Under the pieces are notes generated by a model. It searched no databases and was not told where the DNA came from. It saw only the letters and a list, made by a program, of their open reading frames with translations. A program made the position numbers and the translations under genes. DNA of 52,503 nucleotides, counting the filler, from Sphacelaria rigidula (Eukaryota): assembly GCA_964200075.2 (NCBI GenBank). It is 3 parts of 3 records of this genome, joined end to end, with 100 filler letters (N's around TTAATTAATTAA, not from the genome) between each part and the next. Parts side by side here need not be neighbours in the genome. Positions count along the whole stretch, not along the records: positions 35,074 to 52,503 come from CAXNAA020001086.1; 2 more parts are not named here. One strand, written 5' to 3'. Within the stretch, counting starts at the first letter, position 1; every line of letters begins with the position of its first letter. Positions 1 through 52,503 of this stretch are shown here, one piece after another.

Positions 1-976
1 CTGAGTCCTCCTAATTTAGACGGCCTTCGCGACTACACCACGATCAAAGTGAGTACTATCGCACATAACGGGACTAACGTAACTGTTGTCCCCCCCCCCC
101 CGGTCATGGTGAGACAACCTTGAGGCAGTGTGGAACCCGTGGCTGTCTCTGGAAGTGACGATACCGGAAAATAAAGGAACTCATTGAAGGCTGTCATCCA
201 AACGCAAGATGACCAGAACGCTTTGGGCCGAACGATCTTAGCACGATGCAGCTCGTCCTTCATGCGGCTCGTCGAACAAACCACGGCGCTTCACGCTTAG
301 TGATTGACTGCGAGCCTGGTCCGGCAAAAACCCGGCTTGCTCCGTCCCGGCGTTGTACGGATGCGAGGTCAATGGTCTGACGACTATGGCATGCAAGATC
401 ATGAGAACACTCCGCCTCTCAACCATCTACTTGCATGAGGCTGCTGTTGCTGCTGCTGTTGTTACTGCTACTGCTGGACGTATGTTGACTCAAACTTTGT
501 TTCCTTTGAAATTCTTGCTATAGCCGCTCGTATACAACTGCCCCCTTCCGTGAATGCCTATAAAGGGCCATGTTCCACTATCTCGCGGTACCGCCAGCAG
601 ACAAAATCTCGGAACAAGTAGCATAGGCGCTCAAAAACGTCAAGGTGCGCAAGCCAGGTACTTTCGACTTGGAGCGGAAGGGCACGAAGGCCGCTGAGTT
701 GCGAGTGATTGGTTAACGTCATCACCACGAGAATCACCGGGCATTTCTTCCTGTGCAACATTCGGCACCTCGCGGAAGGCACAGTTTGGATCCAGCAGAG
801 TGGCCGCTATTTGTGGATGACGCGCCTTTGCGCACCTGGCATCATTAGTAACACGTAAAAAAACAAAAAAATACAATCATTTCGGCCTTGTGCGGCAGAG
901 TACCTGCGACCAAAAAATAATGGATACCATTTTCGCAAATGCTAGAGAGTATGCTCGGCGAAGCAAACAACGCAGC

Positions 977-1046
977 TCCCCCTCTAAGATTTCGGGTTCC
1001 CCCTCCAAGATTTCGGGTCACACGCCCTCAAAGATTTCGGTTCACA
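977..1046. repeat. Short tandem repeat, three ~21-24-bp units
   Basis: ccctc(t/c/a)aagatttcgg repeated three times. Confidence 0.8.
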
Positions 1047-1584
1047 CGTTCAAGTGGGTCATACTCCACAAAAAAAGTACCCCCGACAAAAGAATGACGT
1101 CAGGACGGTAGGTGACGTCATTCTTCAATAAATTTATCTCGTAGAAATCAGGTTTATAAAAAATGAAAACAACTGACACATCAGACGAAAACTACCATCA
1201 CCTAGCCCCTTCCCCCCGTCGTCCTCTTCTCCATTGTACGTCATTGTTACCAATCGTCGCCAGCACATGCCCATCACCTTTTTTGCCACACTGAGGCTAG
1301 GACGAGCGGCTCGGAGGCGGGCAGCGCGTTGTTTGAAAGCTTTCGGAAGTACAGGGTGCAGGAGCATTGTGTAACGCACCATGTCATCCAGCACAGCATT
1401 CAGGACCCGATCGTCGTCCATGTCACCGAGCAGCTGCGCAAGAGTGCATGGACGATACAAGATGTAGAAGAGTAAAGATAATGAGAAGCTAGCAAGAACT
1501 CAATGTCACATCCACTGCAAATAGTATACTCACCAGGCGCTCCTTTTGATCCACCGTAATGGACGTATCACCAAGGATGTCTTC

Positions 1585-1830
1585 TGTAGGGTGCGGGTAT
1601 GTTCTGTGGGGTGTGGGATTCCTTAGAGAGTTGACACAAATATCGGGTACCGGTATGAAAGTCTTACAGAAATTACACAACTGTCGGGTACCGGTTTGAA
1701 AGTCTGACAGAAATGACAGAACTTGTCGGGTACAGTACGGGAGGCTTACAGAAAAACTGTGCCGGCAATCGGGGCTCTTAACAATTCTAGATGCACAAGA
1801 ATGTGGGTCAGGGCATCCCCGTTTGCACAT
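1585..1830 (+). repeat. Dispersed repeat with ~40-bp internal subrepeats (same family as 32430-32880)
   Basis: Units ctgtcgggtaccggt(a/t)tgaaagtc(t)tacagaa; the same unit recurs at 32488-32520 and 32644-32658. Confidence 0.65.
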
Positions 1831-2358
1831 ATATTCGGAATATTCCCAGCACATTGGAGTAGTAATCCTGCCGTAGTCTCAAATATTTTCATAAGTCGTG
1901 CTTTACATGAGATGAAGGGCTCCTAACAATTCTAAACTCAGAAAATATTTGTGCATCCCTACCGTAGCATCACTCTAGTACCGGAAGTTTATACTGCTCC
2001 GGTACACCGGTAGATGTATGTAGCCAACTACATTTGGACAGCACAGGTGGCAGCTCACGCCGGGTGTTTCTTGCAGGGCTCTCTTCACGCGATGATTGGT
2101 GCCACGACCCGCGTTTGACGTTTTGTCTGTCTCGCGAGAGCAACTTCCTGAAACGATTCACATACAGGCAAGCGACATGTTCACTCCTGCTGTCCGTTTA
2201 CCAAGTATGGTCATGCTCCATTCAAAGAGCTTGCCCTGCACGTGAGAAGTGTTCGTAGTCGTGCGTTAGGTACTCGTACTAGTATTCGTTTTGTTGGGTA
2301 CTGGCATAAAGGCCACCACAGCAATTACCACCACCACCACCGTTGCCCCTACCGCGAT

Positions 2359-2520
2359 GTGAAACGGGTACAACTGCACGCGTGAAGCGGGTACTACACA
2401 CGTGAAACGGGTACTACACACGTGAAACGGATACTACACACGTATAACTGGTACTACTCATGTAAGGCGGGTATTACACACGTAAAACGGGTTCTACACA
2501 CGTAAAACGGGTACCACACA
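2359..2520. repeat. 20-bp minisatellite, ~8 units
   Basis: Consensus gtgaaacgggtactacacac. Confidence 0.9.
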
Positions 2521-2584
2521 AACGTATCGGACACAGGCAAACCGGTGCCAACCAGTAGCTGTTGCAGCATGTTGTGCCGATAGC

Positions 2585-2815
2585 TGATTGATTGATTGAT
2601 TGATTGATCCATTGTCGCACCTTAACTAGTCCTCCAGGGATGCAGCCTTACCGTCGTCACATGATGGACGTACATGATATAACACATCGCGGAAATACTG
2701 TACTCGCTGAAGGAAAGTGAGGGACAACAGGAACATGGACCAGACACAAGGGGTAGACTAAAAATTGAACAAAAAAAACAAACAAACAAACAATAACAAA
2801 GGCAGAAAGGAAAGA
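2585..2815 (-). mobile_element. 5'-truncated LINE-A-type 3' end
   Basis: Reverse complement reads T-rich UTR + tacgtccatcatgtgac...ctggaggactagttaaggtgcgacaatg(atca)n, matching 10114-10228. Confidence 0.7.
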
Positions 2816-3324
2816 AATGGCTAGCCTGTGCAACATGACTTCAGGTGGAAAAGGCCTTGCGCAACGGCACACGTATTCGTACCCGAGAGTGAAACAAAAA
2901 AAGACGCGAGGACAGATTGCGGCTCGTCTATTTCGGCCTCACTATTATATACCCACTGTAAATAGCTCTCGACGAGTTCCCAGTAAGTCGACAGCGTCGT
3001 TCTTGGGCGCCATTGGGGGAAATATCCTTTTGGGGGAAATATTCTATTAATAATTGAGCTTGACGAAAATGACGACGATATAAAGTATGAAAGAGTGTCG
3101 GACAGAAAGCGTCCATGTCTACTTTGGTCGAGTGCAGGAATCCCGAGCAGGGAAAGGAGTAGATGCACCGATCGGGGAAGGTGATACTATACCGCTGGTT
3201 GTACTCCACACTATCTGAGAAAAGGAAGTGTCTGACTCGAAAGTCGTGCCGTATTTCGACGCCTTGGCTCTTGTGTATTTCATGTTTGATTTTAGTGATT
3301 TCCGCCTTGTTGCCCGACGACAAT

Positions 3325-3695
3325 CACCCACACAAAGTAGCACAAGTCTCGCACCCCAAATACCCAAACGCGCATGGCCCGCTTCGCCGTCACACTGACA
3401 TGCTACGCGTAGCATGGGTGTTAGTTGGAGATACAAAACACAATATTGTACAACCCCCGGTATGACTTTTCCCCACCCATATCTATGATCTACGGAAATT
3501 TGCTTCGGCCACACAGGGCAGAGTTGTGTGAGCGTCGTGTCGTTGGAACGATATGACCGCAATCTCTCGATCAAACGGAACAGCCCCTTCGAGTGCGGGG
3601 AGTCATTCCCCGCCCCGGAATAGTTCGAGGTGGATCCGTAGGTAGGGTCAGGGATTGATCATGTCATCATGTCATCACGTCATCATGTCGTCATC
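3325..3695 (+). mobile_element. Possible SINE-like element with (CATGTCAT)n tail
   Basis: Ends in about four degenerate 8-bp repeats at 3660-3695; shares short collinear motifs with the minus-strand body at ~34770-34870. Confidence 0.4.
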
Positions 3696-3703
3696 TTTGA
3701 ATA

Positions 3704-3705
<2 letters not shown>

Positions 3706-3743
<38 letters not shown>
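3706..3743. repeat. (CT)n microsatellite
   Basis: Pure dinucleotide run. Confidence 0.95.
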
Positions 3744-3749
<6 letters not shown>

Positions 3750-6225
3750 GTACATGCCCGACGTTTCTGCATCATCGCGGATTAGATCATGACAATCGGC
3801 ACTACCGCACTACGAGAGACTCTCGTTAAGTCACGGATATTATCGTCACATTACGGAGACGGTCGTCAAATTATGGAAATTGTCGTCAAACGTTTTACCG
3901 TACTCATGTCCTCACGTCATCAACGACGGAAAACAGCTTCCGCTGAATTTTCCATGTGTTATTTGTCGGGATTCGAAACGGCACACTGTCGTCTTAGCTC
4001 ACTACCGGTGCACGAGTTAAGAGCTAGACCATCGGGCCGCGCCGGCTGCCTTGTTTTCCGAAAGAAATGGCCACGGGACTAGGAATACCTGAGGGTGCGG
4101 GGTGGGGTTAGGGGGTGCGATATACTTAATTTCCTGCGCCAGAAAAAATGAAAGTGTGTACAGAGTCATGCCACGGTAGGGGCTGCACATTTTTTGGCCC
4201 AAATACTTTCTCATTGAGGGCTCCTAGAGTTAGGAGCTCCACAAGGATATCGGTGAGGCCGGTCCTGTTTTTCGATTCATTCGAGATATCCCTAGCCCAT
4301 TGAAATGCCAACTGTGGCGTGCTCTTCCATATTTCATGAGTCGTGTCTTTAAGGGGATCATTGACTCCTGACAATCTAAACCCGACAAACATTTAGCACA
4401 ATCGTACAGTGGCATTACTGTACGGTAACTTGCCTCTTCGAACATGCGTCTGGTGTCTTCCAACCCTTTCTCCACAACCATCACTCGCGCAGCGGGAAGA
4501 AGGACGCTGACCGCAATCCACAACGTTTCCTCGCAGTACAGTGATGCTGCCACCACCTACGCATACCATAGAGGCGGTGGGTAGGAGTACCAACGACAGT
4601 TAGCAAATTCGCTGCGAAGCAATTGTGGGGATCTTTACCGTACGAAGAGCACGAGCGAGCATTTGAACAGGACGGCGCAAAGGATCGTCCTGACAAGAAC
4701 GGATAAAATGGGTGGTGTTATTCACCGTAGTCACAGGGTTACACAGTTGACAAGCCAAAGGGGACATGTGCAATGACCATACTATATGTAGATCCTTCTC
4801 GAGAGCAGGAAGAACAGCCAGCTGGCTGCCTTTGTGTCGCGCCTGAAGTACACCAGTAATACTTCGACAGTAATTGTTTTGTTTTTTTCTCCAAAGCATG
4901 TACAATAACTACATCAAACACTTCGCGACCCATGTCCCCATAGCCCAGTGGGCCGATCTTCGCCGAACACAAATAAAAAACGTGAATTTCACCTGCACCA
5001 GCCTTGTACGGCGGCATTCCTTGGCGAACCTGATGACAATTTCATTCAAGATTCGAAATCTCGGAAAATCTCAACGACCGCAGCTGTGACCAAATAATCG
5101 TACTATAATACCTGTACTGTACACCGGCAATCACCGGTACCGACGGAAGATGGAAAGTAATTGGAATTTCCGCGGTAGTTATCTACCTCACCCTCAGTCC
5201 ACACACACTGCGGGCTCCCCCTTTCTCACCCGCAATCACAGAGAGTGAGCGCGCACACACGCGTAAAACCAACTTGACCGGAAAACAATAGCAAACCAAC
5301 AGGGCATGCACAAGGTCAATCAATAAACACAACACATGCGAGTATGAGTATTAGCGAAAAGGCGTTGCGGTGGGTTTCAGAGTGTTCAACACCGATGTAC
5401 AGATATCACTGTGGAAACCAAGGGATGTTCCCTCAACATTCCCCGTATTGCAGTAAGTACCGGCAAGTGATTGGAAAAGCTCGTTAGCGGTAATTAACGG
5501 CCAGCACCTACCCTAATCTGCGGTAATACGACCCACTGGTTGCTACCTCCTACACGTGCAGCACCGCGTTCCAAGGTTCATTTCGGTGTTCAGCCGGTGT
5601 TCGCTGAGAAAAAGCAAAGCGGCAAGAGGGCGAAACGTCGTACGCCGCACTCTCACCTCTATTTTCCCGAAGGCTTCGATGGCGGGTCGGAGGCACGAGG
5701 AGGCGCAGAGCTTGCTTCGGTCCAGACCCTCGTCGTTCGCGAGTAGGACGCTCTGCAAGAGGTTACAAGATGCATACTGGAACCTGTCATTTGCGGGTTC
5801 GACGTGTGCAGGGCGATGCCATCAGTTTTCTTTTTTGCCGCACATTTCAAGATTCATATCGATCTTTACTCTCCCCGAACGCCACCCGACTGGGGTTGGT
5901 TGTGTCCAGGTAGGCTAATCCTATCGACAAAAACACAAATGAGTAGGGGAGGGTAACTTGACCTACTGGCTTCCCTGTGTTCCGTGTCAGAGGTGATGCA
6001 ACACACAGTCTAGGTAGGGGGCCATGCAGACAGTGCTGACGTCCAGGCTCCATCCTGCAGCTTCGGAGTTCTACCCTGCTTTAGACTGGGAGCCAAATTG
6101 AACCCCGCAGCTGCAGGATTTACCCGGCGTTGAGACACAATCACGGAAAGCGCGTTGATAGAGATGAGGCACGCGTGAGTGAGTACCAGATTCAGCGAAC
6201 TGGAGATAGCGGCCGACGCCGGATG

Positions 6226-9200
6226 GTAAGGCTGTATCCTCCCCACGAGACCAACAAGCAAGGCAAGTACCGTGACAGACGTGCCAAAGAAACATTGAAA
6301 CATGAAAAAATCTCGTTCGTAAAATTAGAAAGCGAAACAGACCAAGAAGGAGAGCAGAACAACGAGAAAGCCGCGTGGATATAGAGAAGGCTAAAGCTAG
6401 GTCGCGACCTATGACGTCCGTAAACTGTCCCTCCCGGGAAAGAACGGAGCTGGCCATGCTGAGGCGGTCCTGCAAAAATATCAGGCAGTCGGATGTGACG
6501 TCATCGGACTACACGGAACGAGGAGACCAGGTCGGACCGAATTTTGTGCGGCGGAATATCGTGTCTTCTGCAGCGGGGCGGAGGGAGGCAAGGGAAGGGC
6601 TGGACAGCATGCGGTTGGGTTGGCGGTCAACGAGTCGATCATCAGCAAGGCGACGCGGACTCAGGCACTCATCAGCGAACGCCTCATGTCGATGACTTTC
6701 AACCTCGGGGGTAAAAATAAATGCTGCAACTTTGTAGTTGCATATGTCCCTCCAGACACTCAACAATCAAGGCAAGAGAGAAATGTGTTCTGGACTGAGT
6801 TACAGAGCATTGTGAACCATATCCCCCACAAAAACCACCTGTCTATTTCGATGGACGCTAACGCAAGGACTGGGGTACGAACAGGCGAGGAGGAACGTAA
6901 AATTGTGGGGGCATACGGCCGGGACCCCCGATCGAACGACATTGAAGGCATCTCTCTATTGCAATTTGCAGGCGACAACAGGGTTGCTCTGGTCAACACG
7001 TTCTTTTCCACCCCCAAGGGAAACACCTCGCGTACGTTCGTTAGTATTGCGAATCGCCCGGCGGACAAGAAACGCATTGCCTGCATCTTCACACCGCAAG
7101 ATCACCGCAGGCTTGTTCGCAATGTCACCGTCCACCTTCAACCTCCCAACTCGCCGGACTCTGACCACAACATGGTGTGCGTCTCAGTGCGGCTCCTCGG
7201 TCGCTTCGCACCCAACAGACGCAGACGAATGCCAATTGAGCGTACACCGATCGACAGACGGGCAATAATATCTGACCCCGACAGACGTGAGCTATCCACT
7301 CAGTTCATGATCAGCGAGCTCAAACAGAGTATACCTGACGATGCAGTTAGTTCAGTGGCTACGAACTTTGCCGACGTACTCTTGAGCGCCGCTGGAAAGG
7401 TGGTACCCCGTCTGACCCGAATGCCACGTTTACCGGGGTGGTTCGAGGATGTTGCCATCCGAACGGAGTTCGAGCAGGCCTGGAATGAGAGGGAAAGGAC
7501 GAGGTCAACGATGTGACTGGGACCATCACGAGATGAACCCTCATGGTGCACATCGCGAGCAGCGTGCAAAAGGGTGAAAGAGGTGATCCAAGTCGGGGTG
7601 GACAAATATATGGATGTGTATGCTAGAGAGTTGGAGGAGTATATTCGAGCGGGGGACATGACAGGATGGAACAGACATCGCAACGGATGACGAAGACGGT
7701 CAGGACGACCAATTGAGAGTGAGCAGAGCATTCGAGATGACGACGGCCATATACTGCGGGACAAAGGTTTGATCAGTGAGAGATGGCGTTGGTACTTCTT
7801 CACATCGATGAACGCCATATCGGCAACTATCGACCAAACCGTCAACGAGAAGATTGCACAACGACCGATAGCGCTGACACTAGGAGACCCACCAAGCCCA
7901 AGTGAAACTGGGGAGGCCCTGAGAGCTATTTTGAACGGCAAAGCAACGGGTCTGGATGGTCTACCTGCTGAAATCCTCAAGCTTGGACTCAACGGTGAAG
8001 CGTCGGAGACTCTGTACCACTTCTACAGCATCGTCGTTGCGGTTTGGACATCTGGTGAGGTGCCGCAGGAATGGAAAGATGTCAATATGAAAGTGGTGCA
8101 CGAAAAGAAACGATAGGACCGAGTGTGGTAACTACAGAGCCATTTCACTTATGGCACATGCTGCTAAAGTTCTCCTCAAAATCGTAGCCAACGAGCTCGG
8201 TAATTTTTTGTCAGGAAACAGATGTCTGTCCGGAAGAGCAGTGTGGATTTAGACGCCAACGATTGACCCCAGACATGAGATTCTAGTACGCCGACTTCAG
8301 GAGTTGGGACGGACGAGCAACGTCCCACTAGACATGCGCTTTATCGATCTGCAGAAAGCCTACGATTCCGTCGCCCGCACGCTCCTGTGGGCAGTGCTTG
8401 CTCGGTTCGGAGTCCCGTCGCGAATGATGATCATCTGTATGTGTCACGATGGCTTGCGAGCTCCGGTACAGCTAGATAGTGGCCAAGTATCAGCGTGATT
8501 CCACGTCTGCCAGGGACTCAGACAAGGTTGCGTTTCGTCCCCGCTGTTGTTCAACATCTTCGGAGCAACCTGGGTCGACGCGATCGTACAGCGGTTTGCG
8601 GCGGACCCAGTCATCATCTCGGACTTGATTTTTCTAGAAGATGCGCCAAAAGGTGGCGGTGGTGAACCCGTGGAAGAGCCGCCGTTGGAAAAGTTGCGAC
8701 GCGCGGTGTGGGTCATGCTTCATGCAGACGGCCCCGGCATGATATCGAGGACCTCGGATTGTCTTGCTCGAATGATGGTCATGATACCGGTGACCTTCCA
8801 GGAATTCGGCCTGATGATCTCCGAGAGCAAGCCAGAGCCCACGCGCCTTTGGTCAGTACTCAGCCCAACGGAGGCCGCCCTGCACATCAAAGCTGCCGGT
8901 CAACGGTAGAAGCAGACGGGGAAGTTCGTCTACTTTGGTGGTGGTATCAGCGCAGATGCGGAAATGTCGATCGAAGTCAACCGCCGTATCAGGGCGGCAT
9001 GGGGGCGTATCCGAAAATATATCTCCCAACTCTACGATCGACCCAACGCCCAGCTATCCTTGGCAGTCCGGCTGCTTAAAGCGGAGGTGGTGGAAGCTCT
9101 GTTGTACTCGTATGGATGTGCCTCATGGACGTAACGTTGTGAGGACTTCGACAGTCTGCGTACTGCCCATCACAAGCTCTTGCTGCTAGTGGTTGGATTC

Positions 9201-10228
9201 CGCAGGAAATGTCGAAATGGCTACAAGGCTCTTTCGTACAGAGCAGCGCTCGAGATGACCAACTTTGCACGTATCGAGACGACTCTCCGATAACGTCAAC
9301 TCTGCTCCGCGGGAGCTCTTGTCCGGCAGAAGGAAACACGTCTTCCGAAACGCGTCATGAACGGACGGCTAACCGCACGAGGGCCCAAGGAGGCCGGCCG
9401 CCCTCCCAAGCAATGGGAGGAAAGCCTCCAGGAGAATCTACGTACACTAGGGGCTGTTCCGCACAAAAGAGCACGACGGAAATACTTCGTCTACGGTGTA
9501 CAGGTTAACGATGCATACGATTGGGTCACTGCGGCGAAGGACATGGGCAAATGGCATATTGAAGTCGAAGAAGGAGCGAAAGAGTTTGAGGACACGTGGC
9601 GACGCGCGCACGAATGAGAATCGGACCGCTGTCACAAACGAGAGGCCGCTGCGTCGAGGGCTGCCACTCGAAGAATCCTGTCTGCTCATATCGGTTGTTG
9701 ATTTTGTTCTTAGTCGGTGGCTCTGCGGTGCCCCCTGGTGTATATCTGTACTGTATGTACTTTGCTGCTCTGAATTATTTGGGCTTCACTTCTGTAGTAT
9801 CCTTCCCTCTTTCTCCCTTTCCTCCATCTTTCTCGATATGTATGTGTTCTTTCCTGTCGGTGTACGGTGGAGCAGTGTGGTACCTCGCTTCTTTATTGAT
9901 CTTTTGTTTTCTACGACTGGGTATGAATGTGGTTCTGCGGAAGACCTTGCACGCCGAAGCCATGTGCCAGAGACCGGCCATTTATTTATTATCTTATCTT
10001 ATCTTATCTTTTTTTCTTTTTTTCTACCTCGTAGTCTTCTATGTTGCTCTTTTCTACTTTTTCCGTTTCTTTTTTCCCTCCAGCGAGTGTTTCGGATTTG
10101 TTTTGTCTTGGGTACGTCTATCATGTGACTACGGCTGGATCATGACTACCTGGGGGGTCATTTAAAGTGCGACAATAAATGAAATCAATGAAAGCGATGA
10201 AATCAATTAAATCAATTAAATCAAATCA
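6226..10228 (+). mobile_element. RTE-like LINE, near full length, inactivated (LINE-A)
   Basis: APE endonuclease (VATYDVR, DVIGL, MDANAR, NTFF, SDHNMV) followed by RT (KATGLDGLPAE, FIDLQKAYDSV, GLRQGCVSSPLLFNI, YADD decayed to HADG, FVYFG). Multiple stops and frameshifts; coding ends ~9617, then a T-rich 3' UTR and an (AAATCA)n-type tail. The 5' boundary is uncertain. Confidence 0.92.
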
Positions 10229-11289
10229 CACTGGACACCTCCTTCTGGCGCAATTGACGTACTGTATACTGTATACAGGACAACGGGCACTTTTGTCCTT
10301 GTGCACATGTTGCGGTCGTTGGGGACACTTGCTGGATACCTTGGACAGACATGGGGCATTAACACCGACACTGAGCAATCGCGGGTCCTCATTCGAGCGT
10401 AGATTAAAGATTGGATGGACAGGGCACGCCACCTCCTAACTACGAGATGCCGAAAAAGAAACACTTGCGGCAAAAAAATCCTCAACAATACCTGCCGTCT
10501 TAAGAGTTATTTTTCTCACTGCTCGAAGGCAGATATCAAGTTTTACGGAAATCGACGAGAGCAGTCAATGGGCTGTCGTGTGAGTGCTACACTATTACTA
10601 TGGTCATCATCCATCATCTAATACTGGATAATGGCGCGCAACGCAGTAAGTACCCAGGGAGACATGGGTTGATCCCTTGAGGCTTCATTACGGAGTCGAT
10701 CCGACGAGAGAAAGAGAGAGAGAGATTATCTGACTCCGATAAAGCACGACAAAAAAACAGGACGAAAAACGGGCCACTAAACGAAGAAACAAACGGTGGA
10801 GCAACTTGTTCCGCAGAGGACCTGAAAAATAGCCATTCTAAACAACATGAGCTGGAATTATTGCGCACAGATGTGGTACAATGATATCGTGAACTGAAAC
10901 ATGATGGGCTCCACGCAGACGAGCGCCAAGCCATTGCCCAGGTTCTACTGTATGCAGACCACCCTCTCGTTTATTACGACTCGACATCTGTCTTCGATTG
11001 CGTCGCATTCCTTGCCCCGAGAAATGTCGGTTGTAGAAAAACGGCTTGTGCCAGTTTCCCACGCTGACGGTATACCGTAAACAGTATAAGCAGGTCCCAC
11101 CCACTTTTGCTTTTTGAGGCATGATTCAAGTCCCCTAGGGAAGGCAGCATACGTAGTCAACAGCCAGATTTGGTCAGGCGATACTGTACAGTTGAAGTGA
11201 AGAAGACAGGAGCTACATTTTTGATTTTTTGTGTATCTTTTCGACCAGACAACACAGGGCCCGCCTTGTCTAATTTTATTTCGTTTTAA

Positions 11290-11586
11290 TTATTGATTAT
11301 TATTATCCTCATCCTCAGATATTCTTGTTGGTTATCATCATCATTGGTCATCATTAATGTCCGTTCCTTGTCTATTTTTTGCTCAGTTTTGATCTTGGTT
11401 TTGTTGGTGTGTTTTATTCATCACTTTACTGTACTGCACTCCGTTCGTTTTGTCCCATCTTTATTATTGTGTCAGCTCTCCTCTTTCTTCAGCGAGCGTT
11501 CCCATTTTGTCCAGCTTAAGGGTAATCAATCTTGTGGATAACGACCTTCAGGGATCAGTTACGACGCAATAAGCACTCAATCAATC
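11290..11586 (+). mobile_element. Diverged LINE-A-type 3' end
   Basis: T-rich stretch, cagcgagcgtt..., tcttgtgga...cagggatcagttacgacgcaataa...tcaatcaatc; resembles 10080-10228. Confidence 0.45.
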
Positions 11587-11855
11587 GTACGAAACGATCA
11601 AACCATACCCTCTTCGTTCAGAAGACGAGGAACGCGTAGAAAATGCACTTGCACTTTCCATCGCCGAGTACAACCGCGTATAGGCCAGCTAAAGGCAGCG
11701 ACCCCTGGAAGGGTACAGCACTCGGCTTGTGCGGAGAGTACGTAACTCCTACTGTCGAACGGCACCGCACCACTGTGGTGTGGGATTGAATGCCAATCGC
11801 CCTGGCATTACTGACTGCACCATACGGTGGTTACCACCCGTAAATTTACTGTTAC

Positions 11856-14800
11856 ATGGCGATGATATCGGAACACACCTTACCCCTGCCGGCGGGGGCC
11901 GGTAATCCGACTAATCATCGCCACCGCCGAAAGCAATGTTGCCGTAGCTCTAAGAGCAGACGGCGGCGTGCGTGTAAGCATAATGGTTGGCTTGGTGAAG
12001 GTCGACGTGCACAGAGCCCGCTGAACCCTGCGCAGGAGCAACTAGGCGAGAACCAACGTAGGCAGAAGAGAACATGGAAACAGAAAGTAGCCCGCAAATA
12101 CTGGATCAAACACCGGAAGGGAAGGGACATGGGCATATGAAGGAATAGAAGGAGGGAAAGATCAGCTCGGCGAGCAGCTAAGGCTTAGGCTCGTGCCAAT
12201 CACACTGCCGCAAGGCCGGTCGGTGGCCTGATCCAAAGAGCTGATAGTGGCCACCTGGAACGTACGCACCATGGCCGAGAGAGGTTCCAACGGCACAGGC
12301 CACGCAGAGGACCTGCTGATCTTTGCGTCCAAATAAAACTGTGATTTCGTCGCCCTCCAAGGAAGCCATCGCAATGGACGAACAACCATCCATGCACCAG
12401 CAGCAGCAATCACCGTTCACTGCAGCGGCCGCTGCAATGGACACGGGGTAAACCGGGAGTGCTCGGAGTCGGACTAGCCATCAAGGAGTCTATCGCCAGC
12501 ACGCTGGGCCCAGACGCCATCGCCCCCGAACACGTGAGTACCAGGACCCTTGAGGTACGAGTAGCTTTCAGGCAAAGAGCTGCAACAACCTTCATCGTAG
12601 GTATGCTCCTACTGAGACAGCACAAGGTTCTGAAAAGACCAAGTTCTGGGAAAACCGCAGTAGTTCCATTGCTGAAGTGCCCACCAACGAGCACCTAGTA
12701 CCCATGATGGATGCCAATGCCCGTACCGGACAGAGGGAAGGAGGAGGCATGGATGACGTTCGGGTATCGGGAGAATATGACAGAAATGCCCGGAGTGATG
12801 ACGGTAGACGCCTACTGAAGTACGCTGCGGAACATAAAATGGCCGTCAACAACACATTTTTTCGCACACCGACTCGCGGGGGAAGCTCGACTGCATACCT
12901 ATACGTGGGGCCGAAGGTCGAACACCGCTGGCGCCTGGACTACATCCTAGTACGTCAGTAAGACCGCGGACTCGTCCGAAATATCACTGTGCACCTCAAA
13001 ATGAAATCGGGCCATGGACTGGTCTCAGCTGCCATCCATCTCCTCGGACGGAGCGCACCCAACCGCCAACCGAAACCGGGAGACGAGGACAGAGAAGTGC
13101 GTTTCCACCGCAAAGTCTTTGCATCCGACCGACACAAAGTCATGGTCAAGCTCCTGAATGTCACTAACTCCCCAGCAGCAATGGACATCAACGACATGAC
13201 ATCTACCTCCGCCAACGCCCTACGACAGACGACCGTGGATACACTACCTCGATGCCCGAAGAACCCCCCATATCGTAGAGGTTTCAGTATGCCAACTCAG
13301 GCTAAGGATCGCCTCCAAAAGGCGTGGAATCTCAGGGAAAGTGTATGGAAGAAACTGCGCGCCAACCCCGAAAATATTGTCCTGAAGAAGGCGCCGAAGT
13401 GACGGACAAGGCGTTCAAACGGGTAAAGGATGCTGAGCTGCAGAACTTCGTTCACGAGTTCACAGCCTGGATAACAGCGTTTGTTCGCAAGAAGGACCAA
13501 GCAGAGGTGTACCAGCACATCAAGTCCTTGGAACTGGAAGGGAAGAAGCAGCGCGACTCAACCCACGTCAGGAGCGCGACTGGCGAGCTGTTGCGGGACA
13601 GGCAAGCTAGCCTGCAACGATGGAAGGAGTGGCTTGAAATACTACTGAACGCAACCTCGCCTATGATCGACCACTCTGTCATCGATCTCATCGAACAGAT
13701 GCTGGAGCACGCACCGCTCCCGGCGGAGCCCTCGATGGCAGAAGTGAAGGAAGCGGTGGGCAAGCTGGCGAACGGCAAGGTCGTTGGGACGGACAACATA
13801 TGTGGCGAACTATCGAAGCTTGGTCGCACCGAAGACTCTGCCATCCTGGAGTGCATCCACAACATCGTGCTCACCGTGTGAAGTCTGGACGTAGTGCCGC
13901 AAGGATGGAAAGACACCATCATCAAGGTGCTTTTTAAGAACCAGGACCGAATGCGGTCACAATGCACACGCACTCCCCGAACATGGAGGCGCATGAGGTC
14001 GAGGTGGAGGCAGCGTGCCAAAGATACAAGCACGTTGAGTCTTTCCTCTACCTTGGCGGGAAAATCAGCAGCATCGGCGATGTCACTTCTGATATCCACA
14101 GCCGCATTGGCCAGGCCTGGACGTGCTCCTTCAAGTACAGCAGAGCGGTATACGACAACCCGTACATCGCCCTGGCGACCAAGGTTCCTTTCCTGGAGAC
14201 TGAAGCGATCGAGGTAATGCTGTACGGCTGCGTGACCTGGACGATCGCACACGATAAACCCGGCGCGTTACGGAAGGCCCATCGAGGTTTCTCGCTGAGG
14301 TGCCTCAAAAAGCATACCTCGAGCCACAGCGTCCGTGACTAGCACATGCTGCCATACCACGACTGCGTCGAGGCCACCGTGATGACACGAATCCTCCTAC
14401 GCACCGGCCGCGTTGTGCCGTTGTGCGCATGCATGATGAGCACCTCCCCAACGTCGCCACGCGTAGAGTGATGGTTGGAGGGAAGAAATAGGCATGCCGA
14501 CCTGCAAGGCTCCTATAACACTGTAATGTATACTGTATCACGGAATGTTCTTACTTTGGAATAAGCGCGACATCGTGGAGACGCAGGTTGCCCAAGATGT
14601 ATCCAGATGGTACCGAGTCATAGAGGATGAGGCTAACATGCATATTGCAATTTGGATCAAAGCACACCATGCTAAGGAATTGTTTGCTGTGCTGCTACTA
14701 GAGTTCTCCCAGTGCCTACTGAGAAACTACGGGAAGTAACCAGTAGCCCTTCGGGTAGTACGCTCGCTAGTGCATCTGCGGTCTTTCCGACCAGCATCGG

Positions 14801-15215
14801 TAGATGTCTACGAGGGCGCCTGGGGTTGTTGACTTTGACCCTCGCTTGGTGGCCATGCTTGTCCCCTTTTTGTCATCTGTCTTTTCTTGTCATCTTTTTT
14901 TTTCCTTTTCTTTCGGCGTGCTTTTTAGCAGATCTGCAGTTTTCGTTTTTTTCTCCTTCATCCCGATGAAGTCGAGGAAGATATTTCTCACCTGTTTTCT
15001 TGGCATCTCTCTGATTATTTAATTTTGGTAATATCTTTGTTGATTGTTTCTGTTCTTGTAATTAATCTGGAGTCTCAGAAAAATGACGAGGCCTCTACGC
15101 CTTGTAAGGAATAGCAGGGAAGATATTGGGAAAGACAAGCCTGCGTTTGTGACCACGGGTCCGAGAGATCGGACTAATGTGCGGAAAATATGTATGAAAT
15201 AATGATAATAATGAC

Positions 15216-15292
<77 letters not shown>

Positions 15293-15293
15293 C
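11856..15293 (+). mobile_element. RTE-like LINE with internal deletion of the RT core (LINE-B)
   Basis: Basic leader, APE endonuclease (VATWNVRT, DFVALQ, MDANAR, NNTFF, LDYILVRQ), RT N-terminus (GKVVGTDNICGEL, WKDTIIKVLFK) joined directly to the post-YADD region (VESFLYLGGKI), T-rich 3' UTR, (TAA)n tail. Confidence 0.9.
15215..15288. repeat. (TAA)n microsatellite forming the LINE-B tail
   Basis: Pure trinucleotide run directly after the LINE-B terminus. Confidence 0.95.
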
Positions 15294-15752
15294 ACGGTCC
15301 TCGTGCATTCGAAAAACTTCATCATTACAAACGTACCCACCGCTGGCCGCAACCAACACCATTGAACATAGTGCTCAGCTTTTCCATTGCCCCGCTATTC
15401 TATTGCCCTGATTTTCTTGCTTCGTGGCGATTCCAAAACATTGTCATCGTCCACTCACTCTAGTTGGAGATGTGAATGTTTAGCAAACTCCTTGAAGCTG
15501 TCGGTTACATCGCCAGCCTCTACAGCAGAGCCGAGACTCGAAGGCCGTGCTCGCTTCCGCGGAGGTGCCTAGACGATGTTAAATCCGAAAAAAGACGCCA
15601 AGGAAATTTTGCACGGCAGGGGCGGGAAATGACACGATCGCAACTAGATCAGACTAGCTCGCGCAAATGTCCAAAAGGCGAGGTTATGTTGGTGTTCGCT
15701 TGCAAAGTGGAAAATGCACACAAAGAATCTCGACAAATTACTTCCCCGCAAT

Positions 15753-15783
<31 letters not shown>

Positions 15784-15799
15784 GCAGTAGCGGCAGCGG
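15753..15799. repeat. (GCA)n microsatellite
   Basis: Trinucleotide run with a degenerate 3' end. Confidence 0.9.
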
Positions 15800-16219
15800 G
15801 AGCTACTCAAATTCGGAATTATTTCTTGGTGCAAGAGAACTGGTGTTGTCTGCTGCAGTCGACTTCAAAGGCATAGGGAATCAATGATGGACATAAAATG
15901 CACGCAGCGGGGGGTACAATAGCAATAGCCCTACTATACACAGTCCGCACGGCATAACAACAAGATAACCCCACTAATCACCGACAGTGGTCTGCCTAAT
16001 GGAGTGCAAGACTTCCAGATGATGACATAAACATGGATATATTTATACTAGTTCTTACCCCCGAATTTCTCGTGAACCGGGAGAACCTGCACGAACCCCA
16101 CGACTATCAAAACACCTTCCACCACACTCAAATAAGTCTCTTCAACGAGATGACGACATGGCGTCCGGCGGTGAGACCGACACCGCTTCTCGGCAAAATC
16201 GCTTTTGAAGAAACCATTC

Positions 16220-17439
16220 TACTAGGGGGTAGGGGGCGTACTCGTTGGTTGTTTGCCTGCGTCGTTTGACCACTAGGGGGTAGGGGGGGGCGTACTCATT
16301 TGCTGCTTGCCTTAGTCGTTTGACCATTGACCACGCATTCCTTTCGAGACAGCACCGTTCCTACCCCTAATAGAGCCACCCCGAATATTCCGGCGCTCAT
16401 TACGTTTCTTGCATACATTACACAAAAGTCTTTCAAATGTCTTATCCCCATCCTGTTTCGCAGTCTCTGGCCACAATCTATCTCCTAGTATAGACATGGT
16501 TTTCTCGCTACTGTCTAATGCATCAAACGATTTCATGCTATCTTTGTTCACGTCCCGCATTTCCCCCTCTAGCACGCCCCGTTCCTCCTTGTATAGCTCA
16601 CATTCTGCCACTACATGACTCCTGCTCTCTAATCCTTTGCCACAGGGGCAATTCGGTGTATCAACGTCCCTCCTCCGTTCGACGACTGGTATATCTCTGT
16701 ATTCTTTTTGGCAGGTCCAGGCCCCCCACCCGAAATCGCAATTTCATACTTTTCGCAGCGTCCATTGGGCCATGCAAATATGCTTCATCCCTACCTCCTC
16801 TCTCAACCACCCGTATATCTCCAGGTGTTCTTCCTCGTCTACTTTGCGTCTGGGCGGTTTTTCCCCCTTAATTTCTATCATATCTCTTACTTTTGCTTTG
16901 TACCCCGCGTCTTCCTCTATGGACAGTATCTCGTCTTGGTTTCCTCCTATCTCCTTCCATGTTTTCTCGACTTCTTTATCCCACCTTACTCCAGCATTCC
17001 CTCTCGTAATGTTCTTCCATACAGCCCCATCATATAGGTGGCAATCTCTTTCTCTGCATGTTCTTTACACTATGTTGCCATCGCAATTTCCTCATGTCTC
17101 TGTTTGTTTTTAGTGGGTACATTACCAACTCTGCTCTCAAAACCGTATTACTCGTCATTTTCGAGTATCCAAGTATCTTCTTAGCTGCTGCCATCTGTAC
17201 TGTTTCCAACCTTTGCACCAACTTGACGTTCCTCTCCCATACCTCTCCTGCACGTTCCAGCTTTGGTACGATCACGTTCATCAGGACACATCTCTTGATC
17301 CTAGTGTCGAGGTGCGGGTCTCTGAGGATCACGTCCAACTTGCCTATCTGTGCCCTACCCTTTTCTATTACTTCGTTTATGTGTGCATCCCAAGAACAGT
17401 TTTTTTTATATCTCTACGCCAAGGTATGTATACTGGTCT
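16220..17439 (-). mobile_element. 3' portion of a LINE with C-terminal CCHC motif and C-rich tail (LINE-C), cut by the gap
   Basis: RT C-terminal region (SWDAHINEVIEKG...IVPKLE...LETVQMAAAKKILG...VLRAEL) and zinc-knuckle-like NCPCGKGLESRSHVVAEC (~16600-16660). Ends gagtacgccccccctaccccc, with the terminal ~50 bp duplicated in tandem. Confidence 0.85.
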
Positions 17440-17539
17440 NNNNNNNNNNNNNNNNNNNNNNNNNNNNNNNNNNNNNNNNNNNNTTAATTAATTAANNNNN
17501 NNNNNNNNNNNNNNNNNNNNNNNNNNNNNNNNNNNNNNN
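17440..17539. other. Artificial assembly spacer
   Basis: N44-TTAATTAATTAA-N44, exactly 100 bp, with stops in all six frames. Confidence 0.97.
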
Positions 17540-17614
17540 TCCTTGCACTCTGTGACCACGGGTTCGAGAGATCGAGCTAATATGATGGATATAATAATAA
17601 AAAAAATAATAATA
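17540..17614 (+). mobile_element. LINE-B-type 3' end
   Basis: tgtgaccacgggttcgagagatcgagctaat + (TAA)n; matches 15148-15200. Confidence 0.75.
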
Positions 17615-18689
17615 GGTATGGATGGACTCCCCCAAGTATTGAGTATTTTCAAGTACCTGAGAAAGTGAGCTGTACGTACCCTACCCTAATCTAGACGCCT
17701 TCGAGACAGAAACAAGGAGGGGGGGGGGGGCGGGTCAGGGAAGGTGACGGTTGTCGGAGTTGTTGATTGGCTCCGTGAGTGGGAAAGTATATGCCTGCCT
17801 CGACCAACGGAACTCATTTTCATCTCAACCAATCCGTGCTGGTGATTCATTTCATCTCAAGATCCCGAACCAAGTACTGTAGGTCGGTGGAAGGTGTAGC
17901 CCATGTAGTGTTTTTTCTTCTTCTGTTTTCTGTCGCATGACACCGTGATGACGAGGCTTGACAGAAAAAGGATTTCATGGTGTCGATGGGCTGCGAAAGA
18001 CCTGATACCATAGCCATCATCCAGTGCACGACAAGAGAGAGACAGGAACAAAGAGACAGGCAGAAAGAGAGAGCTTTTGGGAAATACTGGAGGAGCACCG
18101 TTATGTTGAGCATCAGGCCACACAACACGATCGCATTGCCACACATGGACTTGGAATAAATATATGGCCATTGAAGGGTTGAGTAACCTGCGTGCTCGTG
18201 GGGATGGTCTTGACCCTGGTTGTGGAAGATGACGCTAGGCCGGTACGACTGGGGGACGACGTCCAAGACGACACCTTCGGCGCTTGAAATGCCGTTCGGC
18301 CATCTGCAGCAACCGGACAAGGGCACGATTGACACGTACGGCATGGATTAGATCAACCAATGGACTTCAAGTACGATGCAACTTCCTCAAGCAGCAACCA
18401 CGTCGAAAGCCCAAGACAAGGGACTCATGCCACCGTAGGTGAGTACAATGATTTTTCCAACGTTTGAATTGTTAGAAGCCTCTCATCCATCTCATCCAAA
18501 ACACGACTCATAAAATATGCAAGAACACGCCACGATTACCATTTCAGCAGGCAGGGGATGCCTTGAATAAATTCTACAACGAAAATATTCTGACGTATTT
18601 CTTTCTGTAGCTTCTAACTTCAGGAGCCCCTCAATGAGAAACATATGGGCTCAAATGTGCAACTTCTACACACTCTGGACAATGGACAC

Positions 18690-20130
18690 AATAATAGTCC
18701 ATTGCTTCAGCAATAGACACGGGGAAAAATATATCGATATATATTATCGAGCACGATAGATGGTGAAACACATCTGTTGATGTGTATGGCGAGGGACTAA
18801 ATTTTTTGCGACAATTGATCGATACCCTCTGGCAATTACTATGGATAAAGATCACTCGCCATCGATGGACATCGTGTACAGGAATAGATTCTGGGATGTA
18901 TCTATCGATAGCCATTGCCGTCATCAATAGATTAGGTAAACCATCCGTCAATACTGTCATCGATATATTTGGTGAGCCGTCGATCGATAGCCTCTGCTGC
19001 CAATAATGCATTTTATGGTATCCATCAATATGGGCATTGCCGTCACTGGCTATCGATAGGTGCTCCCGAGAACAATCGATTGTTGACGGCAACGGTAGGA
19101 TTTGAAAAATAGATTGCTCACTGCAGTGGTCTTATGACATCAACGACAATACCCCTTACGCATGAACACGCCAAGATCTGAGGCGATAGCTGGCCATAGA
19201 TTCTGTGGAATAAGGTGGAAACATACATCAAAATATGTGAAAACATAGCCGACGGTCATTCACCAACGTGAGAGGGAAAAGTATGACCTCAAACCGCGCT
19301 ATACACCCCCCCGATACAAGGCGCTATGCCAGATTATGCGCAAAAGCAAAATGGTCGTGTCGGGATTCGCATTCCTGACCTCTGTAATAAGAGGCGGTCC
19401 TATCAGTTTGACCATCGGAACGCGGCCGTGCCACACGAAAAATTGGATGCGGGGGGTAACTTGAAGAGTTGGGTACTGATATTTCTACACAACATTTTCA
19501 TCATCACTACGCACAACATTTTTGGGGATACATCTGTATTATTATTTTTTTTTCACGGAGTTATAGCATTTTTCTAGTTTTTTTGCATGAACTTTAAATC
19601 ACTCTCACTTCCTGTTTTTTTTTTTTCTGGCATCCACAGAAATGTTGTGCTTAGTGATGATGAAAATATTGTGTCAAAATTTCAGCGCCTAACTCTTCGA
19701 ACTACCCGCCGCATTGCCAAAATACATTAAAAAATCACTGTCAGCCCAGCCTGTATGTATCTATCGATATTCATTGCTGCCATGCATAGATTCATACGCA
19801 ATCTATCAATAGGTATTGCCGTCATCAATAGCTTTGGTATGCAACCTGTCAACAGCCATCGTCGCCATCAATAGATTTGGCACGCGGTCTATCGATAGCC
19901 GTTGTCATCAATAGATTTGGAAAGCTATCGATCGATGCATTTGGTCGGCCGCTAAAGACTTCGGTGTAGGGCCACAGCAGACTGCTGCCCACACAAGAGT
20001 GTGGGCAATTGGTCTATCGATAGACATTGCCAACGACAATAGAAAGATAAACTTGCCGATCGACGGTCATTACGAACGATAATATTGGTATCTACTGCAG
20101 CAGATTATATTGCTGTCGCAATAGATGCCG
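18690..20130. repeat. Degenerate ATCGAT-rich repeat region in two blocks (~18690-19090 and ~19750-20130)
   Basis: Recurrent tatcgatagccattgccgtcatcaatagatt-like units in both blocks. Confidence 0.6.
19447..19715. repeat. Imperfect inverted repeat, ~85-bp arms (MITE-like)
   Basis: gaagagttgggtactgatatttctacacaacattttcatcatcactacgcacaacattt versus the reverse complement of aaatgttgtgcttagtgatgatgaaaatattgtgtcaaaatttcagcgcctaactcttc. Confidence 0.75.
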
Positions 20131-23100
20131 TCTAGTGCCCAGGGTGTTAGCTTCTACTGTACGGTGACATGACTCTTGGTAGTCTTAGGACAATCAAATC
20201 GACCGATTGGAGATCAGGTTAGACCTTCGAAAGAACATACAGCACAGCAGTAAGTCTGCTGTAAGAGCGGCACTTACCAAGGCGAAAAAAAAGGCAGCCA
20301 AGGTGAGTGTCTTTGGCTCGTCCCAACTTGTGTCAAAAATATATACTACTTGCTCAATTGCCCGCAGTTAGGTGGAACATGCACGGACGGTCACCATGCT
20401 GTCTCATAACGGGTCCTACAATAACAAGCTATTCTCCACTGGTGTGAAGGTGTGGGCTAGTCAACGTGATACACATCAGCATCCATTGCACTCCCGACAT
20501 TTAAAAGTCTTGTTTTGGTTATCCGTCGTCGCACAACGCGAGAACGAGAGTTGGCAAAACAACTCCTGACAGCCGACGTGGCCGCGGGAGCGCTTGTCTT
20601 GTTCCCGATAATGAGGTGTGAATCACGCACTACTGGGGGGGCAGGAGCCGGGCAGGATACGTCACGGGGCCATCGGACGGTGACACGATGTCGGGGGCAT
20701 GCTCGGGCGAGCTCACGCCGGGTGCCAGGACACCGACAGGTTAGTGTTTCCCGTCGAACCGAAGAGAAAGGAAAACCAAAAGCCATCAAGCATCAACTAG
20801 ACTCAGCACGGGACGCGGTACCGGGGAGAAGGAGCAGCTGCAGCAGGGGCGCGGGTGCAGGGGTGATTTTAACGGCGACACAATCTTGCTTCCGCTTTTA
20901 TCGTTGCCTCCGGCCTCGCCTTCCCTGCAAAGCCGGGACTATTTTCGCCCGGCTTGGTTGCCATCAAATACATCGCTGCACCCGCGCTCCCTGCCGCAAC
21001 TTTTGCCATCCTGGCTGCCACACTACGCGGTTGGCTCAATTACTGGTCGATGGATTTTACTGCTTTCTCCTCGTCGGTCACGGGAAGCACCACCGTCTCG
21101 GCGCCCTGATGTCAGCCTTGAGCTTGCCCAAGCATACCGTCGACGCGGGCCCCATCATCGGCTGGAATATTCCCACCCCCCGATGGTCTTGCCTACCGGG
21201 CTCACGCCAACCCCAACGCCCCAGCTTTGTTCTTCAAACTGTAAAATCACGCAGCCGCCGCGCTCCTAAATAATGCTCGGCACGTGTGTCGTCAAGTAGC
21301 ATGGTGTTTCGGATGAAATGCCACATGGGCAAACCCATTAGGGAACGGCAAGCGGCTCAGATTCACCTCGTCGTTCGCGCTGGGCTTACCAAGGGATGTG
21401 CATGCGAGTGTTGCCAATACAGCTACCGATCTCGGGGAGACGGTCTGCGCTACATGCTCTGGCGACAAGGTACGCTCGGTGGTATTGGCGTGGTCCCAGT
21501 CCTCCCCACACGCCGCTGCTATCACGGTGCCGGCGGGGCTCGTCTGGGAGCGCCGCCGTCCTCCTTGCCGTCGCCGACACCTTGGTTACTCTGCACATGA
21601 TCCCAACACCAGCTACCCTTACCCCCTTGTGTGGGGATTGCTGTTGCTTTGCTCGGATACCGAAGAGTTGGTGTATGGGGCTATAGGGCTGTAGAGGACA
21701 ACTCGCGGCGAAACTGTAGACACGGTTCAGTCTGTTCCTTCTGCGGGAACGGGCGATGTCGATCTTTGGCGAATGTCTTGGAAAGACATGACGGCGGGTT
21801 GCAGACACATACTTCGCCGCATTATAGGAAGAGGACGCGGTTGGCGAGATGCGGCACACGGTACATGTTGTTTTTTTTTCGGGGGGAGGGGGCTATGCTG
21901 CCATGGAAATGGCAGCAGGAGGTTTTCTGTTATCTCGATCAGCTACTCGTATAGTAATGGGAGGGTAAAAGAGCGAACGAGAATATACTGCAGCAGAACT
22001 ACATGTGCGTGAAAACGTCAACATGTAACTCTGATCCAAAAACAAGAAGCTCGACTATGAAACAAGCGTAGTTTTTCTGAAACGAATGATACGGCATTGA
22101 ACATGGGGAAAAAGTGCAGGTGTCATTAAACCTCCCTCTCGTTTCCTCTCGCTTCAAGCATACCTCGCCGTGCTGCTTCTGGCACACCCTGTGACACGCC
22201 CCATGCTCCCGCCGCAGCCTCTGCCTTAGCGCCTTCTACAGCATGCTGCCACCCTAGGATTGCGATTGATATAGCCACCCCAACGGTAATGTTGAGGGGG
22301 CTAATGTCACTGCTATGCCTTCCTTTAGAGGTAGGCATGGCCGACGCGTAAAACGTGAGGGGGCTCGTACTGTACCCTACCGTACTCTCTCCACGCCGCG
22401 GCTGTGACGTCCCCTGTCTGTGTTGGAGCGGCAGAAAAACGTGTGTCAGCGTTCAAAGCTACTATGACCAACTATTCGAGAGCACTAATAAATAATGGCA
22501 TTATTAAATAGATTTAGTTATTTTGCTTTCAGACCCGCAGTTCATCTTGTACGGCAAACATGTTTTTCTCCTGTGCTGCATCGAACACAAATGGATACAT
22601 CAAGCACGCACTTCATTAACCTAATCCAAAATGACGTAATAAGGGAGAAAATTATAAATTTGAATGGTATATGCCGACGCTATACGAGTATGATGGCGTA
22701 CAGTTTGTGTACAATGACCACACCGAACGTGGTGGACAATTGAAATCATGACTATATACATGCGTACAAATATTTTGAAAACTTGAAAACTTGAGCCCGC
22801 GAGGAAATCTGCGCTCGGGTATATCGCTTGAGAAGAAGGAGTTTGGAAAGGGCAAGGTGGCCGCCTAAAGGGCACACGGGCACAAATAAATACACAAGGT
22901 AAGTCATGTTTCCCTCTAACAGTAATATCTGCGGCGCTTTCCCCAGTACGTGTCATACTGCAACATCACTACTAGGTCCTGATTTTGAATTTGTTCTGTA
23001 GTTCGTTCATGACCAGTAACGGACACCCCTCTGGCATGCGCAGCTTGGCAGCAAATAGCAGAAGAGGTCTGGAGTTATACATGCTGAAGTCGGTCAGTTG

Positions 23101-25299
23101 CTCAAGTCACGCTTCTGTGTCGCACTGTGCTCCATATATCGCGGAGGATAGGCTACCCAAAAGTACGACACCGTTCCGACCATACTAGCTACGAGGTTTC
23201 GCGTATTTCGCCGAAAGAAAATGCACTACAGAATGGAATTAGTATAGTTTGTAGATGCAGATGGCGCGTATGCTGTCCTGTCAAGTGTTGAATCACGATT
23301 CGAGTAGCAGACAACCAGCAAGCAGCCGGCGCGAAAGAACTGGGGCATACCCCGCATACTGCAGCATTGCACAGTGTAGTGCAATATACTACTGTTGTAG
23401 AGCAGCAAGCAGATCTTGAGGCAAGTGATTTCTATCCTCTACTTCGATATAGTACATGCACGCACACTCCGCCTTGTGGCAGCAAGCAGTACGACTTCCA
23501 TATTTCGAATTTCGTAGTATGTCTCTCAAGTGGCACTCGTGGTGTTATTGCATGCTTCCGTAATACGAGTACAGCATATGTACGACATTGCAGACAGCAG
23601 TACAACAGAGGTGAGGACTAGTCATCTCCTTGCTCAAGGATACCCCGTTTGACCCAACATACCACGCGTCCAAAGAGTCCCGCGCGAGAGGTTGGCTCAT
23701 TTCCGATATTGCAAAAAACAAGTTGTTGAACAGTGAAAGTTTTCGCTTTCTCGTTAAGCCCACCGTCCGGAGGGGGTGTTATCTCCCGTGAGTCACTGAC
23801 GGTGCGAACCCCGCGCCTATAACAGAGATGTCTCGACATAATTCGAGCGCAGAAGCGTTTGGTTACATGATCGTCACGGCTTTCAAGGCATTCAAGGTCA
23901 GAAAATACTGTTTTTGGCTGCTGACGGTCATGCTTCTTGCATTTAGAATGTAGGACAGCCCTCACACTTCACACATCAACCTCCGCGCCCGTAGGGTGAC
24001 CTTCCCGTTGAGTGAAATTCGCCGCGTTGAATGAAACGATGTAAAGCACACTTTTTTTCCGTGTCACGAAGGGCAATGAATGTCACAATCTCCAAAAGCA
24101 GCTGTGATCTCATGCCGAGCACACGGGGACACGTTTTGATATACGAGAAGTTCAGCAACGATCCATAACTTGAGTGAAAATGAAAGACCTGAACATGGGC
24201 AACACGTGCAGCAAATCTGTTGTCCGCCGTGACGAAATTTGGCGTGAATTTTTCTTCAAAGATGGGGAGAATCGTGTACGAAATTTCCGCTTGGTGGAAA
24301 ATATCTTTCTCGTGACCTCCCTGTGAAGCAGGGGGAGGGAGTCGGAAAGGCGAGGGCGTGATCAACCGGTGACAGTATACTATACTGTAGAAATCTCGAA
24401 CATGAGCGACACTCCACACCCTCGACACGATGTTACTGTTATCAAAAAGTGTGCTACGCACAGGACGGATTCCATGGTCGTGGGTGTGCAGCATTCAGCA
24501 CCCACCTTACAACAACAGCGATGACTGCCCGAGGCCATCTGCCTGAGAAATTTACTCTCGCGGAATGCAGCACCAGCATACTCATACACAAATTGAAATA
24601 GTGATTGTTGAACTGCTCAAGCAGGAGATGGTTTTGAAGACTGCTCGACGGATGTTTTCATTACGATGCGCCTTTCTGGCCACAGCCACACGATCTGTTG
24701 CCACGAGCATCCAACTAGAGCACCTGCATCTTATACCGTATTCTTGTGTCTACGAGGGTCTCCGCGTTGCGTTTTGAAAATCGCCCAGATTTCTCGCCCT
24801 CTTGGGTCTTGGCTCTTACCGGGTCATCAGCGGCAATAAATCGCTGTCGAACTAAACAAGAGGACTCGCAAGTTCTGTGCAAAGTTCGCAGCATGCTTGC
24901 TTTCTGTCACTTGTGTTCAGATACACCCACCACACCACGAGCTGTAGATATCACCCAACGCACAGATGGTGCGGTATCGTGAACTCATAGCAGCGCAGCA
25001 GGCAAATATGTCGCTACTGGATTTTCTCTGCTCTTCATTTCGAAAGCAAGTCAAAATTGTTCTAAGTATGTATGCCCGCAAACGGCGACCGCGCTTGACC
25101 CCAACAGCACGACCATCGCTGCCGACACGCACACCGCCTATAATAAGTACACTATACGAAGGGCAAATACAGCAGGTGATTGACCGTACATTTGTAGCTT
25201 CGTTGCAGCATGCGGTGCGTCTCTTGATCCACCCCGCGCCTAGAAAGTCATAATCCAGCGACCGAAACCCCAGAGCCGCCGCACAGTGCTACGACTGGG

Positions 25300-25540
25300 G
25301 TTCGTGTCACGTTTCCCACCACCACCCCAAAAATCATGCCGCGACGGAGTCAAAAGAAGTGGACAGAGGGTAAGATCACAACAAAAGCGATATGCAGCTG
25401 CCGTATGTATCTGAAGCTACGTTCTCACCGCAGTCTGGGCCAATGCCATCCAGCACAGCTCACAAACCAGCGATGGATACCCATGAAAAAAGTTGGGGAT
25501 ATTTGTTCAAGCGAAAAAGTCATTTTCCAGCATGCCCGTA
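25300..25540 (+). repeat. Dispersed repeat, paired with 51640-51880
   Basis: Collinear blocks caccacccca, atgtatctgaagctac, agcgatgg, aaaaaagttgg and gtcattttccag occur in both copies. Confidence 0.7.
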
Positions 25541-27706
25541 CTTCACGCGACAGAGGATTACTCACTACTGACGACTGTGACGAAGCCGAAACTCTAGAGG
25601 GAGATACAATGAGCTACTAGCCGTCGTTCAAGACAAGGAGCGTTTCAATTGACTGTCGAGATAGTGCAGTATATGCAGTAGACGATCTTCCCTTTCAACT
25701 TTTTATTCTTCGGCAAGGGTCCGCGCCACCAGAAACTAGAGGACTGGTAGACATGCGTCTTAGCTACACCGAACAACTTGATTTGTGTGTGGAGCTGCAG
25801 TGTGTACCGAGATATTGCCATCTCAGAGGCGGGTGTTAGTACATGCGAGATGCGGCGAAAAATAACATCGGATCACAGAGATATCCAAAATCAACCGGTG
25901 GTAATTGCGTCGCATTCAGTTCGTTTCAAGTGTCGGGGATCGCGGATATCCTCCCGCAGTCATATATTTTACCTTCAACATTGCTCGCCTGTAGGAAGGA
26001 CGTGACAGACATGTGCATGTCGTTGTCGCTGGACTGGCGATTCGCGCGCGTTGACGGGATCGCCGTGCTAGATATAACGCGCACACACATACTTGCTGCC
26101 GATTCGTCGTGCCGTCAGAACTGCCGATCATCAAAATTGAGGATGGAGCATACCGCTGATGATGATAACCCGGAAGAATCAAAACCTTTTTATCCACGAC
26201 TATTGTTCGAACTATGGTTTCACTCGTCCGACTCAGGTAGATATTAATATCGATAACTAATACACGTCATGCAAATTCGATTTCGATAACCGACATTTCG
26301 GGGTCTACGTAAAAAATCTTTAGTGGAGAAAATCGGTGATTCCGTCTCGTAATCTCTCTGGAATTTTTATTTCACATCAGATCCCAAATATGCGGCTACC
26401 GGGATCCAAATATGATCAGCGTGGGGTAAATAGGGTTAACTTCCAGCGTACAATGGAATACTACGAAATTCCGAAGAGATGGTGTAGTCACAAAGATAGT
26501 AGTTTTCCGGTTTTTCATCATCAATGGAAAGCTCCATCCTCAGATTTGATGATCGACTAACGGTGAGACCGTAACCTCTCGGAATCAAAAGGGCGGTACG
26601 GCGGTAAGGGGGCCAACGTGTGTTTCGGGGGGCAGGTGGTTACATGGACCGCCCGAATCGGTTCAGGCGGAGGTTCAGGAGGAGGCATGTGGAGGAGAGA
26701 GGGACGAACAAGATTATCCCATGCATTTCTCTCAATGTTCAGTATGTGGTCCATATCACCGATTCTTGGCAGGTCGCAGGCTGAGGAGGACGCTATCGGT
26801 ACCAACCAGCGTGCAGAGGTTATCCGTGTGCGGTAATCATGCTGCACAGTACTAAGAAAAATCAAGTTCAGTATCATCGTTTGCTGCCGATTCGTCTTTG
26901 GCGGCGACACACGCGTGCGATTCACGTCAATATATTCAGCTAAGGGCGTTGCCAGACTACTCGCTAAACACTTGTGCACCCAAGGGCATGTCGCACCATG
27001 CACTTGACACCTTAACCATGCACACCAGGAACGGTAAATAACTGCGTCATGTAGAAGATAACATCCACTAAAGGTATTGCAGATGTAGGCGTGAAACATA
27101 TCTACAGAGAGCATGCCTCCAAATCACCCAACAGACTATCCATTATTACAGATCTAGGCATGCAACGTATCTGCAGAAGGCATGCCTCCAAATTTCCAAA
27201 CAGACCCAATCAAAACGCGAGATCATCATCATGGCCGTAACCCGCTTCCGATGCCGATTTCTCACCGTTGTTTCCGGACCAACTACGGATTTCTCACAGC
27301 CCAGGCAGTGCCTGGACATCCACGTTCTTTTTTGGAAGATAGGCTACTACAACTGCAATGTAGTGGGAAATAACATGGGAACATGCGTACGATAGCGACG
27401 CTCCCCGTTTTGCCGACTTGGAGGTGTTCGCGGTATGGCTAGTCAGTCAGACAACCTGCTATTGTACGTGCCCTCTTTGCGTGAACCTTCATTTGTCCCG
27501 TCGGTACTTGAGACGAGGAGATGTGGCTGCTACTTCTTGCCTGAATGTTCATCACCTGCATCCCATCAGTAACGTTATTCGTTAAAGGACATACAGTGTA
27601 CCGTGGGCTTTCAATACCCCATTGCTGCTTACTGAATGCAGACGGCAGATAATTATGAGTGTTGGTTACTTTCGCCAAGGTGCTTCGCATAGAGTGAAGT
27701 ACTCTT

Positions 27707-27806
27707 TATTATTATGATTATTATTGTTATTTGTGTTGTTATTATTTCCGCACATTAGTCCGATCTCTCGAACCCGTGGTCACAGATGTAGGCTCGTCTT
27801 TCCAAT
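27707..27806 (-). mobile_element. LINE-B-type 3' end
   Basis: Reverse complement tattggaaagacgagcctacatctgtgaccacgggttcgagagatcggactaatgtgcggaaa(taa)n; matches 15124-15200. Confidence 0.8.
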
Positions 27807-28065
27807 ACCGTCCGTGCTATTCTAGCAATTCTGTATTTCGAGAGTATTTTTCAGCCCTCAGCATCTGGAGGACTTGCTGTACCTGCAGTCAAACACTATC
27901 GAAAGCACCGAGTAAAGTGTTCCACAGTAACCGGAGTATCGATCGCCAACATTATTGCGTACGAGTATTACAGAGTTGTCGGGAGTATGGACACCCCTCA
28001 GGTTCCCTATCTTGAGCACTTCTGTTGCTCTACAATATCTTGCTATCATCTCATACCGTGAGAAC

Positions 28066-28510
28066 CCCTTCGAAACCCTTCGTGCACCGGGCCTCATTTC
28101 GGAACAATATTTAACTCCTTTGCAACCGTTTGAGCACCAGGTCTCATTTCGGAACAACATATGAATCTTTCGAAATCCCTCGAGTGTCAGGCCTCCTATC
28201 GGAACAGTATTTGACTCCTTCGAAACCCATTGAGCACTAGGTCTCCTTTCGGAACAATATCTAGCTCCTTTGAACCTCCCTGAGCACCAGGTCTCATGGC
28301 GGAACAACATCTAACTCCTTTAAAACCCACTGAGCACCAGGTCTCCCTGCGGAACAATATCTACCTCCTTCGAAACCGTTGAGTACCAGGTCTCCTCTCG
28401 GAACTATATCTAACTCCTTCGAAACCCCTTGGGCACCAGGTCTCCTTGCGGAACAATATCTACCTCCTTCGAAACCGTTGAGTACCAGGTCTCCTCTCGG
28501 AATAATATTA
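28066..28510. repeat. ~49-50-bp minisatellite, ~9 units
   Basis: Consensus ggaacaatatctaactccttcgaaaccnttgagcaccaggtctcctttc. Confidence 0.9.
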
Positions 28511-29371
28511 ACGACCGACTTTTATTGCCGCCAGCCCCGAAGCTGTAGCTCAGCGTCTCCTCTCTGTTTGCCACCATCTTCCCCAACGACAGCCTACCGT
28601 GTACGTGCTGCATACACTTCGCGGTCCCCATTCCCAAAGCGCTTCTTTTTGATATTTGCAGTGCTCGACCTGGAGTCCACACATGTCATCTGCCGCATAC
28701 TGGATCAGTACAGTTTCCGCGGACTGGTCGACAAAGTGCATGGTTGAAACAAATACCTGGTTTTAATGTAGACGGTCACAGTTGGATCTTCAGGGGCTGA
28801 CAGTCCCTGGCGCGCGCACAACATGCGCAGGAGGTGTTATGGCTCAAATTGGCGCCTACCGCGCCTAGATAGGCTCTGTCAACGCACGCTTTTACCTAGA
28901 TCATGGTACTCACCCCCCTTGCCCGAGGGTTCCGGTTTGCCTGGGGTCTGGGTTGGCGTTAGCGTTATAGTATTGTTAGCGTTAGCGTTACAGGTGGCGC
29001 CAGTACTTGAGAACCGCCTGTTTTACACGAGGCTCGAGGCTCATTTCCTCTGTAGGGCAACCAACAGCGACTTGACAGCATCGTAGTGGAGGGCTTCTTA
29101 CCGGCGTCACAATTTGTGCACAAGTTCCTATATATTGATACTTTTGAGGCCTAAGTTCTCAGATGCCAAGTTTTTCAGTGGTGACTCCACCCGTAGCGTT
29201 AGCGCTAGCCTTAACTGTAAATACTGTAAAACGATGTATGCTGATACCTGACGTGCGTTTCGGACCCGAGAATATGCCCCCCCCGTGATGGCAGCACCTA
29301 CCTCCCGCCCCGCCCTCCTTGGTGTCGCTATTTTCCCACAACTGTGAAATAGGGTCACGAGAAGAGCAGCC

Positions 29372-29458
29372 ATGGTCGAAGAGCACGGCAGAGGAAAGCG
29401 CGAAAGGAGGAAGCCTCAGCCCACGTACGATGTGGACGCAATTGCGGGCAGCAATAGG
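29372..29458 (+). CDS. Nuclear protein exon 1
   Basis: gcagccATG start, MVEEHGRGKRERRKPQPTYDVDAIAGSNR|gtgagt. Confidence 0.7.
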
Positions 29459-31824
29459 GTGAGTCGCTCATATGTCATCGGGGATGTGGATTGGAACACA
29501 GTCTATTCATACAGAGGTTTGTAGAGTGTTTTTGCGCGAACATATACTTTATGGCATTCATTTTGAGACGCGTGTCACCTCACTACCCGGTGGTATTCAT
29601 ATACAACTGGGTACGCGTCCTCGAAGTACTGGGTACTCCGAGTTTCTAGCATGCCGCCCGCCAAAAATAGTCAGTTATTCAGGATACGCAGGGTATCGTC
29701 TCCCCAAAAGTACTGAGTACCTAGCGGTACCTCGGGCATCTTCCCCCCGAAATACCCGGTATGGTGCCCGCGGTACTGGGTACGAGTACTGAGTAATCCG
29801 GGTAGCCATGATATCGACCCCACAAGATTGTTGGCTTTTTTTTTCTTTATACTTTCATCGTGACCGGGTTTTTGTTTTCGCCCTCCTCCTTTCCTCCCCC
29901 ACCCCCCTCGTGTAGAAAGGGATGTATGGTCAGTGGTCAAACGACTAAGGCAAGCAACAAATGATTACGCCCCCTCCCGTCCCCCCTCCCCCTCTCCGTC
30001 TCGAAAGGGATGCGTGGTCAATGGTCAAACGAGTAAGGCAAGCAACAAATGAGTACGCCCCCCCTCCCCCTCCTTTCCTTTGGCTGTCATTGTTGTCCAT
30101 CTTGGTACGATTTTGTTTCGCTTCGTTTCCCCCGTTTCCGAGGCTTCTTCTGTGACTGGTATCGTATTATTTACCTCGGAGACGTGTCAAACAACTCAGG
30201 GTATCTACTGTCGAAAATACTCGGTAGTTGAGGGTACTCATGATAGAGACAACCAACGGCACCCAGTCTTGCAGAGTACCCTGGGCAACGACACTCGCCA
30301 AGACCCCACTTTGTACTCTAACCGGACCCACGTAACTTCAGCCCTTTTGGAGCCGTTGATGGGAAAGTGACGATTTACGATTGACGTTGTCTTGGGCAAG
30401 ATATGATTGTTATTTTTCTACAAGTGTTGATCATGCAGACCACCAAAACGGAGCACCATTCTCAGTTTGAGTATACTTGTGTGACAGATTCGTGCACCGA
30501 ACCTGAACTGACGTTTTCCCGGCGAGGAAAGGTCGCATATGGGACTTTGGATTGTTTTTCGAGAGTTCCGAAAGGGTTAATATATGTGCACATCTGATTA
30601 ATGTGTTTGATCTGTGCATTGTCTCTCGAAGACAGCGGTGATGATCCAACAGTGTCAAGGATTCGTCAATGTGTTAGGATCCAACAGTCTCAAGGTACTA
30701 AATTCCGGATCCTGTGGTTCACAATTTTTCCCCCACGGAAAGTATTGTAGCATGCCTCTTTTATGATGGAGCGATATTCTTCGTCACGAATGGCCGAAGT
30801 ATACACGAAACATCGCTCCTTCTTGCGGCATACCTTTTTCATTAACGAACCTGATCGATCATGTACCTTTTTTCATGACGAATGTCATCGTGTACCTTGA
30901 TGTGACGACCGTCATGATGTACTTTTTTTGTTGGCAAACAGAAGAGTGCACCCATGTCCGACGAGAAGCAACATGAAGAGGTCGCCGGCACCAAACGCAG
31001 GAGAGCAAGCCCAGGTGAGCCTCTCACGAAACACTGGGCAATGATGACATTGGGCAATGACTACTTTCCACTATCCACTGAACAACGACGATACCGAGCG
31101 ATGGCGACCGTGCACTGAACAGTGACGACAATGGAACAGTTACAAATGCGCTGTCGAAAACGACACTGAGCGATGATCGCTGGGCACTGGACAATGACAA
31201 CACTTGATAATGACTGCTGGAAATTGAAAAATGACGATACTGGATAATGACAACTGGGCACTGAACAATTATGGCACTGGACAATTACTACTGGACATTG
31301 AACAATAAAAACGCTGGAAGATAGGTACGCTGCAAGATGACAACACTGGACACTAAACAACTAGGACGCTGTGCCATTGCCTTCGGCTTGCTACACGTTC
31401 GAAAATAACAGAAAAACACCCTGCGGGGCTAGATAGTGACGACCCACGGGCGACCAAACAAGGTACATGGGGTTTGTCATGGTCCATGTCGTGACCCCTA
31501 GGCAACGGAGCTTGTCGGTCATCATTGCCCTATGAAATGATTATTCTCGTCCGTGCTATTTCTAGTTGTCATCGTAGCATGATGATTTTTCATTATAGTT
31601 CATTTCCTCATCATAATTGTTCTTGTTATCCGTTTAGGTTATTATTGTAGCGCTCGTGGGTGAGATATTCATGCCCGATAGTATTTTCCCCCAAATAGCA
31701 TCCACTGCCTTCTCCGTTTTTTCACTTTTTTTTTCTGCACGGCCTTCTTAGCTGAAGCTATGAAGCCATGCTGCAGTGACCGGCCTTTCTCGTTTATTAG
31801 CATACTATCATTATGATGATGATT

Positions 31825-31899
<75 letters not shown>

Positions 31900-34172
31900 A
31901 TCAACAAGTTTTCGACTGCCATCTACTCCGGAGTATCAATCTAGACGATTCTCTTCATCGGGACCAGTTGGTTGTTTTCTTGTTCATGTCGTATCATTTC
32001 CTTTTCTTTTTTTCGTTTTTTCCGTTTTCTTTCTCTCGCCCTATTCTGTTTCAGCTGCCGCAAAGGGGAAAAAGGGCCGCGGCAGGCCCAAGGCTAAGGA
32101 TGTGGAGAATGACGCCATGGAGGAGGACCACGAAATGGATGATGACGTAAGATCGTATGTCCGCCGGATTTTGTGGTGAAAACACAAGGAAGATGCGAAC
32201 CACACCTTCTCGATCGCTTGTGCTCCGCGACTCTTACTTGAAGCGTAGCCCCTGTCGCGACTTGTATCACCCAGTCTTGCAGGTGAACTTTCGTTTGGCC
32301 GTGTTGTTCAGGGGAGTTCGGAATACGCGCGGTTGTTTGGCTGGAAGACAAGACGTCCACATAGAAACGGCGGGTCTAAGCCGGACAGACTATTTCCATA
32401 CACGTCTACTTCAAAGTGGTTTTCTGTCTCGGATGTTCGGGTGTATTCAGTAGGGTGTGAAATTTTTCACTTACATCAGTCACAGAGCTGTCGGGTGCCG
32501 GTGTGAAAATCCTACAGAATTCACAGATCCTGTCGGATATGATGTAGAAGTTGCACATAAACCCTTACCCACAACCGGGTGTTTTTAGACGGGTGCATCC
32601 GTACCCCGGGTAAGAGTAAATATTTCGTGCAGATGTCGCAGAACTGTCGGGTACCGGTACATGGGGGAGGGGGGGGGGGGGGGGGGGGTACTCATTTTTT
32701 GCTTGCCTTAGTCGTTTGGCCATTGACCACGCACCCCTTTCGAGACGGAGCAACCGGTGTATGGCGGGCTTACATAACTGAATTAATTGGCGGTTACACG
32801 GGTGATACCCGGGTGAATACCTCATGTATACAAGATTCGCATCCTACAGAACATGACCTTGCATATGTATACCCATATTATACAGTCGGTACGGTACAGT
32901 AGAGGGTAATACAGAGTAAAGTACAGCAATCTCCGCGGGATACGCGGAGGTGTTCGGAGTGGGGTAATTGTGCTGATGGACCCCTTCGGAACATACAGCC
33001 AGCCGCGAGTGCTATGCTGTGTAATGACACAAGTACGGCCGATAATCTCAACCCACCCGTTTTTTTTTCAAGTCTTAGTCTACTAGGTCGTTCTGTTCGA
33101 CTTTTTTTCTTTCTTGTTCCTTGTTTCCTTCAGTGAGTCTTTCAGTTTTGTTTTTCCTAGGTACGTACGTCTATCATGCGACCGCGGCTGAACCCCTGGG
33201 GGGTCAGTTCAAGTGCGACAATCAATCAAAATCAAACTAGCTTAACCGTAGACATGGTCTACTGTGCCTGTCATACTCTACTCTGAAGAAGAAAAAAATG
33301 TCTTTGTGTCTGATTTGGCACCAAGAGGTCATGAGAGGGTCATTGACGCGCAGAATTGCCGTACTCAACTCCAAATTGCGGCACTCACAGAGTTGAGACA
33401 TTCCTGTGTTCCCCGACGGGAGAAATAATGAGATGGTTGTCATGACGCAAGCTGAGAGTCACTATCGTCCCCAAACATCAGACGTTGAAAATTCCATGAA
33501 AGCGTCGAACGTTAAAATGTCCGCCTGAAGGGAGGTACCCCTCATGGCCACCTGTGGGTTTTCGAGTGACACAAAGCTTGAGCTGCGTTCTCTTTGGCGG
33601 GAATCACTGTCACTCGAGCTACTCAAAACTTGAGCTACTCCCGTGTTTTTTCAACAGTTGTTTTCAGGATTTTGTTTGTTTTTACCGTTTTTCTCTGACC
33701 GTGTTTTTCTTGGCCATTTTTTTCACCGTTTTTCTTCTGACCATTTTTTTTCGCAAGATGGTGTTTATGTTAATGGACAACCGTGCTGCGCTCGGATACA
33801 TTTTTATACGGGTCTGAGAAACACGCGTCGGGCTGATATGAACAGTTTTTGGGGTGAACGCTGTAAAAACCCACCCATCTGTCGTTGAAAAAATAGCACC
33901 TCTAAATCCACACTTGTATATCGCCAGTCGCAAAAGGGTTAACCGTCTTTTCTTTTTGTCCCACGTTTCTATACAGGAACAAGGGGGGGAGCAGGAGCAG
34001 GGTGATGACGATGACGAGGACCATGACAACGACGCATACGAAGACGTGCCATCGTCCAAGAGACGGAAAACTGGAAGGACACCCCAGAAACGCCGTGCTT
34101 CAGACCCGGCGCCCGCGAAAAAATCGAATACCGCCTCTTTGGCTGGAAAACCCCAGGGCAGGAAGTCCACAG
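29372..34172 (+). CDS. 5' part of a multi-exon gene for a charged, low-complexity nuclear protein with an AT-hook; 3' part not visible (probably lost in the gap at 34974)
   Basis: Four GT-AG exons in consistent phase (0,1,0,1): 29372-29458, 30942-31014, 32055-32146, 33977-34172. Contains NLS-like KRRR/KRRK, GRGRPK and acidic tracts; no stop codon is reached. Confidence 0.75.
29908..30070 (+). mobile_element. Two tandem LINE-C 3'-end copies with C-rich tails
   Basis: Two copies of gaaagggatgcgtggtcaatggtcaaacgactaaggcaagcaacaaatgagtacg(c)n lying within a C-rich tract. Confidence 0.8.
30942..31014 (+). CDS. Nuclear protein exon 2
   Basis: aaacag|KSAPMSDEKQHEEVAGTKRRRASP|gtgagc. Confidence 0.72.
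31033..31360. repeat. Degenerate short-unit tandem repeat
   Basis: Recurrent cactg(g/a)acaatga(c) units. Confidence 0.6.
31827..31898. repeat. Compound (GTT)n(GTTGTC)n microsatellite
   Basis: Visible directly in the sequence. Confidence 0.92.
32055..32146 (+). CDS. Nuclear protein exon 3 (AT-hook)
   Basis: Pyrimidine tract + tttcag|AAAKGKKGRGRPKAKDVENDAMEEDHEMDDD|gtaaga. Confidence 0.78.
32430..32880 (+). repeat. Dispersed repeat, second copy of the 1585-1830 family, interrupted by a LINE-C tail
   Basis: cacagagctgtcgggtgccggtgtgaaaatcctacagaattcacaga and related units. Confidence 0.6.
32663..32752 (-). mobile_element. LINE-C 3'-end copy with poly(C) tail, nested in another repeat
   Basis: G-run + tactcattttttgcttgccttagtcgtttggccattgaccacgcacccctttcgagacgg; flanks accggtacatggggg / accggtgtatggcgg (12/15 identical, TSD-like). 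Confidence 0.8.
33060..33236 (+). mobile_element. 5'-truncated LINE-A-type 3' end
   Basis: tacgtctatcatgcgaccgcggctg...ctggggggtcagttcaagtgcgacaatcaatcaaaatcaaa matches the LINE-A terminus. Confidence 0.75.
33977..34172 (+). CDS. Nuclear protein exon 4
   Basis: atacag|EQGGEQEQGDDDDEDHDNDAYEDVPSSKRRKTGRTPQKRRASDPAPAKKSNTASLAGKPQGRKST|gtgata. Confidence 0.78.
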
Positions 34173-34490
34173 GTGATACATTTTTCATGTATATTTTTAC
34201 ACGTACATACGTACATATATATATATATATGTACCTTCATAAATACATCGAAACATACAGCTTGTCGCGCGCCGGTGATATTAATTACACAACTCCACCC
34301 CGTGGATATCGATATTAGGTTCTATTGTCAAATACTGTACTACTGCGTACAGAATGGTATCTGTTGTCTATCGCAATAGACGCAATAATCGATACTGTAC
34401 GCAGTACAGTATTTAGCCGTGTAATGTAGTGCCATCATCCAAGGTGTGCAAAACTGAACCTCAAATCGGTTGGAGTCCCGTCAGATGCGG

Positions 34491-34973
34491 TGATTTGATT
34501 TGATTTGATTGATGATCGCACTTTCACTGATCCCCAAGCTAGTCATGATCCAGCCGTGGTCATTGCAGTATCCACATGATACCCGACGCCCGGATGGGTA
34601 TGGCTGGGTGTGACTCGTGTACAGAGTCAAGCTGGGGGACACTGTAGGACGTTTGCTCGGTGAGGCACACTCTCCTTTCGACTCCGAGCCTGCCTGGGTG
34701 GGGGGGCACTCCCACCTTGGTGCCTACCCCTACATCCGAGGTGTGCACGAGATGTACTGCTGATTTTATTTCGCAAGTTCCTCCGCACCCGCCCCAGGAG
34801 ATGACTGTTCGGGCCAATGCCAATGCTAGGGGCCCGGTTAGCGGATTTGTGCTATACTTTGTGCGGGGGTACACATGCGTTCGCGACCGTTCGAACGGAC
34901 GCGCGATCGCGGTGGTCCTGCAATGTTTCCGGCGGGCATGAACATTTCGAGAGAGGACATATTCTCACGAGGG
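34491..34973 (-). mobile_element. SINE-like element with LINE-A-type tail, 5' end cut by the gap
   Basis: Minus strand ends gaccacggctggatcatgactagcttggggatcagtgaaagtgcgatcatcaatc(aaatc)n; the body is GC-rich and unlike the LINE-A 3' UTR. Confidence 0.65.
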
Positions 34974-35073
34974 NNNNNNNNNNNNNNNNNNNNNNNNNNN
35001 NNNNNNNNNNNNNNNNNTTAATTAATTAANNNNNNNNNNNNNNNNNNNNNNNNNNNNNNNNNNNNNNNNNNNN
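34974..35073. other. Artificial assembly spacer
   Basis: N44-TTAATTAATTAA-N44, identical to the first spacer. Confidence 0.97.
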
Positions 35074-35331
35074 CTCCCCACGCCGTACCGACAAGACCGG
35101 TCATGGCCTTCGTCGGAGGACGGGGAACGGAGGACAAATACTAGAACGCCCTATGTCAGTGGAAAAGTTAAAAAAAAAAAAAATCAACCTTACCCACTTT
35201 ATTTTGTTAATTATGCCTTAGAGAGCGCCCTCACAAGATTTCAATACACAAGCACCAAACGTGGGCCGGTAAATGGCCTGCAAAATACTGTTCCGAATTT
35301 CTTCTGACCCTGTCACTAAACAGCTCATAAA

Positions 35332-35585
35332 ACGGCCAATACTTGGAGTTGGACCCTGAAATTTGGTATGGACAGTAAGTTAAGCATAACAAAAAAAAAA
35401 TACTGGCGCACACAAGGTTTTTTTCTTCTCATGAGTGGAGGGCAATACTCAGTTTTCAGGTATCGGTAAAATGCCCTTAACTCATGAAAAAAATAATAAC
35501 CTTGTGTGCGCCAGTATTTTTCCATTATTATGCCCTACTCATTGTCCATACCAAATTTCAGGGTCAAACTCCAAGTATTGGCCGT
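35332..35585. repeat. Inverted repeat / fold-back, ~113-bp arms, ~27-nt loop
   Basis: acggccaatacttggagttggaccctgaaatttggtatggaca...aatactggcgcacacaaggtt...tcatgagt is mirrored at 35472-35585. Confidence 0.85.
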
Positions 35586-36818
35586 ATAACGGGCCTGCAA
35601 ACTGCAGAATCGCTTCTCGGCTGGCCCGGCTCGTAGCTCGCGAGCGTTCTTGTACAGCCCGACCATTCACACATGTCAACTCTGGGGTGGGGGGCACTTG
35701 TGTTACGTGGTCATGTATCCACAATAAATGGCCCATGATTGAAGATTTCCGGTGTGCAGGAGTAGATCATCACGTGAATATGGGAAAATATGCTTTCATT
35801 TTTAGTCTCGTGAAAATGCTGCTGTGACCACTCCGCTTCCTCGGGACGAGTTCATGACCTCAAGGGATCCACCCATCTCTCCCGTGGTACCAGCCTGACA
35901 CTTGGATAGCAGCTATTCGATCAGCACTTATGCGTCCTCTCGCTGTCAACGTCGCGAGGATTTTGCTCAAGAAACACGGCATCTGTCGAGATTCGAAGTT
36001 TGACCCTTCCGTTTTCTAGCTGGCGTACCAGTCAAGCCCAAGGGACTCTGAAGGGTTGACCATATACTCGCGAACGGGATCGAGCTCCAGAAGGGTCAGC
36101 GATGATATTGATGGTATTAATTATAAATCGTTTGGTCCATTCCGTGCCTTCAGTCGGCAAGTTCGGCCGGCAGGTACATGCATGGTAAAGTCTCGTGTTG
36201 TACTGCATATATATAGATATATATTTGCATGTGTCTACTTCTCTACTATGGTATACGCTAATAAGTTTTACTTTTATTGGAAGACGAAAAACGCGTTATT
36301 CAGCATACCGTTGTCCGCCTAGATCATATGAGCTGACTCCATCACGCTACAATCTCAAAACTCTCCATGGTACACAACTACACTGAAAGTTCTGACTCCG
36401 AATGTTCCACCTCAACCCGTCCGTCACCTACACTCGCTAGACCGAACTCTAAAAACAAAGCTTCCCTCAAAGGCACATCCAGCCGCACCGGCAGCATGCA
36501 ATACCCTCACTCGGAATGATCTCCGATGACGAACGGTTTGTGCAAAGCCAACACGGTGTTCCCTACAAGAGATTTTCCCCTGTGACTCAAAAAATAGGGG
36601 GTGTCATTCGTAGCTACAGTTCCGCAGTAGTAAACTTCCGCTCGGCAACATACGCCCTACAGAGAAACAGTTCTCAGTGCCTGAGACTTCGGCCGCGACA
36701 TGCACAGACAAGATGCAGGTTTCCTGTCCTGAGTCAAGCGAGGAAATTCACCCCAACAAGATGATTCCTCAAGGCTCATAGGCGATCGTAGCCTGAATGC
36801 CGTCTATCCACCCGACCC

Positions 36819-36942
36819 TCAGGCCTTCCTGCCCTTCTTCGGGTCGTAGAGGTCGTGAGTGCCTAGCTCGAGCAGAGTCGAGAACGCCTTTGCGAAGTCC
36901 TTGAAGAACAATTGGTCATCATCAGCATACATGTCCACGAAC
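36819..36942 (-). CDS. Peroxidase exon 8 (terminal coding exon)
   Basis: catcag|[43 protein letters not shown]. Confidence 0.95.
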
Positions 36943-39900
36943 CTGATGTGAGGGGTAGGTCGGAGGGTTCGGTTTGGCAGGCTGAATCAACACACACACA
37001 CCCGCGACCCGGCGGTCGAAGTAGTCCATCAACAGCCGGTTTGGGCGGAGTCGCAGTAGTGGTGGGTTCGAATTCCGATAGTTATGGTGTACTGTATCTT
37101 ACTGCTTTTCGTCGTAAAAAGCATAATAATGTGAGTGAAACGAAAATGATCGACGGACTGCAGGAGTGGTCATCATCCAACGCTCGTGAGAATAAATGGT
37201 CGAGGCAGATGCTGCAGCAATGTGAACGAGCTGGGCCCATCCCTTGAGACTTCGGGCCCGGCCAGCCCGCACATCATATTAATCGTGAGGCGCGCACCTG
37301 CTCAACAGCCCGGGCTCAATATTTGTCGGTGACAGACGCCATATCGAGTATATCCTTCACCGTACGGATATAGATAGGGTCCATACCAAAGTCAATACCA
37401 TACCCCGAACGATATGTACAGCGGATGACGATGAGTTTTGGAGTGTACATGCCCTGCAGAACGGGGAGACTGTCGCTACGCTCACCTACACCTAATGCGT
37501 TATTTGCCCCGAGATTTGACGCACATGAGAGCTCATACTGTGGTGTAATGTGTTGTATGTTCTTGTGCACGCCGGCTACGACTTTCGGTACATGTGAGCG
37601 CCATCAGTCGGGTTCACACAGGAGGAAGGTCTACACAGGAGTTCTCCATTATTTCTTTTTGTTCCCCTACTCTACCTTATACGGTGCCTGCCCTTTTTTT
37701 CAATTATCGCGAGAAGGGTTTAGCCATCCCTTTCCCTCGTCGATCTTCAAGTCCAACTTTATGTACCCACGAGAGGGTCGCTCTCCACTGCTTCACTGTT
37801 GGGTATGATGCACACCCTGGACGAAAGATTCCATTGTCAAAAAATGTGCTGCGCACAGTATGGAATCTGTTGTTTATTGCACACGCAATAGTCGATACTG
37901 TACCCAGTACAATTTCTGACAATGAAAAAAATTGTCCAGGGTGTGGTACGATGTGAGCAAAATCTCACATCGTGTGACTCCACCGACATTCGAACGCACG
38001 TCCCAACCGTCAGCTTTCGAGGTTACCCACTGAGTCATTGGGGCGACCCGGCACACTCGAAATATTTCAAGCAGAGGCACTTGACGCACCAAGCTTGGAT
38101 TTCACGTGTCAGTTTTGAGAGTTGCGCTTTGAATTTTGGTAGGGGGTATCGCGAGGGCAAGACAAAAACAAAAACAATGCGTGCAGGACGTTGGGATTTA
38201 TTTCATTTTCTGCCTGAAAGTTGACAATACTTTTTGGCCCTCAATTCAGTTTTTCAGCTCACTTTCTAGGGTTGTGCTTTGAAATTTAGAATCCCCAATC
38301 GCAAGGGCATACGAAAAACAAAACAAGAAAGCGAGGCCTTCATGTTTTCCGTTATTTCGGGCATCGTCGTGAAAAAGAAGGTCCTCATTAGATCGTATCA
38401 TAAAGATCGTATATTATCAGGGCCGTAATTTCCACTTCTGAAACAGTTGACACGGTTTTGGGCCCCACAACAGGGAGCATCGCCGTCACAAGTCATGGAC
38501 ACTTTGCACCGCCCCACCGAGAAGAGCCTAGCTCACTTTTCCGATTTGCTTGACTCCGAGATTTTGAGAACGGTCCCTGGACAAAAGTACGGCTGGAAAA
38601 AAAATGCGGCGTCGGGTTTTCTCGTTAAGCAGGGAAAATATTCCAATGTTTCTGGGTGAGAAGTCGGAAAAGTTCAAAATCTGAAAAAGAAAAAAAACAG
38701 GAGCAGCGTTTATAAATTTCTTATTGCATCTAATTCTGGTCGTTAAAAGCGTCAGGACGCGAGTAGCAGAAGAATCTTCTGCTTGGCTGCGGGTTCGTTG
38801 GATGACGTTCGATACGGTGCGGGAGTAGTCATGATCCAATTCTTGCGACAAGAATGTAAGGCGCGTACCTACCAAGGCGAGAGATGGCTATATTGATCCC
38901 CTGAGACAGAGAGATAGACCACGGACTCGTCCCAAGGGACGCGAGTGGCTGCAAAGGTTGACAAATGCGACCAGAAGCGAAAAAAAAAAGATCGCGGATC
39001 GAACTCGTGACAAGTGATTTCCACCCCACTGTATTTCTCTACTTGTATCCCACACTGTGGTGTAGTGTGGTGATGAATCCCAGCGAACTGACGTGATACT
39101 ATCGGTACTCCAAACATGGATGAAACACGATTGAAAGTACAGTACACACGGCACTCACTTCTTGAATTTAGGATCCTCGAGAAGCACAATGTCGCTGGGG
39201 AGCATCATGAGAGCGCCGGAGGGAGACTCGTACTGGAACGGTGTGAAGTCCTGAGTAGAAAAAAAAACGGCAGATCAAAGCGGGGAGCAAGAGGAATTGC
39301 TTTCGTTCAACCATCGCCTCCTCACACAGGCGCTGTAACAGCTATCAAACAATGGAGGCAATCACGTGTCCTTCCCTTCCTTCGTTCCGATTATTAACCT
39401 TTGTGATGTAGCAATGTGATCGCGTTGAAGAAGCAGGTAGTATAACTCATTGACGAAATTTCGGACACCTTTGAGCAACAATCGTGGCCCAGAATCTGTT
39501 GTACGTATGCCTACAGATTAAAAAGAAAGATTGTGCACAGATGGAGCAGCTTTCTCATTGTGAATAATGGCCCATGACCTCTGAGGACACACCAATCTCC
39601 TTCAAAAGGGGGGCAGGAGAGGCGTGTGGGGGGTCAGTGCTAGTGGGTAAAAGAAAAAATAGAAATGGAATATGGTGCACTTTCGACTCTGCAACGAAAC
39701 GTTGAATCTGAAATAAGACGCAAACACATGAAAAACGTGTGCTTCGGCGTCAACATCAACATCAACATGGGTTTCAGGAATTGCAGCGTTTTTTACCCTT
39801 CGTGGGCCCAGTCTTCCTCTGTTTGCAGCAGGCTACGTCACAACGCATCACTGTGCTAGCGATGCTGTCGTCCCGGGACGCCATGATACGGATGCCAACT

Positions 39901-42900
39901 GACACTTGATTTTACAATGAATCGAGAGGAAACGAACAATCTCAGTCCTTGATAGTCGAAAGATGGTTTCACGGTCAGTTGGCATCAATACTCGCTGTAT
40001 CACGAGGCTCAGGGTGACAGCGAGAGGTCACGTGCAAGCTGCGAAAAAAGAATAATGAAAGGTTTCGACCAAGAGCTCCATTTTCCGTTCTCGCACTCAC
40101 CCCCCGTTACACTACTTGGAGCAGGTGAATACATACGGTAGTGAGCGGTCTAACTTTTCAATTTGTGGCATTTTGTCATTTTTTCGTAATTGGCGATTTT
40201 CTTAGGCTTTTTTCGCTTTCCACCGCTCATCACATAGGGGATCTGAAGATATTTGTATCCGCTTCACATACCAAGAAAAGAAATCAAATGTATTCAATAT
40301 TGAGTGAGTTATGGGCTGACCACTCATCGGGGGTCCTGCCACGTTTCAGCCCAGATTCTTACTGTTCTGTATTTTCGGTCGATCGAGCCCGTCCTGATCA
40401 TATTTGTCAAGAAATTTATAGTTTCATTTTTTTGAAATTTTGCCTACTCATTGCACTAGAGCCAAACAACTGTGTTTCACGGTCAGTAACACCCTCCTGA
40501 TGAACGGGGTATTTACTCGTTTCGCCCGATAACACCAACATACACTGAATTGGGCACTTTGTTTCGAGGATGATCTATTGTGTTGTACCAAATTCTGCCG
40601 ACGCTAGCAATTTCGACCTCTATCGAAGAATAGTACGCGAGGAAAATCCCAAAACACCCCGAAACAGTTAGACCGCCCACTACTGTAGATTCCTGACAAT
40701 ATTCAATCGCTTGGGCGTGATTGGTTCACATGACAAAAAATCGGTGTCTCCTTTACTGGAAAAGTCGCTGCGCTTCACTACCAGGGTGCCCCTTTCCGGC
40801 CATCGAGTGTACGTGAACAATCTTAATTTCATATTTTATACTCATCAAGGTGGGGGGGGGGGGGGGGGGGGGGTTTTGGTGAGTTTCAAAGGGTGTGTTG
40901 GGTAGGATAAACACCCCGGGTATTCACTCTCCCGAATTTCGTGTTGCGATGGCGCCATCTCCAACCTCTACCCAAATATTGAGTAGACTTAGATGCGACC
41001 ACAATACTGTACCCACCATCTGGATATTGTTGAGTAAGATCTATAATAAAACTCGATCCAAGTTTTGGGTACTTGAGAGCACGATTTCAGACTACGATTT
41101 TTCATGATACCCAAATGTAGCAAATACCCCACCAAACACACCTTTGTAGCACGTTTTGATATTTTTGCCGTGCACCAGTAACTTCGTTCTCGTTCCTTTG
41201 TACCACCGTCTGCCATGGTACTACAGTATTATAGTAGTAATACTATCGACATGTGTTTTTTCCCTTCAAAGCCGCCGATTTCTTCAGGGGAAATCGGGGG
41301 CAAATGTGCGAGCACATTCATCATCTAGGTTAGGAAATCGCTCAATACAAGACTAACTACAGATTTCTCCGAAACTCCAACGTCGGATTTTTATTCGCCG
41401 GTTTTCTCCGGGAGAGGTTAGGAAAACATATTAATATCCAGTTTCTCGGTAGGGAAAAAAAAACTGAAAAAAGGCACGTTTACAAGATTCTATAGTCCTG
41501 CAGTATTGTACCCTTGTTCTTGTTCCTGTAGGCAACGGTCTGCCATGTGTTCAAAGTATTCCAACCATGGGTTGTTGGGCACGCTGCCGTCTTGCCTTGC
41601 CCATACCTTCTTCTCCCTCCACGGAATGGACTTGAGGAGCTTGAAGTACACAGAGCCGGTGAAGAGGTTAGGGGTAGGAGTCCATGGCCCCTCGTAGCCA
41701 GAGAAGTTTCGGTGGCATCTGTGGATAGTGGATCAAGGCAACGAGTACCTCTCAAGTTACGTCAAGAGGAGACAAACATATTGGGAGGTCCACGCATGAT
41801 GCGGTGGCTCGCCAACCCAGCACGACCCCAAAATGCGGGTACCTTACTCGTACGTCATACCGGTACATTGCAATCGCTCAATTTAGTTAACGCATTGAGA
41901 TTGTGACAGGTGTTGGTCATTTTGACCCCGCTGTGATGGGACCCGATATGGACACGTGTAGAAATATACAGGCTTGTTGACGCTCATCACCCAACATACA
42001 CTAATCAGCGAAATACCTTCCGCAGTGCCTACCCAAGAGTCGCATACATGGTGCCCATACTGACCACCATGGGCAACTGAAGAGATTCACATAGCCGGCT
42101 TTTGTTGAAGGCGATCGCGCCAAGGGCAAAACGGTACCTCGACAAATCAGCGCTCTAGAAATCGTTCTAAGCTAAGGTACGAATTCCCGACACAAGTTCT
42201 ACTCAATGTTCACATAAAAGCCTGAGCTGGTGGTGTGTTTTCCGTACAGACCAACCTAGGGCAGAGGTGTCATTTTCATCTTCGACGTGTATGTACCCTT
42301 GCCAATACCAAGACTTCAATACCACCCCCCTTGTGCAACCGGTCCCTTGATACGATCGAAAAAAGTATTATTATTCCAGCAACGGAAATGGTCATGCTAA
42401 AAAAAGGTGTACGTGAGCGCGGGTGGAACAATTTCAGCTAGAGCTTCGGTCCGTTACAACAGGTGACAGGTGAACAAACGCCTTCAAAAAGCGGCCATCT
42501 GATTGGCCGAGACAGCAAAAATACCTGATCACGACCGCAAAACCGAGTAGGAGGGGGTACATGAAATCGCCTGGTGTTCTCCCTGCCTGTACCTGATCCT
42601 CGAAAAGTACCTGGAAGTGGCTAGCAACGGGTACTGATATCTTCGCTCGATTACCGTGTCCACTACACAACGATGTCTGCAGATGAAAATACAAATATAT
42701 CCATCTCTTTCACCTTATTTTTCGAAGCGCGTTCGGTATCCCGCATGTGTGATGGTACGATTCCAACGGAATTCCGCAACAAAAAGGGGTAGCATACCTC
42801 TCACACTCCCCCCCTATCCCCCTTTTGGGCCCCAGGAAAAATTCAAGGAATTGGCAGGGAACCACCAAACGAAAAAAATAAATGATGACCATTTTTCGCT

Positions 42901-45900
42901 CTTGTAGCGATTCGATTTTCGCCGCTCACCCTCCTACTCCTACTTTGTTCCGTTCCCTACTACATACAGCATACAGCAATGCTCGACGACTGTGCAAAAA
43001 TAACACCGTTGTCATTGATTGAATTATTGAGTGCTTAATCTATTGCCGCCGATGAAACTCATCCCTGAGGGACCCGAGGTCAACAGAAAAAATAATACTC
43101 GCTGACGAACAAAGAGGGTGCAAAAAACAAGAAGTATGTTGTACAAGTTACCGTAACGTATACAACGTATAACAGAACAAAACCGCTTACTGAAAAAAAA
43201 AGGTGTCTGTGGGGGGGGGGGCGTACTCATTTGTTGCTTGCCTTAGTCATTAGGTGTCTGTGGGGGCGGGTTATGTTATACTGAGGAGTGAAAAATACCT
43301 GCCGAGGGCGTGCGCGCCGGAAAGAGCCACGATTTCTTTGTCATTGAAGCCCATACGATAAAACACATCCCGCAGTCCCTGAGCAGTGCTCATGGGGTTT
43401 CCCTTGTCGGCTGCCGGAAGCCGTCCGCCCGGAGGAACGGCCGACACATCATCGTCCTTGCGTCCCGCACGCCACCTGGACCACAAGTTCAAGCGTTCAC
43501 ATTAGCCTCATCTGAGCGTCTCGTGTTAAGCGGTGGTAGGGTAGGGTACGGGTATACCCCCGTATTTCAGGGACGTACACTGCGTATACATGTCCTGTCA
43601 TACTGGGTATCCATACTGGGTATCTCAAACCTCCCTCAGTTCCTCAGGACGAGGTCCGTGGTCTCGCAAGAGATCAACCAACCCATCTCTCGCTCATTAC
43701 AGTACAGATACGCCTGGCATTTTAGCATACAAGAGTGAAAAATGACTCATCAGCTCTCCCGCGCTCCCCGTATACTCTCTCGTTGAATTCCCCCATTTCT
43801 TCTGTCTTTCCTCTCGGAACGTGTCTTCCGGACAGGATTCGAAGCCACGGTCTGGCGTTCTTAACTACCTAATACTGTACCACGTTAATTTAAAAACACC
43901 AGCCGCGGCGGAAATTCAAGTTCGCAAGAATGTATACTTCGAATACAAGAGATCATATTTCTTGTGTCTCTGTGTGTGTGTGTGTTTCCCTCTTGTTTTC
44001 AGTATACTGTACAGTAGTCATTATCTCTCCCTTTTCCAGCTTTACCCGATCTCGAGTTTACTTTTACAAGTAGCGAATATTTCCATTTTTTGCTCTTCTT
44101 GGGGCGCAGCGGGAACGTGCGCGAGTTTTTGTTTGACGAACTTCCAGCAAGTGCACAAACAAATACAAGACGAAAAAATTCAAGCGCCGTTTCGTAGCGC
44201 CCGTCACTGAACTCACTTGATTTTGGGGCCGCCCATCTTCTCTACCGCAGTAACGCCGGCCAAGGTGTAGAGATCGCCGTAAGACAGATCCGGGTACTTC
44301 TGCTTGATGGGTTCCATCCACCTACGATAGTACACATTTTGACAAAGAAAAGGGGGGTATAGAAAGGAGAACGCGCATCCCGATCGCGAGATGAGAACAA
44401 AAAACGAGGCAAAAATGACTCGATCCCTTGACTCGTCTCGTGGAGGGCGGGCGGGGGGGGCGAAAGTGTGGCGAGAAAAGAAGCTGTGGTTGTTCAGTTG
44501 ATGTTTGCTACTCGTCTATCGGAGCAGCATGATCGTGGTAGATACTATATTTTCAAAAAGGTGAAACGGATTACAAATAAATATTATGATGATGGTGATG
44601 TATTTGATGGTAATAATTAATAATAATGATGACGATATTACGATTACTAATAACGGTGATGATGGCAAAGATGACACTAACAATACAAGGATGATATTAA
44701 TTGGGATAGTAGTAATACATCATTAAATAATAACTTACTCGACGGCTGTGTAAAGGCCGGCGTTTGCGCCATCCGCTAGTTCCTCCTTGAAGCGCATAGT
44801 GCCGCCTTGAGAACCTCCCGTCTTCGAGATGCGATCGTACGTGCCCGAAGAGTGCCAGGCGAGCCTGACACACGCCCAGGACGAGATGGGGGGACATGAG
44901 CATTCAACGCAACTCTCAGTGATGGCACTGCTAGGTAACGAGGATGCTTGGAGCACGTACAAAATCGTACGTACTGTGTGTTGGGACATGGACTTTCAAA
45001 AACGTTTACTCATTTCAACCCTTCGACCGCCAGGGTGGCCACTTGATGAAATATCGGATTCATTCTTCACTTCGGAAATGATGGCAAGATCCAGATGACA
45101 TCACCATGGCTTGGTAAAAGAGAAGGTTGAAATCGAAAGCATGCTACACAATATCAAATATTAGATTATTCTCTGAGCGCCGGATAATGGTCCACCTGGG
45201 TCTGAGAATTCATCACTCAAGTGACGATGAAATGATGCCGAATCTGAGACAGAACGCTCCTGGGCCATCAAAGGCTGAATGCCCGTGGAACTCGTGTGGA
45301 CTTTTTCGGTGTACATGCTACGAACACATGACACACGAATCATCGAGCTCTGTCCCAAGCTCAGCCCTCCACAGCGACCAATGCCTGGGAGCCTGTTATC
45401 TCCGTTTTCCTCGTTTTCTCTCATCTCGAAGCAGTCTTACTTTAGGCTGGCATCGCTTGTCCGTTGAACTTCCACAGTGTTTGTTATCTTGTACAACGTA
45501 AGGTTTACGTTCACGGACAATTTCCCTGGAGTTTGTTTGCCCTGAGCGAGTGTCCTCGTCAATATACCTACGTACTACGCATGCCTATTTCGTGGGCACG
45601 GCAGCAATCGTATCATTTTAACAACCAACCTACCAATGAAATCAATACATGAGTTGGGTAAACTCGGTACGAATAGTAGCGACTGTGAAACGAAAGATAT
45701 TACCTGACCAGGGTGGGACCGCGAGAGCCGTCCTTGCTAATGACGTCCTCGATGTCGTCCCTTACCTGTTTCACGGAAGAAAATGTATCCAGAATTTTTA
45801 CGGACATGAGAAAAAAACGACAAAAAAAATGGTGGCAATGACGACACCCCAAAAATCATGGAGTAGTACTCGCAGCGGCCATCAGTGAGCTGTGCACAGT

Positions 45901-48900
45901 AGTACAGTGGCCGCCATTCGGCAGCAGTGTATCCGAATACCACTCGGTTGTGAGTCGCGTCTCGGAACAGTACTTTCGAGTAAAGTCCTGTGAGTAAGCA
46001 TGACGTATGTGTACCTTCGAGACGGGGAGGCGTAGTATGTTCCGAGGACCCGTTTTAATCTCGGAATCGTGCAACACTACAGTCCGAGACACAAACAAGC
46101 GAGGAATTCATCTTCTGTTTCGCTATCCAAGACGTCAACATATAAAACTCTCGCAGGATTGCTCAACGTGAACTTGTTCTGTCAGGCCAAACTTTTCTTT
46201 CCCGGTACGCTCCCGTATCGTAGATTACATCAGCATTCCCACGCCGTGCCGGCTCTGGTCGAATGAACTTTACTTTCGTATTTGCGTCCTCACCTTTTGA
46301 AAAAAGCTCAGATGCATCTACTGACAGCGATATTCGAACCCTTACTATTTCGACCTAAACGATTTCACTTGTGTCAGGTGGACAAGAGGAGTACGGCGCC
46401 TGGGGGGTGGGGAGAAAATCAGCGACAAAGTCCGCCCTCCGTCGTCCCACATCATCCCCTCATCTTCCAAATATCGACCAGATTTTGCGTTGTACTCATA
46501 GATGGAAAATCCTTTCCAGAACTGGTTGCACTCAACTGGCTGCACTTGCTCTGTGCTGCATGTTACCGTGATTAGATCGCAGTGAGGTACAGTACGCAGA
46601 TTTTCCGTCCCAAAACCCGGGATTCCTGAAAATGCGGAGGCGTTTGAAGGCATATAAATCTATATATAATTAGAGAGAGAGAGATTCAGGACAGTTTGGT
46701 ACTCCTTTTTGGTTGTCTAACCGACACAAGTGGATGTTTGCCATGTCAACAAGTAGTTGTTCACCGCATCAGAGGTGAAGGGGTGCATCCGCAGGAAACT
46801 CGAGGGTTTCCTCACATCAGGCGTTTCTAGCTCGAAGCCGGGGAGTACTTCACGGGAACCGTAGGTAAGGTGCTGTACCGAGCGTACCCCCGGAATTTAC
46901 CGGGGTATCTCACACCGTGGTACGCGTGGGTATCGTAGGTATGAGTTTTGGAAATACCTGATTAAGTGGGTATGGTAGGTGTTGAAATCCCGAAATCCCG
47001 TGGTATCGTAGTTGTCGAAGACGTGAGTTTTGAAAATATCTGATTGAGCGGGTACGGTAGCTACTGGTATCTCGAAATACCGTGGTATCGTAGGTATGAC
47101 ACTTGCGAATACCCGCTAGGGGGGTACGGTCGGTACTAGTATCTCGAGATACCGTAGGTATCGTAGGTACGACATTTGAAAATACCCGATTGGGTCGGTA
47201 TCCGAAGGGTGTGATATGTCCCAAATACCGGTACCGGGTACATACCTTACCCGCTATACCGACTTCAGAACTGTAACCGGCAGTGCGGAGAAGCATTTCA
47301 GGGTGTGACTTGGCACCTTTATTTTTCGATCGAAAAAATGGGGGCGGTTGAATTGATTTGAGCGAAAATCGCTCATTTTTGTCGAGTTGGGTCCAAGCGA
47401 GTTTCAAGCTTTCGATCCAAAATGACCGTGAAATTCGTGGAACCGACCTCACAGGGTCACTCGTGTACAGTACATAAAGTCTGTACTGTCTGCACTGCGT
47501 GCAAGCAATGTCTTGAGTGCGTGTGTGCATATTTTGCACAGTACGATTGAGAAGCGGGCAACGTGCAGTACAGACAGCCTAGTACCATGGTTCTGTGAGT
47601 GGGTGTTATCTGTATGGTGGTCTATAATACAGGAGTCAAGTGCCGCTTCGTGCCTTTCGACCGCATGTTTTCGATTCAAGAAGCTTGGCTTCATCATTCT
47701 GTAGTTTTCCTCCGCGCGCCACTAATTATGCATTTGAGTTGAAGCCTTTTATATGGCACAGGCACGGACAGTGGGTGTAACTTATCTTACCCGGACAGTG
47801 GGTGTATGTAGGCTGTAGGCTGTAGCTTCTCACTCGGTGACAGGGTACATAGTGTGCGGAGCCGAGACATGAACGTGAACGGGACGGACTTTGCAAGGCA
47901 GGGTGTGGGTTGGAATGCAGAATACCTGGGTAGGGGGCTCCGACGGGGAGCCCCCAAGGCGGGAGAAACGCGATCCCAGACTGGGGATTGGAGGATGACA
48001 GTCCCAGGGTGACAGGTCCGGGTTGACTGGTCCGGAGTTATTAGTAAGCGGATCGGGTTATATACAGGTCAAAATAACACTTTCAAGACACAGGCCGGCG
48101 GACAGCGGGTGTGCCTACCTAACCCGGACGGTGAGGGTGTGTGGGTACTTTGTAGTTTGTAGCTTCTCACTCGGTGAAAGGGTACGGAGTGTGCGGAGCC
48201 GCGACGTGGACTTGAACGGGACGGACACTCCGTGCCCTTTCACCGAGTGAGAAGCTACAAACTACAAAGTACCCACACACCCTCACCGTCAGGGTTAGGT
48301 AGGCACACCCGCTGTCCGCAGACCTGTGCATCATGTCGGCGTCGACGGTAGGACCCGAACCTACGCGTGAAATCACAATGGGATTCCAATCCCAACTGGT
48401 AGCAATCACGGCGCTGCTACTTTTTCACTGTACGGGGACGCCTTAGCATATGAAAACCTTTCTCCCAGCCTTGATGGAGGCAGTCTCCTTGTGTACCACC
48501 AACTGATGGAGGGTCAAATCGATTGGGAGTCAGACCGTGTCACACCAGACGACGTGCGTGGGCGGGTGGGCCCGGGGACGTTGTTTTGCGTTCACGGTCG
48601 GATTTGTTTTTTCGTTTCCGACGGGGTGTTGTGGGAGGTGACTCAAACGGGAACCCGGACCGACGATGCTTGGACAGCATTCACTGTGTGTATGTCGTCG
48701 AACGGTCTCAAACCTGCCGTTCGCCACTTGTCTACAACAGAAGAACAGCCCGTTACCCCGCAAGAGGCTGTCGACCGCGCCCGTAATGTTGAAGCGGGCG
48801 ATACATCCGCTGTAGCTGAGGGGGGTATGTTATTATGACCTGTATGACCCGACCCGCTTACTAATAACCCCGGGCTTGTCAACCCCGACCATCTTCCCGG

Positions 48901-50787
48901 ACCTGTCACCCTGGGACTGTCATCCTCCAATCCCCAGTCTGGGATTGTCTTTCTCCCGTCGTGGAGGCTCCTCGTGAGAGCCCCCTACCCAGGCACTCTG
49001 CATTCCAACCCAAACCCTGCCTTGCAAAGTCCGTCCCGTTCAAGTTCACGGTGGGCATATGTAGGTTGTAGCTTCTCACTCGGTGACAGGGTACAAAGTG
49101 TGCGGGGCCGAGACGTGAACGTGAACGGGACGGACTTTGCAAGGCAGGGTGTGGGTTGGAATGCAGAATGCCTGGGTAGGGGGCTCCGACGGGGAGCCCC
49201 CAAGGCGGGAGAAACACGATCCTAGACTGGGGATTGGAGGATGACAGTCCCAGGGTGACAGGCCCGGGAAGACGGTCCGGGTTGACTGGTCCGGGGTTAT
49301 TAGTAAGCGGGTCGGGTCATATACAGGTCAAAATAACACTTTCAAGAACAGAAATGCGGTGGGCCTATCAGATCGAGAAGAACAAATAGGCCGCACTTCA
49401 GACTACATAATGATCGGCTATTTCGAATTGATCCAAACACGAAAATCAGAGGGAATCTAGTCATCTATTACTTGTGAAAACGAGACGTACCTGCTCCGAC
49501 AACTCCTGGCCTTCGCGTAACATGGGACCAGCTGCTGCACCGTGGGGAGTGCATCGCGTCCGGTATTTACCGGGTATAACCCCGCTTATATATACCCGAT
49601 GAATACCGGGTATCCCATACCGTGGTATGTGTGGGTGTCATAGATATGAGTTTTGGAAATACCTGATTGAGCTGGTGCAGTAGGTTTTGAAATCTCGAAA
49701 TACCGTGGTATAATAGGGATCGTAAATACGACATTTGAAATACCCGAATGTGCGGGTACGGTAGGTACTGGTATATCGAAATACCGTGGTATCGTCGGTA
49801 TCGTAAATACGACATTTGAAAATATCCGATTGGACCGGTATCGGTAGGGTATGAGATTTCCCGAATACCTAAACTGGTATCTACCTTATCTACGGTGCCT
49901 GTGGAACTCGTACTTCCATCATTGGTTTACAGTAGGATACTCCAACTGTTCGAAGTGTGACTGACTGTACCGCCCTCTCTGGATAAGTACAGCGGGACAA
50001 TGAACGTAAAGAAGAACCACAATCGGTCAGAAAAACTTTTGTCCTCTGTATAAAACTCGTACTCCAATGACGGTAATCGGCACGACAGCCGACATCCGTA
50101 AGATTCACACGAGAGAGATTAGCACATGAAAGCGGGAACGTGGGCGCGTCGAAGTTTTTGTGGATGCGGTACATGTAAATACAGCCGGTGGCCAAGGAAC
50201 GCGAGCAGCAAAGTGGGCACGGTTTTCGGATAAACTAGCGTCCTTGGCGCCGCACACCCGCGCAACCCCGTCTCCATCGCACATCGTCTAGATGCGTTGT
50301 CATCGCTTGCACCGAGTGTTCTCGCAGTTGGTGGCGATGAAAATGGGCGCATGGGATATTGTCGAATCCAGAGCAGCGTCGACCAACACAAGATCAGGGA
50401 TCCGCTCTACAGTACCGACTGTACTGTTGTCTGTCTACACACCAGGCTAAGTTATGCACACAAATCAACTACGACACACACCTTGTCATAGTCAAGGTTC
50501 GCCGCCCAAGTTTGCACAGGACTAGCTGAAGTCACGAACACAGCACCAAGCGCAGACAGCGCGGCGGACTGCAGCATGCTCCTGCGGTCCATAGGCTCAT
50601 CTCCACACCGGTGATCATCCCCACGCGCAGAGGAAGCCTGCATGCTTACGATGCTGCTCGTGACTCGGTGAGAGCTTCGTTGAGTACCAACAGAAGAGGA
50701 TCTCAGTGTTGCGCTCGGGACGAAAGCGTGGCTTTCCATGGTGGCCGAGAGGGTTGCCGTGGCTGCAATCGCTAGTGCAATCTTCAT
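36819..50787 (-). CDS. Class I heme peroxidase (ascorbate peroxidase / cytochrome c peroxidase family), plastid and probably thylakoid-lumen targeted; 8 exons, 367 aa
   Basis: Exons 50787-50482, 45765-45704, 44864-44739, 44321-44217, 43475-43299, 41718-41607, 39250-39159, 36942-36819. All introns are GT-AG with consistent phases; 1104 nt ending in TGA. Motifs: [16 protein letters not shown] (distal Arg/Trp/His), [15 protein letters not shown] (proximal His), SGYEGPW (proximal Trp), LMMLPSD (proximal Asp), [16 protein letters not shown]. Confidence 0.95.
37811..37946. repeat. Small MITE-like inverted repeat, ~54-bp arms
   Basis: Termini cacaccctggac...gtccagggtgtg; a related single arm lies at ~24415-24475. 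Confidence 0.7.
39159..39250 (-). CDS. Peroxidase exon 7
   Basis: actcag|[30 protein letters not shown](K)|gtgagt. Confidence 0.95.
41607..41718 (-). CDS. Peroxidase exon 6
   Basis: ccacag|[37 protein letters not shown]|gtatgg. Confidence 0.95.
43216..43251 (-). mobile_element. 36-bp LINE-C 3'-end copy with perfect 15-bp target-site duplication
   Basis: aggtgtctgtggggg at 43201-43215 and 43252-43266 flanks ggggggcgtactcatttgttgcttgccttagtcatt. Confidence 0.85.
43299..43475 (-). CDS. Peroxidase exon 5 (proximal heme His)
   Basis: gtccag|[58 protein letters not shown](R)|gtattt. Confidence 0.95.
44217..44321 (-). CDS. Peroxidase exon 4
   Basis: tcgtag|[34 protein letters not shown](K)|gtgagt. 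Confidence 0.95.
44739..44864 (-). CDS. Peroxidase exon 3 (distal active site)
   Basis: tgtcag|(R)[41 protein letters not shown](E)|gtaagt. Confidence 0.95.
45704..45765 (-). CDS. Peroxidase exon 2
   Basis: aaacag|[20 protein letters not shown](R)|gtaata; joins in frame to RLAWH. Confidence 0.9.
46880..47255 (+). repeat. Dispersed repeat with internal subrepeats (copy 1, peroxidase intron 1)
   Basis: Units tctcgaaataccgtggtatcgtaggta...tttgaaaatacc; a second copy lies at 49561-49890. Confidence 0.75.
47754..49338. mobile_element. Rearranged small non-autonomous LTR element (TRIM-like) in peroxidase intron 1
   Basis: ~330-bp repeat with TGTTATT...CA termini in five pieces: minus 47754-48079, 48089-48226 and 49051-49338; plus 48225-48333 and 48828-49050. 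A tRNA-complementary region follows the plus 3' piece, and a purine tract gagggggg (48818-48825) precedes TGT at 48828. Confidence 0.75.
48337..48394 (-). other. tRNA-Ser-derived 3' two-thirds (extended primer-binding region; not a functional tRNA gene)
   Basis: Minus strand tgggattggaatccca (anticodon arm) ttgtgatttcacgc (long variable arm) gtaggttcgggtcctac (T arm) cgtcgac-g-ccg (acceptor 3' strand, G discriminator, CCA-like end). The D arm and 5' acceptor strand are absent. Confidence 0.65.
49561..49890 (+). repeat. Dispersed repeat with internal subrepeats (copy 2, peroxidase intron 1)
   Basis: Shares tatgagttttggaaatacctgatt, gaaataccgtggtat and tacgacatttgaaaata with 46880-47255. Confidence 0.75.
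50482..50787 (-). CDS. Peroxidase exon 1: tripartite targeting presequence
   Basis: [24 protein letters not shown] (signal peptide plus ASAFAP-like cleavage site), Ser/Arg-rich transit peptide, MDRRSML + hydrophobic stretch + TWA-A; ends AAG|gtgtgt, phase 0. Confidence 0.88.
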
Positions 50788-51639
50788 GGTTTTCAGAGTC
50801 TCTATCGAAAAGTCAATGCGTCGTCTGTACAGAGTTTTGTTCTGTCTGCTATGCTGGGGTGGCGCTGGTGATGGGGAGGCGACCTGACATGTTGTGCCGT
50901 TGTTGCAGTAGCTGCGAACCGTAACTTGATGTCAATTGATTCGAGGCGGATTATTGGCCAGCGAGAATACACGTTTATGTGTATCATCGCACGGCTGGAG
51001 ATTTTCTCTTGTGCAAAGCTCACACAGACTAGCAAGCACGATGCTTGGCAATGGAGAGGAAACAGACGTATTGAATTCACTGATTTTTTTCTGCGATAGG
51101 TACCGAGCCCCCATGAGTGCTGCTTCGGTCTTGAGACGACACAGGCGGGGGGAAACTAACAAACCACCCCCGCATCAACACGCCAAATGCGGCGAGATTT
51201 TGGTTTTTATTCTCGCTCATCGCAGTGTGCCACCGCCTACCGCAGCCGGCTGCACTGAACGCAGCACACTCACCTTTAGGTACGGATACTACAAGCGCTG
51301 TAAGTTTTGGACTCTCCTGTGATCCCTAGGAAGTCTTTGGCGAAAGGTGAGATATAACATTTCATGGTTGCGGGGCGTTGCACTCAACTTTCTCTGTAGG
51401 TGCGGAAAATCGTATCGTGTTCCAGTTTGCCTGACGCGGATTACACCCCCCCCCCCCCGAGCGCTCTTGGTCTGCCCTCGATTTATCAAGCATCAAGTCC
51501 TAAACATACGATAGAGCCTGTTCAACGAGAAGAATCATGAGCATTGCCCCAATAATGTCACATTTGTCTCCTTGCATCGTGTGATTGTCGAGAAGTCGAA
51601 GCTCCAACCCTTGTTGCCAAGGGTGTCCCCGACCGTCAC

Positions 51640-51880
51640 CAAAATGTCGCGTTCTTCATCACCACCCCAGAAACGAGACCTCACGGAGTAGAAGAAGATG
51701 GTAGGGCAGAAGAATGACAATGGTGATGATGCATAGCTGTAGCATGTATCTGAAGCTACACCTCCGTCGAAGTTCGCTTCAATTCCACCAAGTACAGCAC
51801 ACGAACGAGCGATGGGTAACCCGAAAAAAAGTTGGCGGAATCTGTACAAGCCAAAAGGTCATTTTCCAGTGTGGCCAGGT
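51640..51880 (+). repeat. Dispersed repeat, paired with 25300-25540
   Basis: Same collinear blocks as 25300-25540. Confidence 0.7.
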
Positions 51881-52503
51881 GGTGATGTGGGCTTACTGTT
51901 GTAGGCTACTTCTGTACGCTCGCGGGCAGCGTTCAGAGTGCATGACGAATAAATTTACCGTTGCCTTGAATACCTTGTGCTTCTCTTGACATCATGACAG
52001 CCTTGCCACATGTCCGTCCGAAAAACCTACAATGGAGACATTACAAATGCATGGCAGCAGCTGCAGCAGCTGCGGCCGTGCAGCCGTGCAACAATCAACG
52101 TGTAATAATGTGATCGATTGTCACATTCACTGATTCCCAAGGGAGCCAGCCGCGGTCCCAGGATGGGCGCTCCTTAGGTGAACAAACGGGAACGCTCGCT
52201 GAAGTAAAATAAAGCGGTGAAAACGAAAGATAGAACCGACCGGAGTGAAACTTGAACAGAGAAACAAACACGCACATAAAAATAAGACAAGAAAGGGGAA
52301 GAACTAGGAAATATCGAAATTAGAAGCGGCCCCCATCCATGGGATGTATGTGAGTAAAGTATAACGAAATGAAACCAGAAATGGCCGGCCTCTGTAGTGT
52401 GGCTTCGTGCGAGAGAGAAAAAAAAAAAAACGGCGCGGGGGGGGGAGAAAGGGAAAGAAACCAAGGGGGGCCGGGGCAAGAAAAAAAAAAAAAAAAAACA
52501 AAA

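Follow-up and report, generated by a model that had tools for sequence, protein, structure and literature searches.

A serine-type tRNA complement continuing the putative primer-binding site of a rearranged small LTR retroelement in Sphacelaria rigidula: a probable reverse-transcribed copy of the primer

An ordinary primer-binding site (PBS) of an LTR retroelement is about 18 nt long. At one locus of Sphacelaria rigidula, within the 52,503-nt stretch of DNA analysed here (the window), 58 nt at 48337-48394 begin 3 nt past an LTR end, and their reverse complement corresponds to positions 27-76 of a class II tRNA. How did a tRNA complement of this length come to stand where a PBS is expected? A first-pass annotation of the window had described the order LTR end, tRNA complement, non-coding interior, purine tract and LTR start, and this layout is real, with the LTR end at 48333, the tgt spacer, the 58 nt, the tggtagca motif, the gagggggg tract and the TGTTATT start all present (Table 1). 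It had also offered a read-through copy of the mature primer as one explanation, which is the one that we find best supported: the 58 nt are probably a reverse-transcribed copy of a primer tRNA, of the cytoplasmic serine-type class II kind, lying in register with the normal PBS of a small non-coding LTR retroelement, in which synthesis passed tRNA position 58 and stopped before position 26.

Table 1. Features of the locus, in window coordinates.
Feature	Position	Strand	Remarks
LTR copy A, subfamily 2	47754..48079	-	near full length; TGTTATT start at 48079, end ...CCTGTGCCA at 47754
9-nt linker (tcttgaaag on minus strand)	48080..48088	-	between LTR end of B and LTR start of A
LTR fragment B	48089..48226	-	3' part of LTR (alignment columns ~226-344); opposite orientation to C
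LTR fragment C	48227..48333	+	final ~107 nt of LTR (U5 side); terminus ...GCATCA (cctgtgcatca)
Spacer tgt, 3 nt	48334..48336	+	separates LTR end from PBS
PBS part of canonical length	48337..48354	+	complement of tRNA positions 76-59; CGG instead of expected TGG
Extension	48355..48394	+	complement of tRNA positions 58-27 (remaining T loop, T stem 5' strand, variable arm, anticodon arm)
tggtagca motif	48397..48404	+	
Non-coding internal region	48395..48817	+	no Pfam family, no homologue
Polypurine tract gagggggg	48818..48825	+	followed by ta; 2 nt 5' of LTR start
LTR fragment D	48828..49050	+	initial 223 nt of LTR (U3 side); begins TGTTATT
LTR copy E, subfamily 2	49051..49338	-	opposite orientation to D; 3' end truncated
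LTR-end-like remnant	~49348-49375		beyond E and its 9-nt linker (49339-49347)

The reverse complement of the 58 nt can be read, as the first-pass annotation had proposed, as an anticodon arm, a long variable arm, a T arm and an acceptor 3' strand of 7 nt, followed by G73 and by CCG, which occupies positions 74 to 76. The anticodon arm (TGGGA / TTGGAA / TCCCA) has 5/5 pairs and a loop of 6 nt where 7 is usual, the 14-nt variable region contains a 4-bp hairpin with 4/4 pairs, and the T arm (GTAGG / TTCGGGT / CCTAC) again has 5/5 pairs. The T stem bridges the canonical PBS (48348-48352) and the extension (48360-48364), and the stretch is one continuous tRNA in which all 14 stem pairs are intact, at a locus where the LTR fragments have diverged by at least 7%. 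Two departures from the tRNA consensus are seen in the Rfam alignment, namely a G at the conserved A58 and one missing base in the anticodon loop. The anticodon as read is GGA, which together with the discriminator G73 and the long variable arm points to a serine tRNA; A34, A58 and a 7-nt loop are presumed for the real gene. The copy ends at position 27, and tRNA positions 1-26 are absent.

Two details at the edges of the stretch are less readily accommodated. The first base of the PBS is C where T, the complement of position 76, would be expected; the CCG that results is no evidence by itself for a CCA end, since one reading requires a substitution and the other a coincidence of about 1 in 64. 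The 15 nt beyond tRNA position 27 find no explanation in the tRNA reading. Just downstream, the tggtagca motif could repeat the PBS tail in part or be another PBS-like word; the match between GGTAGGA and GGTAGCA is not significant, being equalled by 283 of 5000 random 14-mers. Other sites for the 16-nt PBS word were absent from the window at up to two mismatches, and the two found at three mismatches are within chance.

Several tests bear on how tRNA-like the stretch is. A scan of both strands of the window for an anticodon-arm-like hairpin followed by a T-arm-like one returned a single site, which is the 48337-48394 stretch, against a mean of 0.067 sites in 60 Markov simulations of 105 kb, 3 of which contained any site at all. 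The Rfam tRNA model gave a 5'-truncated match over model positions 24-71 with 10.7 bits, far under the gathering score of 29, and with E = 6.3 for 4227 families or about 0.0015 for the single family asked about. ARAGORN found no complete tRNA gene in the window by default, nor any when its settings were relaxed as far as ps70; at ps60 it made two calls, neither of them related to the stretch. Minimum-energy folding of the 63-nt and 97-nt stretches showed no excess over shuffled sequences (z = -1.15 and -0.84), a measure that is no test for a partial tRNA. The stretch is thus a partial tRNA copy and not a functional tRNA gene, and chance is an unlikely explanation of its resemblance to a tRNA. 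Words from the acceptor and T arm had 0 matching DNA stretches in metagenome, viral and prokaryote collections, and words from the LTR had 0 in metagenome and viral contigs.

The interior has no gag or pol coding capacity, as had been noted before. The open frame at 48371-48838 matches 0 Pfam families and has no homologue at E <= 0.01, Pfam finds no family in 12 of 12 frames, and translating the interior and the sequence that crosses the junction yields no protein matches. Among the 17 substitutions listed in the open frame, 7, 6 and 4 fall at codon positions 1, 2 and 3. The segment 48409-48869 is present as an exact single-copy contig in sequencing runs X3 and X4 of the organism, and the last ~150 nt of the interior (48659-48809) have relatives about 85% alike elsewhere in the genome. 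At the far end, the purine tract lies ~420 nt downstream of the tRNA complement, and the tract and the LTR start, in the same direction, stand ~480 nt beyond the complement of position 76.

The first-pass annotation had called the unit a small LTR element; LTR-type parts are indeed present, but the element is not intact, and its two "LTRs" complement each other as parts of one ~344-nt LTR and are the only LTR parts in direct order at the locus. TG...CA termini are nevertheless recognizable, in the TGTTATT start of D, shared by A and E, and in the ...GCATCA end of C. Inverted LTR pieces of two subfamilies flank C and D (junctions 48226/48227 and 49050/49051); five LTR fragments in all make up this mosaic, and its two inverted junctions are non-homologous. 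B and C share 92.8% identity across 111 nt and form a hairpin whose arms (48089-48195 and 48222-48328) are 95% complementary and 26 nt apart, D and E form another (48843-49050 and 49114-49321; 91%, 63 nt apart), and A and E are 92.6% identical across 297 aligned nt. The 9-nt linker between B and A recurs in identical form before E, and looks like the junction of two tandem LTRs separated by a short insert. No target-site duplication of 4-6 bp is readable, and both outer LTR ends are absent at the locus. No further LTR copies were found within the window outside 47754-49375.

Simple accounts of this mosaic fail. Inversion of one standard element is excluded by the resemblance of C to B (92.8%) and not to E (76.1%), and nested insertion into a single LTR by the ~95 LTR columns that B and E share and by their difference in subfamily. 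Self-primed strong-stop DNA is likewise excluded as the source of the B/C hairpin, as B reaches ~36 nt past the start of C and no tRNA precedes B.

Contigs from the sequencing runs of the same organism place the locus among its relatives. The LTR is a high-copy repeat there, in agreement with the first-pass annotation; in other copies D continues into C with 12 nt between them (a joint from 49050 to 48225), and loose contig ends at 48840/48843 in three runs show that other copies diverge 5' of the LTR start at 48828. One contig from X2 tracks the window past the LTR end and over the first 17 nt of the site, to 48353, before continuing for 159 nt in unlike, non-tRNA sequence; this sibling is one contig from the thinnest run, and the left boundary of its match is unlisted. 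Beyond 48353 the sibling is ~59% like the part of the window that follows 48410 (by eye, with 3 gaps), a level that is not meaningful. Since the complement in the sibling, next to the same LTR end, is just 17 nt long, a short site exists in the family, and the extension continues it.

A second version of the tRNA-like sequence occurs at single-copy depth in X1, X3 and X4. Its match to the window ends at 48392 (tRNA position 29). The next 26 letters, taken as their reverse complement, give what remained of the 5' strand of the anticodon stem, then position 26, a D arm whose length suits a class II tRNA (17 nt lie between positions 9 and 27), T8 and G9, and an acceptor 5' strand complementary at 6 of 7 bases to the window's acceptor 3' strand. 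Because the D arm and acceptor strand that the window lacks are present here in register, this version confirms the tRNA reading. It meets an LTR piece at about the first base of the tRNA, and does so at an internal LTR position and not at a terminus, so integrase is not the maker of that junction. The window itself does not hold a decayed whole tRNA of this kind, as a comparison by eye of the 24 nt preceding position 27 with the 5' part of the second contig gives 9 identities in 23 positions, about the level of chance. Matches to the tRNA body only (~48341-48392, by bin arithmetic) reach ~100x single-copy depth in X1, X3 and X4 and ~16x in X2, although summed contig depth is no copy number and the estimate is weak; by depth, the same genome contains many tRNA-body look-alikes. 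The depth figures also suggest that the long junction is private to this locus or low-copy, and not fixed in the family; low summed depth at 48282-48314 and 48447-48479 was not counted as absence. The earlier proposal of a family that fixed the copy is thereby not upheld, as depth fits this locus and a few others and one sibling has a 17-nt site.

We propose that members of the family would normally have, 3 nt past the LTR end, a site of 17-18 nt that pairs with the tRNA 3' end, and that the strand copying U5 and the first 18 nt of the attached primer failed in this instance to halt before position 58. Synthesis would then have gone on through the T arm, the variable arm and the anticodon arm and halted before position 26, and the overlong product would still have been resolved to double-stranded DNA and fixed in the chromosome. 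Later or simultaneously, the copy would have been caught in a rearrangement that left complementary LTR fragments beside inverted LTR pieces. Read-through is favoured because the stems are intact, because the departures fall at position 58 and in the anticodon loop, because the X2 sibling has the LTR end with no more than 17 nt of site, and because position and direction fit a PBS, with the complement of position 76 starting 3 nt past an LTR terminus that ends in CA. G58, the missing loop base and the end at position 27 are all places where modified bases stop or mislead reverse transcriptases, and a second copy ending at the mature 5' end is the expected run-off product on a tRNA template. 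In retroviral work, m1A58 is described as the normal stop, with minor stops at position 37, and unmodified tRNA as copied to its 5' end (PMC8599865, PMC13191261); m2,2G26 is reported as a block, and I34 as encoded A and read as G, as in tRNA-Ser-AGA (PMC8062790). tRNA-Ser is a known LTR-element primer, in the Drosophila 17.6 group (PMC3383448). Weighing against read-through are the CCG in place of a CCA end and a rearranged locus in which neither LTR is whole, and PMC8599865 describes read-through products as unable to complete synthesis and integrate.

Alternatively, the stretch could be a fragment of a genomic tRNA-Ser gene, a pseudogene or a tRNA-derived repeat (SINE-like or Helenus-like) and not a PBS at all, set beside the LTR terminus by insertion next to a Pol III gene or by local rearrangements; the locus would then be an ordinary repeat mosaic adjoining a tRNA-derived fragment. 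The ~100 copy-equivalents of tRNA-body-only sequence imply that a gene- or SINE-like family exists as a possible source, the second locus has a nearly whole tRNA-like sequence beside another LTR piece, and the five-fragment mosaic and the CCG point the same way. Retrotransposon targeting of tRNA genes is known (PMC5006619), as are TRIMs with tRNA-like parts (PMC10886601). Such an origin, however, makes a coincidence of the orientation, of the 3-nt gap to a natural CA terminus and of the purine tract and LTR start in the same direction, and the sibling's sequence, non-tRNA after 17 nt, is unexpected of a neighbour of a tRNA gene. The 5' third with the A box is missing, so there is no SINE head, and the junction of the second locus, lying inside the LTR, was not made by integrase. 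The first-pass annotation had named an independent SINE insertion with its own target-site duplication as what would speak against it; the flanking GGTAGGA/GGTAGCA repeat lacks significance as such a duplication, and the tRNA-body look-alikes keep a gene or SINE origin in play, which we nonetheless judge unlikely.

It is very unlikely that the long complement is instead a selected feature, whatever its source, by which a non-coding element pairs over ~58 nt with its primer tRNA for capture or co-packaging. Contacts between element RNA and primer tRNA beyond the 18-nt site are known in retroviruses, and complementarity up to position 54 is reported as conserved in lentiviruses (PMC8599865). The survival of 14 of 14 stem pairs amid diverging LTR fragments could be taken as constraint, but by our estimate only ~2 disrupting changes are expected, and the intact stems are not significant. 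Nor do the depth figures give any sign of the LTR-end/extension junction in many copies, and pairing would be marred by the mismatch at position 58 and a bulge in the anticodon loop. That the tRNA resemblance is mere chance, or the junction an assembly artefact of a repeat-rich region, is scarcely credible. The low Rfam score, the unexceptional folding, which does not single out the cloverleaf arms, and the lack of bridging of 48333/48337 among the longest contig pieces listed would suit it; against it stand the single hairpin-pair site with 0.067 expected, the missing tRNA parts supplied in register by the second contig, and exact contigs from two studies that span 48409-48869 or most of it.

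If the 58 nt are a reverse-transcribed primer copy, they bear on an event regarded as a fatal error when retroviruses replicate, and a chromosomal copy would show that rescue is possible. A bolder joint reading, which we hold to be unlikely, takes the stretch as a record of the mature modified tRNA-Ser, with G34 for inosine, G58 for m1A, the missing loop base for a modified position 37/38 and the end at 27 for m2,2G26, and has the LTR family repeatedly making and fixing overlong primer copies, drawing for the latter on the second locus, where an LTR piece adjoins a near full-length copy on the 5' side of the tRNA. Should the host tRNA bear the pattern out, DNA can keep a read-out of tRNA modifications (at 26, 34, 37 and 58), in this case from an alga in which they are so far unmapped, and repeated fixation would be a working example of strong-stop intermediates seeding tRNA-like genomic repeats.

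In its general build the locus resembles TRIMs, with short LTRs ending in TG...CA, a putative PBS directly following the 5' LTR, a purine tract next to the start of the 3' LTR, and between them a short stretch that codes for nothing; the element reconstructed from it would measure ~1.2 kb (344 + 494 + 344 nt). TRIMs differ in a tRNA complement of 8-18 nt as opposed to 58 nt, and the locus differs from them in that its LTRs are complementary fragments with no target duplication and no intact copy was seen. An idea of long standing concerns the birth of tRNA-derived SINEs from strong-stop DNA, a model reportedly put forward by Ohshima et al. in 1993, in which a tRNA sequence with a CCA-like end is said to be linked by a few bases to LTR U5 in antisense. 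This arrangement is seen on the minus strand of 48227-48394, and a primer copy here would be concrete material for the idea that tRNA-derived repeats start from primer-plus-strong-stop intermediates; unlike the model's SINEs, the unit gives no sign of having been transcribed or spread, and the look-alikes match the tRNA body only. As a tRNA-derived SINE it lacks the A-box region, and downstream of the tRNA 3' end it has antisense LTR and no SINE body.

Among described systems, Helenus and TRIMp3 are likewise small non-coding LTR elements with tRNA-like sequence, of a type that can inflate genome counts of tRNA-like sequences (PMC10886601). Their tRNA-like part is described as sense-oriented and situated within the LTR, its A and B boxes serving as a Pol III promoter, and their PBS as separate and short (PMC10886601), whereas the stretch here lies outside the LTR, antisense, without its 5' third and continuous with the PBS. 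Overlong retroviral plus-strand strong-stop products share synthesis past position 58 and additional stops, either at modified bases or on reaching the tRNA 5' end (PMC8599865; PMC13191261), and the end points found here, 27 in the window and ~1-2 in the second contig, match that series; those products are reported from test-tube reactions and mutant cells as dead ends (PMC8599865; PMC13191261), in contrast to the fixed chromosomal DNA of the locus. Drosophila errantiviruses of the 17.6 group use tRNA-Ser, like the presumed primer of the locus, but are autonomous Ty3/gypsy elements whose site has the ordinary length, and are likened to it by primer alone (PMC3383448).

As a retrozyme test, the 6 Rfam matches at E <= 10 in 47000-50500 were searched for a hammerhead, and no ribozyme family is among them. 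The matches to MIR1031, MIR6426, mir-36 and MIR6234, all well under their gathering scores, are by-products of hairpins, because they are placed on the two long inverted repeats.

The long terminal repeat (LTR) end, the spacer and the 58-nt antisense tRNA-like copy described in the first-pass annotation are real: direct reading of the window sequence places every cited letter where the annotation puts it, and the reverse complement of 48337-48394 yields tRNA arms. It holds CCG, G73 and the 7 nt of an acceptor 3' strand, a five-pair T arm with loop TTCGGGT, a 14-nt variable region containing a 4-bp hairpin, and an anticodon arm of five pairs with a 6-nt loop, TTGGAA, the copy ending at tRNA position 27. 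The stem pairs are all intact (14/14), and the departures from the Rfam tRNA consensus are a G at the conserved A58 and an anticodon loop one base short. Its anticodon is GGA, where eukaryotes as a rule encode AGA. The 15 nt beyond position 27 include GGTAGCA, which resembles the tail GGTAGGA of the primer-binding site (PBS); when 5000 random 14-mers were drawn from the window, 283 showed as good a match.

ARAGORN predicts no tRNA anywhere in the window, nor, at relaxed settings, in the tRNA-like region, so the stretch is not a gene. The Rfam tRNA model, run on 63 nt alone, gives a 5'-truncated match (model positions 24-71, 10.7 bits) with E = 6.3 over 4227 families, or ~0.0015 for the tRNA family alone. 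Both window strands were scanned for a T-arm-like hairpin (G53, TTCR, C61, five pairs) preceded by a five-pair hairpin with a 6-7-nt loop; the single site found is this region, while 60 simulations gave a mean of 0.067 sites, with any site in 3 of them. Because the site is also antisense and 3 nt off an LTR terminus, we estimate a chance origin of the resemblance as negligible, ~1 in 10^4 to 10^5, and give next to no weight to chance or artefact as an explanation.

The annotation had taken 48225..49050 for a small LTR element with this copy as its PBS. The copy of a primer tRNA survives in that interpretation, but the element does not: repeat finding, self-BLAST and alignment resolve five LTR pieces, and the locus is a mosaic of these, a rearranged remnant. 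In other copies among the organism's run contigs, D and C are contiguous with 12 nt between them (joint 49050 to 48225); the LTR is therefore ~344 nt long, and the order C, PBS, interior, polypurine tract, D is a circular permutation of the mini-element minus those 12 nt.

Features of the LTR mosaic and the adjoining tRNA-like stretch
Feature	Position	Strand	Description
A	47754-48079	-	LTR, near full length
9-nt linker	48080-48088 and 49339-49347		joins LTR 3' end (or LTR-end remnant, 49348-49375) to next LTR start, twice
B	48089-48226	-	3' part of LTR
C	48227-48333	+	3' part of LTR
LTR fragment end ...cctgtgcatca	ends 48333	+	window sequence; 3-nt spacer next
Purine tract	48818-48825	+	window sequence; ~420 nt downstream of tRNA-like stretch
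LTR start TGTTATT	from 48828	+	window sequence; after purine tract
D	48828-49050	+	5' part of LTR
E	49051-49338	-	LTR, 3' end truncated

B and C are inverted relative to each other across a 26-nt loop, with a complementarity of 95% by repeat finding (107 nt) and 92.8% in 111 aligned nt; a second inverted pair, D and E, is 91% complementary around a 63-nt loop. One LTR subtype is common to B and C and another to A and E (92.6%); the identity of D to A and E is 84-86%. These subtype assignments rule out that a single element was simply inverted, and equally that the pieces arose by nested insertion. The mosaic may stem from reinsertion of a one-LTR circle, from captured cDNA or from rearrangement by template switching. 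An identical 9-nt linker plus LTR-end remnant stands ahead of both A and E. The arrangement resembles two LTRs joined in tandem with a few nucleotides inserted between them, and a passage of PMC5618025 describes such junctions for two-LTR circles. Arrays of an 81-82-nt tandem repeat flank the cluster at 46942-47093 and 49656-49848 (wider limits 46898-47249 and 49604-49888), and because they are 74-82% alike the cluster seems to lie inside one satellite-like array. Repeat finding also marks a 23-nt near-palindrome (GGGGGCTCCGACGGGGAGCCCCC) within LTR copies A and E, at 47933-47955 and 49179-49201.

The window is of eukaryotic origin. Five of the seven runs listed share part of the compared stretch (0.26-0.37 of 166 sampled words; labels include 'algae metagenome'), and contigs of the runs X1-X4 were compared with the window. 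One X2 contig tracks it to 48353, covering the first 17 nt of the site, and continues with 159 nt of unlike, non-tRNA-like sequence; its match to the LTR end follows from the alignment requirement, the left limit of the match not being given, and we read it as a putative sibling with a PBS of ordinary length. A second version, whose depth in X1, X3 and X4 is that of a single copy, joins 48392 through 26 other letters to 49059. On the opposite strand these letters extend the tRNA backwards from position 28: they supply what is missing of the anticodon stem, position 26, a D arm as long as in class II tRNAs whose loop begins GAGTGG, the bases T8 and G9, and an acceptor 5' strand in which 6/7 bases match the acceptor 3' strand of the window; the tRNA-like sequence meets an internal LTR point at about the first tRNA base. 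The joint gives independent confirmation of the tRNA reading and reveals a second tRNA copy of nearly full length.

Summed depth, a hint only since summed contig depths are no copy numbers, is ~90-120x single-copy over 48348-48380 in X1, X3 and X4 (16x in X2) and ~3-5x over 48282-48314. Bin arithmetic places the abundant matches at ~48341-48392, a range that takes in the tRNA body but excludes CCG, spacer and LTR end; this hints at many tRNA-Ser-like sequences in this genome and at an LTR-end/extension junction limited to this locus and few others. Together with the 17-nt site of the X2 sibling, this hint tells against a copy fixed in the family; the long complement is probably a private or low-copy event.

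According to passages of PMC8599865 and PMC13191261, synthesis of plus-strand strong-stop DNA takes in 18 nt of the primer still attached and halts one base ahead of m1A58; where this halt is absent, it proceeds into the tRNA with lesser stops at modified bases (position 37, for example), an unmodified tRNA is copied as far as its 5' end, and overlong products are held unable to finish. In part of PMC8062790, m2,2G26 is described as a block to reverse transcriptases, and I34, as in tRNA-Ser-AGA, as an encoded A copied as G. Given G58, the short anticodon loop, GGA, the end at position 27 and the 14 intact stem pairs, we consider it probable that the 58 nt record one event in which plus-strand synthesis would have run past its usual stop on a mature, modified tRNA-Ser primer, the product then being resolved into chromosomal DNA. 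A gene- or SINE-derived tRNA fragment placed next to the LTR would account for the abundant tRNA-body matches, the CCG and the mosaic context, and tRNA-gene targeting is known (PMC5006619, in part); we nevertheless think it unlikely, as the copy lines up in register with the end of the LTR, the purine tract and LTR start point the same way, the site of the sibling is 17 nt long, and the second locus joins its LTR at a non-terminal point. Still less credence goes to a putative long primer pairing kept by selection.

The element works like a TRIM, here known from rearranged fragments with no intact copy seen. A Helenus/TRIMp3 identity is excluded, for in those elements (PMC10886601) the tRNA-like part is sense, lies inside the LTR and has A and B boxes, and the PBS is separate. 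Priming by tRNA-Ser is already known (PMC3383448, in part). Searches of open-access text yielded no LTR element in a chromosome whose uninterrupted tRNA complement is this long. On its minus strand, 48227-48394 is arranged as Ohshima et al. reportedly proposed in 1993 for strong-stop-derived SINE precursors.

As annotated, the interior has no recognisable gag/pol, and it is non-coding: neither a Pfam family nor a homologue was found for the stop-to-stop frame 48371-48838, and substitutions in sibling contigs number 7/6/4 at codon positions 1/2/3 (among 17 rows listed). In X3 and X4, 48409-48869 is matched exactly by single-copy contigs; near-exact contigs span 48409-48836 in X1 and 48462-48810 in X2. 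Among the matches listed, X1, X3 and X4 each have three more contigs, and X2 has one, that match 48659-48809 alone, with 19-23 differences per ~150 nt; they stop ~23 nt later at the high-copy LTR start, and this segment is therefore the shared 3' end of the element interior, not host DNA. Just past the tRNA-like part and tggtagca, 48414-48446 has a summed depth of ~16x single-copy in X1, X3 and X4, even though the contig that matches this locus exactly begins at 48409; it may be a further short repeat, perhaps the family's leader.

Elsewhere in the window, long open frames at 6401-7516 (+) and 13306-13881 (+) look by eye like a putative non-LTR retrotransposon endonuclease and the part following it; neither has a Pfam family at E <= 0.01. 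An open frame at 50452-50931 (-), likewise with no Pfam family, has a hydrophobic, signal-peptide-like stretch after its first methionine. Offset self-matches of 77-82% identity mark a tandemly repeated block at 28063-28512. Four runs of exactly 44 N form two pairs 12 nt apart (17440-17483/17496-17539 and 34974-35017/35030-35073), at the coordinates of the filler joins, the second pair adjoining a 255-nt self-inverted repeat at 35332-35585.
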